This document shows positions 1 to 64,000 of a stretch of DNA of 64,000 bases, one piece after another. How positions within the stretch are numbered: position 1 is the stretch's first letter; each line of letters opens with the position of its first letter. The position numbers and the translations under genes were made by a program. Source of the DNA: Cystobasidiomycetes sp. EMM_F5 (Eukaryota); assembly GCA_051047955.1 (NCBI GenBank), contig JBPGPT010000009.1, positions 248,001 to 312,000 on the forward strand, in the 5' to 3' direction. The notes under the pieces are model-generated. The model was not told the DNA's origin. It worked only from the letters and a program-made list of their open reading frames with translations, and ran no database searches.

Positions 1-3000
1 TTGTCTCCAGGCGCTTCAGCAAGTACAGTGCGAAATCGAGTCCTGCCTGGGCGAGGTTGTCAACTTCATTTATCCACTTCTTCATGGTAAGAATCGCAGT
101 GTTGCGTGTAGGCTTGTTTGGATGGGTAGCTAGGGCCAGCAGTAGGTCTATTGCTGCCTGACGTAGTGGTGGCCGTAGCATAGCTAGATCTCGCAGAGTC
201 AGGAAACCGATTTTAAGTCTGTTACAATTGTGAAGTTGAGCAAGCTCAGCAAGCAATACGAGAGTGAAAAGAAGACACTTACGTTTGTGGCTGAGTGCAC
301 ATGGCACCCACTCTTTGCATTTCGGACTTTGGGATAGATGGAAGATCAATAAAAAACTGCGAGAAGGCTGTACTCTTCTCTTTGTCTATGGACGAAGTTG
401 AAATTGCATCAAGAAGCTTTCTCAACCACTTCTCGTAAGCCGGCGGAACTGGCATGAGCGCGGCGGTATCCGCTTCGGATTGATCTCCAGAAGGTGTTGT
501 GTACCACTCCTCATTCAGCCAGAGCTTGGCGAGGTCGATTCTGCGTAGCGGACTTGAGCATGCCTGATCTGGCAAAATTAGCAGATGCAGGCTTACCTTT
601 CGGCCAAATCGCCCGTAACATAATCAAAAATCTGTTTGCGTATGGCCTCCTTCTCGGCAGCTACTTCTGCCGTCTGTTCTGTACCCTCTACGAGACCTCG
701 GGTAGCTAGGCGTGATGTTAACTGTAGCCAAAGATCTTTGTTGCCACCGCCAGCTTGAACAGCGGCACCTGAAGCGATACCAACCGTGCAGATCCGATTG
801 ATGGCCGTATGCAATAATTTGATCTTGGCTTTCTCAGATATTACCATCCCAATACCGGCAGAGTCGGTCCCACCTTTGCTATTATCCACGCTTAATGACG
901 TTGGCCCCACACGAGAACCCGGAATGCCAGACTCATCTCGCGCAGCTTCGGCCTCTGCTTCCGCTTCAGCAGCTGCTAGCGCTGCCTTATCTTTCTTCTC
1001 ACGTGCCTCGGCATCTCGCGCCCTTCCTTCGAGATCATCTTCATCGACTTCCAGCTTGAGAGGATCAATAGCAGCCGAATCTGTTTGCCGAACAGGCTCG
1101 CCGCCGCCTAGTGGAGTATGGGCTGCTGGACCCATTCCCTCACGAGCGCGATCTATAGCCATGCGCAGGGAGTCCTCGGTCATGACTTGCAAGTTCGCAA
1201 TAACGAGTTCGAGAACTGTCACTGCACTTATTTGCGTTACATCGTAATCACGTATGCCTTGTGGTACAGCTGTTGCGGCCGCATTCGCAAACGCCTGCCG
1301 TATCAGGGCCATCTGTGTCTGTAACTCTTGCCGTTCGGCAGGCGGAAGGATACCTGGAGGAGGCGTTGGTGTTGAGGCATTTGCAGTGCCTTCTAACTTT
1401 CTCCGCTTAGCCTGTATAAAGTCACCTTCACCTGCAGTCGACAGTTCATCTACTACTCGAGCCCGTTTGAGCGGAGCCTCCTCCTCCCGTCGCCTATGCT
1501 CAGCCTCGTGTGCAAGACGCATGCGTTGATCTTGTCTTTGTAAGCAGTCATTGACTTGTTGTGCGTAAGAATTGCCGTGACCCGACCGCAGTAAATGCAC
1601 AAGAGCGAGTCGCAGCGTCTTCTCTACTGAACGGACTTGTGTCGCGTTGGAAGACGTCATTGTCGACGGGGCCCAGCTTGTTAATGCATTGAAAAGCCGG
1701 CTGCTTAGGGTCGGCCGGACCTTAATGAGCAGAGACATAGAATTGATGATGGATGAAACAATGTCGGGAATACTATGAAGTTCCATCAGCAACATGACGA
1801 TGATTCAGTCAAACATGACAAACCTCGCTGAATATAATAATGATACGGCCTCTTCCGTCAACTTGGTTGCTTCGTCCTCGAGGACCCGACCATTCAGAAA
1901 TGGATGATGAGACGGGCACATGGCTAGATTGACATCGCCCCGGTTTTGCAACTAGCACGGAGTGACCAAGTCAGATGAGAGACTTGATGAAGCTGGTGGA
2001 CAGCTTACGCGAGGGTCGGCACTGCCTTTCGTTTGAGCCTGGATTATTTTCTGAATCGCCTTCATTGCAACAACACGGGCGCCCACATCGCCTGTCCTCC
2101 ACGCAGTGAGCACTGTAGCTTTGGCACGAACAGCCTTCTCCCATGGTCTGGGATCCGAAGGCGAGGAGCACCTGTATAGTTGGACAGGTCAGGTATTATT
2201 CTCCGATAGGTTTAGGCTTGTTTTGACAGTAACTCACGCCTGACGGAATAGTGAGGGATATGCAGCTGCAAAGCATTGAATTCCGAGTTTATGAACCTCT
2301 AGATCCGATGATTCCAGAAACAACAGTATGGCATCGGCGGACTGGATAACCACTGCACAGGGGTACACATAGTGGTGAAGTACACAGCAGATGGAGGTTG
2401 ATTAGAAAATGCGGAGAAATACAGTCAGCTACAAATGCTCGTTTTTAAAGCCCCGCCCGGGGACACGAAGGATCGCAAAATGGTGGCAGCAGCATGAAGC
2501 CATCGCGCAGAGACGACACACGTTAGGCATGCCCTGTCAGATTTGCTCCCAGTGCTCTGTCATGTGTGTTTGGATATCATCTTATTCTTGACGCCGAGCT
2601 CACGGACACGACAGTACAAGCATCCCGATATCGCTTCCGCCGCCAAAAAGAACACATAGTATCCATCCACCGACACTAGGCCCAGAACACCACACCACTC
2701 GTACATGCAGACGTAACTCGACTCACTGTGGGTCCGCTGCTCGCCCGAGAGAGCATTGCTCGTCACGCCTAACCGGGCTACGACCAGTTCGACGATATCT
2801 GCGATCCACCTAACCAGTACGTTTCCAGCTCTGGCAGCGACAGAGAGAATAGTAGAGTACAGAGCGGGAAGAAAGTGCGGCTGGGCTTCTATTGCGTTCC
2901 GTACGCTGGCCAGGATGGTAATCTGCTGTTCGCTGTCGCCGGGTGCACTCAGAGCTTGCGAAAAAGCAATGAGGGCGTCGTTGGCCGTCTGCAGCGCCAT
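1..3000 (-). CDS. PTA1: Symplekin/Pta1-like mRNA cleavage and polyadenylation factor (multi-exon, 3' end runs off window)
   Basis: ORFs 2560-3000, 593-1795 and 279-575 join through GT-AG introns. Contains helical symplekin-like segments (LIKVRPTLSSRLFNALTSW..QVRSVEKTLRLALVHLLR; RIDLAKLWLNEEWY). Confidence 0.85.
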
Positions 3001-3343
3001 AGTAGCTTCTTGAGGGGTTGCGCCTAGGAGCTGCAGAAAAGAAACAACGCGCTATGCACAAGGCCTAAGATTTCATAAAACTATGGCCGAAAGTGGACGA
3101 TTTGGCGAGGACGACGACGAAACTGCAGAAAGCGGGAATCCAGGCTGCCGCCGGGTGGAGCGCGACTCGGAAGAGTATGTGTTGTTGCTGCATGCATGCA
3201 GAATGGGCAGAAAGGCAGTTGCGGCCCGAGCATCAATGGGCTTGACGGAAAGGTGCAGTCCCGTTGTTCGTTCCAAGAGAGGGCGGTCGCAGTTTGCTCG
3301 GACACCTACAACTCCACAAGGCTGACCCGCCTCGACTAACAAC

Positions 3344-4094
3344 ATGGTATGCTTTTACGTGCTCATTCGTAAATCCTTGCACGGCTGACCGGGACTCGCT
3401 GGTCACAGGCTGCAAATACGCAAGTGACGGCCATTCACAATGTCCAAGTGATTTCCGGTCAGGCTGACGTTGACAACACTATACAGATCCGGTATACAGA
3501 CGCTGTTGGATGCGGAGAAGGAGGCCGCAAAGATTGTGCAGAAAGCCAGAGAGTGTGAGTTGGCCCTGCGACCAATTGAATAGACCTGCCAGCTGGGCCA
3601 AACATCCGTCCAGGCAGGCTGAAGGCTGATATTTTACCTCCGTGTATGATGTCCCCTTCGTATGCGCCGGGTGCTACGCCATAGACCGCAATCAAAGGGT
3701 CAAGGACGCCCGCGGCGAAGCTGCCAAGGAGATTGACGCCTACAAGACGAAACAGGAGAACGAATTCAAGGCCTTCGAGAAATCGGTGTGTGAAGTTGCT
3801 CTGCCTACGCACACATCTTCAATCTGACGTGTTCGCACTACCCCGGCCTTGCAGCACTCGGGCGATAACGATTCCATGCAATCCGACCTCGACAAGCGTA
3901 CTGAGGAGCAACTCTCGACGATACAGTCACAATTTGATGGTAATCGCAAGGTAGTCGTGGATAAGCTTCTGTCGAGGGTACTCGAGGTCAGCTTTCACTG
4001 GTTTTAACGCGGATCGCCCAGCTGAATATCGTATCTTGACCAGGTCGAGGCTTCACTGCATCGCAATTACAAGAAGCCGCAGACGTCTATGTAA
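3344..4094 (+). CDS. VMA10: V-type ATPase subunit G
   Basis: Spliced product MAANTSGIQTLLDAEKEAAKIVQKAREYRNQRVKDARGEAAKEIDAYK...LHRNY. Has an ATG-only first coding exon and an 11-nt exon at 3409-3419. Confidence 0.93.
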
Positions 4095-4485
4095 CGTTAC
4101 ATTCTTACGATGTAATCTCAGTAACCATTTAGAAGTGCACATCCTGTCGCCGCCCACGCATCCTAATTCCCACGGCTGACATATATGAGATACCAGCTCA
4201 CCCAATGTATGTATGCATGCTGACTTGCTTGACCGTGCTAGCCGAATTACAACGCATTGCTCTTACAATTGTCGTGACGGAAGCACTCAGAATTACGCCT
4301 TTGCTCATCGTAGTAGCAGCAATTACTAAGTCGGCCCCACAGCGAGCTAATGCATGGCATAAGTGCCGTCTAAATGCTGCGCGCTGAGGGAAGTGTAATC
4401 GATTCCAAGCTCGAGTAGCACCCATAGTGCCCGTGTATCTTGAGCAGCCAACACATGTGTTCAGAAGCAAGCCAAAGGCGGCCTT

Positions 4486-6532
4486 CTATTCGTTCTGCCC
4501 ACGTCCCCTGCCCCCTCGTGCGCCCCCTCGTGGCTGTCCGCCTGCTTGACCTCCCCTGCCAGCTTGTGCAGGACTCCCACCTCGACCGCCTGATTGGGGT
4601 GGACCACCTCGGCCAGCACCTCCTGCAAATCCACCACGGGGTGGCCGATCTCCTGTTTGACGTAACGGGCCAGACGCATCTCGCCTGTTGCCCTTTCCAG
4701 CCTCGATAGTGAGCGTGACACCATCTATCACAACTGTGCCTACCGCCAGTGCCTTCTTGAGAGCAAATTCCTTCTCAAAGTCGACATAGGCGGTGCTTTT
4801 GCTGCGGTCAATGTCGAGGTACGACAGGCGAGCGTATTCAAACTTTTGACCAGGCTCTCGAAGCGCAAACGCATCGCTCACGCGATCGCGGAGCTGCTTG
4901 TGGGCAATCTCGGGGGTAATACCGCGTAGCATGATGCTGTATGGTGTTTCAACGTTTGCATACCGCGGAGCAGTATTTGGGTCGCGTTGCTCTACTGCCC
5001 TACTAGAGGTCTGGGTCACGGCCTGAGAGGAACTGCTAGATGCGGTTGCGTTTTGATGTGGCTCTGCACGCTCGGCCGGCGTGTTCGATCCTGACGGAAC
5101 AGCAGAGGGTGTGGAGGAGGTAGATACGCCTTGCGTGTTTGCAACGACTTGCGATTTCCATTTATTACTGTTGTTGGCAGCAAGGTTCGCCCACGTTTTG
5201 GGTACCGGTGGCCCAGCCGGCTTAGGAGGTTGCGGCGCCGGTATTGATTGTTGAAGAGGCTCAACATGTGCTTGAACAGGTACCGGAGGAATTTCTCCGC
5301 CTTGTGGCGTCACAATGAATGGACCTTCGTCTTTGGTGCTCGAAAGGCCTGCATGACTGGGTCGTCTGATGGGTTCCGGTGTCCTCGAAGGTGGCACAGC
5401 AGGCTCATCGACGGCCAAAGAGCCTGACATCGAAGATGACTGAGTATCGCGTGACTCGTACTCGCCTGAGTGCACGCCGTTGGGCCGCGGCTGCGACTGG
5501 GAATTTGAGACATCATTCAGCGAAGCCGCACCAAGGTCATCGGTTAGGTGAACGACCTCTTCTGGTTCTTTGTCTTGATTCTCTGCCAGGTGTTCCAAGG
5601 TTGAGCGAGTAGCAGGTTCGATACTAGAGTCTGCTGGAGGCGCGATAGTAACACCGGCTGCCGATCCTACAGGACCATGCGAGTTTTGCAGGGCAAAGTC
5701 TGTGTGCTGCTCATAGACTTCGTGATGAGCATGTTGAGCTTGAGATTGAGGTTGAGAGGAGGTGGAGAAGGAGGTGGGTAGAACACTATCAATCGCAGCT
5801 GCGGCCGAAGAAACGATATTTGCTGCGATGGATTTTTCGCCTTGTTCGCCCGTCTCTTGCTCCTCCTCTTCGCTCTCCTCCTTTATGAAGCGGAAGATGT
5901 CGTTGAGAATGAAGTATCCATTCGGCTGTTCTGCAAGGAAGAATGTCTGTGCAAACTTCTTCCAACCTTCTCCGCGATTCGACATCTCGCCAACGACCTG
6001 GATGACGATGCCTCCCTCGGCACTGCTCATACTGTCGACAGTCGACACAAAGACCTTGCAATCTTCGTAGTTGAGCGACATGATCTTCTCATGGATTTCC
6101 TATACATCGAAACATCGTCAATTCCGTCCTAGGAAAACCAAACGGGCACTACTTACATTCTGGCCGTAACATGGAGGAATGTCTTCGCCCTCTACGCCAT
6201 GTATGAAGATTGATCGCCTGGTGTAGAAGCGATGGAGCTTGCCTGGATCCTTGTTGACAAAGGTGTAGTACTTAAAGCACGACCAGGTTGTGAGACGGAA
6301 ATTTAGAAACTAGTCTCGCCCAGCACAAGCGCAGCTAGCTAGACTTACCTGCGGTACAAACATCCATCCTATTGCAGATGCTCTGCGGAGAATCGAGTGT
6401 CGTCAGCCATCAATAACGGCCTGCTTTTTGCTCGCATGGTCGAAAAAGTTGGGTCCGCCAAAGTGGCATACAGCTGACTGCGGCAGTGCTTCGGCCAGTC
6501 CAAGCTTACTGTGATTGCGTAGTGGTAGCCAT
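4486..6532 (-). CDS. NTF2 + RRM + RGG protein (G3BP/Bre5/Nxt3 family)
   Basis: NTF2 motifs IGWMFVPQYY, LHRFY and KFAQTFFLAEQPNGYFILNDIFRF; PKTWANLAA motif; C-terminal RRM-like segment and RGG tail. Confidence 0.9.
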
Positions 6533-6685
6533 ATTTCAATGTCGAATTTCGCTTCAGCCTGCTTGAATTTCCAAGTGATGTGTTCCTGTTCGTTTGAGAC
6601 CAAGCTGTCATTGCTCGACAAACCCGATGCTGACTACAACAACACGCGTGCAAGGCAGGAGTCTAATACACAAAATTTCAACAAA

Positions 6686-8090
6686 TTAATACGGTGTGAA
6701 TCTAGCAGCCCGAGTCTGACTATCGCGCAAAGCCTGCGAATGTTCGGTTAACCAGTATTTGCCACAACAACGCTGCAAGCTTAGCCATTGCACACGGAAC
6801 TAGATGGCTCACCTTCAGTGGTGCCGGGTTTTGCGAGACTTCGGTTTCATGGCTGACAGACGCTTGTTTGCTCCACAAACAGACATGGCCGTCTTCAGAA
6901 CAAGATGCGACGAAGCCAGTAGCCAGATCTAGCCAAGTCCCGCGCACAATGTCCGTGTGTCCATTCTGTGTCAGCGTCTGCTCCAAACTCCAATCGCCAT
7001 CCAAGGGAGCCCGTAACACGGCTAGGCCGCCTCTGTAGTAAAAGTCAGCTGAATGATGAGAATATCCAACTGGTATGACGGCCTGCTTACTCTCGCGTTC
7101 CAGCGGAGATGGCCAACCCAGCACCCGTATCAATGCAGTCGATAACATAGTGTGTCTCCCACTCCGGAAGAGACACCTCTCGCAAATCACCAAACTCGCA
7201 GACAGTCGACATCTTTCACAACGCCACGTCAGCTTGCCCTAAACTTACAGCCCATATCGATAACCTACCTCGTCTGTAGCATCGTATATCGACAAGGTCT
7301 CCATATTAGTCAAGGCGAATACTCCACCCATTGGTTTGCCAGGAAGTGAAGTCCATCCGACTTTTGAAAGGCTGGCTCCGATGTTTGCAGTGTGGAGAAT
7401 GGCATCATCCTCGTCTGCAATGCGAGTGTCCATGGTTGACGTCAGGCCATCGACTGATCCGGTCAAGAGCATGTGATCTTGTTCGGGGTGGAAGGCCAGA
7501 GTGGACACGTCGTCAGAATGCGTCTCAGTATAGGCATGGATCGGTTTTCCAGGCTGTCGAATGTCACTGAAGAATGGCAGCTTTAGCCATACGATCGTTA
7601 CAAGTAAATTATCACTGTACTGACTGTATACGGACTACAGCTTCGTGCTGGAATAACTCACTTCCTACAGCCACGTAGGTGCTACTGCTGCTCGAAGCCG
7701 TGCATATGCTAGGCGCTGCATTGCTGCCTGTATACAAAGCTTAATCGCGCGTTGTTATGCGTAGAGTCAACTTGGCTTACCTTTAAACAACACGCCATCG
7801 TCAGCGCTACGAGCATCTCGAAGACTAACTCTCCCATTGGCGAAGCTAGATATCAGTAGTTGTTGGCCCTTTGGGCCGATAGTTCCTATGCTTGTCAGCC
7901 GCTCCGCGTCTTTTGTACTGCCCGCTACACGATGTTGCAGCTGCAGAGTAACGCTGTCCAGTATCTCTATTCCGGAATCGGATCCATTGACAGCGAGAAA
8001 ATCATTGTATTCGATGACGCTCAGGGTGTAGGGCACTTCATCGACAGCCAGGCTGGAAGCATATTGCGCTTTGAAGGCAAGGGACAGCAT
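6686..8090 (-). CDS. WD40-repeat protein (WDR89-like)
   Basis: HSDDVSTLAFHP..LLTGSVDGL, GHTDIVRG..SCSEDGHVCLW, and a C-terminal RFTPY. The start may be at 8132 instead. Confidence 0.8.
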
Positions 8091-8219
8091 TGCATTGTGA
8101 GCATTTCGAGCAAGCTTGGGCCGTCGCGACATGTTCGCGAAAGCCAAACGCAAGGCAAACGCGAAGTTCAAGCTGCAAAGAAGCACGTGACGCTTTCTCT
8201 AGTTCGCTCGCATTCGACA

Positions 8220-9438
8220 TCAAGGTATTCTGCTACGTTGCTTAATCTGCGTAAAGCTCCCCGACGCCAAAGGAAGTGCGCCTTCCAAGGACCCGATTTC
8301 TCCGAAAACTGCGTCCAAGGTGCCGTCATGTGCCAGCAAAACATTGATATTGGCTTCGTGATCCATACGCGCCAGTTTAGCCATAGTATCATATGCAGGG
8401 CCTGTATCGCCTACGAATTAGCGAGCTTTCTGCAACGCGCGAACTTGTCTCACCTATATCTTCTTCGAAACTTTGCAGTTTCTCTGGCTCGGTCATCGCG
8501 TAAGGCGACATTGCAAAATCTTTCGCCTTGTAGATGCCAATATGTGCCGGGCTCTCATAATCGATCAGACTTACTACGTGTGCAGCATCACCAGCCAATA
8601 GGTGGTAGAGCGGCTCGGGCTTTGTCGAAATGCAAACCAATGCAGCCAGGTGACCGTCCATGTGCTGTAAGCCTCGTTGTATTAGGGTACTCTCTATACC
8701 TAGCATATGTACGACCTACTCCAGGCGTGTCCAGAAGGTACAGACTGCCATCGCCAAAGTAGTCAATGCCATGCAGCGAGCCGACTTGCATCCAGTCTTG
8801 CCGGTCACTCAAGTGTACAATTTTGCGGGCTGTTAAGCCTCTCTCTTCGACTTGTAGACTTCCAGCCAGCTTTGTCGTATCTTGTACTTTGGAAGTATCT
8901 TGAAATTTGCCAAAGACCAAAGGAGTAGTGGGGAACTCCGTCACATCCCCGATATGGTCACTCAATTCATTTCACTTAGCGTAATGATGCAGTAGAGCTA
9001 CCGTGACGCCTACAAGTGCAGATGAGAGAATATGATCTCTTTGATATCCTCTCCAGTAAAACTAGACTCTTCAAGGACTTCTCGCGCGGATCGTTCGCAC
9101 TGGCACGGCCATACCGTGAACAGCCGTTTGGTTCTGTCATTAAAGGCTGGAGAGGACTTCAGCCCTTTGCTGTTAGCTTGCTTGGAGGTCCGCTCACCGA
9201 GATCCTTTCGGAGACCGAGATCAAAGAGGTACCGCTCGCCTTTGTGCACAATCAGGAAGGAGTAGCTTGGCAGCAAAAGGTCTTTAGCTAGATCCTGCAC
9301 AAATAGAAATCCTGGGATTTGTAGAGTGCCGATGCGCATCACATGGAGTTCGCAGGCATTTCTAGGCTTCGGAATGGATGTGAAGCGTTGCTCGCATGGC
9401 GGCAGCGGATGGAAAGAATCTACAGCCTTTTCCAACAT
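8220..9438 (-). CDS. Metallo-beta-lactamase-fold hydrolase (AHL-lactonase-like)
   Basis: LFDLGLRKD; spliced SHLHFDHIGD (HxHxDH); DYFGDGSLYLLDTPGHMDGH; LAGDAAH; LLAHD. Confidence 0.88.
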
Positions 9439-9579
9439 TGTCGTCTTAGTATTGTTATGGAGTCAGGATGTGAGCAAAGTGCCGCAAACACGTTGGTCTT
9501 CGGGTACCATTCAGGATTCTGCGCTAATTCGCAGCTAGTCATCATCACAAAGTCTACTGATTCTACACATATACTAGCT

Positions 9580-10670
9580 TCATATTCTTCCCTCGCCTTG
9601 TCTTCCTGGTAGCATACTGTCAGGAGCGTTTGGAGACTCCACATGGCTCTGCAAACCATGCTCGCAATCGTTGGGCGCCTCCTTGACATCAGACGAGGTG
9701 AATCCACCTTTCTCTTCGGTGCTGTATGCCGGCGCCTCATTGTGATAGCTGGGTGGAGCAGCTGGAGGGGCATATCCTGCTGGCGGTTGTGGAGGGGGAT
9801 TGTACCCATACGGAGGGGCGTACGTGTTATCAGTGTTGTATGGCGCTTGCGTCTGCTCCACATTCATTTCGTTCATCCTATATCGTTCGGACGCTGCAGC
9901 TGTCGTTCTTCCGAAATTAGGGTCTAGCAACTGATGGTAGTATGCTTTTGACAAGAAGTACATCAAGACTGAGCACACAGCTCCAAAAACGAGCCATGCG
10001 ACATCACGCCAGATACCTGCACGAAGACGAGACGAGCTCAGCGATCTTCACCAGCTCCGGTTTAATACCGTAACTCACCATTCGTCCAGTCTTTACTGCA
10101 CCAAGCTTGCACATCCGCATTGCTAGAGAAATCAAGGGTGTCTGATTGATTGACGTAGAAGCAGTAGGCTTGGATGTCCGACTTGAAGACAAAGTGCAGT
10201 ACTAGGCGCATTGTTTCGACCACAAATACTAGGATGCCGCCCGTGATGACTGCAATGACATAGAACTTGCCCAGATTCGGCTTGCACTGAATGCAGATTT
10301 ATGTTAGTTATACAGGTGTATACTTTCATCAGCACAGCCACACACTCTCCAAGCTGCGTAGAAGCCAAACGTCTCGAGTGATGCCAAAACGAAGAAAAGG
10401 ATGCCTTGTACAAGCAAGACCGTCGACAAGCGACTTGATAAACCATCCCCTGCGTGTTCCTTTAGTGTAAATGCCAGCAGCCGGCCCCGTGTCGGACAAA
10501 TCTGACCCACTTCTCGAGTCTCTGACATAGTCGATCCCGACGAGGAGCGACCATATAAAGCCTCCGACGGTAAAGAGAAGTACCGGTGCTCTCAACGACC
10601 TATTTCCAGTGAACCGACTGATTGTCGAATAGGCAGGCGGCGCTGCGGGTGGAGCAGGTCTGAAGTCCAT
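9580..10670 (-). CDS. Uncharacterised multi-pass membrane protein with Pro/Tyr-rich C-terminal tail
   Basis: Several hydrophobic exons separated by GT-AG introns; tail contains YAPPYGYNPPPQPPAGYAPP. Confidence 0.6.
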
Positions 10671-10988
10671 TGCGTTTATGCAGGAAGTCTGACAAGATGA
10701 GTGCTGTTTCGAGGTTGTGGTAGGCTGCAGAAGAGGGTTCCTGCAGAAAGCACTGCTGAAAGTGTCGAAGTCGTTCAATTTCCGCAGCTGCCGTCAAGAC
10801 TACGGCCTGACGGCCCGACAGGCGAGCGAGATATACGGCGAGGCTGGTATTGCAGAGTGTATAGTGACCAGTAGTCAGCTACCTGCACGGTGCTGTGTTG
10901 CGTGAACTGGCGTGCAGTCTCAAGACTTGCAGTAGTATCAGTTGTTTTCAGAAAGACCTACTAAATTAGTTTGTATCTCATTCAAAAC

Positions 10989-12202
10989 ATGGGTTCGCTG
11001 CAATGCGCAATCTGCAGCAATGCTCCAGCAGCAGCCCGACTTCTGTCTGCTCGAGCTGGCCCTTCGCGCTTAAGCGGCGTCCAGAGATCTTTGCATCGTA
11101 GTCTCCGACAGCAGGCCAGCTCTGCGGATTCAAGCACAAATGGCAATAGCGACGCATCTACGAGTAATGCAGTGGATAATGGTGCAAAAGCGGCCACATC
11201 GACCAATACCGCTGGTTTGGAGCTTCCGAAGATGCTACCTCGACCTCTGGGCGTTTCAGACTCGCCGCATCTAGAAACCAAATCATGGAAAGAAAGGATG
11301 CTCAGCCAGGAGGAGAGGCTACGTGAACGAAAGCATTTGTATGCCCGATTCATTCAAATGTTTTATGACAGTTCTGATAATGAACGCTCAGAGTCAAGCA
11401 AGCGTCAAAAGGGTACTTTGAAGATTACAATGCTCTCCGGCGTACAGGCGGGAAAGCCTGGCTAGCGCCCAAGACTTTGATACAAGAGAAGGTTCGCATA
11501 CGGATGATAATGATCCAGCAAATCGCTAACTCTCCTGCACAGGCCTCTCTATACTTTCCTGAAATTGCGGGCACCAGTATTACCAGTAAAAGTAAGGAGA
11601 TCAATACGACCGATGTCTTGAAAGGGAAGATTAGTCTTGTCGGGATGCTGAGTACTCGCGCGTCCGAGGTGAGCATCTTGCGTTCATCAGCAGTACACGC
11701 AACCTGATACCGCTACGTGCAGGCACATGTACAGTCTTATGCTGCACGTATCACTGAGGCGATGAAAAACGAACCTCTCTTCCAATTTGTCCAGATCAAT
11801 TGTCAGGAGAATCGCTTGAAATGGATCTTAGTAGGTATCTTCATTTCCTCGTTGCGGCGATCCGTTCCCCCACAGCACCGAGACACATACTTTGTGTCGA
11901 CCCAGAACCTTGAGTATCTAAGAGAGGTAAGTGGCAAAGAGCATGAGCATAAGTGTACGTTGTTCTGAGTTGATATTCGTACGCAGCCGATGGGCATGAT
12001 GAACAAGCATTGTGGATACGTCTACCTAGTTGACGAAAACGCAAAGATAAGATGGGCGGCCGCGTCTTTTGCACACACAGTTGCAGCATCCAAAAGCGAC
12101 GCCCCGCAAGCTTCCATCCGGTTCGATGAAGTCGAATCCTTGCATGCGTGTATTCAGCTACTTGTACAACGTCTGCGAGAGTCGCAGTCGCCGAAACAGT
12201 GA
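10989..12202 (+). CDS. ATP10: Mitochondrial ATP synthase assembly factor Atp10
   Basis: Presequence-like N-terminus, LPRPLGV, SLYFPEIAG, VQINCQENRLK, and GMMNKHCGYVYLVDENAKIRWAA. Confidence 0.9.
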
Positions 12203-12277
12203 TAAACTCTAGCTTTGATGGAGTTGTGCGAGTTGTAAAATACTGGGCTTGCAGACAACGCATTCTAGCCGTGAAGG

Positions 12278-13244
12278 CTATGATCCCATCAAATCAGCTA
12301 TCAGACCTGCGTTTCCTGCCAGTAAACCTCCATCAACTGTAAGGGTAACACCGGTGATCCAAGAAGCATCCTGGCTAGCGAGAAAGTAGACTGCATTTGC
12401 AACGTCTTCCGGTTGCCCTATCCGACCGAGCGGATAGTATCGCTTGAGATTGGCTAGCGTGTTGGGGTTGTTTGCCAGCCGCTCCCGCCAGAGATTGGTC
12501 TCAATGGTGCCCGGGCTGACGCAGTTCACTCGAATACCCTCGGGGCCATACCTGACTGCCAAGTTCTTGGTCAAATTAATAACGCCAGCCTTTGCAGCTG
12601 CATATGCTTCTTCGCCAATCCCCGTTTGTCCATTGACGGAAGCAATATTGACTATGCTGCCTTGTCGTCGCTGCCTCATATTGGGCAGTACGGCTCGAGT
12701 AACTAGATAGACGGATTTGAGAGCCAATGTGATGTTTTGATCCCAAATCTCTTCGGACAGCTCCAAGCTGTGGAGAGTTTGGCTGTATTAGCATCGTCAG
12801 CGAGCCAGACGTACCCCACCGTCACCTACATGTCCGAGCCGAGCGAAGCTGCGGCATTATTACATAATACATCTACCTGAGGAGGACGAGATTCACTTCA
12901 GCTACGTCTGGTAATTCCGAGAGGCGGGCATACACTCCCCACCTTGCCAAACTTCTCGAGGGCTTGTTCGACAGCTAAAGGACATTCAATACTGAGAGCC
13001 AGTGACAAGCGACACAAAACTCACCATTGTCTACGCTATTCTTGTTGCAAACGTCCATACGCAAGCCCAGGCAGATGACGCCCTCCGCTTCGACCAGAGC
13101 CTTTACGCCAGCGGTGTCGGCAATATCGCCAGCGACGATGTCGTACCCATGTTGGGCAAACTTGACAGCAGTGCTCGTACCGATACCTCCTCCTGCAGCG
13201 CCTGTTATGAAGCAACACGGCCGTCTCGGAGTTTCCGCAGACAT
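12278..13244 (-). CDS. Short-chain dehydrogenase/reductase (classical SDR)
   Basis: TGAAGGGIG, NNAA, IVNIAS, catalytic YAAAK, IRVNCVSPG, and ITGVTLTVDGG. Confidence 0.93.
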
Positions 13245-13615
13245 GATGAGCGAATTAGTAGCATAGTTCATTTGATAAGGCAGGGGAACAGGATGTCAGG
13301 TGAAGGGAGGAGAGTAGAAGTGTAAGCTGCTACGGATCAACACCATCCACTCATGTCGGCAAAGTGTCAAAGGAAAAGTGACGCCCGCTTACACCCCGGG
13401 CTACTACTTCTGATTGACGGAGGTGGAGATGGACCCGATGGCGTGAACAGGCAACTTCGGAATAATGACAAAGCGCAAGTACTCTCCTAGATTGCTGTTG
13501 AGAGCGTCCGAGCATGAGACGGCAAGACTGGCAAGACAATCGGCAGCACCAGCATAATTAGTATAACATAAGCGGATGCTGCATACGTTCCACTATCATT
13601 TCGAGGGGCGATCGA

Positions 13616-15299
<1,684 letters not shown>

Positions 15300-15534
15300 T
15301 GTTCTGCTGATGTGCCGGGATATTGAACGAGCTCGATTGGCGGCAGTGGAGCTCATTTACGCGATGCAGCAAGAAGCGAGACTTGGTTGCAGGGCGACTT
15401 TGTGCCAAACTGACAGTATGACAGTTCTGAGTTGAAGCGGAAGAGCAGAGCAGAACATACAGCTGACTAGTGCAGCCTTACTCGAAGAAGCTCTTACCGA
15501 ACATGCATCTAGCAGCGTATATCGGCAAGAAAGA

Positions 15535-17366
15535 ATGGGCGTCAAAGGATTGGCGACACATCTCAAACGCGCAGTCCCAGAAGCACTTCGGACAGTTCAA
15601 CTCAGCAGTCTATCGAACAGGGCTGTAGCGATTGACGGCAATGTCCTGACTCTCCGCTTCCACCATTCTGCCGAATCCGACCACGTAAATCGTCATATTC
15701 TCAACTGGTACCGCTTTGCTAGACGACTGCGCACAACATACAATATCCGACCCATCGTCGTCTTTGACGGAGCCAACCGAGTCTCAGCAAAGCAGAGGGA
15801 ACTCGAACGGAGGTACAGAGCGAGAGCGCTCCTATCGGGCAGAGCAGAGAGCGAACAGGCTAGAGTAGATCGCCTCACCGGTCTGCACGATGTAGTCGAG
15901 CATCTGCATCAACAACCGATTGACGTGGGAAATCGGATCCTTTCCCAGACGGTGGCGTTGATTGAGGAGACTGCCAGGACAGGCATACCTCTAGCCCCGA
16001 TTGATCCATCCGACGATACCGCTGACGTCGGAGTACGATTGGCGACCCTCGTTCTCGACTCCCAAGCCAAAGCTGCATACGAAACGTCAGAGCCAGGAAG
16101 ACTATCGAAACGTCAGATTAGTATAGCCCAAAATGAAGCAAAAGCCTTTGTGCAAGCTCTGTCTTATCGTGTGGATCCGGCTCTTGAAAAACCGCCGACC
16201 CTAGTAAGAGAAGCCAGTGCGGAAGAGACTGGAGCGAAAGTCGCAGAGCAAGTGACGGAAGATGCGATTCCATCCACAGGCGTTCACCCACGTCAGGAGG
16301 ACGAGCAAGTGGAGGAGCAAATCGGGATCGGGTTGGTTGAGGCAGACAAAGATGAGGACAAGTTGGTCGTGGCCCCTCAGACAGAGGATCTCGAAGAAGA
16401 AACAATCACAGGGGCTTTAGAAGATCTCAAGGCGCTTTTGAGCGAGTCCAAATATGTTGCTCAGAATTATGCCAAACGCGCCTCGACTGTTTCGAAGCAG
16501 ACATATACGGACTGTATGGTAAATCACATTTTATTGTGTCCGCCATGCTGTACAGTGAGAGAAGCTGATGCGATACGATTTCATAGGAAGTCTTGAAAGC
16601 CATGGGCATACCGGTGTTGCTAACGTCGAGCACCGAACCTGCAGAAGCCGAAAACCTCTGTTCATCACTTGTAGCAGCAGGATATGCGGATGCTGTGATT
16701 TCTGAAGATACGGACGTATTGGTGTTCGAAGCCCCGCTGTTGAGAGGTCTTGGCGTTTCGAGTCGCGAAGGTCAGTTGATCCATGGACGCGAAGTCCGCG
16801 AGAAGCTGGGTTTCACGACAGAAGAGTGGATCCAGTTTTGCCTATTGTTAGGCTGCGACTTCACGGACCGCATCAAAGGGTAAGTAGCTGGAAACCGCAC
16901 CTCTGTCTGCATGGAAGTTGTCGTAAAGCTGATGTAACGTTCCCACAGTGTCGGACCAGTCAACGCAGAGAAACTCATCCGACAATACGGTTCCATTTCG
17001 GAAGCCATCAATGCCGGAGCGTTTGACAAAATCGCGAAGAGCGGCATCAGCCCGGGCTATATGGACGAAATTGAAGCAGCGCGAGCGATTTTCCTATCCC
17101 CAATATCAGTATCAGGTTACACGTCCGAAAACTTTCGATTGAAACCGGAAGATCCTGGCCTGATCAACACGCTCAAAGGCTTTGGACTGGATGGCGGAGC
17201 TCTGCAGATGGCACTCATCGACAACTTTGCGAATCTGGGTGATGGCGATTATGAGCTCGATAGGAGAACTAGTTCCGATATCTTCGGAAGCGGCACGTTG
17301 AGTGATTCACCCATCATCCCTGGCGGCGTATATGCACCATATCCGAGTACTTTGCACAGAACATGA
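15535..17366 (+). CDS. XPG/FEN1-family (PIN-like) 5' nuclease
   Basis: MGVKGL, AIDGN, VVFDG, EAENLC, SEDTDVLVF, and H3TH motif LLGCDFTDRIKGVGP. Confidence 0.9.
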
Positions 17367-17482
17367 GCCATGAGTGACAGTAGAATCAGCAGTCAATGCA
17401 GTCCCTCCTGTTGTTGGCGAAGTTAGCGAGAATCCAGATATACAACGATGTCGACAAAGGCCGGATCTAGCCTGCTAAGTTA

Positions 17483-18278
17483 TCAGCGAATAGTGGTTTG
17501 AGCCGGGCCATACTGCTCCTTCAGTTCTTGCACGATACTGTCCGCCGTGTTCTGCGCTCCGACAGCAATTTGATCTCCCTTCGCCTTCTGATACGACCTT
17601 GATTCACCTTTGAAGCCGAGATAGTATAATCTTTGCTTAGCTGGACGGAACGAGTGCTGTTGGCGTGTCAGGATCGTCCAGAGACCGCTGGTACTAATGC
17701 CGACTTACCAGATAAACTGTCACATTGGAGACATTACTGAATCTTGCTATCCTTACAGGGTAGTCGATACACCCCCTCTCTCCGTCCAGTAGACGAAATT
17801 CTTGATCCGGCTTGATATCAGACTGCTGCGCCTCGTCCAGACTGGGCGGGTCTACCCTATTGACCCAGACTTTGCAATTGTCTATCCGTTCGTCGCCAGT
17901 CGCTGCGGTAATCATGATTTGTTTGATGCGAACGACATCGCTGAAGGCGACAGTCATGAGCATTCCGTACTCGTCATCGTCGTCTATGGTGGTAAGGGAG
18001 CTATCGTCGTCCGTTTCGTTGCGAGTGTCATTGGCTCGCAGAACGATTGATGGCAGCGAGGCAGAGGAAGTCGACGTGGAAGCAATGTTTGAGCCATAGC
18101 AGCGATCTTGATGGATCAATGGGAAGAGATTCTTGGATGTGGAAGTGCCAGCGACCCGTTGGAGCGTACTCGTAGACAGCGTATCCAGGTCGGCGGATGT
18201 AAGTTCGGACTCCTGCTTCACAACTCAGCGAGTGCACGTCCCACGTCGTGAACCTTTTCAATGACATACGCAGGACAT
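17483..18278 (-). CDS. PITH-domain protein (PITHD1-like)
   Basis: Tiny first exon (MSC), then DDDEYGMLMTVAFSDVVRIKQI, YPVRIARFSNVSNVTVY, and LYYLGFKGE. Confidence 0.82.
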
Positions 18279-18707
18279 CTGTGGGCGGTGGATCTGCAGA
18301 CTGCGTCAAGGCTTTGTTATGGACTAGAAGCCAAGAAGCGTACGCAATCCTAGATTTGACAGAGATTGCCACTGAGTGCTAGCGGTTACGAGTACAGCGT
18401 CTTTGGTAGAGAAGCAGCAATCTGGTACATGAATGGCTGCCTACGCGTGGCTTAGGCCTCCTTAGCTCAAACACCGACCCAATCTACGCGCATCGACTTC
18501 GCAAATGGGCGAAGCACGTGCAGCCGTCTTCTGGCGATCCCGACAGGAACGCATGAACGTCATACGAAATGGCTGTTTATTCCTCCCAAACAGCCTTTTG
18601 GTCTTTGATTTATGCCTAAGTAAATGCGATTGAGCCTACTCTTGACTTTACGACGAGCACAGCCAACCTTGTCAGCACCGAATTCCTCATATCTTGCCTT
18701 CTCCATC

Positions 18708-19850
18708 ATGACCAAGAGCGCCAAAGACAAGGTTAGTAAACAGAAGTAGATCAGCTGCAAAATCCTGACCACTGCACTGTTCTCGGTCGTAAAGTATACT
18801 GATCCAGGTAAGGCTAGGCAACTACACACGCGACCGCCGCAAACAAGCGTAATGCCTGATTTGTTGATTTCAGAACTCCGGGATAAAATCAAGGAAGAAG
18901 TCCAAGCGGGCGATAAAGGCGGCGAGCCTGGCCAATGGTTCGTTCTTTGTCCGACAGACTTAAACCGTGCAACGGCTGATACACTTCCCGCAGGAGTGCT
19001 AGAAAAGGTTTGATTCAGTGTCGCTTATTGATGAACGTCATGCGCTGACGGGCTTACCAATATCAGCTCAAATGATGGCAAAAGAGTACAAGGCCGCCGG
19101 TGGAGGCTACAAGGACGATAAGAAGGATGAGAAAGCTAAGCACCTCGATAAGTGGACCGAGGAGGACTGGCAGACCAGTCAGTTAGCTTCTATTGCTGTA
19201 GATAGCGGCCAAGCTGAAAAGTCTCTACTGCAGAGGACGGCGACGGAGATGCACGAACTGAGGAAGGCACGCATCGTTACTTGCCGAAGCGAGCCTGGGA
19301 GCAGATGACGGAAGAAGAGAAGGAGGCCACCGACAAAGAGAAGATGAAGGGTTCCAACAAGGGCGAGCAATACGTACCCAATACGCCAAAAGCGAAGAAG
19401 GCTCGTAAGGCGGTATCGGACGAGGATGAGGACGACAATGATGAGAACAATGACGATGATGGCGCTGAAGTAGAAGTAGAGGTTGAAGAAGATGCAGAGG
19501 AAGGTGACGATGACGATGAAGCAGAGTACGTGGAAGAAGACGAGGATGATGAGGGGGACAGCAAGAAAAAGGCTGCCTCCACCTCCTCGAAAGCCGCTTC
19601 TAGCAAACAAGCCAACAAGAGTAAGGCAGCTAAGCCCAAGCCAACAAAGAGCAAAGGTAAAGCAAACGCCACTTCTGCAAAAGCGGGTAAGCCTGGCAGC
19701 GGGTCCAAGACTAAACAAAGCAAAAAGATGGCGAAAGACGATGATTCGGAAGAGAGTGAAGAAGAGCCGTATATAGAGGAGGACGAAGAAAGCGAGTCGT
19801 CTGAAGCAGCCGATGATGACGAGTTCGATCCAGACAATCAGAAAGTGTAG
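18708..19850 (+). CDS. Conserved hypothetical protein (DUF5872-like) with acidic and Lys-rich low-complexity tail
   Basis: Micro-exons splice to KYTDPELRDKIKEEVQAGDKGGEPGQWSARKAQMMAKEYKAAGGGY..KWTEEDWQT..RYLPKRAWEQM. Confidence 0.75.
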
Positions 19851-19871
19851 GATTGCGATTCCAGCTATGGT

Positions 19872-20703
19872 TTAGGGTTTTACGCGTATCCTCATCCTGG
19901 ACAATCCAATACCCATCTCTATCGCTGCTTGTACACCGTCAATAACGGGGATATGTTTGTTGACCTTTTCTCGGATCGCAATTTCCATACCTCCGGTCAT
20001 TGGAGCCATACCCTGCGAGTGGCAGATAATCAGTCAAAGGCCGTCGACACTTGAGGAAGCTCACGGCACAGCCGAGCACGATGGCTTCGGCGCCTTGCTC
20101 GACCAGGTGTAATGCCGCACCGAGCAAAGCAGTCTCTGCGTTGTTGCCGTGAAGACTTAGAGCGTCAAAGCCCGTTCCTCGAACTCCAGATATACGCGAG
20201 TCGGCGATACCTAGTGTTCTTAGATGCTCGACAAACAGTGGCTCCCACTGACGTCCTGTCGTTGCGATGCCGAAAGTACGGGCTACCTGTAAGGCTGCAT
20301 TTACAGCTGAATCGAAAATACCCAGAACTGGCGGCTGAGTCGGAACAGCGGGTAGACACTCCCTCAGAGCAGGCTGCAGAGGGTGTGCAGAGAAGCATGC
20401 CACAATGACGGCGGAATATGTTTGCGAAATGTACGGGTTTCGGTCTTTGACATCTCTAGCTGTTAATCCTAAATCTTGCAAGATGACCGCCGTAGATAGG
20501 ATGCCATCGTGCACTCCATCGATGCTCGCGGGAGCTGTAGATGGCGCCGTGTAAAAATCAATCCGCACTTCGCTAGGAACCCTGGATTTCAGATAGTCCA
20601 CCGTTTCTTTCGTAAAGTGGAGACTGCTGTTGGGGTTGATGTAGAGGAGGCGGATGGGCGCATTCTCGCCTCCGAGAGAGTCATGGATGTTGATACTCGA
20701 CAT
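19872..20703 (-). CDS. Asp/Glu/hydantoin racemase family protein (Dcg1-like)
   Basis: LYINPNSS, APASIDG, VACFSAHP, spliced VLGCAGM, and PVIDGVQAA; both family Cys motifs are present. Confidence 0.9.
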
Positions 20704-21006
20704 GGAGTGTGTATATGGAGTAGAGCCGTGATGGGATCACTAGTCACAGTAACATATATGATTAGATGCCTGACCCGAGTCTCGCCCGACTCTGCACTAT
20801 CGCTCGATGCCGGATGTTGTGTAGAGCGAGCCTGGTTACGTCTGTAGCATAGCAGGCGTAGGGGTTGCACAATTTCGGAGCCGCTTCAGCACAAATGTCG
20901 GACAAGTCCAAGCTGTCAGCTGTTCAGTTGAGCGTACGATCGTGCCGTCTGTCAGGGTTGGCCTTTCGCAGACGCAGTCAGCTCCGGATGATTCTGACGA
21001 GCAGCC

Positions 21007-23401
21007 ATGCCAGCTGAGGCTGCAGCAGTCCGCCAAACTCAGCGAGCTCCAAAACGGTGCGACCATAATTCCCTGCTTTTCCCAGGCTGCAACTGCTGCT
21101 GATTTCAGATTGAACTGTCTGCATGACATCCTGACGATGCAGATGCCTGGCGTGCACCAAGGTTGGCTGGTGCATGTCTGCAAATACAGTGCTAGTGCTG
21201 AGCGTCGACCGCCTTCTCTACCCATCCCCATACCCTCAATAGCGAAAGCAGCGATGTGACGGAAATGTGCCATGCTCGTACTGCGTGACGAGGAACATAG
21301 GATCAACATGCAGACGCGAAACAGTCATCGTCAAAGGCCGTCTGGTCCCAGGAGTGGATTCAGACTCGTCACTCGCTTCGACAAGTACACCGGAAATATA
21401 TTCCCCGCAGCCCGACGACGCGCTGTCTCAAATCAGGTCACTGCAGCGCGAGAACAGCGAACTTCGTCAAAGACTGGCTGCTCTCAGTCCGAAAGCTTCG
21501 ACAAATAGTCCGACGTCTCCAGGGCCTTCTCTGTCACCGCAGGTAAGCAGATAAAGGGTGTTAGCGTGGACGATATTGACACATCTGACCTTATTTATGC
21601 CATAGACGGATGCAGCAGAAGCCAACGCCAGACGTGCTCCTTCCAATGACCTTACGCGCATGGCGACCCGATTGGGTCTGCTCAACTTTGATCAGTTGCA
21701 AGAAGGGAGCGAATACGAGGTCCTAGATGCCGATGGTGAGCAATGTCTTGTGTTAATTAGCAGAGTACGCTATAAAATTGAATCGCAACATGTCATTCAG
21801 GCATGCTTACGACATCGTCGATTGCTCCTCCGCTATCAACCATCAAGCCAAGCCAAAGCCTGAGTACACAACTAGTGCGCTTTGCTCTGGATGAGTTGGG
21901 ATGGGTCATCTCCATCGTTCCCTGTACTTTTCACATACAACACGATCACTTGTGGCAGATTCCAAGCTTCGACTTTGAACAGCTCGCTGTAAGCCGACCA
22001 GCTTGGACAAGTCTGTACTTGGCCATCCTCTCTTGCGGCCTTGTATATGTGCGGAGCGAACGAGCCAACCTGTGGGGTGTACCGCCAGAGTACAAGTGGT
22101 CTTTGGCCAGAGCTTGGTTTGACGCAGCAATAAAGATTATGAGCGATGGATCCTTGTGCTTGCTCAAACCAAATCTGGTTTTCTTGCAAACATTCTGCGT
22201 CCTCACGCTCGTAACGCAGCCATTTGAGTAAGTTTGCTTTTTTTGCTTGTATCGGCTGTCGGCGCTTACCTTGCTAGTTGCTGACTCCATCGCCAGCTGT
22301 TCGACTTTGCACGACACTTTGCTCGCTGCGATGCTGAGACACGCATACGCCTTGCGACTCAACAAGTTGCGAGACAATCCGTCTAGAAGCCTGGCCTGTG
22401 AGATTGGTCGAAGAATATGGGCATTTCTGAGTAACCGCGAGTGGTGAGAGATACCTTCAATTTCAGGGCGGTAACGAGAGGCTCATGACATTGATTGCTA
22501 GCCTCTATGTGACGGAAGGCTGCTCATTCAGCTTGCAGATGTGCGGCGAGGCTAGGCCTTTCGAGGTGTTCCTCAACATAAACGACGAGGCACTATTGAC
22601 GGCGACAGCTGCGATACCTGCACAACCGCTGCCGCTGAGTCAGCCTACCAAGGTATCATATTTGACAGCACAGACACGGTTGTCTGCATTCGTTACAGAC
22701 TTCAACCGTCACCAAGGCATTCCTACTTTCGACGCAGTCTTCATGTACGATGCTACACTCTTACACCTCCTTGACGACATGCCATTCTTCCATCCCCACG
22801 CTGCTACGCAACCAGGAGACCCTGCTTGGCTGCCCACAGGTAAGCGTGCAAGCTTCTGCACTATTTTTTCGAAGCTGATCAAGCGACAGCACGCCATGTT
22901 CTAGCTTTGAGCATTCCTCAGAAGCGGCTCCTGCTGCACCGTCACTACTTTGCGCTGTCAGCCACCGATGCTACCTACATGCCCAGCCGATCAGTATCCA
23001 TTGAGTCGGCACTCGCTATTCTGGCCGAGCGCAGAGTACACGACTTCCCATTCGATGACAAGCTTGACACTCTAAATCATGCTCTGCCGGCTGCGATTGT
23101 TCTGCTTCTGGACGCGCTATACCCTCCTCCCGGTTCAGCAGCCTCATCAGACGCGGTACGGCAACGGTGCGCAGAAGTGGAAGAACTGGTTGCTCCTCTG
23201 AGAGCTGCAGCTGTACGTCATTCGACCGTTGACCTTTCTCGGCGGCTCGCTATGCTGGACGAGCTGCTGCAGTCCACCATGAACGACCTCGCTGCAAAGG
23301 CAGCATCAGCCGACAACGTTGTAGAAAGCGCTTTATCCCGCAGCGGCGACCCAGAGATTCAGTTTAGTGCGATGCTGGAAGAACTAGGCTTTGGTGAGTA
23401 A
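21007..23401 (+). CDS. Zn(II)2Cys6 transcription factor with fungal-specific TF middle region
   Basis: Spliced CLACTKRKQRCDGNVPCSYCVTRNIGSTC, a coiled coil (LQRENSELRQRL), and EIGRRIWAFL. Confidence 0.85.
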
Positions 23402-24062
23402 CGGAACTCAAGATCTGAGCAGAGCTGATGGTCTATATCCAGATTCTCTGCTGGCAGATTCAGGCAATGCCTGGACTCTGGATCCTCTACAGTCATTCAC
23501 AGCACAAGCAGGGCCGTCGAGTTACTTGGGAGATGGAGCATCGTGGCTTCCCGACTTTTAATTGCATTAGCATAGCACATGTTGTTGGCATAGTTTACAT
23601 TGCATCGACGTCTTTTGTGTGGTTCATGATCGAATCGATGCTCAGCCATACTGTTCGTCCGGCCTACTTACTACTGATTGTGATTCCGGCCGAATCGGAG
23701 GCGCAACAGGTATCGCTCGCAAATCATGCATGTATACAGAGTATACGAAAGGGGCTGCAAGTTTATACTGATCCGTGAAATATATATGCCATTGCGGTAG
23801 ATTGCGACTTTGAGACTCACGATTGCACAACCAAGCCTTTCATGCAACCCGTCGTCTCCGCAAATGCGTCCTGAATGCAGTAACAACGCGAGCTCGCAAA
23901 TGATGGCAACTCACCGTGGGCAACAGAACTAATACTCCGAATCTTGTGTACGAAACCTACGGGATGCGGGACTACGTAAATTTGCGCTAGCGAGAAATGC
24001 TTTATCCCGCTTTAACTGCTACACAGCTGGAAAGCCCTCTCACCGCCGAAAAGCAGCACAGA

Positions 24063-26337
24063 TCAGATCTTGATGCCATGCAGCGCCGAAAGTAGCTCGA
24101 AAATGAGATGGCGATATACTTTGATGACAAACTCTTCCGCTTCTTCGGCAAGTACCTGGTATTGATAACGTCAGGGCGCAGAACCACTATGATTGGTGAA
24201 GGGAAATCGCAGATTCTCCACAACTCACCGGTTCGACCTCTTCTGCAAGATCAGCGGGCCCTTTATGAGCGTTCATGTTATCAATGACGGCACTGATCAA
24301 TTCCTCCTCCTCAGAGCCAAGATACTCAACGCATTTCTTCGCCACGAATGGCTGTATCTTATTCCGGATAATATTCTGCCGAACGCAACTTCAGCTTTCA
24401 TGTGAAGAGTGATCAGTGGAAGCTCACCTCATTGAGTTGCTCCCAGTGAACGTTGTATTTCCATAGACCATTCTTATCATTCGGGATACTGCCAACGAGA
24501 TCTTTGAGTTTACGCTGCTTCTTCTGCGCTTTCGTATCCTCGTCTTCATCGTCTGAATAGCTGAGCGGAATAAGTTCCCTCTTCTTCTTGCCGCGATCTT
24601 CATCATCTTCATCAGCGGCGGTGAAGATGGCTGGGGCTTTGGCTTTGAGCTTTTCTTCAGCACGCGTATCGACCGTCGCGCTTCCGACCAGTTTCAATTT
24701 AGTAGGCTCGCCAGATCCTTCCGGCTTGCTCGACGACGCAGACATACTCGCAAACATTTCTGCCTGTCGCGCCAAGAATTGGTCTGATTCTTGTTTGAGA
24801 CGTTCGGCCTCCTCGGCCTCTAGCTCGGCATCGCGCTGGTCTTGCTCCCTCTCCCTTCTGCTAGCCTGTCGCCTTTGATTGCGCCACCGCATCCTAGAGA
24901 TTTCGAGACATCTGTCAGCCGCACTCTTAAGGAGGCTCTGCAGTATCGATTCGTACCTATCAACAATGAATGCCTCATTACCGTTCTCTGCCTCCTCATC
25001 GTCATCAAAATTCCTACATCTGGCCAGCATATCCAGCCGCCGGCGTTCGTCTGCTTGCGTCTCGTTGTGCTTCGATTGTCTGTCTCGATCAACTTGACTC
25101 GATTTGGTCTTTTCCCTGGCTTCCCAGCGCGAGAGCCGTTGTCTATACTGTCTTTCATTGTCCTCATGCTGTCTCTGCTGCCGTAACCTTTCTGCATCTT
25201 CGTCTGAGAGGACGCTACCACTAGGACCAGACGGCGGACCATTCGCAGAGGATGGCACAAATCGTCCCATCGGATCCGATGAAGCAGATCTCGGGGGAGG
25301 AGAAGCCTGACTTCCAAAGCGTCCTCTCTGATCATTTCTCGGCGAATCCGCTCTCGACGAATATTGTGAGCCTTGGGCAGGTAGAGGCTGTCGACCGCTC
25401 GAAGGTACACTTGGTCCAGAAGGTGGCCCACTTCGTCTGAGTGGCTCATCTCTCTCCAATTTTTCTCTTTGTCGCTTATCCTCCGCCTGCTTGGCCGCGG
25501 CCTCCCTCTTTGCGGCACTTTCGCGAAAGAAGGCAATCTCCCTCGTAATAAGTCCTCTCGATTCCTCGGGCAAATCCCCGGGTGCAAGATCTTGAAGGTG
25601 TGCAGGTACACGATATGACCTCGTTCCGTCGGCATTCAGCTCCTCCTCGCCGTCGTCCTGCCCTTCTGTGGGATTTTTACGGATAGCAGCCAATATTTCA
25701 TCCAATTGATCTTTGGCAAATGCCGTTTGATTCTCAATGCGCTGTTGTAGGTGTGTGAGAAAGTCAACCTTAGCTGTTGAACACGAGTCGACAGCTACGC
25801 ACGCTATCCTTCATCCGTGAAGTTTCGTACTCGTCCAGCCTGGCCCGGACTTTTGCGTCTGCTTTGACGGTGAGCGTCTTTTGCTCTCTGTTCTGCCCAA
25901 TAAGGGTGATGCCGTTGAGAAGTTCGAGAGCTCGTAAGACGTGCTCTGCATCGCCGTATTCTACGAATCCAAAAGCTTTCGGTTTTCCGGCAGCATCGCG
26001 CATGCGGTTGATTTTGACAATGTAGCCCACAGTCTGCAAGGTCTCCATTAGTCATTGAGATGTAACAATTGAATGGAATGAGCGGCACCTCGAGTACATC
26101 GTGCAACCGCTTGTCGCTCAGTTCGATGGGAATACCGCTCAGAAAGAGCGAGTACCGCTCACCGCTTGACGATGCCGTAGGTGCAGCTGCAAGATTGGCC
26201 GGAGCTACGTTCTGTGCAGCCCCTTGAGCGCCAATGCCAGCTCTGGGCGGGCCTCGTTGACCATCGTACCCTGACCGAACACATCAGTATACCGTTCCGA
26301 CACTCGTTGCCAAGCAGAACTACCCACCTCCGTACAT
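24063..26337 (-). CDS. SNU71: RRM + PWI splicing factor (RBM25/Snu71 family)
   Basis: RRM RNP1 KAFGFVEY, a charged R/E-rich middle, and PWI segments (LWKYNVHWEQL; PFVAKKCVEYLG; VLAEEAEEFVIKVYR). Confidence 0.88.
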
Positions 26338-26474
26338 GTTGAGCTCAACACCCAAACAGTAGCAGCAGCTGAAGTGCTGACCTCGTTCGAACAGATTCTA
26401 GCAAAAGTTGGGCGTTTGTCAGAATGAGAGGGTGAAAGCCCATGTATATACGGGAATAACGAGGTGCATCATAT

Positions 26475-26714
26475 CTAGTGCGACAAAGTGATTCCCTTCA
26501 ACGTCCAGCCTAACGCAAAGCTAATGCACACTAGGCAGGCCGTGATGGCATACGCTTGCCGTACAATGTGGTTCGTGTAGTCGACCCCATTCAGCGGAGA
26601 GACTATCTCTTGCTTCAGCGTCAGGTTGGCAGGCCTAGCTCGTCGAAATTTGCTCTCGTATTCAGCCATCATGACAGTGCCAGTGATGAGTATCGTGAAG
26701 GTATTGTACCGAGC
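26475..26714 (-). CDS. Possible small protein with C-terminal hydrophobic segment (start uncertain)
   Basis: Open frame after a TAG acceptor-like site, ending in AITACLVCISFALGWTL. No family recognised. Confidence 0.3.
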   Translation of the reverse strand, partial: ARYNTFTILITGTVMMAEYESKFRRARPANLTLKQEIVSPLNGVDYTNHIVRQAYAITACLVCISFALGWTLKGITLSH

Positions 26715-26921
26715 CTATAAGCAGACCGGACACAGCGGCTTTCTAATTGTGTCTGTCGAAAGAGCACAATACTCTCCGGAGAGAAGGGTTGATGTCTTGT
26801 CAACAATATGCGTTGCGTTGAGCAGAGTGCAATTACTTGCTCGCGAGAGCAATGCTGAGACATCGCCATTCCATAGCCATTTGCCACAGTGCCTTTGTCG
26901 TCGGATGTCCCACCCATAAAT

Positions 26922-27458
26922 CTAGACAGCGTCTTCTTTCCAGAGAGATATCTCCTTGTCAGGCGGTCCCTGTGCGCTTGTCGCAAAGTGGCTCTTCCTG
27001 CAAACCCACACCCGGTCGTCGTACACGACCTTGTCATTCTTTGTATATTTCTTATCTAAGTGCGGGTATTTCTGCGGTCGCAGAGCGCTCTCCTCGTCTG
27101 TAGTCGCGGCATTCTCATCCGTCTCGTGCCCGCTCCTCCAAGGAGGGATCGTATCGGATTTGGATTTCGTCCTAGGTTTACGCTTTTTAGCGGAGACTGC
27201 ATCGTGTTTGTTCTTCCACATCCCGCCGTATCTGTAGTATGGGTGGTCTGGTGTCCCGTCTATAGCCCCTCCGCTGACTTCTCGCCAGCACTTGCCAGTG
27301 CAAACGAAATGCCAACGGCCGTCTTTGTCAATTTGACACCGAACAAGCACGTCTTTTGGGTTGTTGCACAAGTCGCACGGCTTGCTGTACTTTGAGTGGC
27401 TTGGTGTGACCGCATCTTGTGGAGCAGCAGTGGTGCTCGAGTCTTCTGCCATATTCAT
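26922..27458 (-). CDS. Hypothetical protein with Cys-rich N-terminal domain and short aromatic C-terminal module
   Basis: Intronless ORF with KPCDLC..LVRCQID..WHFVCTGKCW..YGGMWKNKH and YTKNDKVVYDDRVWVCRKSH. Confidence 0.7.
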   Translation of the reverse strand: MNMAEDSSTTAAPQDAVTPSHSKYSKPCDLCNNPKDVLVRCQIDKDGRWHFVCTGKCWREVSGGAIDGTPDHPYYRYGGMWKNKHDAVSAKKRKPRTKSKSDTIPPWRSGHETDENAATTDEESALRPQKYPHLDKKYTKNDKVVYDDRVWVCRKSHFATSAQGPPDKEISLWKEDAV

Positions 27459-27509
27459 CAATGGGTGCAAAGGAATGACGCAACTTTGCTAAAGACAACC
27501 TGACAAGTC

Positions 27510-27519
27510 ATATATATAT
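27510..27519 (+). promoter_or_regulatory. TATA-like AT run between the divergent hypothetical gene and PDC
   Basis: ATATATATAT lies just before the PDC ATG and ~50 nt from the divergent gene start. Confidence 0.3.
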
Positions 27520-27523
27520 CACA

Positions 27524-29903
<2,380 letters not shown>

Positions 29904-30070
29904 TAGATATGAGGAATAGATAGAAAGACATCCTGTAGCCGCGTGACAGCAGACATCAGAGCTATAATGCCTGTTTGCAGCTGGACCCTGCGCAGAGTGG
30001 CAGCCACTCAGTGGCTAAACATGTTGTCAAAATACCCACCTCACAAAATGACAATTGTTTAAGGCATATC

Positions 30071-31075
30071 ATGGATGATGATACTCGCTCGAGTACTCCC
30101 TTCCCTTCATCCAGCAATGGGCGCCTGGCGCCGCTGCGGGCGTCCAGCAGCTCGGACTTCCTGATAGTGAATCGGGTTGATGGTCCCGGAAAGAGTCTTA
30201 GCCTGCCCCGTCCTCAGCTGTGGTTCCTTCTGCCATCTTTCGGGCTCGTTGATATACTTTGCAGTATCGTTGCAGCCCGGTCGCTTGTCCTTAACCGCAA
30301 TATCGTCCTGCTACTCGGCTGGGGCTGCGCGCGCGCTGCAGCAATCTGCGCGGGAACATGTAGCATACGCATCCGCCAAATGGGATGGGTCGTCGTAGTG
30401 TGTGCTCTCGTGAGACTCAGCGTATCGCGAACTATCGACACAGGCTGACCCGACAAACAGCTGTCAATTTTGGCGGCTTTAGCGGATTTGAACCTGATTA
30501 TACAGAACAGAGCATGGCTCACATCGCCCAGAGGACCACTCATCGCCTACTGCCTGTCACATCTATTCTTCGGCGTGCTTCACTGGGTCGCCTTTGCGGC
30601 TGTCGTCGGAGTGGGCGTCGACCGCAACCCGTATGGACTGGGGCTACGCGCAACGACCTTCCCTGCTTGGCGTGAGGGCGTTTGCGAGGTAGATATATCC
30701 AACGAGGCACACATGACGGACACGAACTCGCCTGAGGCCGTCCACGAGGCGGAGTACGAAGGCTTCGTCTCAAATGTTACCGACTCATTTTCAGACATTG
30801 ACGACGATGCGCCCATTGACGATGCAGTGGATGAGAGCGATACAGACCCGGACGATATCATAGACATCATCCCTTCGCCTTCAGTGGCTCGACATCGCAA
30901 AATATCACAGTCCCGCTCTTTCCGCTCCGTCAGTTCGTTGCGTGCACGCAGGGCCGCAGCGTTTGCAGATGCGGGCGATGAAGATGAGCAAGCACATGGT
31001 CTGAGCACTTCAGAGCTGTCTCCTTTGGCCTCTTCCAAGCAGTACGGCACCTTTCGCAGTCTAGGAGGAATATAA
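30071..31075 (+). CDS. Hypothetical membrane protein with acidic C-terminal region
   Basis: Two-exon ORF with several hydrophobic segments and a D/E-rich tail ending in YGTF. Confidence 0.6.
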
Positions 31076-31182
31076 GGTTGTCATGGTCAAATTCGAGCCA
31101 CTTCGCTCCAGTTTACAAATTATGTAGCATACTGAATGACGATTGTATCGCATTGACGGCGAACTCATGCCATGGAATGCTC

Positions 31183-32991
31183 TTACTTCTTCTGCCTAGG
31201 AGGTACGGTTGGCCACACATTGTCCGCTTTGAAAATATCGATCGTCCGCTGAACTTCTGCAACTGTGATGCGTGGGTATCTCGGCCTCCACCCAGTTAGA
31301 CTTGTGGTTTTGGTGATGTCGAAATGGCAGCGGTGTTTGCGGAGAGCTACCTCAGTCAATAGGGCGTTAAGCGGTGTGCTGGTTATGGGTGGATTGGATT
31401 TGCTGAGCATCTCTAGCCATGGCTCAGAGTGCTTCTCCTCTGCAATATCGACTACTTCCAGCATGTTCAACTGCAGCGTGAAGACATTCGTTAGATCAGG
31501 CGCGAACATGAAACACCGCAATGTGCCTATTCTACCTTTGCAAGAGCGTTCGTAATTGCATTATGCTGTGTTTTGAGTTCATAGTTTAACTTCGACGACT
31601 GCAAAGATCACTCGGTGCCTTACATAATCAATCTTAATCCCGATGACTTGTTCGAGTACCTTGCCCAGTTCGCCTTGGGTGGAAGCGCTGCCATCCGAAA
31701 CGTAAAACATCGGGGCGCAGACTGTCTCCTCTCGCTTGACCAAATTTGGCACTTCTGCTGTATCCCACTTTCGAATCGTGCCACTATCACTGGGTGATCC
31801 ACCTTGGGTTGCTATCGGTCGACAAGGTGGAAGTGGAGCAGCTGCCAATTCTTCTGCCTTGCTACGGGTCTTGGCCGTCACCAACATCCATTGGGCAATC
31901 GCGTACAGCGCAGACGACATATCGTGGAGATGTAAGTGCTCACAGACCAGATCTGTGTGGTGACCAGGTTAGTCAAAGTCGGATGCCTGACGATGTAACC
32001 CTACCGACGTACCTTTGCCCCAGAGAAACTCCATCTTGGTACCGTCGTTCATGTATTTATAAACTGCTGCCAGTGTCAATCTTCTGTTGAAGCCGATTGG
32101 CGTGCCAGGACCCCATGGGTTGGGAAGTCGGACGACAACTAGGTTCAAGCTTCATTGCACGAAACGTCAAAACGGCTGGGAATATGATCCCGAGGACTTT
32201 TTAGCTGCTCACTCTTTCATAGCGGCTAGAGATCTTGCTCCCTCATGTACCCATACGGACCATCGATTTGTCGGTTTCCAATTTGCATCGCTTTCTTTCA
32301 TTGGGCACTGGCGAAGATGGCACAGGTCAGAGTCTGACCTGGTGTAAAGTTATGGCAAGCATACCTGTTTCTTGGGCTGCGTAATGTAAGCTGTGGTCGC
32401 GTGAGTGTATATTATTTAGTTTAGTGTCGCCTGAACAAGGCTGAAGGGCTCACGGTCTATCAGCGACAGATAGCATCCTACTCCGCCGTTCTTGAGCGCT
32501 TCCAGACCGCACAAGCGAACGAGGTTTGCGAGATTCTTCGACATGACGAACGGGTCGTTGTTAGTCTGCTGTTTGAACTGCAACATGCTATGTTTAATTA
32601 CCTCAATCATCACGTCATCCGAGTCCTCCGCCGTTGATGTATCGCCATGCAAGAAATCGATGACGAGGTCATAAGCCAGCTTTCCCGTCTCTTTTGGAGG
32701 AACGAAGGCTTTCTGTCTTGCTTCTGCGACAATGAGGTTTGTTTGAACGTATTCTACACCTTTGCCATACCCTTCCGTCAAGGCTGTACGCGCTGATGGC
32801 TCGACATAGCGTAAAAAGACGTTGTTCTGTGGGACGAGGAGAAACTTGTCGCATAGGCGGACGTGAGAGGCTCGTTTTACACCGTCATCGGTTCCCCACA
32901 GGTAGGCCAGACAAGCGGAGGCGAATCCCTGGCCCAAGCCTCCGAGCAGCAGCACAGTAGGGAGTGTATCGGATCCAGACGTTGCGGCCAT
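31183..32991 (-). CDS. Extended-SDR / NAD-dependent epimerase-like protein (multi-exon)
   Basis: N-terminal Rossmann-like VLLLGGLG; later exons contain HCRFDITKT..LTGWRPRYP; splice sites are consistent. Confidence 0.6.
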
Positions 32992-33787
32992 CTAGGATAG
33001 CTGCGACCGTGACTAGTCGATACTCAGCGGGATATATGTCAGTCCAAGCGACCGGAGGCTGTCAGTTTTGAGCAGAGGCAAGCCAAGATGGAGCTGCATT
33101 TGCAAGACGTTATACTGACTGCCGAGGGCAGTTGGAGCGTTCCCAGGGGTCGGAGAGCCGCGATCGCGACATTTTGATCTTGGGACCGGTTGCGGCTTGG
33201 TTTCGCACCCACCCGGTACTGATAATGGCATCTGGACACACTGCATCATAACGCTGCATTACGATGCTCCTTCTTCGTCTCCTTGTGCGAATTTGCATCC
33301 AATTCAACTCAAGGGCAGAGCATTAACGGTAAGAGGCCCGTCTCTGATTGACGATACGCACATACATGCACCGAATATGAGGAAGCGCACTGGGCACTGA
33401 TGCATCGCGGGGCACGTCCTCACAGCGGTGCGTCGATGAAACGCACAACTCGAAAGCCAAAGAGGCCGAGGCAGGCCTAGAAAACCTGTGACTGATTCAC
33501 GCAAACCTTCTCACGAGCCATTGGTCAGTTGTATGGCAGTATATCGGCACTGACTGCAGTTCTTTCTGTTTACAGGTCGCTGGACCGGACAGCGTAGAAA
33601 TACAGAGTCACTTACCGGTCAGACTTCACCACGCATTGCGCTGGCTATAGCATTTACCGTACACCGCGCTGCGTACATTCTGAATGCTGTTGTAAAGTAC
33701 AAAGTACCAATTCTGTCATTGTCTTGATGCAATGTCTTAATATCCTGTTTGAGACTTGAAAGCGACTCTGCTTGCTCCCCGCCCAAC

Positions 33788-35858
<2,071 letters not shown>

Positions 35859-36121
35859 TTTCACAAACGCATGTAGCGCTAGCAGCGGTGATGAGTCTGT
35901 TGTTGAGAAACTATCGAAAGGACAATCTGTGGGAAATAGTGATGCTGGAACTTCTGCTTATATGAATAAGTTCTACTCGGACAACACGGGACTGAACGAT
36001 ATATGCGCGTCCAGCCTACTTCTATCTGCAATGCCAATGACAAATACGAATAAGGAACAAATGGTATCGCGATACGGTTATATATACCAATAAACATTCG
36101 AATACGATGACGAAGCGAGCC

Positions 36122-37613
36122 TCACATGCAGAGGCCATCAAAGAACAGGTCTGAGGAAATACTGATATCAAGAGGAGTTCCAGCTGAGGGCGTGAAAGGC
36201 GCATTCCACTGATACTGATATTGTGACTGGTCCGCAATGACTGGACTTGTGACGAAAGCATTGGCGCAACTCTGCGGGAAGAAGGAGCTGCTGGCAGGTG
36301 GCAACGAAGGAGGTACGGCGCCAGTCAGCAGCGGACTGAAAAATTCGAATGTCCCCACTGAACCAGTAGCGGAAGAGGCAGTGAATGATGCAGACTCTAG
36401 GAGATTGACGTTCGTGTATTGCAGAAGCGGCGATAGGCTGTCTGCAGGATTAACAGGTGTAGGTGCAATGATAGGTGCAGGAATTGCACGAGGCGGGAAC
36501 GAGTAGGCGTGCAGTGAGGCCCGCTCCTGCATCAAGGCTCGAACTTCGGTCGAAACTTTACGCAGCTACATTGATAAGAGATCGGTTAATGAGCGTCAAG
36601 ATAGATGCATCTTTATTGGAGACTTACCAGTGCAGCGTGCGTACGCATGGTCTCGGTCCACTTTTCCAGTGCATTTGCTGCCCTTCTTAACGCAGCCATG
36701 TCTAGGGCATCTAGCATACGACTCTCGCCTGCCAAGGCTTTCTTGATCCACTTGTTGACCGCATTGTATTCTTGACCTTTCTTGTGCAGACTGGTGGATG
36801 TAGGTAAGGCGTACTTGTGTACGAAAAGATCAAGCTGATAAGCTGTCTTGCGCGCTCCTCCATAGTACCGCAAAGACGTTTGAGTCTAATGAGAAGTCAA
36901 CGAGATACAGGTGGGTACGGAGACGCGTAAAATTGTAAAATTAGAGTGCGAAGGTGTGTTGTATTTCAGGCGGTTCAGACGTACAGCTCTGAAAGTGGAA
37001 CAAACGCTCGAGATTCGGGAGGACGCAAGAGACAATTGCTTCGCATGCGCAGTCGGGGAAGTTGCTGGCTTTGGCCCATCAGAATAGGCCGATCCGGGAG
37101 ATGCCGATGTGGCGTTGGCCAATGCTTGCTCTATGGCATCGCGAAAGTCATTGTCTACGTGCCGTGCGCATTCGTCTAGCGCGTCGCCTGCAAGTGCAAG
37201 GGGGTCCACGGCGGATGCGACTGTTGACTCGATATTGCATAGCAAGGGCATTAAATTACTGTGCGATTGTGACATTGACCGGGACCCATGCGAATCAGCT
37301 CCACGTTGCGTCGTTGTGTCTGGACCGACTAGACTTACCTGGTATCTCGGCAGTCCTGTTCGAAAGCGACAAAGGTCTTCCAAAGAATGTCGGATGGATT
37401 GTGCTCCAGCAGAGTCTCGGGCGTTGGGGTGAGCACGGGGAAAGCCGTGACGGACTTGGATATAGAGCCACTACCATGACTGCTGCCGCTTGCTGAACGC
37501 CCTCTTGCATGCCCGCGCCCAGAAGAGACGGCTTTACCGCTGACCTTGCTGATCACGGGAGAAGAGTCTAGTCTTTGTATGGCCATTGGCCTGGCGTAAG
37601 GAGAGGTCATCAT
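36122..37613 (-). CDS. Hypothetical Ser/Pro-rich protein (multi-exon)
   Basis: Chain of minus-strand ORFs (37335-37613, 36886-37383, 36613-36873, 36122-36535) with splice signals. No family recognised. Confidence 0.55.
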
Positions 37614-38876
37614 GATGGAATGGAGTGATCAATGATAGGTAAGAGGTTGAAGGTTATCGAACAAAATGAAGAGGGGACGAGATGCCCGACCACCACTATC
37701 GAGCGGAGTTTGAGGTGAGGGGAGGCAAGTGCTGGGAGACAGTAATTTTCCTCAGCAGATGTAAGCAGCAGGAGAGAGAACCGTGATATCAAGCCGGGTC
37801 GGAGCGGAGCTTGTGGAATGCCAGCCGTCACAGTCGCATGCGCGAGGATCCGCTGATAGTGCCAGAGAGTCTGCGAAGACGGCAGTTATGGCAAATGCCA
37901 CAAGGATGTACAAACCGTTTTCAGTTGAGAGTAATTTCCCCTTGTCAGCGGTATCGGAAGGTCTGCGAACCCAACACTCTCAGTTGGTGACCATCTTGAA
38001 TCGTCAGTCAACGGGTCTGAAATGAGAATCCGGCAGAATTGCGAGCGCGAACATGCCAAGTGGCCCCCTTGTCATCGCAACCGTCGGTGCATGTACAGTG
38101 CACGTTGCAGCTGCGAGCGGAGATCCTTGACACACGGAACGGCTTCGCGCTAAAGGTCAGTGCTATATGGTTCCGCTCAAATGGGCGGAATAGCGGAGGG
38201 TACATTCGTGTCATTGTGTTGGACGCTGTAAGCTGTAAACACCACCAGAATCTGTGTGTCGCGGTGATGCATGCTGTTCATGAGGTCTTGCTCGCAACCA
38301 CGTCCCCGTTCTCAGCCGCACAAGGCTAAACCTATTCGCTCCACGACGTCAGCACATCAACTTCGCAGATACACGCGCAAACTCAGCAAGCTTCGTCAAC
38401 ATCGTTGCTGGCTGGGCTGGCAATTCGCGCTCCATCGCACCCCCTCGAGACTAATCGTCGCCCTATGTTTGTTATGCTTTGATCCGTTGCGCCGTTGCGA
38501 AATGCGAAATTGTCGCCGGCGGAATCCGAGTCCTGCGACCGAGCGTTGGAGGGCGAGAAGCACCGACAGCAGGCTGGACGTGACCCCGACGCGATGATTA
38601 CGGATGTTGGAGGCAGCTTGAAGTCGGTCTGGTGCAGCTGGGTGCAGCCAGTTGTTGCGGGTCCCTGTCACTAAATGCTCGGCAGGCATGCAACCGGCCC
38701 TGCCACACGGCTCGTTGACTTATTGTCTGGGTCTCGCGATGGCTTGTCGCAAGCCTGTTCAGATTCTATTGCTAACTCCCACCAACTCGCTAAGTTAACG
38801 TTCCATCCATTCTGACATAGCCCCACATTCGTTTCACTCACCGGCACTAAGATCATCATCCACACCAACAACAATC

Positions 38877-40331
38877 ATGTTCGCTATACCCACACTCATT
38901 TTTGCATTGGCAGCCATCGTACAGCCAGCAGCGGCCAGCCACTTTCAGCACAAACGAGCCGTCACGTTTACCCCAAACAAGCCTTCATCAAACGTCGCCG
39001 CAGCGACCGTCCCTAAATCTGCGCTGGTCTTTAGTACAAATACTTACCCAAAATATAGCTGCGTCGTCGCCATTGGTACGCTTGTTTGTACAGACGCGGA
39101 ATACTTCATAGAAGCCTGACGCAGATACTGTTCACAGGCGCTTCATACCAAGACAATGGTCATTCGCGACCGTCGCAATACAAGACTTCCTTGCAAGACC
39201 CGCCTTACGTTGGAGGTAGGTAAGTCCAGGAACTTGCGAGTACCCTTGGCGTGAGCACAGCAGCAGATCCCTTTGGTCTCACTGCAGGAAGACGAATGGA
39301 CCTGTAGGCCGTAGTCGACCGGCGATTCTTAGTAGTAGGCTGAATACTAGATATTGGCAGGTCATGGTCGAAAGTCTGTACGCCTTGACTAGTGCCAAAA
39401 ACTTCTACGACTACGCATACATTGGCGCACAGCTTGACAACAGTCAGACTGGGGGATCCGTGCCGGACACGAAGAGCCAAGTAGCAAGTTACATCAGTGA
39501 TTACAAGGGCAATAAGATCGTTCGTGGGTCGGATCGGACACTGAACGTATTTTGGGTGCGAGGCAATGAGCGTATTCGCAGCAAAATAAGAGACTGAATG
39601 GTTATGCCATACAGGCTGGTATTAACACAATCCTTGCTATATGGTACGATACAAGGGGATCGCAAGATCTGAACGCAGCTACCCCTCGCGTTACAGCTGC
39701 CATAAACGCTCTCGCCTCACAAATTCAGCAGATACAAGCAGCAAGTGATTCTCGAACCGACTTGGTCATCCTTCCGTGAGCGGATAAAAGTGATCTGCCC
39801 AAGAATTTATGCTGACACCGTGGCTACTCGCTCACAGCATTCCACCTCTCGAAACAGTCCCGAACCCATGGTATACCGCGAACGGCAACTCGAACCAGCT
39901 TGCTTTCCTTGGCAAACTCACTCAGCAGTACAATGATGGTGTAAGCAAAGTGTACAGCGAGGCAAAAAATCGTGCAGGATCCAGCGGTCAGCGCGTGTTT
40001 GGGTACGATATCTCGGGACTATGGCGCGACGTTCTGGCCTCCCCTTCCAAGGTGACTGCCCTGAATCACCTTATGCTCGTGCGTTGTCTGACACAATGTT
40101 GCTCGTCAGTACGGTCTATTGAACGTAAGGGATGCATGCTGGAACTCGGGCAACGGTGCTACCTGCTCAAACCCGTTAGTCTGGCCACCTTGGTCTGGGA
40201 TTTGTTGCTGACGACTCGCTGCCGGCAGTGCATCTTACCTTTATTGGGACACTCTACATCCTACTACAACTTTCATGAAATATATTGCTCAACAAGTTTG
40301 GGGCTACGTCAATACAGCGAAATACTTATAA
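38877..40331 (+). CDS. Secreted SGNH/GDSL hydrolase (CE16-like), copy 1
   Basis: Signal peptide; VVAIGASYQDNG, GRKTNGP, YDYAYIGA, FWAGIN, and YWDTLHPTT. Confidence 0.85.
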
Positions 40332-40961
40332 AAGTTCAATGCCATTGGAGGTCTAGTGTCGACGATAGTGGGCGAGCTCAATTTCGAGCTGTTTAGGCTG
40401 TACATATACGTAGTGCTCTTTGAGGTTTCTTCATTTGTGCTTTCATCGATTTTTACCGATGCGATGTCGAATTAAAGGGGGAATCTTTGGTCTATTCGCA
40501 TACATTCGATGATTCGAAAACGCCGTCATTGGACTTGGTCCCCTCTATTCGACTTGTGCGCTGCTCGGCGGCTTCTGCCAAGTCGCGACTCGGACTTCGC
40601 ATCGCACACGAACAGGAAGCTCCACCCATACTTCATCCAAAGGCAGATGCGAACCATGAACGCCGAACTAAATATGTAATACCTTTGAGCCCCGCCAGAC
40701 CTGCATGAATGCCGGGAGCTTTGCTTCAGTGCATCTAGACTGACTCCTGTCCCCGAACACGCCCGCGACTCAGCCGCACATTGCCTTCCAATGTCCAAAG
40801 TACGAGCACTGGAATCCTTATTTACTGTACTCCCGTCATCAATTGTGCAGCAGTGCCGCCCTTAGCAGCTCTTCCAGATTTAACCACCCATATACTACCA
40901 TCCACTACAGCTCGAACTTGAGCATATCTCCTGCTGTAAGGCAGCGACTTCACACCACAGC

Positions 40962-42355
40962 ATGCTGATTACTCCCACTCTCGTTCTACTCGGCTTCTTC
41001 GCCGTCTCCACCGCATTCGCCGAGCCTTTTGAGCGAGCTCGACGTTCACTATTGCCAAGGCCTGTTCCTCCTTTAATTCAGCAATACAGCAGTGTCGTTG
41101 CGATTGGTGAGAACAGCATCAGTCCGGCTTGGACCGAGTTGCTACCGTACTGACGTTACTTCTGTAGGTGCTTCATACCAGGACAACGGTCATCCACGTC
41201 CTGCGCCATATGGTCCGACTTTACGGCCACCTCCGTATGTTGGAGGCAGGCAAGTCGTCATTCTTCTTCCAATCATGCATGAAGGGCGAACGTCCTGACC
41301 AGATTGCTCCAACAGAACATCGAATGGACCGGTAAGCACATCTCACAGCTGGTGACCAAACGGGCAAATGGTAACGGAACATGCTTTCTCGAAGGTCATG
41401 GTAGAGTCTCTGTTCGATCTGAGCGGAGCGCAGAGCTTCTACGATTTCGCATACATCGGCGCTCATATCGATAATAGTCAAACCGGCGGCCTTGTTCCCG
41501 ACACGAAGCAGCAAATTGCCAACTACTCCTCACAGCTGGATGCAAATGCCGTAGATCTCGGCCGTAAGCGGACTCTGGACGTATACTGGGTAGGCTTGCG
41601 AGATGCTGTCTCTCCTGCTCGCACGAATCGTGACTGAGATCTAGATTCGCGTAGGCTGGAATAAATTCCGTCCTAGCCATTTGGTCCGACATCGAGAAAA
41701 CGCAAGATGTTCCTGGTGCTTCGAAACGCATAGTTCTGGCCATACAGTCCGTATCAGATCAGATTACAACACTACGTTCGTTGAAGCAGGGATGCGAGGA
41801 TCACGACCTACTCTTGCTACCGTGAGTCGTGTCTCGCTGGAGCAGATGCCAATTCTTGACGTAGTTCTTGGATAGTATTCCGCCAATCGAGACATCCCCC
41901 TACGCATCATACACTGCGCAGGGCAACGCAACGCAAATTAGCTTTCTCGGCCAGCTGACTCGACAGTTCAATGCTGGAATAAACAAGATCTATACTGACC
42001 TGAAGAAGCAAGAAAAACCGCACGGGCCGCATATATACACATACGACGTTGTTGGACTTTGGCGCGATGCAGCAATGTTCCCAGTCAAGGTGAGAAGAAT
42101 GAGAAGAATTGCGTTCCACGACACGTCCTGATGAATTGCAACATAGTACGGCCTCAAGAATGTCACCAGTCCATGCTTGGATTCTGTCACAGGCACAGTA
42201 TGTGCGGAACCGTACGCTCTCATGCTTTTATGGGAGGGAACCTGCGCTGACTTGGTCGCGACAGGGAAACATACCTCTATTGGGATGTTCTCCATCCAAC
42301 TACAAGCTTCGCTCGTTATGTAGCGAAACAAGCATGGGCCAGGATTCGGCCGTGA
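40962..42355 (+). CDS. Secreted SGNH/GDSL hydrolase (CE16-like), copy 2
   Basis: Signal peptide; GASYQDNG, RTSNGP, AGINS, and YWDVLHPTT; same intron positions as copy 1. Confidence 0.85.
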
Positions 42356-42960
42356 AAGTGTGCCAATGGGAGCCGCAGGAATGGACACTCATTCATCTTT
42401 CTTCATTTTCAGTCGACATCAGACAGTTGACAACACCCGTTTGTTGTAATTCGCTTTTCTTTTCGAGAAAGAAGTTAGTTTGAACACGTATATTTTGACA
42501 TCGTAATGAGTACGGTAGTATAATCGCAAGTAAATGCAGCAGAGAACCGTTGGATGTGTTTGCTATGGTATGAACCCTGCAGCTAGGTAGCGTATCTTGT
42601 CCTTTGAAAATTGGCGTTCCTGCTTGCACTCCATCTCTTCTCAGTTATGGCTTCTTCATGATCAACCTCCAACGTCCTCCACCGCACGTTATCAAGTAAG
42701 GCCGTGTTGCGGCCGCCTTGCCGTTCAAACGTACTTTGGCCTTTACGTGATCCCCTTGTGTAGTACGGTACATGCGGCCGTCACACCGTTTCCGAGTTTT
42801 CACGACACCGAGCTAGTCACTTCTAGTGCCCAAATGGAGGCAGACCATGGCTCACGACGACACGACCGCAGTTCACGCCTGATCCTCCTTGGCCTGTTTC
42901 TGCACTTCCATATCGACCTGTCTAGACTCACGTTCCGACATTTCCACATTCTCTTACAGC

Positions 42961-44334
42961 ATGTTGACTACAGTAATCACACTCCTTCTCTTTGAACTCT
43001 TCAGTGTCCGATTCGCACTCTCTCAACATTCGGAAATTCCTCGGCACCTACCCTCTGGGCGAGGATCTACCCGTCGACACTACAGCAGCGTCGTGGCCAT
43101 CGGTGCGAGCTTATGAATGCGACAGAACTGCCCTTGACTGATATTTACTCGCTTTAGGTGCCTCGTGGCAGGACAACGGCCACGCACGTCCAGCCCAATA
43201 TGCATCGACGTTGCAGCCAGCTCCTTACGTCGGTGGCAGGTGAGCGGTCATTGCTGTGTTCCGCATTGTATAGTAGATTGTGGTCGTAACCTACCTGTCT
43301 TTGTATTAGGAAGACTAATGGACCGGTGAGTCACCTTCCGTGTGATGCAGGAAGTTGCCCGAAGTCTGAACCTATTTCGAAAAGGTCATGGTTGAGAGTC
43401 TGTTCGATCTGACTGGAGCTAAGCACTTCTACGACTTTGCGTATATCGGCGCTCATATCGATAACAGTCAGACTGGAGGGACTGTGCCGGATACCAAACA
43501 GCAGATTGCCAACTACTCGAGCCAGATCGACGCAGGCAATCTGAATCTTGGGCACGGAAGGACCCTTGACGTTTATTGGGTAGATTGAGTCACATTCGTC
43601 TACGCATGGACTGATCGTTGTTCAGGTTGGCATCAATTCTGTTCTCGCTATATGGTATGACGAGGATAAAACGCAAGATGTTCAGGGTGCTTTCGCTCGC
43701 ATCAGTCAAGCCGTTGAATCCGCGGCCAAGCAGATTACAGAACTCCGTTCTCTGAATCATGGAAGGAGAAAGCATGATCTACTTATGTTACCGTATGCCA
43801 CGTTCCACTGCGAGCATTTGTGTATCAGGCTGAAGCATTGAGCAATAGCATCCCGCCGCTCGAAGTAGTCCCTAATCCTATATTCGCTGTCAACGGAAAT
43901 GCAACGCGGCTTCGATTGCTTGGGCAGCTGACCCAGCGATACAATGATGGAATCCAACAGATCTATCAGAGCTTGAAGACACAAGAAAAGGCGCGCGAAT
44001 CGCGTGTATACACGTACGATATAGTCGGGCTATGGCGCGATGTATCACATCTTCCTGGCAAGGTGAGAACCGATGGCATGCAAAGATATACGACTCTCTG
44101 ATCAGGCGAAATGCAGTATGGTCTGAAGAATGTCACAGGCGCCTGTTGGGATTCAGCCACTGGCGCGGTCTGCGCAGAGCCGTAAGCGACGGCTCCTTGT
44201 GAGCGAGATGCATATACTGATGTTGATGCTGCTCAAGTGAAAGCTACCTCTACTGGGACACTTTGCACCCGACCACAAGCTTCTTCCGCGATGTAGCTGA
44301 ATATGCATGGGCAAGGATCCGGGGCAAGGCCTAG
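42961..44334 (+). CDS. Secreted SGNH/GDSL hydrolase (CE16-like), copy 3
   Basis: Signal peptide; GASWQDNG, RKTNGP, VGINS, and YWDTLHPTT; same intron positions. Confidence 0.85.
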
Positions 44335-44636
44335 AAACCGCTTTCAGGAGCGGCTTATACATGAGGGCGCGTATATGGACAATATTTCATCCTTCTCTTG
44401 AAGTTTAGACTGGCGAGCGGCCGAAGTATGGTATGAATATAGTCGCGTCCGCATAGCATTGTGAACACATTGTCTTCGCATGAAGTAGCGTCAACGCTAA
44501 TATATATACCAATGACTGAATGAATTCGACCAGAAGAAGGTGTCGAGTGAGAATGTCCGCGTATTCTGCATCCTCTGTGGCGGATTTGCCATGAAAGCTA
44601 GCGTGCTGGTCGTACTTTAGCCGACTGTAACACATC

Positions 44637-45195
44637 ATGGCATTCCGACCTTCGTTGACATTGCTGAGCAAAGCTTCTCGCCTGCCTCTAACCAGCAAGC
44701 AGGGCAATAAGGATTTCTACAAAGGCGAGTCGACTCGTTAATCTCGAATTGATTAAAGGCTTCTAACCTGAAACAATACGCAGGGACTGGTAGGATGCCT
44801 GGCTTGGGTTCCAAAGCGCAAGGCCGGCATTCTAAAGGCAAAGGATCGTACGTCAAGGAAGTAGAAAAGATGCGATACTTTGTTGCGCCCAAGGGATGGC
44901 TCGACGAGGAGGGTCAGCTGGCGGTTCTACGTACCAGCCCAGTGCGTTCTCTCCATATTTTAAAGTCTGTTCAAGATCTGTCACTGATTGTCTGTGTTAT
45001 CTTGTGTCTCTCTTGCTGTTTCAGCTCAAGCCATATGTTTTTAGAGCCTCGGCGCCAGTGCCCCAAGACTGGCCTGTGGCAGCGGACAAGCCAGAGAAGG
45101 ATATGAGAAGCAAACGCGGCGGAATATACGGTCCGAAGGGCTTCGACGGGAACTACTACCTACAATTGGCTGAACTTAGGAGGAGCTCCCAATAA
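44637..45195 (+). CDS. MRPL27: Mitochondrial ribosomal protein mL41 (yeast Mrpl27)
   Basis: RLPLTSKQGNKDFYKGTG..GRHSKGKGSYV..MRYFVAP..LKPYV. Confidence 0.88.
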
Positions 45196-45418
45196 TGCGG
45201 ATCCGGTTTACATGCACCAGGAGCAGTTTCCGTCATTTTGAACATCTGCATCGCACTCTTTACGACACACTCTGTAGCCGCCCTGACTGTTGTTGACAAC
45301 ACTATCTCCTATGCAAAGAATGATTATAGGCTTGGATGCCGATGATTTGGTATGTGAAGATGTCAAGTGCAATGTAGCGAGCGAGTCGACTTGCCTACTG
45401 GTTGTACTGGCTGCTGCG

Positions 45419-47348
45419 TCACGGCCCTGGAGCGGCCTGCTGACCGAAGCGGCGGACAGCGCTGCGGAATTTGGCGAGATCGTCCGCAACGTCTTCAGCG
45501 CGCTTTTGCATTGCTGTATTCGTCACTGAACTCGCTTCGTAATGCTTGTCGAGCTGATTCAGGGTATGTTGGTACTGCTGCTGCATCTGGGTCTGCCAAG
45601 CTTTCAGCTCCTCCAGGGCGGTCTCTACATCTTCCTTGATTGTCAACTTTTCTCCTACGGCTTTGGTTACTAGGGTTCGATTTGTTGTCAGTTTAGAACA
45701 ACCTGGAGTGCGCTGAGGCAACTGACCAAATGACTGTCTGCTTCTCGCCTCATTCGCTTGTTTCTCCGAAAGTAAACGCAAGGCGTTATGCTCTTTGCGC
45801 AACAGCTTCATTTCCCGCTTGATGCCTTCACTCAGCGCTGCTGAACCGGCTTTGATGGCCGCATACTCGCTTTCTGCCTTTGCGCGACGTTCCTCTGCTT
45901 CCTTTACTCGAGCTTCTAATTCTTTTGTTCGCTTGACGCACTCTGTCGTATGCGCTCTCTTCTGCTCTTCTAGCTGACGCACAAGGCTCTCTGCTTGTCG
46001 AGCGCGCGTCACTGTCTCCTCCAACATCCGCTCCTTCCTCGTGATGGTCGTGCTAGCGTTCTGTAGTTCCAGCCGAAGTCTCTCCTTCGTCTCCTTGATA
46101 TCCTCTACTTGCCGCGTCATAGATTCGACAGCTCGTGCTGATGACCGTAATTGCGTTCGGGTGCTTTCTAGCTGCGCTCGCGAATTGGTCAATTCCGTCT
46201 GCAGATTCGTAATGACTTTGGAGGTATTGGACTGCGACGAGGCAATACGAGCAGCTACAAGTACCATTGGTTCATCTCAGCTCAGGGCTATTGCAGTACT
46301 GCAATAAACTTGTTGGCTAACCATGTCTCTCTGTGAAGCCAGCTGATGAACCAAAAAAAGGAGAAGAATTCGCACGCAGTCCAGCAGATTTCGGCCCATC
46401 TCTATTGTCGTGATCAGAGCTTTTCGTGAAACGCATAGACGGTGACACTGAGCGTGGTATGTGCTCGTTACTCGGAAACGGTAGCGATTGTGACGGAGCG
46501 CGTAGAGTAAGATCGTCATACCCGTTCGAATTTACGTGATTCGCCCGGGTGTCTTCACGAGGATCCTGCACTGCACTTTCTGTAGTTGGAGATACCCCAT
46601 CAACGCTTGGATGACCGTTGGCATCCGACACCTCTCTTTGCGGTGATCCTCCCCCGGCAAGTGTCGCAGCTGTTCCGACTCTTCCTTTCGCAATGACGGG
46701 CATAGGCAGCCGAGAGGTGCTTCCGTTACTGTTCTTGAGAGCGGTGCCGTCAGAACTACGCTGCTTCCGAATACCGGCGCTGAAACTGCGAGTCTTCGTG
46801 AGACTACTAGGCGAAGTCGGGCTACTCTCCATAACGCTCTGTAGATCTTCGTATCCGTCATCACGTTTGAGACTGTACACCGTAGGAGACGTCGTGGCTA
46901 GTGAGGACGGTGGCAGCCCAGGATAGCCAACTGTCGGACTTGCTGGATTGCTACTAGAGCTTCTTTTCCGTGCGTGACCTTGCTTTATGGATGGACTTTG
47001 TCTCTCGTCCAAAATCGGAGATGTCACGGTAGATGAAGCGCGTCGCGGTGACGCAGGGGAACCTGGAGCGGAAGCTGTTCGTGAACGACTGGAATTCGTG
47101 ACGGCAATACCCAAGCCTGTGGGCGGTAAGGAAGGTGATGTAGACGCATAGGTGCTCTTGGTGGGGTCACTCCTAGCCAGCCTTCGGCGCTGCTGTACAG
47201 TGCTTATCCGAAAGCCTTGCTCCTTTGCCTGTTCCAATGACGATTCGGCTTGGGACAGCTGGTTCCGGAGCCGGGCAAGCTCCATAAGCAGGTCATTCTG
47301 GGCAGACAGCGAGCTCGATATCGTCGACGAGCTGGTGAGGACGCTCAT
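45419..47348 (-). CDS. Ser-rich coiled-coil protein (She3-like C-terminal coiled coil)
   Basis: Low-complexity N-terminal half, then SKVITNLQTEL...LRLELQNASTTITRKERMLEE heptad repeats. Confidence 0.65.
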
Positions 47349-47661
47349 AGTACATGGGTGTCAATATCTCATGAGATCATCGTAGGATAAGGCGAAGACA
47401 ACAGGAACTAGACTTTTGAATGATGTTTAATAGTCGACGACGATACATTCGGTGCGAATGAAGGTAAGCGTCTCTCATATAGCGGCAGACTAGATCTTTA
47501 GGCGTACCAGTCGACCAGCTGCAGTGGAGAACGCATGTGACATTTGGATATAAATATCATATTGCGAGATTGTGCAGTGCAAGCATACGTAGGATACAAC
47601 GACAGCTACAGCTACAGACATAGCGTTAGATACTGCACATGGTTTGAAGTGCCCGTGAAGG

Positions 47662-49805
47662 CTATGTTACAGTAAGATCTGCACTCGCCGTGACTTCAGA
47701 TAGCTGCGGTTGCACAGGCAAAGTCTTGGAGGGCAGGCCGAGTGGTTCGACATGCTCGATGACAATTGCGCGACGGACCCATGCGCGACGCCGTGTATAT
47801 CGTCCTAACCCACCTTTGGATGACGGTTTCTCCCTGCATGGCGACATTAGCACATAGTTATGGTGTTCGTCTCCACAGATGGATCGCTCACCAATGGTTA
47901 TCAGCGTAGGCCCAGCCTTGATTGTCCACTACCCAGTCAGCCGATCCTAAGTCTTGCACGGCAGCATCCGTATCGTCCATTCGTTGCGGGTGGCCCGGCA
48001 AATCGTCTGCATATTTCGGATCTACATCGAGCTTCTGCTGCTGTTTCTGCTCTGCTTCTTGGGCATCTTTCGAGTCTTTGTTAACCTTGTCGACATTTGC
48101 TAGGATGGCCGGCTTGCCGTCTTTGAGTAAATCTGCAAAGAATCCTGAACTGCCTTTCCGGGCGTGAGTTGCTGCGTTGGCCTTGTCATCCCCGCTAGTT
48201 ATGCTTGTTGTGCTGCCTCGACGAGCCCTATCAGACGAGGTTTCTTCGCTTTTGCTGCGGGAATTGAGCATATTCTTCCAATCTCCAAGCGAACCCTTCA
48301 AGTCCTTGGCCTGTGCGGCTGTAGCTGTAGCTGGTGCTGCAGCTGGTGGATTCAGATTGGCTCCTATGGTCGAGGGCGATATCATGATACCAGCGGTACC
48401 TCGTATCCGCCATTCGGGGTCTGACCACTTCCAGGTGTAAGTTTTTGTGGTCGTAGACGTGTTCACAGTGGTAGCGGTAGGTAAGGCAAACGATCCAGGC
48501 GGAGAACAAGCAGCATGGGTAGGATCTGACCAGCTTGGACGCTCGTTCGGAAGAAGAGCTTGTGTCCATTCCAAACCAATCCACCATCGCTGCGTACGCA
48601 AATGTTAAGCTTGGAGGCATTAGCAAGAGCGTGACTTGACATGCCTGATTTTCGAATATTGTGAACAAATATTGCACTTCCGCAGCTTCCGCTTCTGCAA
48701 CTGCCCTGGAATACAGCTGAACGTCTGAAGATTTGCTCGGGGCTCGTTTCATAGGGGACGCTGCAATGTCTGACCCAACATTTATCCTAATTGCGCGAAT
48801 GGAGCGAATACCAGCCAAGATGCCTATGTTTGGCTGACCCACTGCTACCTCGGTTTTCGCAAATCGAAGCTCTCCTTGTAATAGTCTCAGAAGTAGTCGA
48901 GCTGTCCGCCGCACTAGAACGCTCGACCAGAGTGTGCGGCGGATGACAGCGAACCATGGTGCTTCCCATAGTAGCACAGTTATTCCGGCAAAGCAGACAA
49001 TGTGACTAGTGGGTACAAAGTATGTGAGGATGAGGTAGAAAGGATAGCTTGTCAGGAGGAGATTGAGCCACGCGTAAGAAAGACCGGGGCTGCGCCATGT
49101 GAAAGGCTCTAGGACTGGAGTATAAGCACGGCGTAGAGCCTGCAAGTGTATTGATATGACACTAGACTGGTCTAGTAAACGATTCAGTGCAGCCGGCGTG
49201 AGGACTTGCACGGCAGGCTGATTTATGGTTGCTGGAGCCAGTGTGCGTACGCTGGAATCGTCATGGGCGTGAGTCGGCGGAGTCGTCCTAGCAGTAGCTT
49301 TATTGAATCTCTGACCGCCTCGTCCAGCAACCCATCCTAATCCCAGAATTGTCAGGAGTGCCCCATTGAGACCGTACTTGATCAGTGCATGTCCGCCTAG
49401 TGTGATAGTGATCCAAGCGATGGGTAACAAGAACGGCGCGAACCGATTTGGATGTGTCCATGTGAGAAGCTGCACAAAATGAGCCAGAACGTCTATGAAA
49501 GGTGCGCTGACGACGAGAAGCCGCAGTATCGGGGGCGGCAGAGTGAGCAGTACATCCGTCGGGCTGGAGGCCGTTCCTAGAGAAGCCAAGGCTGCGCTGG
49601 AGGACGGAGTGGATGCTGCGTTGTTAATGTTGGACGAAACAGGCGCAGCAGCATCGGTAGCCTGTGCTGGACGCGGTGATGCTACAGCTGACGAGTCTGG
49701 CTGTGACATCGACCCGGAAGTCATACTGGGGTTGACCGCTATGATGGCGGGAGATGCGAGCATGTACAGCGTCGGATCATTTATCGGGAGGTCAATAGCG
49801 GCCAT
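47662..49805 (-). CDS. Peroxin Pex24/Pex30 family (reticulon-like TM region + dysferlin domain)
   Basis: TM region with LLWEAPWF, FTIFENQRWWIGLEW..LLPNERPSWSD, GWAYADNHW, and YTRRRAWVRRA. Confidence 0.88.
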
Positions 49806-50130
49806 TCATGGTGGCATACGTAAGTTGAGGGTAAGCCAAATGCAAATCAAACCAAGTTCGGCGATACCGGCTCGTCTGCCCGTCCCTGCAAATCGCGAGC
49901 AACATGGACATTCAAGACGATATGGAAGCTGCGAGCAACATCTTGTGTGCAGCCTACGCAGCGCCTACTCGTAGTCGTCTTCTGTATTGCTCGATGAGAT
50001 GAAATAGAGCGAAAAACAACGAATGATCCAATTGGCGGTAGGATTCATTACGAGAGATTACACTCAAAGCTACTGCATGAAGTTGTTGACGCTTAGACGC
50101 GCATCGCACGTCGTCCAGAGCTTCCCTCAT

Positions 50131-50925
<795 letters not shown>

Positions 50926-51906
50926 TTTGAGTCGACTGCGATCCTAGACGAGTGGGGCGGGCTCGAGCAGGATTTCAGATATTCAGCGGCAGATTCAACC
51001 GCTACAGTGACAGAGAGTATGCGTATTCGACGGCGTATTGTGTCGGGTTGTCGAGGGAGTCTTCTTCGGGGATTTGGCGACGAGGAAGAAAATATCGATC
51101 AATGCGCAAAAAGGGCTGAAAGGGTTGTCCTTGCGCGCTGGGTGCAGAAGCATGAGTGTTTCTATCGCAGCTTGTTGTTGTGTAAGACTGCTGCTTGAAA
51201 TAGGCCTCTACCAAGGCTGGTGAAGTAAAGAATTACAGGCTTTGCATGCGACGGGAGCGCAGGAGGTCATTTGCAGTCACGTGCCCGTCGAGGACCTGAA
51301 GCACCACTGACAGCAACCATCTATTCTCTCAGAGCTTCAGCTGTAGCAGCAGGCAGATCAAATTGCGCATTGCAATTAGATGACGCTTAATGTTGGCCAA
51401 GATGTGAATGCTTAGTCTTCCATGCAAGCAGCAAACGTCAGGGTTCTCTTTTGCAAAGGACGAAACGACCCTTGTATCCGCACCCTTGCTGCCTAGACCT
51501 GTATAAGGCGACAGCTGCCTGGCGGACAATAAGCGAGCAAGGCGGCAACGTCCAGCAAGTCGCGTTAGGTGTGTACTTTTCGCCAATCACCGTCTGCAGT
51601 TCACAAGGCAGAACCACCCTCCGGCAATACCGACAAAAACGATGAAGTTTCCGAATCTATCAATATATCAATCTGTCAATCCACTGAGCATGTATGGGTC
51701 AAGATGCTTGCATCGACGCCCATCCATGTCGTGAGCCGATTATGGAAATGTCTGAAATCAACACAAAGCCATGAATACTACAACAGTCCATCAGAGCGCA
51801 TGAGCGTGTGACGCTGACGACCGCTGCTATTTGCTCGTGTAGAACAGCCTCATGTGCCGGCGGTAGCATCGACAGAAAGCCGACGTTCCGGCCATAATTC
51901 AACACC

Positions 51907-52481
51907 ATGAATGCTCCAAACAGATTCGAGCTGCATGTGCTCAACGATGGGGAATCAAAGTCAGTAGAGCATTGAATGCCTCTGCAAGTGCAACATGACT
52001 TACCTGACCTGCTCTTGCGTGCAGAATTCTGGTCGAAGAAGACACCAAGATCCCCAACGCGGCAACCGTAATTATCAACAAGGAGGATCATACGCTGGCT
52101 GGCATGCTTCGCAGTCAGCTGTTGCAAATGGAACACGTCCTCTTTGCCGGCTACAAAGTACCTCACCCCCTAGAACCGCGCTTCATCATCAAGATCCAGA
52201 CGACTGCCGAGTCTACACCCATTCAAGCTGTCCAGGAAGCGTGCACTGCGCTCATCACACTTCTAGCTCGGATAAAGGACGAATTGCAGAGGGAATTTGA
52301 TACGGCTAAAGCTATGGGAACGGTCGCTCCCCCAACAGCTCTCGGCGTGCAAGCGCAGTATGGCCAGACGAGCACACGGCCAGCCGACGGCATACAGCCA
52401 GAAGGCATATACGGCGCAACCGCAGCAAACCCGTACGATGCAGAGGGTATCCCCGCATCCGGTTTCTCCGAGTTTATCTGA
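51907..52481 (+). CDS. RPB11: RNA polymerase II subunit Rpb11
   Basis: MNAPNRFEL..EDTKIPNAA..KEDHTLAGMLRSQLL..VLFAGYKVPHPLE. Confidence 0.96.
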
Positions 52482-52642
52482 TGTTTACGGAATGATGACA
52501 ACAAGCAGGAGGTCTGTTGCAACTCCACTAAATGCAGTACAGGTACAGTCTGTATGCAGCATGATGACTGTGTATCCGAGGTACTACTCTTACTTGACTG
52601 CCAACCGTGTTGTCGTAATATACAAACAGCAACGTACAAACA

Positions 52643-53328
52643 TCATGACATGGTCGCATCCTCTTGCTTCTCCGCTTGCGGCCGCGTCTTCATTGCACGC
52701 ACATCGTCCAGCGTCAAAGGTTTCGTTTCTGTCGTGTCGTAGTCCCCTTCGGCAACATCTGCCTTGTATTTTTCGTCGATAGTCCGGAAGATGACTTCGA
52801 GCGCATCTATTCCCTTATGAACAGCATCTACGGCGGACTTGCCATCTACAGGGACAGAATGTGATGGAAGCGAGGCGCCATCATGGAGGAATCAGCATTG
52901 GTTTCGGAGAGTGAGTGGCATGAAAAGAAAGTATGCTACTGACCATGCATCTGTACACGCAGGTGGATCTTAGGTTCAGACGGATGTGGTGCGCTGTATC
53001 CACAGAATTCAACATCCGGGCTGATTTGCAGGCATTGTCAGCTCCATGACGCAAACCATCCTCCGTTCACCAAATTCTGTTCGAGCCCACTTCTTCATGA
53101 TTGCCCAGCGCAGACTGTTTCCAAGCGTATGATCTTCATTGTGGATGCAGAATGTGCATTCGCTGCCGTCTGGAGCTGCCCCCGGTAGCTTTCAAGGCGT
53201 GTACAGGGTTACGATCAGTCTTGCTCTGCGGACACCAGTTGGTTTGTTTTCCGTACAATTTCGACTTTGGGTCCACTTCCTTGCGGCGCGAGTGCTGCCC
53301 TTTCGCGGGGGTCGTCTAGCCTTTCCAT
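52643..53328 (-). CDS. RPC19: RNA polymerase I/III shared subunit AC19 (POLR1D); missed by the ORF track
   Basis: Four exons spliced by hand: MERLDDP..KVEI|LPGAAPDGSECTFCIHNEDHTLGNSLRWAIMKN|PDVEFCGYSAPHPSEPKIHLRVQMH|DGKSAVDAVHKG. Confidence 0.95.
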
Positions 53329-53392
53329 GCTTTATCGAGCGCTTTGGCTGGTCATCGGAAAAGCCGTGCTGCGTCCAACCTGAAACTGCGAC

Positions 53393-53516
53393 CACTGCAG
53401 AACCGGGCTGTATTTTGAAAGGGTCAAAAAGGGCATGAAAGACCAAACAGCCTTGCGCCAGTCCCAAAGCCGTTGTGCAATAGTCGAGCAATAGCTGAAC
53501 AATTACATATGATTTT
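53393..53516 (+). repeat. Left imperfect terminal inverted repeat / subterminal region
   Basis: GCAGAACCGGGC (53397-53408), GAAAGACCA (53437-53445), TTGTGCAATAGTCGAGCAATAG (53473-53494) and TATGATTTT (53508-53516) all recur inverted and in the same order at 62612-62780. Confidence 0.75.
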
Positions 53517-53531
53517 TGTAGCAATTGCTCG

Positions 53532-53692
53532 TTGCCTTCATTACTCTTGCCCTTGACTTGCGCTTCCCTTGCACAGGTCTTGCGCCCCCATTGCCTTTGC
53601 CTTGCTGTAGCAATTCAAAGCTATTGTTCACGCATCAACATTGCCTTCCCTTTGCCTTGCTTCGGTCTGGCAAAAGTCCACTGCTTTGCCTT
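53532..53692 (+). repeat. Cluster of short subterminal repeats TTGCCTT
   Basis: Copies at 53532, 53591, 53597, 53641, 53652 and 53686. Confidence 0.6.
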
Positions 53693-53842
53693 GTACGACC
53701 TTTCCCAATAGTAGCATATGGTGGCGAAGGGTCAATGCACGCGACAGGAAGACGCAGCAATAGACGGCAGGAAGCTAGTTGATTACACCGTCACGTTGTT
53801 CTACAATCACAAAATCACACTTTGATGTTCTCTGCTTTTGCT

Positions 53843-55532
53843 TCACAGATATTTGGCGACCTTAGCCATGTTACGGTACCTTGCAATGCTAGCTGCCTCC
53901 GCCTTGTCCACGACCTTGCGTCCCATTCCAGCATAAAATGCTTGCCCTTTGCAGGGAGGCTCGCATCCACCGCAGTGACCGATATTGACGTGCTGGTAAA
54001 GGTCGTTGCTGCCTTCCAGGTTGACGAAAATTCGATGAGGCTGCCGGGAAACAAGCACGTCAGCGCAGAAGTGACATTGCCAAAGTATGTGCTCACAGTC
54101 CGTGCACATTTCTGACGACGAATATTCCGCTTGGGACTCTCGATGTGAATATGACTCGGAGTGAGGCAGGAGGTGTGGTGGCAAAGGTGCGAAAGATGCA
54201 GACTACCTTTGGCCTTTTGGTTTGCTTTGCGATACTTGCGCAGATCAGGATGCCTGCCATTCTGCATCAGCCACAGTTGACGTGCTGATGAAATTGCGCT
54301 CACTTCGGACCGTACTTCGCAACGGCGAGTACCTTATGAAGCGTCAATGTTTTGAAGCCTTTTATAGTCAGAGTTGGGTAAGCGCCCTAGCAAATGAGTA
54401 GATTAGCAAAATCATACGTCTATGTTATGTGTGTCAGAGAAGCTCACGGCTTGATTGGCGCCCATCATCAAACAGCCATGAGATAATGGCAGTTTGACGG
54501 CAGCAGGGCGCTGACCCCACTTGCTCGCCTGTTTGGCGATGGCATCCAGGGCTTGGTTCTTGCTCAGGTGATACCAATCCTTCTTTGCGTCTTTCGCCGG
54601 TGGAGTGATTTCCGGCGATGGCTGTAGTTGTGGGGCCGATGGAGATCCTCTAGGCGGGGTCGACAGAACGCGGGCGGGTGGCCGCGAGATGACAAAGACC
54701 TCAGTCTTAGACGGTGTCTCAACCCGCACTCGAATTGGCGATTTAATCCTGGAGATTTTGCGAGCTTGAACGTCTCTGGCCGGCGGCGGTGTGTGCGGAA
54801 TTGCCGCTTTGACGACGACTGGGGATGGAGACTGCGGATGAGCCTTGACAACGACATCTGCTTCCACGAATCGCGTGTGCACAGGGGTAACTTTGACATT
54901 TTCTGAGCGAAAAGACAGTCAGGCAAGACCGACTGAAGATTGCGGAAAATCATACCTTTTTCTTCGATTATTTGTAGACCGGCACGGTCTAAGCAAGTGT
55001 GACACACTTTCTGTGCATCTCTGACGGCATCGTAAGCTTTGTCCAGAGCTTTCGTGAGCCTGGCTGGGTCTTTGCCATAGGCATGTTCAGCAACCTGCAA
55101 TCTGGCCAAGTTGCTGCATAATTCGGCCGTCTCTTGCTGCAGATCTTTGACGAGGATGACCAACTGTGTCGTATTATAGGGATGGCGATGGTCCTTAATA
55201 GGCCGGATTTTGCGCTGCGGCGAGGTCGACTGCTGGCGGCCAGAAAGACGGCTGAAAGCCTGAACGTGTGCTGGACTGCGCACTTTGCGATGTGCGTTGG
55301 TTGCAGTACTGTCTAGTAGTGTATGCATGCTGTCGACGGTATGTCGTCCAGCAGCGTGATGCCCATGCAAAGAGGAAAGAGGAAATTTGGGTGACCACAC
55401 CGAAATCGAGCAGAAGTCGAGGACAGTGCGCTGTGGCTGCACACATCGAACGTTAACGTGTGATTTTCCCAGATTACGTCGTCGTACAAGTCGTAGCTTC
55501 TTCTGCTTTGCCAAAATCCCTTGTCTGATCAT
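53843..55532 (-). CDS. His-Cys box / His-Me finger (I-PpoI-like) endonuclease A with long basic, Pro-rich N-terminal extension
   Basis: Exons ..54956, 54902-54448, 54386-54304, 54253-54097 and 54040-53843 splice in frame to GCLMM..GAYPTL..LHKVLAVAK..SHLCHHTSCLTPSHIHIESPKRNIRRQKC..HCGGCEPPC. Start uncertain (55532 or 55329). Confidence 0.8.
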
Positions 55533-55729
55533 GGAGTCCTCGAGGACTGTTGACGGCAGCTCGTCCTGTGCGTGCTGCACGGAAAAATGGAAAAGACCAT
55601 GTGGATCCTGGCGTCTAGTCTTGGACAAAAACCAGCGTCCCTTGCCTGCTGCTGTCTGTCTAGCTGCTGCAGCTGTACTGCCCGGTATCCGTCTATTTTG
55701 GCTGGCCGGCGGTCACGTGCTCGAAAAAA

Positions 55730-56538
55730 ATGGACGACACTGCAGCTCAGCTGAAAGCACTGTCAAAACTCACGCAAGAAGAAGCGAAGGCTGCAATCAA
55801 GAGAATTAGAGACGGAGGCTTGGTTGGAGACGTCATGTATAAGCCAGCTGTCGTAATCCCCATTACGGATTGTATCTTGGCTCAGCCGACAGACCCAGTC
55901 AGTTGAAGTTCATCAAAATCACACGTGTATGTTCAGTACTGATGATTGGCAGGAGTGGAACGGCGGCTATATGACCATCAAGGTCAAATCGGGATGCTCA
56001 GACTTTGTCCATCGCGTGCTAGTTGTGGCGAAAGGGTGGGAACGAAATCTACGATGCTCAGCAGAGCCTCGCTAAACGTACTATGCCAGAAAAACACATG
56101 TCAAAGCTCTGATGCAAGCAGGAAACGACGCATCGCACCGATGTCACAACGTGTTGTGTCTGAATCCTGACCACATCGAGGTGGAGACGCATGCGGAGAA
56201 CGCAGCTCGTAAGATCTGCTCATCAAGAGTCAGCCTTCTTATAGTGATACCGGAGATGCCCGTTGACTCACTGTTGCATCCAGTTAATGTACCTCGTACA
56301 GATTGAAGATCAAGATTACATCGTCGCTCCGCCAGAATGTGCACACAAGCCTGAATGCATCCCTAGATTTGTAGAACTCGACTGTGAACGCGTCTTGTCA
56401 GACCAAATGAGGGCAAAGGTAGCTGCACTTCGAGAGTATCAGGCTGAACTTGGCCGAAGTCCCAGTAAGGTTCAAGTCACCCGTAAAGGGAAATCGGCGA
56501 CAGAATCAGAGTGGAGCACCGATGAGGAGGGACGTTAG
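55730..56538 (+). CDS. His-Cys box / His-Me finger (I-PpoI-like) endonuclease B (~210 aa)
   Basis: Exons 55730-55897, 55953-56035, 56090-56228 and ~56284-56538 give DCIL..GGYMTI..VHRVLVVAKG..SHRCHNVLCLNPDHIEVETHAENAARKIC..ECAHKPEC. Confidence 0.85.
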
Positions 56539-56654
56539 GCTGCGGAGAGTCAGGCAGAGAGTCAAAATAAAATCACACGTGTTCATTCGGAGTTCGAACT
56601 TCTTGCAGTCTTTAGTATGGCTGTGCAGCTTTGGCTGGTCGATTGCTCAGTCAA

Positions 56655-59600
56655 TCAAATTAGTCGTACTAGTCCTCGATTGAGATAGAATTGTCTGACG
56701 TTTGCCGGTAATACCGCATGATCTAGCTGAGTCGGAACGACATGCGGCGGAGGTTGGCTGCTGACAGTTCCCAGCGCGACGACGTGACCGAGAGGGGCGA
56801 AAGGTTCAAAGCGATATCGTTCCACAGGGCCTAGATTAGTCGGCTGGTTAGGCGTCTTGCACATCCAGTCAACCGAGAGGAACACGTGGTATCGGCTGGC
56901 CCACTTATGAGCGAAAATAGCTCTGACTGAGCACGGCGTGCCGACTTCATCGGTGCGGTTGATCAAAGTGAAGTCGCCAGTCGTGATAGTCACTCGGCGA
57001 TGCAACAGATTGTCGTACATAACGATTTTCTTGAAACATTTGATGCGACCAAGGTTGCCTGTGAGAAGAACTGCATTTCTGTCATAGAAAGCCGAATAGG
57101 CTTGTATGAGGCTATCCCTGAATTGCAAAATCTGTCGCATCGTGCCGACTTCTGCGTGCGATTTGCCGATGTCGTCAACGAAATTCGCCGCTTTGACCTC
57201 CTTCTTTGTCATCTCCGACACCAAACGGATATTGTTGAATCTGCAGAACAAGAATGTGTGATTTTCACGGGTGATCTATCGCATAGCAATGCATAGCTCA
57301 CCGGTCCGGAATGCTGACTATTGTGACCCCTTCTAAAACTGATTTGTCGAGGATCTGCTCGTTGTCCACTTCGACAATATTGTTGTCGTGATAGTATCCA
57401 GAGAGCAATGTCGGACATACTGCTTCGAGATCTAATATAAAGCGAGCTGTTTGGTCGACGTCGAGCTCCTTGCTGGTCTTGATGAGGCGCAACGCCTGAC
57501 CGATGTTGTCTTCGCGAATGAATGTGGAGCCAGTGTCTCGTTTGTTAGTTTTGCTCATCAGTCCCTTGGGCAAGCGATGAACACTTTCATCGATGGATAC
57601 GCTCGCATTTAACAGATTGCCCACAGCTCGAGCCGAGTCGGCCATATGTAGGGCCGTATGCATGTTGGGGAGCGCGTAATCAAGACCAAAGGGTTCCAGC
57701 AGTGCAGCCAGAGCGATCCGACATTGACGAGCTGTAAGATCCAGGTCGGCGTACATCTGCTGGGTAAATTCACGCTGCAGCGACAGCCACACGTGTCGAT
57801 GGATGAGCACGGCGACTGCAACGACTTCGCGGAGGACTACATCACTACCCTGCGCCTTGATTGTCAGTGCTTTTGGGCGAATACCCCTGTTGCGGACTGA
57901 TGGCATTATTATTGTCAAAACCAGGGGAAGTATCGATATCATGGCGACAGCTTCGTGCTGTGTATAGCTTCCGGCGTGCCCGATGGACCGAACAGAGGAG
58001 TATGATTTTGGCATCGGGAATCCGCCAGCTTTGCCTCTTGCCATCGCTTTGGAGATCGCATCGACGGCCGCTGGCGATAGGACATGCTCGACCAATGGGA
58101 TCAGAAAGCGGTCCTTTACGAGACCAGAGGAGTTAGCATGCGAGACGTCGACCGGAAATTGAGAGTGCGGGTCCACAAGGACTCCCGTCCGAATATAAGG
58201 GGATGATTTTTCAGCTAATCCATACCGTGTCAGTTGCTCTTTGCATGCTTTGTCCGTAGGCTGTTCGATTGCCTCTGCTCGAATGGATTCCATTGCACCG
58301 GCTTGCCGATGGCTCTTGAACAGCTCAACTGGACTCATCAGCATATCTCCTAGACTAGCTTTCGTCACCAGGCAAAACCGACAGCCACAAATGGCATTGG
58401 GCGACAGACATCCTGCCATACTGTTGGCCTCTGGCATGTCGAATCTCGCATAAGTCATGTCCAGATAGATATCATACTTGCGTCCTTTCAAATCGACTTC
58501 AAACGGCACGACCGCATGACGTGCCAGTTGGCGCAAGGAATGTTCGAACGCGTCGTAGAAATTGGCGCCTCCGTTGATCATCAGATCATCAGCCTGGCAT
58601 CCCAAAGCAGCGTACCGAACTCACCATATGGAGTATAGCCGTAGATGAAATGGTTCCGCATTTCGTCGCGCACCCGAAACGGTAGATCCGCTGGCATAAT
58701 GTAGAAACCACCTATAGCGTGATGTGCGGTCCTGAACGCACCAAACTTGTCGTAGTAGTGGGAGAGGTGTAACACAATGGTGTGATTTGAGTCCTCCTGC
58801 TCCAATTCTTCCATAGAGACAACGCCGTTCGCAAGTTCCAGTTCGGCTCGCGTGAAGGGCAAACAAGAAGATTGTGCAAAGCCCAGTTGCTGTTCGCTTG
58901 CTGGCCAATCTTTTCCCCAAATCACACATGTCTGTTAGTGGGGCATTAGCTGATTAGACGGAAGAGGCGATGGTTTACTTTCGTTGATCTGGTCTGTAGA
59001 ATCACTCTTGCGGCGCGAAATCTTCAGCTCGGACGTTGTCATTATATCTTCTATCAAAACTTCTTGCTCTTCGTCGACCAGTAGAAAGTACGGTCCCGCC
59101 GGAAAACCGATGCCCTCTTCGTACGTAGCTAGCAATTCCGCCCATTGTGCCGCATGTGGGCCAGATTGTAAAAACAGGATCAGCTCGGCTCGGGTCTTGA
59201 TAGGCTGTACATGAGCCGTGATTGCACCGTCCTTGTCGCCCTGACGGAAGATACCGGAGATCCGTCCGAAGTAGCGACGCTGTGCTTGCTGATATTCGAC
59301 AATGCTGCCTGGCCAAATCCAAGCTTGTAATACCAATGTATGATTTCAGCTCAATCGTAAGCGCCTGGTGATCTCTGAGCACGCACCTCCATCTTGCGCT
59401 CGCAGAGGATAATCCTGTCGCGAAGATGCTATGCTTTGCCACCATAGCTGGCCATGCCAGACTTCGTAACGCTTAGCTAATTTGATCCCCAATCCCTGAT
59501 GAAGCTGTCTGAAGAGATCTGGGTTGCGCAGGATACGTTTCTCGCAAAAGTCCGCTAAATCATACTGGAATGATATGGCGGTTTTAGTAGTTGGTCCTTT

Positions 59601-60388
59601 CCATGTCTTGGTACTTCTGACTTTGACGTTCACGGGCCGCTGCACGACCCTAGTAAGTTTGAGACTCGCCATAGACTTCAATAATGCTTTCTTGCTAACG
59701 GGGAGCTGTGATGGATCAAAATCAGGCAGGAGCAGGATTTCACGGAGTTGGGAATAAAGCCGCCGAGACAGCTGATTAGTAGAGACCCATATCGCGATGG
59801 CGAGGTTAGTCTTTGCTGATGGGCTCAGCGCCTGGGCATCATCGGCCTCTTCGCCAGGACCTTCACCCGGATCATCTTCGTCAAATCGCACATGATCATT
59901 CCAAACCACGTGCAGGGGCTCATGCACGCCCATGGAATTGTTCGATGCCGAGCTTCTTCCTCCGATGCTGCTCACAGAAGATTCGGTGTCGGAACATGTG
60001 GATTCGCTGGTATCGCTTTCGCTGACGCCAGGGTCGGAGAGAGAAACATCTTCGAATGCGGGATCTGCAAACACATTTTCCACCAGAAGTCGTGTCAGTC
60101 AAAGCTTTGGCTAACATATACGTATGATTTCGCACCTATAGCTCCGGCAGTCTCCACTGGTGCTGAGGCTTCGCCAGGGGGCAGTTCTTCAGGCCAGTAT
60201 CCATCGTCACCAACTCCGTAGTCCACATCATCCATGTCCATGTGTTCATTGACCACATCGACAGGCTCTGCGACTGATGCGCGCTCGACGGCTCGGCTCC
60301 GCTGTGCGCGCTTGCGGAGTTTGGGTTGCCGCAGAGGAACATCGCTACGACTGGTCGCATATATGTTGGACAGCTTGGATCCTGCCAT
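56655..60388 (-). CDS. DDE transposase, CMC/EnSpm(Plavaka)-like, ~1,100 aa, six exons
   Basis: Motifs WHGQLW, RAELEL, HYYDKFGAFRTAHHAIGGFY, FDMPEANSMAG..CGCRFC, DVSH, LPNMHTALH and SIDESVH. Exons can be joined in frame without stops; two joins need AAG or GAG acceptors. Confidence 0.8.
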
Positions 60389-60613
60389 CAGTAATGGTCA
60401 GTCTCGTTAGATTCTGCTGGAGATTTGACTTGTGATGTGTGCGGTCGAAGTCAACCTCATTTACGCGGACTTCATCAAACGGCTCCGCCACTTTGATGCG
60501 AAACCTGACTTGCATCAGTGGTCAATCTCGACACAACCCATCCAGCAAACCACGATCCTCTGACGGAAGCTCATGATGGACTGATTCCACCTATTGTCTC
60601 ATGCTCAGGCGTC

Positions 60614-62406
60614 ATGCCTTCCCGTAGCAGCTCTGGCCGCTCCAGCCAAAAGGACAAAAGCCCCGCTCGGGGCCCGGCTGGCCATTCACGTAAAGGTTCG
60701 AATGGTGCAAACGAGGATCTGACTGAAGTGGGTAGTGACTCGTGCTGCACAAACGGTTGTGTTGCCGTACTGACATTGCGTAGAATGATGGCAGCAGGAG
60801 GGATGGGACCAGGCGCAAGAGTACCAATGCAGTGACCCACTAACATCGACATATGATTTTAGCATAAAAGCTGACTGTGGGTGTGCGATACAGAACACTC
60901 GATTCGACGATCTTCTAGACGAAAATCGGCCCCTCCAGACAGACGCTCGCTCTCGCGTCAACGAAATCAGACAGGAGGTTGCGGACAACCGCCGGCAGAA
61001 GAAGACCAATGTTGTTGGAAGTTCGGACACATCGGATAGCGAGGAACAAGAATCCGACAGACGAGAGGCTGTCATTAACTTTAGCCAAGATGCACCCGAT
61101 TCCTCTCAGAGCGGCCGGCCGCTGCAGGCTGTACCACCCTCCCCAAGGGGGCAGCGTCGGCGTCAGCCTGTTACAGCAGCTACATCGTCCAAGCGCAAGG
61201 CCACAGAGTCAAACGTCGACTCGTCAGCAGAGGCTGATGCGGAAGAGGCCGATGATCCAGCCTCACACAAACGTGCCTCGAAGAAGAACAAGAAAAAGGC
61301 AACAGGGGCAGAGGTGACTTACAAAGCAACTTCTGATGGTCGCAAATGGACTTCCAAGCAACGTGGAACTCCCACTGATGTGGTGAGCGGAACTTAGACG
61401 TGCGATTTTGATAAAATACTGATCTGGACTAGTACAGTACGATGGCCTTGGTGCAGAACTCAAGACATATATGAACAACTACTTTGCGTACAAGGCTGTG
61501 TGGGGAGATGAAGACATACATACCATCCTGAGCTGCCTTCAACAAGGCGAAGGTCTGGAAGCGCTGGGCTGGGATTTTCAAACCGATCAAGGTCTATTTG
61601 TGAGCTTTCGAATGGTCTGACGGACCGTATCTGACTCAATGTGGCAGCATCATTTGAAAGGCAAAATGCTGGCGTACCGTAGCACACAGCAGGTGAAATT
61701 ATTGAAAGCCGCGTCTGAAATCGCCGTCAAATTTCTTCGAGACCTCTCGGCTGGCAAGGAATATCTGGAAGGAGAGTGCGTCACAAGCGTTTGCCCGGCA
61801 CAGCATAATACCAACGTACGATTTTGCAGAGATACCCGTGATTCTGACGACCACAGTCCCATACTTCCCAACTGGGCTCAGGTCGTCAAACTAGTGCAGA
61901 CGGATGAAGTGGTCAAGACTATATTGTCCGCAATTCTGCCAGGAATCAATGTCGCTGCCGTATGGAACCCTCGCACGGAGCAAGAGATTGAAGCGGAAGC
62001 GGAGCACAAATTCAAAATGAAATTGACCCAATTGGCTTTATTTTTGGTCAGATGCGAGGCCTGGCGACTACGTAGCCAGTACAAGGTCATCAGTGGGAGA
62101 GTAGTTGAGGTACGAGATCTGTACGGCGATGAATACATGATGATCTAAAAGCATGGTTGATATTCGTAGAGAGGGAAATCACGAAATTGGGATGGAAGCA
62201 CTATTTCAGGCATGCTGCTCAGTTTCTCCACGTCCAAGACCGCTGTCGTCGACACTAGCGGCGATCCAGTCTTCTTTCCCATAGCGGAGCGCACTGTCTC
62301 TCGAACCAGACATGACAAATTTGTCGACGGCGACGAGTGTGGATTGGATGACATGGAGTTTGTAGACGGCGAGCTGAGAATGAAAGAGACAATAGCGGAG
62401 GGTTAA
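60614..62406 (+). CDS. Element accessory protein (multi-exon, basic/acidic low-complexity N-terminal half), divergent from the transposase
   Basis: Spliced MPSRSSSGRSSQK..; long open exon from ~60894 to ~61381 with NLS-like KRASKKNKKK; further exons to a stop at 62406. Family not recognised. Confidence 0.65.
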
Positions 62407-62611
62407 AGCGTCCATAAACGAACGGCCTGCAGAGGTTCTTCAGTGTGTACACAGTCTGAGCGTCGTTGTTTACTAAATTTGCAACAAATGCTGCATCGGG
62501 AAGGCTTTTGGTAGCACTGCGACAACATTGTGAATGCTAATCGGCCTTGTGTGCCCAGACCGCATCGCATGCGCTGGACAGGCAGATAGGTGGCGCAAGA
62601 CTTGGGCAAGT

Positions 62612-62784
62612 AAAATCATACAATTACATTCTGACAATCTACACACAACGCGTGTCAAACTCTTGCACGTCTACTGCACAAGCATTGCCCGGTCATTGCT
62701 GAGCTATTGCGAAAGTCTGTCTAGCTCTTGCCGATCTTGCGTGGTCTTTCCTGGTCTGTCGCAAAAAGGCCCGGTTCTGCTATG
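62612..62784 (-). repeat. Right imperfect terminal inverted repeat / subterminal region
   Basis: AAAATCATA (62612-62620), an 18/22 match block (62660-62681), TGGTCTTTC (62742-62750) and GCCCGGTTCTGC (62769-62780) mirror the left end. Confidence 0.75.
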
Positions 62785-64000
62785 TCGGACAAAAGCGGAA
62801 GCTAGAGGAAGTTGACATTAAAAGGGCTGGCGTGCGAAAGCTAACGTTTGGATAGACTGATTGTTCACTTTGCACAGCTTTAGACTTGTTTGAAGACGCA
62901 GCAAGCGTAGTAAAGACTGCGAAGTTGGACTGCGGCTTTTGCGGGACTCGCAGCAGCTGGAGATTATCCTGACCTTCCCACTGTCATCTTTCCTCTGACA
63001 CACAAGCATTCAGTTGCTGCTTGTCTGCCTTCCTTTACACGTCTGAGACCTTCTACTATATACCGGCAGCTGGATCTGCCTTCTTCACTTAAGCGCTGGT
63101 CGACAAGCACATAACCCCGACTGATCCCACCATTTCGAATCCTTAACCATCTCGTTCCAAAATCACACAATCTTCTGTCGACCTTTGCAACCATGCTTCA
63201 TTCGATAAACGGCCCTTTTCCGATGGCATCGCAAGTCGTTCCGCCCGCTCAGCTGCCCGTGCGCTCCGGTAGGTGGCGGAAACACCCAAAGCTTCGCTCA
63301 ACAGTCTGACACTCGAGCCTTTTGCACCGATTTTGCGACGAATTTCTCTCGCTCGCTTGTCCGCACTCCCTTTGCACTCTGCTCCACCCATCTTCTGTTG
63401 CGTCCTGCGTACCCTCTGAATGCGCACAAACCGTCTGTCTCGGGACGCCATTACCCTAAACATCTGACTGAGCTCCGGCTTGTTGGCGACGCATTCTGCC
63501 CGATAACGCACGTCACTATTCCAACACTGTGATTCTGCGAGGACAGCTTGGGCACCAGGGCCAGTCAATGCGACTCTGGAAACGCCTGTTCCACTGCATA
63601 CCACGCACTGGTCACACAACGGCCAACAGAGGGCATACATAACAGGCTATACGCCGACAGTACGGCCCTTCACACTTTGGCCGCAGAAGATCCCATTGCA
63701 TAATTTGCGTGCTTTGGAGAAGGGCTGTTTCGGTCTCACCCATCCTCTGCAAAGCGCTGCCGTCGGTCGCTATACTCAAAAAATCTCGCGACGAGGGCCA
63801 ATTAGCCGAACGCATCATCCGCACGCTTTCTTCGCGAAGCGCACACTGCCACCAGCGCCCTTCTCTGCAAATAGACAGTCAGGTCTACCTGCGCCGCATT
63901 TCTCTCCCTCGCATCTGGATCGCAAGCTTGCAACTTATCGCAAGCGTCACTTTGCCTTTACGGGCGCCCGTTCCGGGCCGCATCGAATTTCGCAAAAGCC

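Follow-up and report, generated by a model that had tools for sequence, protein, structure and literature searches.

A motif dispersed through a 9-kb transposable element matches the terminal inverted repeat of that element

Motif abundance and element boundaries

A short motif scattered through a transposable element in the DNA analyzed here (a stretch of 64,000 nucleotides, hereafter the window) has as its core, AAAATCRYA, the element's own perfect 9-bp terminal inverted repeat (TIR; TATGATTTT / AAAATCATA). The window contains 19 occurrences of AAATCRYAC, with 18 in the element, one at 63160, and none in bases 1-53505, where the motif had also gone unseen in the original prediction. Within the strict bounds of the element (53508-62620) there are 17 AAATCRYAC cores in 9113 bp, whereas 1000 dinucleotide shuffles of the element average 0.31 and never exceed 3, and in an unbiased k-mer count the top-ranking 8-, 9- and 10-mers of the element are all fragments of the motif. 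The exact sequence AAAATCACAC was found six times (53811+, 55458-, 55915+, 56569+, 57256-, 63159+) versus 0.17 expected per window, a count reached in 0 of 100 shuffles. ACGT-extended variants were found seven times (54409+, 55456-, 55916+, 56570+, 60120-, 61398-, 61814-) versus 0.12 expected, and the copies at 55915 and 56569 have AAAATCACACGTGT in common. Sequences of the form AAATCNNAC carry a purine-pyrimidine pair at NN in 18 of 19 cases inside the element versus 1 of 8 outside it. Every position originally reported checks out and the listed copies are real, but the list under-counted the motif; the observation is confirmed and is stronger than first described. Specificity of the motif to the element is supported by the 53.5 kb of flanking host DNA, which holds at least four recognizable host genes and not a single core.

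The 9-bp TIR adjoins a perfect 8-bp target-site duplication (TSD), which sets the boundaries of the element at 53508 and 62620:

53500..53507: left TSD CAATTACA, identical to the 8-mer at 62621-62628
53508..53516, + strand: left TIR TATGATTTT, with the motif core on the - strand
53508..62620: whole element, 9113 bp, with perfect 9-bp TIR and 8/8 TSD
62612..62620, + strand: right TIR AAAATCATA
62621..62628: right TSD CAATTACA

As previously claimed for a variant of the motif, AAAATCATA is present at both termini (53508- and 62612+), with one site per end, facing outward. Among 54 inverted pairs of motif copies, flanks that match at 8/8 positions are confined to the outermost pair, and the internal copies are therefore not the ends of nested insertions.

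The element is 74% coding and carries four genes in the order EndoA (-), EndoB (+), transposase (-), and ORF4 (+), modeled from splice consensus, open frames, and partial homolog support. EndoA and EndoB match Pfam zf-His_Me_endon (E = 4e-13 and 3e-11, respectively), are paralogs with 35% identity over 78 aa, and have His-Me nuclease domains interrupted by introns. The transposase has a weak match to Pfam Plavaka (19.1 bits versus a cut-off of 26.3), and the putative gene ORF4 has no detectable relatives in similarity searches that included Pfam. The CpG observed/expected ratio is 0.98 in element and host alike and therefore gives no sign of methylation pressure; neither RIP nor CpG decay was seen in the element. 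All comparisons concern one copy of one element in one window.

Structure of the extended site

The full motif is a bipartite site of ~20 bp, AAAATCRYAC-N5-TGTT(C/A). The second block, which played no part in the choice of sites, is kept in 16 of the 18 internal copies (missing at 57156 and 59557), and leave-one-out second-block scores place 16/18 internal sites within the top 1.8% of background. Alignment of 21 sites (the 18 internal copies, both termini, and 63160) shows T at offset +16 in 20/21 and T at +17 in 19/21, with no conservation outside offsets -2 to +18, a confinement that indicates a discrete site rather than shared ancestry of whole introns. The host DNA directly outside both termini fits the second block too: with a matrix built from internal sites, the left TSD plus 3 nt outside scores 8.20 (background fraction 0.0004), and the right flank scores 4.42 (background fraction 0.0055). 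The TIR identity of the core, the extension to ~20 bp, and the fit of the flanks had all been missed originally. The copies are as follows, each being an extended site unless marked otherwise, with leave-one-out scores last where available:

53811..53830, +: beyond the EndoA stop (which ends at 53843) on its downstream side, antisense; 9.02
54408..54427, +: EndoA intron 2 (54387-54447), antisense; 10.63
54946..54965, +: core at EndoA intron 1 and second block in exon 1; 3.28
55448..55467, -: intergenic region between the divergent EndoA and EndoB; 7.61
55915..55934, +: EndoB intron 1 (55898-55952), sense; 11.17
56569..56588, +: spacer bounded by the stops of EndoB (56538) and the transposase (~56655); 5.73
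57156..57164, -: core-only copy without second block, transposase exon 6; -6.69
57246..57265, -: transposase intron 5 (57241-57301), sense; 5.05
57990..58009, -: transposase exon 5; 3.37
58191..58210, -: weak copy found by matrix only (15.6 bits), transposase exon 5
58770..58789, -: transposase exon 4; 2.50
58918..58937, +: transposase intron 3 (58910-58978), antisense; 7.21
59328..59347, -: transposase intron 2 (59324-59386), sense; 5.72
59557..59565, +: core-only copy, transposase exon 2; -2.34
59882..59901, +: borderline case in transposase exon 2; 2.69
60112..60131, -: transposase intron 1 (60065-60135), sense; 9.41
60841..60860, -: ORF4 intron 2 (60832-60893), antisense, core AAAATCATAT; 9.71
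61390..61409, -: ORF4 intron 3 (61383-61437), antisense; 7.75
61806..61825, -: putative ORF4 intron 5 (61776-61856), antisense; 7.00
63159..63168, +: core-only 10-mer beyond the element, with a host ATG 35 nt downstream

The core at 54946 is the opposite strand of the first 10 nt of EndoA intron 1 (GTATGATTTT). The site at 57990 codes for PKSYSSVR, which is the same in the consensus of alignment A2 and variable among three relatives. Homologs have a gap at the place of transposase intron 2, and the putative ORF4 intron 5, being 81 nt long, in frame, and open, could be retained. The 63159 copy, already flagged in the original prediction as lying outside the right end, is indeed beyond the end of the element at 62620. 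No second block follows it (score -8.33, background fraction 0.56), and it is probably not a member of the set and fits chance.

Placement relative to genes

The non-coding share of the element is only 26%, yet 13/18 internal copies fall there (p = 5e-5), in line with the gene models and with the introns and spacers first named as the location of the motif. Introns alone hold 10/18 internal copies (p = 9e-6). Copies within genes are divided between sense (7) and antisense (8) and lie 0 to 51 nt from the 5' splice site; this lack of gene-strand bias and of a fixed place in the intron argues against a splice signal, and bears out the earlier argument from both strands for a signal at the DNA level. 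EndoB intron 1 and EndoA intron 2 occupy matching positions and both have the site on the + strand, and hence in opposite orientation relative to EndoA and EndoB. The dispersed copies are spaced at about one per 500 bp on both strands, and no tandem same-orientation arrays were found in the element. A trend in orientation (+ in the left third, - in the remainder) is not significant once the choice of split point is corrected for (permutation 0.11-0.16). Two copies are without the second block and three to four are in exons, and coding sequence may explain the exon ones. The element also has a separate class of classical-looking subterminal repeats of CTTGCC type.

Possible roles of the motif

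We lean modestly towards the reading that the motif is the end-recognition sequence of the element and that the internal copies are sites predicted to be bound by a protein of the element itself, with the transposase as the likeliest candidate. The core and second block would form a ~20 bp site present once per terminus and at least 16 times internally, where the copies would act as double-stranded DNA sites for a sequence-specific protein of the element; the most probable binder would be the end-recognizing DNA-binding part of the transposase. Copies may be placed where a compact element tolerates 20 fixed bases, namely in introns, UTRs, and the divergent promoter, and binding over the whole 9 kb could mark the DNA as 'self' for the element's machinery. 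Such marking might serve, in order of preference, to control the four element genes, to assemble and pair the two ends of a long element, or to guard against insertion into itself. The sequence facts, the TIR identity, the extension, the distribution, and the absence of strand bias are observed, whereas we infer that a protein binds, which protein it would be, and what the binding may achieve. The restricted variation of the core, with purine-pyrimidine at the variable positions in 18/19, counts in favor of binding, and transposases have been described in a preprint as sequence-specific regulators of their own copies (10.64898/2026.08.24.746577). Counting against it, internal cleavable ends should be hazardous because they could be used in place of the true ends, known arrays of transposase sites are usually subterminal rather than element-wide, and the CTTGCC-type subterminal repeats could be the true accessory-protein sites.

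Since the element codes for two paralogous His-Me nucleases, the 20-bp sites could instead be recognition/cleavage sites of EndoA and EndoB (of the I-PpoI/I-HmuI-type His-Me finger), perhaps with the two proteins joined in a heterodimer at a site that is asymmetric and partly palindromic, and not transposase sites, although we think this unlikely. The ~20 bp length and the short palindrome around ACGT in many copies are features that presumably resemble homing-endonuclease targets, and at the termini the site center lies 1-2 nt from the element/flank boundary. However, the element would be destroyed if 16 internal sites were cut, the core is the TIR and thus normally the transposase's site, and the literature searched, including passages of PMC5714182, yielded no link of PF05551 proteins to transposon ends.

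That the copies are a by-product of intron origin or homogenization (introner-like seeding with one element end, or gene conversion), with no binding function, is similarly improbable. It would account for the exactly one copy found in each of 10 of the 18 introns of the element, which are ~9 nt longer than the others (63.1 versus 54.4 nt, p = 0.014), and a host intron-like sequence at 3347 (-) scores 18.3 bits. A partial core repeat (RATCRY), direct and at most 39 nt upstream, in 5/18 sites versus 1.0 expected (p = 0.004, post hoc) hints at local duplication. Nevertheless, the likeness ends at the 20-bp site and the remaining intron is unrelated in register, copies occur in both gene orientations and are found outside introns as well (exons, UTRs, and the intergenic promoter), and TSDs are absent from all internal pairs. 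Unlike the stwintrons described in PMC12403724, no intron contains paired inverted repeats; only 3 positions of the 53.5 kb of host DNA score at least 9 bits, and a mirror-intron test was not significant (downstream YAG in 13/16 sites versus a 57% null; both signals in 6/16 versus 20%).

That the element has gathered sites bound by a host transcription factor, or that the copies reflect chance or base composition, has very little probability: several copies do have ACGT or CACGTG cores, which we take to be of bZIP/bHLH type, and one core (63159) is in a host 5' region, but the gene-bearing 53.5 kb is devoid of cores, the core is identical to the TIR, and the shuffles exclude chance. Least probable, and largely rejected, is a signal at the RNA level (a variant splice site or branch point, a site for a splicing regulator, or a small RNA from the introns), for although the reverse complement GTRYGATTTT is 5' splice site-like and fills that role in EndoA intron 1, and the second-block variant TGTTAG is the reverse complement of the branch-point-like CTAACA, the strand split and variable splice-site distance given above, the copies in intergenic DNA and termini, the absence of the motif from host introns of the 53.5 kb, and the lack of any Rfam match at E up to 1 all stand against it.

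Comparison with known systems

The analogy originally drawn with Arabidopsis VANDAL elements holds in part. The VANC21 motif YAGTATTAY of VANDAL21 lies in introns, intergenic DNA, and non-coding DNA at the termini, and a protein that the element encodes binds it, not through coding sequence (PMC5735166); a short element-specific motif, non-coding in placement and rare elsewhere, is likewise seen here. The analogy fails in that VANC motifs are densely packed in tandem, all in one orientation, and are not the TIR (PMC5735166), whereas the present copies are single, dispersed, and on both strands, with a core equal to the TIR. Also unlike VANDAL21, ORF4 is without detectable similarity to anything, and the host is fungal-type with a CpG ratio of 0.98.

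In En/Spm (CACTA; TnpA), Ac, and Hermes, subterminal binding repeats lie within a few hundred bp of the ends, differ from the TIR, and are needed in cis. The transposase lineage to which these repeats belong is distantly related to the transposase here, judging from the weak Plavaka match. TnpA is a transposase-derived regulator (10.64898/2026.08.24.746577). The likeness consists of multiple short sites in both orientations for an element-encoded protein, binding being predicted in the present element; the difference is that the sites here are spread over all 9 kb and are the same as the TIR, and that the subterminal repeats form a separate class.

Introners and fungal sequence-similar stwintrons show whole-intron similarity, sense orientation, and spread through host genes. 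The stwintrons have paired complementary 10-nt near-terminal repeats (PMC12403724). The element resembles both in having similar sequence in many short fungal introns at unrelated positions, but only 20 bp are common, on both strands, with one copy per intron and in the element only. Plavaka A and B (CACTA-Mirage-Chapaev-Transib) have 2-3 bp TSDs and TGT..ACA or CATCA..TGATG termini (PMC12730594), versus the 8-bp TSD and TATGATTTT..AAAATCATA termini of this element, although the C-terminal third of the Pfam Plavaka profile is matched by the transposase exon (below the cut-off) and by 7 of 55 scanned relatives. Extra end sequences or transposase sites within one element are also found in Mutator-like elements with multiple TIRs (PMC3310237) and in piggyBat, whose ends restrain activity (PMC11707139). 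Those are long TIR duplications or end sites, whereas here there are ~16 short copies, mostly one per intron; by this parallel, end-site content may tune the activity of the element.

Element Boundaries and Identity of the Motif

A perfect 9-bp inverted repeat (TATGATTTT at 53508-53516 and AAAATCATA at 62612-62620) is bordered directly outside each terminus by the same eight bases, CAATTACA, and the element therefore extends from 53508 to 62620 (9113 bp) and is flanked by an 8-bp target-site duplication (TSD). The motif that the original prediction described as scattered through introns and spacers (AAAATCRYAC, core AAATCRYAC) is the terminal inverted repeat (TIR) of this element, the same sequence standing inverted at both ends and adjoining the TSD. 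Among the 54 possible inverted pairs of motif copies, the flanks match at 8/8 positions in the outermost pair only (the next best pair matches at 6). Nested mini-elements or the ends of nested insertions are ruled out as the source of the internal copies, since the TSD is found in no internal inverted pair.

The insertion site lies in a small repetitive host sequence, in which an 11-nt unit (CAATAGCCGAA-like, 2.4 copies, 53478-53507) reaches the left TSD; GCAATAGCT at 53488-53496 is repeated inverted at 62702-62710, about 75 nt past the right end of the element. The GC content of the window is even (0.49-0.54), and the host genes in its first 53 kb, of an ordinary eukaryotic kind, encode Symplekin/PTA1, XPG-N, an NTF2-domain protein, and Pex24p, a peroxin of fungal type. 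Together with the short introns of the studied region, they suggest that the source is a fungus. A second class of repeats, resembling classical subterminal repeats, lies near the ends of the element (53546-53700 and 62589-62610).

Repeats of the second class near the element ends
53546-53605: tandem array with a 22-nt period
53595, 53650, and 53684: three copies of CTTTGCCTTG
+ strand at the left end, - strand at the right end (inverted): CTTGC[CG]C
53568-53589 and 62589-62610: 22-nt inverted repeat, 86% complementary

Genes of the Element

The gene models are guided predictions, including the introns, which are short in the studied region (48-81 nt) and have GT..AG ends and CTRAY-like branch points. 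According to these models, coding sequence makes up 74.1% of the element, introns account for 11.7%, and the remaining non-coding sequence for 14.2%.

Predicted genes of the element
53843-55328, - strand: EndoA, 421 aa, 4 introns
55730-56538, + strand: EndoB, 214 aa, 3 introns
56655-60388, - strand: transposase, 1137 aa, 5 introns
+ strand: ORF4, about 476 aa, 6 introns

EndoA and EndoB, both of which carry the Pfam domain zf-His_Me_endon, are paralogs (35% identity over 78 aa, E = 3e-10) with three intron positions in common. These His-Me finger nuclease genes are divergently transcribed, and EndoA has an additional N-terminal part of ~270 aa in which proline and basic residues abound. For ORF4, no Pfam family and no word-index relatives were found, and its Atlas matches were weak only (0.80). 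An exhaustive HMMER search among 1.84 billion representative proteins recovered 128 relatives of the transposase at E <= 1e-3 (best 51% identity), while a word-index search for longer relatives found none and a metagenome scan with a four-sequence transposase alignment matched 287 stretches, none of which was confirmed as related DNA. Exons 2-6 of the transposase are covered by tblastn of the 128 HMMER relatives, and precisely where intron 2 lies, relatives have a gap of ~20 residues. Within intron 4 lies a perfect 8-bp tandem duplication (GATCATCA, 2.1 copies, 58576-58592), equal in length to the TSD of the element; it could be a footprint left on excision by a transposon generating duplications of 8 bp. 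The gene is unbroken by this duplication because one relative (P0039) aligns straight over the intron, and a frameshift was rejected on the same continuous alignment over the junction. The copy looks young and intact, judging by the open state of all frames, the perfect TIR and TSD, and the absence from the element of both a RIP signature (TpA/ApT 0.56; (CpA+TpG)/(ApC+GpT) 1.35) and CpG depletion (CpG o/e 0.98).

Abundance of the Motif and the Extended Site

All six exact copies of AAAATCACAC and all seven ACGT-extended variants in the original prediction lie where it had placed them, against 0.17 and 0.12 expected per window, respectively, and neither count was matched by shuffles. That prediction located its copies correctly and underestimated their total, as the window contains 19 copies of AAATCRYAC: 18 within the element, one at 63160, and none in bases 1-53505, where none had been noticed by eye. 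This count of copies inside versus outside the element (18 versus 1), which had been proposed as a genome-wide check, was run within this window. When the element was shuffled 1000 times, the mean number of cores was 0.31 and the maximum 3, compared with 17 within 53508-62620. The enrichment also emerges from an unbiased k-mer count of the element, in which the top entries at k = 8, 9, and 10 are all pieces of the motif (e.g., AAATCACAC, seven times inside the element and absent from the left flank). At the two variable positions, AAATCNNAC has purine-pyrimidine at NN in 18/19 occurrences inside the element versus 1/8 outside. RIP or CpG decay was rejected as the origin of these R/Y variants, the element showing neither.

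Alignment on the 9-mer of 21 copies (18 internal sites, both termini, and 63160) demonstrates that conservation is confined to offsets -2 to +18 and includes a second block, the positions of which had no role in site selection (from +14 to +18: T in 15 copies, G in 14, T in 20, T in 19, and C/A in 19, respectively). The consensus of the extended site is approximately AAAATCRYAC-N5-TGTT(C/A). When offsets +9 to +18 were scored by leave-one-out, 16/18 internal sites ranked within the best 1.8% of 107,000 background positions; the exceptions (57156 and 59557) are both exonic. The full 22-column matrix at a threshold of at least 15 bits recovers the 16 training sites, both termini, and a weak site inside the element at 58201; its sole match in the 53.5-kb flank is at 3347 (18.3 bits), with ~0.3 expected by chance according to our own estimate. 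Outside the element, no other sequence comes close to the extended motif with a strong score; this site (3337-3356, - strand, core AAAAGCATAC) directly follows a GTAAAA that resembles the beginning of a host intron. Possible decayed cores were seen by eye in EndoB intron 2 (CGAAATCTACGATGCTCAG, 56036-56089) and where the last exon of ORF4 begins (GGGAAATCACGAAAT, 62170-62190), both below 9 bits in the matrix scan. The notion that the second block is a degenerate copy of the TIR was rejected by eye, position +16 being T in 20/21 sites and A in the TIR.

The copy at 63159 does lie outside the right end of the element, as the original prediction had cautioned. It lacks the second block (score -8.33, background fraction 0.56), and one exact 10-mer in the flanks is compatible with chance (0.17 expected per window); on its sequence, this lone core is not counted as a member of the motif set.

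Placement and Orientation of the Sites

The 18 internal cores are distributed over introns (10), intergenic or untranslated regions (3), and exons (5), so that 13 of them occupy the non-coding 26% of the element (binomial p = 5e-5 for non-coding sequence; p = 9e-6 for introns). Exactly one copy is present in 10 of the 18 introns and two copies in none, and the motif-bearing introns are longer than the others (63.1 versus 54.4 nt, one-sided p = 0.014). For 5/18 sites, part of the core is directly repeated no more than 39 nt upstream (1.0 expected, p = 0.004, post hoc).

A spliceosomal signal (e.g., a 5' splice site or branch point) does not fit the sites, which occur on both strands, at 0-51 nt from the 5' splice site, and outside introns as well. 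Within genes, seven sites are in sense and eight in antisense orientation. EndoA intron 2 and EndoB intron 1 correspond in position, and the site is on the + strand in each; as the two genes run on opposite strands, its orientation relative to the gene differs between them. The two orientations, the variable place within the intron, and this pair of introns argue for a signal at the DNA level and against a splicing signal, in agreement with the original prediction. An Rfam search returned nothing at E values up to 1, and mirror introns (intron-like signals on the strand of the motif) were tested and were not significant. Left of 56.9 kb, 5/6 sites are on the + strand, and to the right, 8/10 strong sites are on the - strand; an orientation switch at this point has a nominal p of 0.035-0.043, which becomes 0.11-0.16 after correction for the choice of split and is not significant.

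Interpretation of the Dispersed Sites

On balance, the dispersed sites appear to be binding sites for an element-encoded protein that reads double-stranded DNA, as originally proposed. This interpretation is favored because a discrete 20-bp site identical to the end sequence is retained in 16 unrelated places, amid intron sequence that is itself unrelated, with variation restricted to purine-pyrimidine at two positions and with sites placed wherever coding constraints permit. The original proposal is thereby supported in part; VANC-like tandem arrays were not found. Since the core equals the TIR, the end-binding domain of the transposase would be the first candidate binder, and ORF4 or the nucleases are possible binders. 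Of the candidate roles, gene control would rank first, followed by a part in bringing together the two ends of so long an element and then by protection against self-insertion. Internal ends that can be cleaved should be hazardous for the element, which counts against the sites being binding sites. Alternatively, the subterminal repeats (the 53546-53605 array, CTTTGCCTTG, and CTTGC[CG]C) could be the accessory sites instead. The whole analysis rests on one copy of one element, in which the pattern appears both striking and testable.

At the real termini, the second block consists of host sequence, namely the duplicated 8 bp followed by TTC, the pre-insertion target being GAA-CAATTACA-TTC. Scored with a matrix built from the internal sites only, the termini reach 8.20 and 4.42 (background fractions 0.0004 and 0.0055). 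The host flanks fit the second block, and therefore the internal sites resemble an end joined to such a target, a likeness that derives from one insertion and does not generalize. It is conceivable, although improbable, that the internal sites mimic an end joined to the preferred target (end, 8 bp, TTC) and form an immunity or decoy system that the introns largely house. One protein surface would then read both the end and the target (GAA-N8-TTC), a product-like site every ~500 bp would block self-insertion of the 9-kb element or, alternatively, the sites would titrate the transposase and limit copy number, and the introns of the element genes would be kept largely to accommodate the sites. 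The match between flanks and internal sites suggests that target preference may be readable from a single copy.

If the transposase or a partner does bind the sites, this element would exemplify a transposon of fungal type whose recognition sequence marks its entire body in addition to its ends, with the introns supplying the room for these marks. Such sites would provide a testable handle on how the ends of long cut-and-paste elements in eukaryotes are located and paired, as well as on the simultaneous regulation of several genes and the avoidance of self-insertion. The element also defines a rare, poorly described transposase lineage, which in this copy is accompanied by an 8-bp TSD, a 9-bp TIR, and two His-Me nucleases.

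Comparison with Known Systems

No description of a fungal transposon with copies of its TIR in introns was found in the open-access literature. By sequence, the transposase is only distantly Plavaka-like: its Pfam Plavaka match is below threshold (19.1 bits versus a cut-off of 26.3; no family passes for the exon), and among 55 scanned relatives the Plavaka profile gave weak matches in 7, with 2 exactly at the cut-off. Plavaka A and B are described, in the relevant passages of PMC12730594, as having a 2-3 bp TSD and TGT..ACA or CATCA..TGATG termini, in contrast to the 8-bp TSD and TATGATTTT..AAAATCATA termini of this element. Introner-like elements and sequence-similar stwintrons are alike over whole introns, lie in sense orientation, and occur in host genes that are unrelated to one another; stwintrons also carry paired complementary repeats near their termini (PMC12403724). 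The introns of this element have neither feature. Here, by contrast, the similarity covers 20 bp only (-2 to +18), with one copy per intron in either orientation (7 sense, 8 antisense) and a single host position at 15 bits or more, which does not correspond to either class. The subterminal TnpA sites of En/Spm are grouped no more than a few hundred bp from either end and are distinct in sequence from the TIR, whereas the copies in this element are spread over 53811-61825 and equal the TIR, so that they are not sites of the En/Spm type; the subterminal class of this element is the CTTGCC-type repeat, which is different from the motif.

The motif set would be a variant of the cis-acting binding-site sets of transposons, and its closest functional counterpart is VANDAL21. 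The protein VANC21 binds YAGTATTAY, which, in the sections of PMC5735166 dealing with the motif, is concentrated in introns, intergenic sequence, and terminal non-coding regions and forms dense tandem arrays in one orientation, distinct from the TIR. The VANC analogy drawn in the original prediction holds for the enrichment in non-coding sequence (13/18 cores in 26% of the element, p = 5e-5) and the rarity elsewhere (0 cores in the 53.5-kb flank), and fails for the tandem, same-orientation arrays. TRF finds no array of the motif, and unlike the VANDAL motifs, the copies in this element are single, lie on both strands, and equal the TIR.

Follow-up and report, generated by a model that had tools for sequence, protein, structure and literature searches.

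The candidate transposon occupies positions 53393..62784 (9392 nt, no strand assigned) of the window, the whole 64,000-nt stretch of Cystobasidiomycetes sp. EMM_F5 DNA that was analysed. It was delimited by its inverted ends, four intact genes and an element-specific motif. The genes are arranged as two divergent pairs, <-EndoA EndoB-> <-Tnp ORF4->, where Tnp is the transposase. All four predicted genes have canonical GT..AG introns of 47-71 nt and lack internal stops. The initial annotation had described four spliced, stop-free genes in two divergent pairs, and rebuilding them from their coordinates gave the same order. An RPB11-like gene and its right-hand neighbour are divergently oriented, and the block sits in the promoter region that separates them; housekeeping genes start immediately beyond its left end (53393).

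The transposase gene (56655..60388, minus strand) was modelled with 6 exons encoding 1137 aa. The model is collinear with the independent homologues P0008, P0023 and P0129 across exon junctions and up to the last residues. Among 1.84 billion representatives, 128 relatives were found at E <= 1e-3 and only 3 at E <= 1e-30. The best relative is 51% identical and belongs to a cluster that includes a Cystobasidiomycetes protein, while other relatives come from Microbotryum, Ascobolus and Orbilia/Drechslerella. When the DDE triad was aligned, D was found in both Asp columns in 9/9 full-length sequences, with E in the third column. The CxxC and HxxxH motifs are present with their residues intact, and the transposase residues were compared with the CMCT signature presented by Kojima 2025 (PMC12730594).

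The transposase was also examined at the level of predicted structure using an AF2 model (pLDDT 86.7). In a Foldseek comparison with the PDB, the listed matches down to rank 42 were all RAG1 or amphioxus RAG1-like proteins with a probability of 0.99-1.00; the top match had E 1.6e-4 and TM 0.50. The matches that followed had probabilities of <= 0.16. The enzyme had initially been called CMC-like, and this is supported. Confident structural matches were confined to RAG1 and RAG1-like chains. A transposase exon matched the Plavaka Pfam model weakly, scoring 19.1 bits, below the cut-off of 26.3. The gene encodes a RAG1-like DDE enzyme that is apparently intact. None of the 74 transposase relatives scanned (0/74) carried a fused PF05551 domain, a result that bears on fusion and not on linkage.

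The left pair of genes encodes putative nucleases. EndoA (53843..55532, minus strand) has 5 exons and 489 aa, and EndoB (55730..56538, plus strand) has 4 exons and 214 aa, or 208 aa with an alternative acceptor. Both gene models are predictions based on the order of domain parts and a common intron position. The catalytic His-Me core lies in exon 4 of EndoA (54097..54253, minus strand) and exon 3 of EndoB (56090..56228, plus strand). Both proteins matched PF05551 above the 27-bit cut-off, EndoA with E 4e-13 (50.1 bits) and EndoB with E 3.3e-11 (43.9 bits), as anticipated when the two were first proposed as His-Cys-box nucleases. EndoA aligned to I-PpoI over residues 95-125 with the catalytic residues retained, and EndoB aligned over residues 95-126. 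Equivalents of I-PpoI S97, H98, C100, C105, H110, E114, N119 and C125 are retained in both proteins, which are predicted from these similarities to function as nucleases. The top Atlas cluster for EndoB (score 0.95) is a PF05551 cluster whose members are mainly eukaryotes, Ascomycota being the most frequent phylum.

EndoA and EndoB are diverged paralogues, 35% identical over 78 aa (E 5e-10), with a common intron position. EndoA has an N-terminal extension of ~340 aa that belongs to no known family, and its N-terminal exons gave no Pfam match. An Rfam search around the two genes detected neither a group I intron nor any other family, and the pair alone is not flanked by inverted or direct repeats.

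The fourth gene, ORF4 (60614..62406, plus strand), is an orphan accessory gene. Open frames and splice signals were the sole basis for its predicted model (5 exons, 520 aa). Searches for a Pfam match, an Atlas relative or a homologue returned none, and a single-sequence fold was unusable (pLDDT 41).

The left terminal inverted repeat (53393..53408, plus strand) starts with CACTG and is identical at 14/16 positions to the reverse complement of the right terminal repeat (62769..62784, minus strand), which ends with CTATG. The two mismatches fall within the first 5 positions, and past 16 nt the likeness is loose. An exact 12-nt inverted core (left copy 53397-53408) occurs in the window only at the two ends; 9 other window matches each have 2 mismatches. 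Local alignment of the 500-nt ends scored 85, compared with 35.7 +/- 6.4 (maximum 64) for 200 shuffles. The claim that one pair of inverted termini encloses the four genes agrees with these results. The outermost bases form CA..TG termini, which count in favour of the block's ends since this is the type expected for the transposase clade (most CMCT elements). No clean target-site duplication (TSD) was found at 53393/62784. The sole exact 3-nt candidate required shifting the right end by 3 nt, and with the number of offsets tried such a match would be expected by chance.

A 20-nt motif, AAAATCAYAC-N5-TGTTC, is present in ~18 copies in the block and is almost absent from the other 54.6 kb. All 12 window matches to the core AAAATCAYAY (12/12) lie within 53507-63168, where 0.69 were expected. 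Eleven of them are inside the ends, in keeping with the initial report of an internal motif common to the four genes, and one lies 375 nt past the right end (63159). A position weight matrix (PWM) gave 18 matches of >= 14 bits inside the ends, with copies in each of the four genes and in the two subterminal regions, and one good match outside the block at position 3336. Non-seed matches numbered 7 in the 9.4 kb inside and 1 in the 54.6 kb outside.

In the left arm, copies occur in the subterminal region (53496..53516, minus, 24.5 bits), directly past the EndoA stop (53811..53831, plus, 28.4 bits), in EndoA intron 2 (54408..54428, plus, 28.4 bits), across the EndoA exon 1/intron 1 donor (54946..54966, plus, 27.2 bits), in EndoA exon 1 as modelled (55447..55467, minus, 28.5 bits), in EndoB intron 1 (55915..55935, plus, 28.8 bits) and past the EndoB stop (56569..56589, plus, 26.4 bits). 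The transposase gene holds copies in intron 5 (57245..57265, minus, 28.6 bits) and exon 5 (57989..58009, minus, 24.1 bits), and non-seed copies in exon 5 (58190..58210, minus, 19.7 bits), intron 3 (58918..58938, plus, 19.9 bits) and intron 1 (60111..60131, minus, 22.3 bits), along with weak non-seed copies in exon 4 (58769..58789, minus, 14.3 bits) and intron 2 (59327..59347, minus, 14.5 bits). ORF4 has a copy in exon 2 as modelled (60840..60860, minus, 25.0 bits) and non-seed copies in intron 2 (61389..61409, minus, 18.9 bits) and exon 4 (61805..61825, minus, 17.0 bits), and the last copy is right subterminal (62612..62632, plus, 25.2 bits). Introns are enriched for copies. Motif orientation flips between the arms (left 5+/1-, right 1+/9-) and tracks the arm rather than the gene strand; the Fisher p of 0.0076 refers to a split point picked post hoc, and if each of the four genes counts as one unit, the odds of the pattern by itself are ~1 in 8.

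The gene content of the block and the families of its transposase and nucleases are demonstrated by these analyses. The unity of the 9.4-kb block as one element is supported but not proven; the four genes are treated as one unit because the element-specific motif is common to all of them. On balance the block is probably an intact-looking cut-and-paste transposon that carries a RAG1-like transposase and two I-PpoI-type nucleases as genes of its own.

An unlikely alternative is that the nucleases are mere neighbours of the transposase. In that case the transposase, either alone or together with ORF4, would be a transposon remnant or a lone gene, the Endo genes would be selfish or host genes standing on their own next to it, and no mobile unit would be delimited by the 16-nt inverted match. 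The lack of a TSD fits this account, as does the lack of a second copy, since none of the four genes has a paralogue elsewhere in the window. There is also no compositional break, the block being barely distinct at a tetranucleotide distance of 0.17-0.23 versus 0.13-0.20 for host DNA. Free-standing fungal PF05551 proteins do exist, with 62 eukaryotic members marked Fungi placed in group 12 by Jablonska et al. 2017 (PMC5714182), and the mostly eukaryotic, Ascomycota-rich cluster of EndoB is compatible with such an origin. However, the Endo genes, the transposase gene, ORF4 and the two subterminal regions all contain the 20-nt motif, which hardly occurs in the 54.6 kb of flank. The exact 12-mer is confined to two ends with the termini expected for the clade, and housekeeping genes begin right beyond the left end.

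It is quite improbable that the block is a former transposon, nucleases included, that became fixed here and was selected for a host function, its decayed ends no longer working. In favour of this reading, all four genes keep intact frames despite imperfect termini and an unrecognisable TSD, the composition is host-like, and the transposase family is rare, with only 3 relatives at E <= 1e-30. Imperfect termini are nevertheless common among active elements, and the terminal 12-mer is intact, as are the catalytic residues (DDE, CxxC and HxxxH). Many motif copies are kept in both arms, which also argues against domestication because such retention is unexpected after mobility is lost. We consider it very unlikely that EndoA and EndoB make up a mobile unit of their own, nested in the left arm of a Tnp and ORF4 transposon. 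Each gene pair forms its own divergent unit, the promoters of the two pairs are dissimilar, and EndoA is related to EndoB but neither is related to the other two genes. The nuclease pair is nonetheless surrounded by neither repeats nor an Rfam family, and both gene pairs contain the same motif.

If the block is a single transposon, the transposase would cut at the CA..TG ends and move the element by cut-and-paste. The nucleases had been suggested to cut the empty allele. A 2026 review (PMC13565253) argues that empty sites which keep changing are scarcely open to cleavage by a protein-guided nuclease and that restorative homing at such sites is nearly impossible. This weakens that idea unless insertion is site-specific. 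In the mechanism favoured here, EndoA and EndoB would neither choose the insertion site nor cut arbitrary empty sites. We tentatively suggest that their target may be borne by the element; they could cut or nick a constant sequence that it supplies, candidates being the polar 20-nt motif or paired or abutted termini. A sister or homologous copy would serve as template for repair of the break, and repair could restore, homogenise or amplify the element, much as proposed for KolobokP.

The architecture had been thought undescribed, but KolobokP animal transposons, the example treated in the 2026 review (PMC13565253), already pair a DDD/E transposase with an I-PpoI-like His-Me nuclease (Kojima and Bao 2022, PMC9587614). 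In these accounts the pairing of a DDE transposase and an I-PpoI-type nuclease is so far described only for this one unrelated animal group. KolobokP and the candidate element are both of the DDE cut-and-paste kind and also encode a small I-PpoI-like His-Cys-box/His-Me nuclease with its catalytic residues kept. The KolobokP nuclease has been proposed to act on a sequence carried by the element and not on the insertion site, the view tentatively put forward here. KolobokP belongs to the Kolobok superfamily, with TTAA duplications, whereas the transposase here is RAG1-like CMCT with CA..TG ends. Long terminal direct repeats and multimers are features of KolobokP, and none were seen here. KolobokP carries one nuclease gene and lives in animal hosts, whereas the nucleases of the fungal element are two diverged paralogues, EndoA having the long extension at its N terminus, and their genes contain spliceosomal introns. 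An additional orphan gene and the dispersed polar motif are further features of the fungal element.

Fungal CMCT elements (Plavaka and Plavaka-like EnSpm) share CA..TG type termini, fungal hosts including Pucciniomycotina, and a multi-gene organisation with an enzyme gene alongside the transposase (Kojima 2025, PMC12730594). The passenger differs, as Plavaka-like EnSpm families of Pucciniales carry TET/JBP dioxygenases in place of a nuclease pair. The transposase here also scores below the Plavaka Pfam cut-off, its ends match neither the TGT..ACA termini of PlavakaA nor the CATCA..TGATG termini of PlavakaB, the right side is not CAC..GTG, and the 2-5 bp TSD was not seen.

EndoA and EndoB belong to the family that holds I-PpoI and keep its catalytic His and Asn, other conserved Ser, His and Glu residues and the zinc-loop Cys. 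Homing endonucleases of the I-PpoI type reside in nuclear rDNA group I introns, whereas EndoA and EndoB lie neither in rDNA nor in a group I intron (no Rfam match) and are genes with spliceosomal introns inside a putative transposon. TnpB/OMEGA of IS200/IS605 and IS607 is a functional analogy only, in that a transposon-borne nuclease lies beside a transposase. TnpB is thought to raise element persistence via break-induced repair. EndoA and EndoB would recognise their target by protein contacts with no guide RNA, whereas TnpB is RNA-guided and therefore able to follow its element to any site.

The sequence from 53200 to 64000 was read with stop-to-stop ORFs and three-frame prints, and the gene models were then fixed by coordinates. 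Four genes were modelled inside the candidate transposon at 53393..62784. The first nuclease gene, EndoA, runs from 55532 to 53843 on the minus strand (5 exons, 489 aa) and the second, EndoB, from 55730 to 56538 on the plus strand (4 exons, 214 aa, or 208 aa with an alternative acceptor for intron 3). The transposase gene occupies 60388..56655 on the minus strand (6 exons, 1137 aa) and the accessory gene ORF4 lies at 60614..62406 on the plus strand (5 exons, 520 aa). The 16/16 introns of these models have GT..AG borders and are 47-71 nt long, and the four predicted products contain no internal stops. Both gene pairs are divergent, with start codons spaced 197 and 225 nt apart. The initial annotation had described four spliced genes in two divergent pairs, and this anatomy was borne out by the coordinate models, the GT..AG introns and the stop-free products.

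The transposase model is collinear with three independent homologues, P0008 (residues 66-1069), P0023 (172-1137) and P0129 (535-1137, 46.5% identity). The Endo models are supported by domain parts that occur in order and by an intron position that the two genes share. ORF4 was modelled from open frames and splice signals alone. As modelled, transposase intron 4 (58569-58624, minus strand) has the acceptor GAG and not the usual YAG. No alternative GT..AG pair tried by hand preserves the frame, and the modelled intron agrees with distant homologues. For ORF4 the Atlas score of 0.80 was noise, the single-sequence AF2 model reached a pLDDT of 41, and a word-based homologue search with exon 4 at longer lengths gave no match, a weak negative given that shared 5-mers are required. 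None of the four genes has a second copy within the window. The two divergent intergenic regions share no promoter element (best score 19, shuffles 17.2 +/- 2.3).

EndoA and EndoB were called His-Cys-box nucleases from the DNA alone, and the call was confirmed by profile search. PF05551, the zinc-binding loop of homing endonucleases, scored 50.1 bits in EndoA and 43.9 bits in EndoB, above the Pfam gathering score of 27 bits. Using phmmer against PDB sequences, the EndoA core aligned with I-PpoI residues 95-125 and the EndoB core with residues 95-126. Equivalents of I-PpoI S97, H98, C100, C105, H110, E114, N119 and C125 are retained in both proteins. In passages of Kojima and Bao (PMC9587614), H98, H110 and N119 make up the catalytic motif, with S97 and E114 conserved as well. 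With such short queries (83 aa for EndoA and 46 aa for EndoB), the alignments have weak E-values of about 0.06, as expected. Of the eight His/Cys that make up two zinc sites in this family, the equivalents of C100, C105, H110 and C125 aligned. For the C-terminal site a putative Cys/His cluster was recognised only by eye, in the last exons of both genes; the last EndoB exon gave no phmmer match. In a language-model Atlas the EndoB core adjoins a cluster that is 86% PF05551 (score 0.95, 195/256 features). Word-based homologue searches gave no match for the EndoA ORF at near lengths or for the EndoA/EndoB core alignment at longer lengths; both are weak negatives, with shared 5-mers required. Passages of a His-Me classification mark 62 eukaryotic I-PpoI-group proteins as Fungi, without context (PMC5714182).

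EndoA and EndoB are 35% identical across 78 residues (E 5e-10), which points to old paralogues. Despite this low identity, an intron lies at the same position directly before the catalytic core in both (EndoA 54304/54253, EndoB 56035/56090). The duplication would therefore be older than much of the divergence and younger than the intron. EndoA carries an N-terminal extension of ~340 residues (54448-55532, minus strand) with no Pfam match; it begins with a basic segment and contains a helical and a proline-rich stretch. Its first 67 residues look unlike protein, and translation may in fact begin at Met 68; a copy of the 20-nt motif at 55447 would then fall in the 5' untranslated region. A scan of 52500-64000 at E <= 1 gave no Rfam family and hence no group I intron, and there were no tRNA genes. 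EndoA and EndoB stand alone as genes and have spliceosomal introns, unlike homing genes encoded within introns. In both respects, their position outside any Rfam family and their spliceosomal introns, they differ from the His-Cys-box genes of rDNA group I introns.

Relatives of the transposase were sought among 1.84 billion representatives using the 440-residue stop-to-stop ORF that holds its largest exon. This search identified 128 relatives at E <= 1e-3, 32 at <= 1e-10 and 3 at <= 1e-30. The closest is 51% identical, and its cluster contains a Cystobasidiomycetes sp. EMM_F5 protein. Other relatives with a named source belong to Microbotryum silenes-dioicae, Ascobolus immersus and Orbilia/Drechslerella. 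The nearest ones are KAL7010296.1 (Cystobasidiomycetes sp. EMM_F5, locus tag EMMF5_000317), SGY56853.1 (Microbotryum silenes-dioicae) and paralogues in Ascobolus immersus and Orbilia. No relatives were found in metagenome contigs. Three acidic residues (DDE), a CxxC and an HxxxH align with the relatives, and both Asp columns are D in 9/9 full-length sequences. Kojima 2025 (PMC12730594) gives this signature as common to EnSpm, Mirage, Chapaev, Transib, Plavaka and RAG1, which form the CMCT clade.

A sequence profile of the transposase family produced no meaningful match in the PDB. An AlphaFold2 model of the core exon was built from 36 aligned sequences (pLDDT 86.7) and compared with the PDB using Foldseek. 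All listed matches to rank 42 were RAG1 or the amphioxus RAG1-like protein BbRAGL (probability 0.99-1.00), and those ranking after them were unrelated (probability <= 0.16). The best match had an E-value of 1.6e-4 and a TM of about 0.5 across ~350 columns. The modelled catalytic core is thus predicted to have a RAG1/Transib-like fold. The Plavaka profile PF18759 scored 19.1 bits in the exon, below its gathering score of 26.3, and the transposase was not assigned to Plavaka proper (PlavakaA/B). Pfam was also run on 74 relatives, made up of 73/128 search hits and one cluster member. The Plavaka match was weak in 9/74, of which three reach the cut-off, and PF05551 was fused to the transposase in 0/74. 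We place the transposase within the CMCT clade, close to Plavaka and to the Plavaka-like EnSpm families found in rust fungi.

The element begins with CACTG at 53393 and ends with CTATG at 62784, and its terminal 16 nt match in inverted orientation at 14/16 positions. These are 5'-CA..TG-3' termini within terminal inverted repeats; CA..TG termini are usual for the CMCT clade in the passages of Kojima 2025 (PMC12730594). The exact inverted 12-mer core occurs only at the two ends within the window; the nine other matches at <= 2 mismatches all carry two. Further inward the arms are loosely collinear, with a local score of 85 compared to 35.7 +/- 6.4 (maximum 64) in 200 shuffles. The termini of PlavakaA (TGT..ACA) and PlavakaB (CATCA..TGATG) are excluded by CACTG..CTATG. 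No clean 2-5 bp target-site duplication was found, the flanks GAC and TCG being different. The sole exact 3-nt repeat at the flanks needs the right end shifted by 3 nt and is within chance for the offsets tried. Such a duplication may since have decayed. Metagenome contigs contained no exact match to a 22-nt stretch of the left end.

A short motif recurs throughout the element. Its core, AAAATCAYAY, is matched 12 times in the window against an expectation of 0.69, all within 53507-63168, and the aligned copies give AAAATCAYAC-N5-TGTTC. A weight matrix was built from the 12 core matches, and copies were counted at >= 14 bits. Inside the ends there are 18 copies (53496-62632); outside there is one seed (63159-63179) and one new match (3336-3356). 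Counting only non-seed matches, 7 lie in the 9.4 kb inside the ends compared to 1 in the 54.6 kb outside. Each of the four genes contains copies, as do both subterminal regions. As modelled, 7/18 are within introns, one more lies across a donor site, 4 are untranslated or subterminal and 6 are exonic. Introns make up 934/9392 nt, so the motif is enriched in them (binomial p 0.001). A general genomic intron signal was rejected, the core being without matches beyond 53507-63168. A U12-type or branch-point signal was rejected by eye, as copies run both with and against the genes and some are exonic.

Motif orientation tracks the arm of the element and not the gene strand. With the arms divided at 56900, between the ends of the convergent genes, the inner copies are 5 plus and 1 minus in the left arm and 1 plus and 9 minus in the right arm (Fisher p 0.0076, with a split point picked post hoc). 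The outermost pair, at 53496 (minus) and 62612 (plus), are inverted relative to each other. We read the motif as a signal at the DNA level that is linked to the element's geometry. Candidate binders of the motif are ORF4 or the N-terminus of the transposase, in the way that TnpA binds subterminal repeats in En/Spm, and the nucleases themselves.

The arm-oriented motif is the strongest internal argument that the nuclease genes and the transposase form one unit. Inverted repeats bracketing the nuclease pair alone were sought and none was convincing. G+C is about 51% throughout the window, and no compositional foreignness of the block was seen. An intact-looking RAG1-like DDE transposase and matching termini are present, and two predicted nucleases with complete catalytic residues lie inside those termini. 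The best reading of the block is that it is probably a transposon with nuclease cargo. On this point the initial annotation is partly supported, by the intact genes, the matching termini and the common motif. Its impression that the architecture had not been described does not hold, because KolobokP, a group of animal transposons, already pairs a transposase with an I-PpoI-like nuclease.

The logic of KolobokP, a transposon carrying an I-PpoI-type nuclease, is the same as that of the element described here, but the two differ in other respects. The transposase here is RAG1-like and not Kolobok-type, which places the element in another superfamily (CMCT), and its host belongs to another kingdom (fungi). 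KolobokP has long terminal direct repeats, whereas none were found in 52000-64000, and it duplicates TTAA, whereas the flanks here are not TTAA. In the present element, moreover, the nucleases are a pair of paralogues, the fourth gene is an orphan and a dispersed motif shows polarity. In the open-access literature searched, KolobokP was the only transposon found with a His-Cys-box nuclease; a described family is possible in Repbase, in subscription journals or in the supplementary sequences of the 2025 paper. The passages found of a survey of fungal cut-and-paste elements make no mention of nuclease passengers (PMC5751038).

Excision and reinsertion of the element would be the work of the transposase. 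For the nucleases, the initial annotation suggested that they could cut the empty allele. Passages of a 2026 review argue that a nuclease that relies on protein contacts to recognise DNA is unable to track a transposon from one new site to the next, and that such a nuclease helps only if insertion is site-specific or if its target is carried by the element (PMC13565253). For KolobokP, cleavage is proposed to occur in the element's repeats or at abutted termini, leading to sister-copy repair and so to restoration or multiplication (PMC9587614). In the present element the constant candidate targets of EndoA and EndoB would be the 20-nt motif and the two termini. An element-borne target is a tentative possibility to which we give limited weight. 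Cutting of a specific empty site is given less still, and cutting of the empty allele is among the less likely of the possible nuclease roles. What is left of the probability falls to nucleases that are passengers, or independent selfish genes, without a role in transposition.

A palindromic homodimer site was rejected for the motif, whose two halves are not alike and whose centre varies. Being asymmetric, the motif would better fit a pair of different subunits than an I-PpoI-like homodimer. A more specific proposal is that EndoA and EndoB act jointly, for example as a heterodimer, as a site-specific nuclease or nickase on the arm-oriented motif, and that the breaks start copying from a sister or homologous copy. 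We regard this as improbable, a long shot. If true, a RAG1-like cut-and-paste transposon would gain a second, homing-like route to restore or multiply itself. Unrelated superfamilies, Kolobok in animals and CMCT in fungi, would also have recruited I-PpoI-type nucleases independently. KolobokP is so far the sole transposon group described with a protein-guided homing-type nuclease, and its model is a proposal. A second independent case would make the pairing of transposase and homing nuclease a recurring strategy and not a curiosity. It bears on the 2026 review's question of what use a fixed-specificity nuclease is to an element that keeps changing address. As a test system the element is compact: its four genes are small, its ends are defined, and a candidate target of 20 nt is present in about 18 oriented copies. 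EndoA and EndoB may also be new site-specific enzymes.

Two host genes for Rpb11/AC19-type RNA polymerase subunits (PF13656) lie side by side immediately to the left of the element, at 52008-52481 (plus strand) and ~52643-53328 (minus strand). The putative RPB11-like start codon is 65 nt from the left end, and a rightward gene apparently starts at 63193, as judged from open frames. The block would therefore sit in an otherwise divergent housekeeping promoter of roughly 470 nt. The motif copy at 63159 precedes the right-hand neighbour's putative start codon by 34 nt, and the good match at 3336 is 50 kb away. Just inside the termini, the A-run word CAAAAAGG and its complement occur at 53423-53433 and 62760-62772, 31 and 13 nt from the ends and in opposite orientation. 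This word appears faintly similar to the nonamer of RAG/Transib signal ends, a resemblance that may be chance.

Follow-up and report, generated by a model that had tools for sequence, protein, structure and literature searches.

What are two head-to-head genes that resemble an intron-homing endonuclease doing beside a transposase gene in a fungus-like genome? I analyzed a 64-kb stretch of DNA (hereafter the window), in which a sequence-only reading had picked out a His-Cys-box motif string in each of two divergent genes, termed A and B here. Both strings were found exactly as given there in a six-frame scan of the window, in which the full core pattern occurs only at 54151-54183 (minus strand) and 56142-56174 (plus strand). 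A third, loose match to the core pattern at 27465-27497 was rejected as unrelated. The gene models of the pair are as follows.

53843..55328, minus strand: gene A, 5 exons, 421 aa, spliced frame open across four GT-AG introns
55328-54956, 54902-54448, 54386-54304, 54253-54097, 54040-53843, minus strand: predicted exons of gene A
54097..54253, minus strand: exon 4 of gene A, with the catalytic core S325-C353 (SHLCHHTSC...N..R..C)
55329..55729, no strand: A/B intergenic region, 401 bp between the divergent modeled starts, presumed shared promoter
55458-55466: copy of the element motif (described below) in the A/B spacer
55730..56538, plus strand: gene B, 4 exons, 214 aa, frame open across GT-AG introns
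55730-55897, 55953-56035, 56090-56228, 56284-56538, plus strand: predicted exons of gene B
56090..56228, plus strand: exon 3 of gene B, with the catalytic core S99-C127 (SHRCHNVLC...N..R..C)

Gene structure and modules of A and B

The splice sites of A and B were predicted from the reading frames and from collinear alignment to relatives. All introns are of the GT-AG type, with lengths of 53, 61, 50, and 56 nt in A and 55, 54, and 55 nt in B. In A, an alternative donor at 54315 likewise keeps the frame. In B, an intron 3 acceptor at 56283/56284 gives six more residues than the simplest B model, and the gap against the relatives disappears; B is then collinear with the relatives P0147, P0117, P0101, and P0066 over all three splice junctions. 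The modeled ATGs lie at 55328 (A) and 55730 (B). Their spacing of 401 bp would shrink to about 197 bp if A starts at the upstream ATG at 55532, which is in frame in the ORF, and both values agree with the 200-400 bp that had been proposed between the starts.

Gene A encodes a single complete His-Cys-box module (residues 227-389) behind some 230 aa of N-terminal extension that is helical and then Pro-rich. Gene B encodes a single complete module (residues 4-174) followed by a charged C-terminal tail. The catalytic positions are S325, H326, and N347 in A, and S99, H100, and N121 in B. The putative ligands of the two zinc ions are C268, C328, C333, and H338 plus C353, C379, C382, and C386 in A, and C48, C102, C107, and H112 plus C127, C149, H151, and C155 in B. 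The second zinc clusters pointed out by the sequence-only reading are both there. That of B (CAHKPEC, residues 149-155) has the same C-x-H-x3-C form as that of I-PpoI. In contrast, that of A (CGGCEPPC, residues 379-386) is a C-x2-C-x3-C variant directly preceded by H378, and this cluster and the extra N-terminal region distinguish A from I-PpoI.

Family membership and predicted fold

The gene for I-PpoI lies in a group I intron of the nuclear rDNA, and the enzyme acts in intron homing. As a homodimer, it cuts both strands of a pseudo-palindromic site in a staggered fashion, and its family is characterized by eight Cys/His ligands binding two zinc ions. In the 2017 classification of Jablonska et al., the His-Cys-box / I-PpoI family is reportedly group 12. 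The read-through ORFs of A (E = 4e-13, 50.1 bits) and B (E = 3.3e-11, 43.9 bits) matched PF05551 above its curated cut-off of 27 bits. The A core aligns without a gap to residues 95-125 of I-PpoI (Physarum polycephalum; PDB 1A73, 1CYQ), reproducing the spacing of H98/C100/C105/H110/E114/N119/R122/C125. The I-PpoI core spacing, S-H-x-C-x4-C-x4-H-x3-E-x4-N-x2-R-x2-C, is identical in A and B, and the H-E-N-R-C signature is complete in both, as expected from the earlier view that the catalytic spacing is intact. The single-sequence E-value between the A core and I-PpoI is just 0.05-0.09. A profile of 36 relatives, none of them from the window, matched I-PpoI with E-values from 4.8e-11 to 2.4e-10; the same kind of profile scored spliced A at 62.6 bits (profile positions 14-163) and spliced B at 104.3 bits (profile positions 14-173). 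A word-based protein search with the 52-aa A exon gave no candidates. Judging from the profile matches, A and B belong to the His-Cys-box (I-PpoI-type, PF05551) family.

Are they then homing endonucleases of the I-PpoI kind? I-PpoI is a group I intron ORF in rDNA, whereas A and B are stand-alone nuclear genes with spliceosomal GT-AG introns among protein-coding genes. An Rfam search of 50-64 kb found no family, and a tRNA search found none. A and B fall within the protein family without being classical intron-borne homing endonucleases.

The fold was assessed with a predicted model of the B-like relative P0147 (pLDDT 94.6), which is 32% identical to B over 159 aa. The best match of the model was I-PpoI (Z 8.5, rmsd 3.5-3.8 over 115-119 residues), whose fold over residues 2-141 is matched by the predicted structure with about 18-20% identity in the structural alignment. 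The next family was represented by I-HmuI (Z 5.4), and the top four Foldseek matches of the model were all I-PpoI. The model also matched the NFI DNA-binding domain weakly (Z 3.5), and the family profile gave a weak match to NFI DNA-binding domains with E = 0.025.

Paralogy of A and B

In blastp, A and B share 27 of 78 residues (E = 3e-10, about 35% identity). The best tree found was the one in which A and B were held as sisters; it lies 9.3 log-likelihood units above a free quick search (p-AU 0.74). By alignment and tree, A and B are sister paralogues whose catalytic and zinc positions are intact. The duplication is old, with about 35% identity left, and A is a long branch in the tree (2.14 versus 0.5 for B); the proposal of an old duplication that kept both catalytic sets is borne out.

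Three introns had been placed at equivalent sites in the two genes, and in the models they match in both position and phase. The first follows residue 276 of A and residue 56 of B (phase 0, 8 residues past the first Cys). The second interrupts codon 304 of A and codon 84 of B (phase 2, a few residues from the aligned VAK), and the third follows residue 356 of A and residue 130 of B (phase 0, 3 residues past the RxxC cysteine). Is this peculiar to the pair? Distant relatives from other fungi have introns at these positions too, which makes the placement an ancestral trait of the whole family and nothing particular to A and B.

Relatives in fungi and metagenomes

The family is large, with 2054 cluster representatives at E <= 1e-3. 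Among the 150 best matches, 40 of the 50 I-PpoI-type proteins have a single module and 10 have two or three. In these tandem relatives, the type of module at a given position is conserved from protein to protein, and one module lacks the catalytic His or Asn in five of the ten. Profile searches of prokaryote genomes and viral contigs found no relatives.

Some members of the family are fused to C2H2 zinc fingers.

A fungal PF05551 clade (P0147, P0151-P0156, and P0066), one member of which is annotated as 'hypothetical protein diail_5750 [Diaporthe ilicicola]', has the same module architecture as A and B, with an N-terminal helix, the first Cys, and the two zinc clusters all present. It shares two of the three intron positions with the pair, and four of the clade's proteins are 31-37% identical to B over 142-165 aa. 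The clade is well supported, and neither A nor B falls inside it. Unlike A and B, these relatives occur singly in the contigs examined.

A metagenome scan for B-like relatives gave 15 loci, each with a single His-Me gene. No second nuclease or transposase was found at these loci, whose contigs are just 1.1-2.6 kb long, and the upstream DNA is long enough to judge at two independent loci only, L013 (overlapping L003) and L007 (overlapping L006). In L006/L007, the B-like gene is flanked by a repeat-protein ORF and by a long ORF judged by eye to encode a P450. The idea of a cooperating pair had been staked on homologous elements not usually carrying just one of the two genes. The single genes at all 15 loci count against it in part, the two judgeable loci holding B-like relatives that are not orthologues of B. 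As for the locus itself, metagenome reads over 46-64 kb gave 8 read-size contigs with 99-100% identity, all of which fall between 53.86 and 60.13 kb and leave the flanks uncovered; the read runs had been selected with 53.7-56.7 kb and have a depth of about 2, and hence carry no conclusion on copy number.

The adjoining transposase gene and the element motif

The neighbors of the pair, and the span of a motif that they have in common, are as follows.

50131-50547: RPL27A-like ORF, an ordinary host gene flanking the unit
52008-52481: Rpb11-like ORF, an ordinary host gene flanking the unit
53812..63168, both orientations: span of the motif AAATCAYAC-N5-TGTT, marking A, B, the transposase gene, and gene X as one unit
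56655..60388, minus strand: Plavaka/EnSpm-like transposase gene, six exons, 1134 aa, open frame, convergent with B
60388-60136, 60064-59387, 59323-58979, 58900-58625, 58568-57302, 57240-56655, minus strand: predicted exons of the transposase gene
60864..62148, plus strand: gene X, three exons, at least 393 open codons, divergent from the transposase gene

The transposase gene adjoins B and its frame is intact, which makes the transposon setting suggested earlier plausible. A TAA at 58935-58937 was considered as a break in the transposase and rejected, as it lies within a frame-keeping 78-nt GT-AG intron (58978-58901). The match of the transposase to the Pfam family PF18759 (Plavaka) is weak (E = 8.5e-4, 19.1 bits, under the cut-off of 26.3), and its closest ESM Atlas clusters (score 0.94) are annotated with Plavaka or Transposase_21; by these two measures, Plavaka is its closest resemblance. 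A word-based search for long transposase homologues found nothing. Gene X, with introns at 61383-61437 and 61600-61647, has no match in Pfam or PDB, and its best ESM Atlas score is just 0.80.

Do the four genes belong together? I found that all 15 exact copies of the bipartite, asymmetric motif in the 64-kb window lie within 53.8-63.2 kb and none in the other 54 kb; 1.07 copies are expected in the whole window, and the maximum in 100 shuffles was 4. Of the copies with one mismatch, 25 of 39 fall within 53.5-63.5 kb. Through the unit, the motif recurs every 0.5-0.8 kb, mostly in introns and spacers. Seven of the 15 exact copies are within the 713 nt of modeled introns (binomial P 5.5e-5), with exact intronic copies in A, B, and the transposase gene, and one-mismatch copies in introns of gene X. 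Since the motif is confined to them, A, B, the transposase gene, and gene X appear to be one unit of about 9.5-10 kb. One copy of the unit was seen in the window.

The ends of the unit were sought by repeat search, blastn, and local alignment, which revealed neither convincing terminal inverted repeats nor a target-site duplication in the window. There are weak collinear inverted matches between 53397-53589 and 62780-62589, and the right end may be outside the window. Plavaka is described as a family of the CACTA/EnSpm-Mirage-Chapaev-Transib group, with ends of the form TGT..ACA or CATCA..TGATG and target-site duplications of 2-3 bp, in the available part of Kojima 2025 (PMC12730594); such termini and duplications were not found at the unit. 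The suggestion that the pair reads a transposon donor junction is speculation, the element ends not having been found in the window. Base composition, GC3, and RIP indices of the unit are no different from those of host genes, which counts against the transposon reading.

Comparison with KolobokP and Plavaka elements

Is there a precedent for a transposon with an I-PpoI-type nuclease? The sole published one found in the literature searched is KolobokP of animals, which a 2026 review on endonucleases in transposons, in its accessible part, also cites as the example (PMC13565253). As described in the accessible part of Kojima and Bao 2022 (PMC9587614), KolobokP has a transposase on one strand and, downstream of it, a His-Me nuclease encoded on the complementary one, the nuclease being proposed to aid the element rather than to be an intron-homing enzyme. 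In the locus studied here, an I-PpoI-like nuclease gene is likewise found downstream of a gene for a DDE-type transposase and is encoded on the opposite strand, and the likeness to the published description is one of layout only. This convergent layout and the host genes as flanks also support the one-unit reading. On the other hand, the transposase here is Plavaka/EnSpm-like and not of the Kolobok superfamily, the host is fungus-like and not an animal, and there are two diverged paralogous nucleases versus one, as compared by description and not by sequence. The unit has a fourth gene, X, and the long terminal direct repeats that KolobokP has are not seen here, no long direct repeats being found in 50-64 kb. 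Capture of a cargo gene, TET/JBP, is documented for Plavaka elements, and nuclease cargo is unmentioned in the available text of the same article (PMC12730594). In the openly accessible main texts searched, a His-Me nuclease was not found described in any element of the Plavaka or EnSpm type.

Possible roles of A and B

The sequence shows family membership, intact catalytic and zinc positions, paralogy, gene structure, and linkage to the transposase gene; that A and B cut DNA, in which dimeric form, at what target, and to what gain for the element, is what I infer. Falling a little short of an even chance, the leading explanation is that A and B may be accessory sequence-specific DNA endonucleases of a Plavaka/EnSpm-like DNA transposon, the four-gene unit, a role like that proposed for the single His-Me nuclease of KolobokP. 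The unit lies between housekeeping genes of the fungus-like genome, and A and B would be transcribed divergently out of the 401-bp spacer. Each protein, probably active as a dimer, would bind DNA via the I-PpoI-type sheet and cut it with the His as general base and a metal held by the Asn. The breaks would aid copying or rearrangement of the element.

Alternatively, A and B may be free-standing nuclear genes, either selfish and homing-endonuclease-like or domesticated, which lie beside the transposase gene by chance. The large size of the family, the ordinary-looking ORFs around the relatives in L006/L007, the lack of element ends in the window, and the host-like composition are all consistent with this. 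Against it stand the motif that the four genes have in common in their introns and spacers, exact copies of which are absent from the other 54 kb, and the convergent layout as in KolobokP. On balance, chance neighborhood seems rather doubtful.

It is unlikely that A and B are an obligate heterodimer, with one active site each, for an asymmetric target such as a transposon junction. Both genes have a full catalytic set and a divergent promoter region in common, and the motif of the element is itself bipartite and asymmetric. In addition, the tandem proteins of the family are natural single chains whose module types are conserved by position, and thus two unlike modules can cooperate. However, most I-PpoI-type matches have a single module, B-like relatives are alone at the loci that could be judged, and I-PpoI binds its target DNA as a homodimer according to the accessible part of PMC9587614. 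The long helical N-terminal extension of A, missing from B, also argues against an obligate pair. A or B or both might instead be DNA-binding regulators, for example controlling transcription or splicing of the element from the bound motif, as the weak NFI matches, the tandem relatives with one defective module, and a motif that the element carries in its own sequence and would harm itself by cutting, may suggest, and the His-Me fold is known to have been reused for DNA binding; but a pure-binder role is not expected since A and B retain the general base, the metal-binding Asn, the Glu, the Arg, and all zinc ligands, and this role is improbable. Still less probable is the specific proposal that an A/B heterodimer of a Plavaka-like transposon targets the element's own motif, AAATCAYAC-N5-TGTT, so that the element would mark itself for breaks. 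If it were true, self-directed breaks could lead to gene-conversion-type copying or to copy-number control, a mode of transposon propagation so far undescribed.

If A and B are merely chance neighbors of the transposase gene, they amount to a commonplace duplication within a known Pfam family. If they are carried by a transposon as I tentatively favor, this would be a second independent case beside KolobokP, and transposons would recruit I-PpoI-type nucleases repeatedly. What would be new is another transposase superfamily, another kingdom, and two diverged paralogues that appear catalytically intact. A and B would then be a tractable pair for studying how such nucleases help an element. The fungal family is large and uncharacterized, and its tandem and C2H2-fused forms bear on the natural history of programmable nucleases.

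Two I-PpoI-Type Nuclease Genes in Head-to-Head Arrangement

A six-frame pattern scan of the window located the His-Cys-box core twice, at 54151-54183 (-) and 56142-56174 (+). The read-through ORFs of both genes score above the 27-bit cut-off of Pfam PF05551 (gene A: E 4e-13, 50.1 bits; gene B: E 3.3e-11, 43.9 bits). The nuclease pair proposed by the sequence-only reading was confirmed. Gene models of A and B were built from reading frames and GT-AG sites. The neighboring genes discussed below are listed with them.

Modelled genes of the A/B unit
Gene A: exons 55328-54956, 54902-54448, 54386-54304, 54253-54097, and 54040-53843, minus strand, predicted His-Cys-box nuclease of 421 aa
Gene B: exons 55730-55897, 55953-56035, 56090-56228, and 56284-56538, plus strand, predicted His-Cys-box nuclease of 214 aa
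Transposase gene: 56655-60388, minus strand, six exons with five GT-AG introns, open 1134-aa frame, adjoining B on its right in convergent orientation
Gene X: 60864-62148, plus strand, at least 393 open codons over three exons, divergent from the transposase gene

Introns in the modelled genes are of the GT-AG type and 48-78 nt long. For B intron 3, the acceptor was shifted to 56283/56284, which makes the intron 55 nt long like the other B introns, adds six residues, and fills a gap relative to the related proteins. Four database proteins are collinear with B over all three junctions (identities: P0147, 51/159; P0066, 52/142; P0117, 50/163; P0101, 54/165). A profile made solely from 36 outside relatives matched B at residues 4-174 (104.3 bits) and A at residues 227-389 (62.6 bits). 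From this coverage and these scores, each gene is predicted to encode one complete module, A being the more divergent. Neither A nor B has an identical entry among the database proteins found, and the single named relative of B is a hypothetical protein of Diaporthe ilicicola. Together with the intron size, this relative suggests that the host is a fungus.

The core of A aligns with I-PpoI residues 95-125 without gaps (single-sequence E 0.05-0.09), while the family profile matches I-PpoI with E 4.8e-11 to 2.4e-10. Both A and B have an H-E-N-R-C signature equivalent to H98, E114, N119, R122, and C125 of I-PpoI, whose residue roles are as given in PMC9587614. C268 of A and C48 of B represent the first Cys. 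The second cluster is HCGGCEPPC in A (residues 378-386) and CAHKPEC in B (residues 149-155), the latter in the C-x-H-x3-C form found in I-PpoI. The claims of intact catalytic spacing and of a predicted second zinc cluster in each protein hold.

Paralogy and Shared Introns

A and B share 27 identical residues out of 78 (E 3e-10). In a tree of 55 modules, both fall outside a well-supported B-like clade (11 rows) and a 'CFNP' clade (23 rows). The tree keeping A and B together is better than the free quick search by 9.3 log-likelihood units (p-AU 0.74), while long-branch effects are possible in this grouping since the branch of A is 2.14 in length versus 0.5 for B. These results support the paralogy of A and B, as had been claimed. 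I read this as a probable old local duplication followed by a faster divergence of A, which may have gained, or kept, its N-terminal extension of about 230 aa after the duplication.

The equivalent intron positions also hold in the gene models: three modelled introns are common to A and B, with phases 0, 2, and 0 in both. Intron 1 of these three comes 8 residues past the first Cys in A as in B, the second is a few residues at most from the aligned VAK, and the third comes exactly 3 residues past the RxxC cysteine in both. Is this a trait of A and B alone? In the B-like metagenome loci L010, L008, and L014, a phase-0 intron likewise separates the first Cys from the GY motif. The tblastn alignments are interrupted at that same first-intron residue in L005, L006, and L007 and at residue 52 in L012. 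At the VAK position, L014, L003, and L004 show either a break or read-through in frame. Since the same positions recur in these B-like loci, the intron positions are ancestral to this branch of the I-PpoI-type family and not peculiar to A/B. The shared introns support the gene models and the paralogy but are silent on any special relation between A and B.

Among the 14 modelled introns of the four unit genes, six start with GTGAGC (54447, 54303, 54096, and 57301 on the minus strand; 61383 and 61600 on the plus strand) and two more with GTGCG.

A Unit with a Plavaka-Like Transposase and Gene X

The longest exon of the transposase gene matches Plavaka PF18759 weakly (E 8.5e-4; 19.1 bits, under the 26.3 cut-off), and in the ESM Atlas its closest clusters are annotated with Plavaka or Transposase_21 (score 0.94). 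An in-frame TAA at 58935-58937 breaks the gene only in appearance, as it lies inside a frame-keeping 78-nt intron. Given this uninterrupted model of 1134 aa for the transposase, the unit may be autonomous. Gene X has no match in Pfam, PDB, or ESM Atlas. As X is divergent from the transposase gene and the latter is convergent with B, the unit consists of two divergent gene pairs, A/B and then transposase/X.

The surrounding sequence is eukaryotic, with housekeeping genes for Symplekin, NTF2, XPG, a DEAD-box helicase, and Pex24 in the window and RPL27A-like and Rpb11-like ORFs immediately left of the A/B locus. Do the nucleases belong to the unit? The 9-mer AAATCAYAC has 15 exact copies in the window, and all 15 lie within 53812-63168; 1.07 copies would be expected across the whole window, and 100 shuffles gave no more than 4. 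Allowing one mismatch gives 39 copies, of which 25 fall in 53.5-63.5 kb. The copies also share TGTT five bases on, bases that were not used in finding them. They occur in both orientations, spaced by about 0.5-0.8 kb in the left part. The modelled introns (713 nt, 7.6% of the span) hold seven of the 15 exact copies (binomial P 5.5e-5), namely A introns 1 and 2, B intron 1, and transposase introns 1, 2, 3, and 5; the motif had already been noticed when some of the introns of the transposase gene and X were modelled, with borders set by reading frames. One-mismatch copies lie in the gene X intron 61383-61437 and in an intron-like sequence ending at 60862, just ahead of the first modelled exon of X. 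The reverse complement of the motif resembles a 5′ splice site, and A intron 1 uses it as its modelled donor. That copies lie in both orientations speaks for a site acting at the DNA level or for introns of the element that share one origin. Of 15 B-like loci from elsewhere, 14 lack the motif. It links A, B, the transposase gene, and X and separates the unit from the flanking host genes, and it is the main argument for counting the nucleases as part of the proposed element.

On the other hand, neither terminal inverted repeats nor target duplications were found for the unit, the Plavaka termini described in PMC12730594 are not evident at it, and its composition, GC3, and RIP indices are host-like. 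The lack of such termini and the host-like composition speak against a transposon. The only inverted matches are weak and collinear, between 53397-53589 and 62780-62589 (three in number, one of 12 nt without mismatch and two of 22 nt at 86% and 82%; not significant alone), and could be remnants of subterminal inverted repeats. Eight 151-nt metagenome contigs from two phyllosphere runs are 99-100% identical to the window; all of them lie in 53.86-60.13 kb (53857-60131) and none in the flanks at 46-53.8 kb, a distribution biased with respect to copy number because the runs were chosen with part of the same stretch.

The Wider Family, Its Fold, and the Heterodimer Proposal

A HMMER search with the two core exons against 1.84 billion representatives gave 2054 proteins at E ≤ 1e-3. 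Among the best 150 of these, 50 have I-PpoI-type modules, defined by a Glu in the place of E114 and a Cys in that of C125, and the remaining 100 are HNH_3-like, mostly tandem; the ranking favors multi-module proteins since the scores of their modules are summed. P0025 (1216 aa) and P0015 (857 aa) combine two I-PpoI-type modules with C2H2 zinc-finger arrays and would be natural zinc-finger nucleases.

The structure of P0147, a B-like relative, was modelled with a 36-row alignment (pLDDT 94.6, pTM 0.87). The top four Foldseek hits of the model are I-PpoI (E 1.3e-3 to 4.5e-3), and VIA-align superposes it on I-PpoI residues 2-141 with Z 8.5 (rmsd 3.5-3.8 over 115-119 residues), followed by I-HmuI (Z 5.4) and NFI DNA-binding domains. 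The Nuclear Factor 1 DNA-binding domain weakly resembles the nuclease family in profile (E 0.025) and structure (Z 3.5).

It was speculated that A and B pair as a heterodimer. Indirectly in its favor, both active sites are intact in sequence, the promoter region is presumably common to the two genes, and single-chain tandems of unlike modules occur in the I-PpoI-type family. Of the 50 I-PpoI-type proteins in the best 150 of 2054 matches, nine have two modules and one has three, and five of these ten tandem proteins (P0001, P0002, P0004, P0011, and P0016) have lost the catalytic His or Asn from one module, which gives them the look of pseudo-dimers in a single chain that keep one active site. 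However, the other 40 have a single module. Moreover, each of the 15 metagenome loci shows one nuclease gene only, although the upstream DNA suffices to judge this only in L013/L003 and L007/L006 and the relatives encoded there are not orthologues of B. The observation of the pair stands, and the interpretation given with it is supported in part; pairing as a heterodimer would be a rather unlikely reading.

Comparison with Known Systems

A and B belong to the same protein family as I-PpoI by sequence, and the relative P0147 does so by its modelled fold. Unlike classical homing endonucleases, which sit in a group I intron, A and B are not inside one and are thus not classical homing endonucleases. 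B-like relatives were found neither in one genome per prokaryote species nor in viral contigs, which fits the eukaryote-only distribution reported for this nuclease group in PMC5714182.

The closest described system is KolobokP of animals, in which an I-PpoI-like nuclease gene comes downstream of the gene for a DDE transposase, on the complementary strand (PMC9587614). In a 2026 review of endonucleases in transposons (PMC13565253), KolobokP is the example given of a transposon with a relative of protein-based homing endonucleases. In contrast, the present unit has a transposase of another superfamily, a fungus-like host, and two paralogous nucleases. The main texts of open-access articles, as far as they were searched, do not describe any Plavaka- or EnSpm-type element that has a His-Me nuclease. 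What would be new is a transposon-linked I-PpoI-like nuclease in the form of a diverged pair within a Plavaka-like unit, represented here by a single copy.
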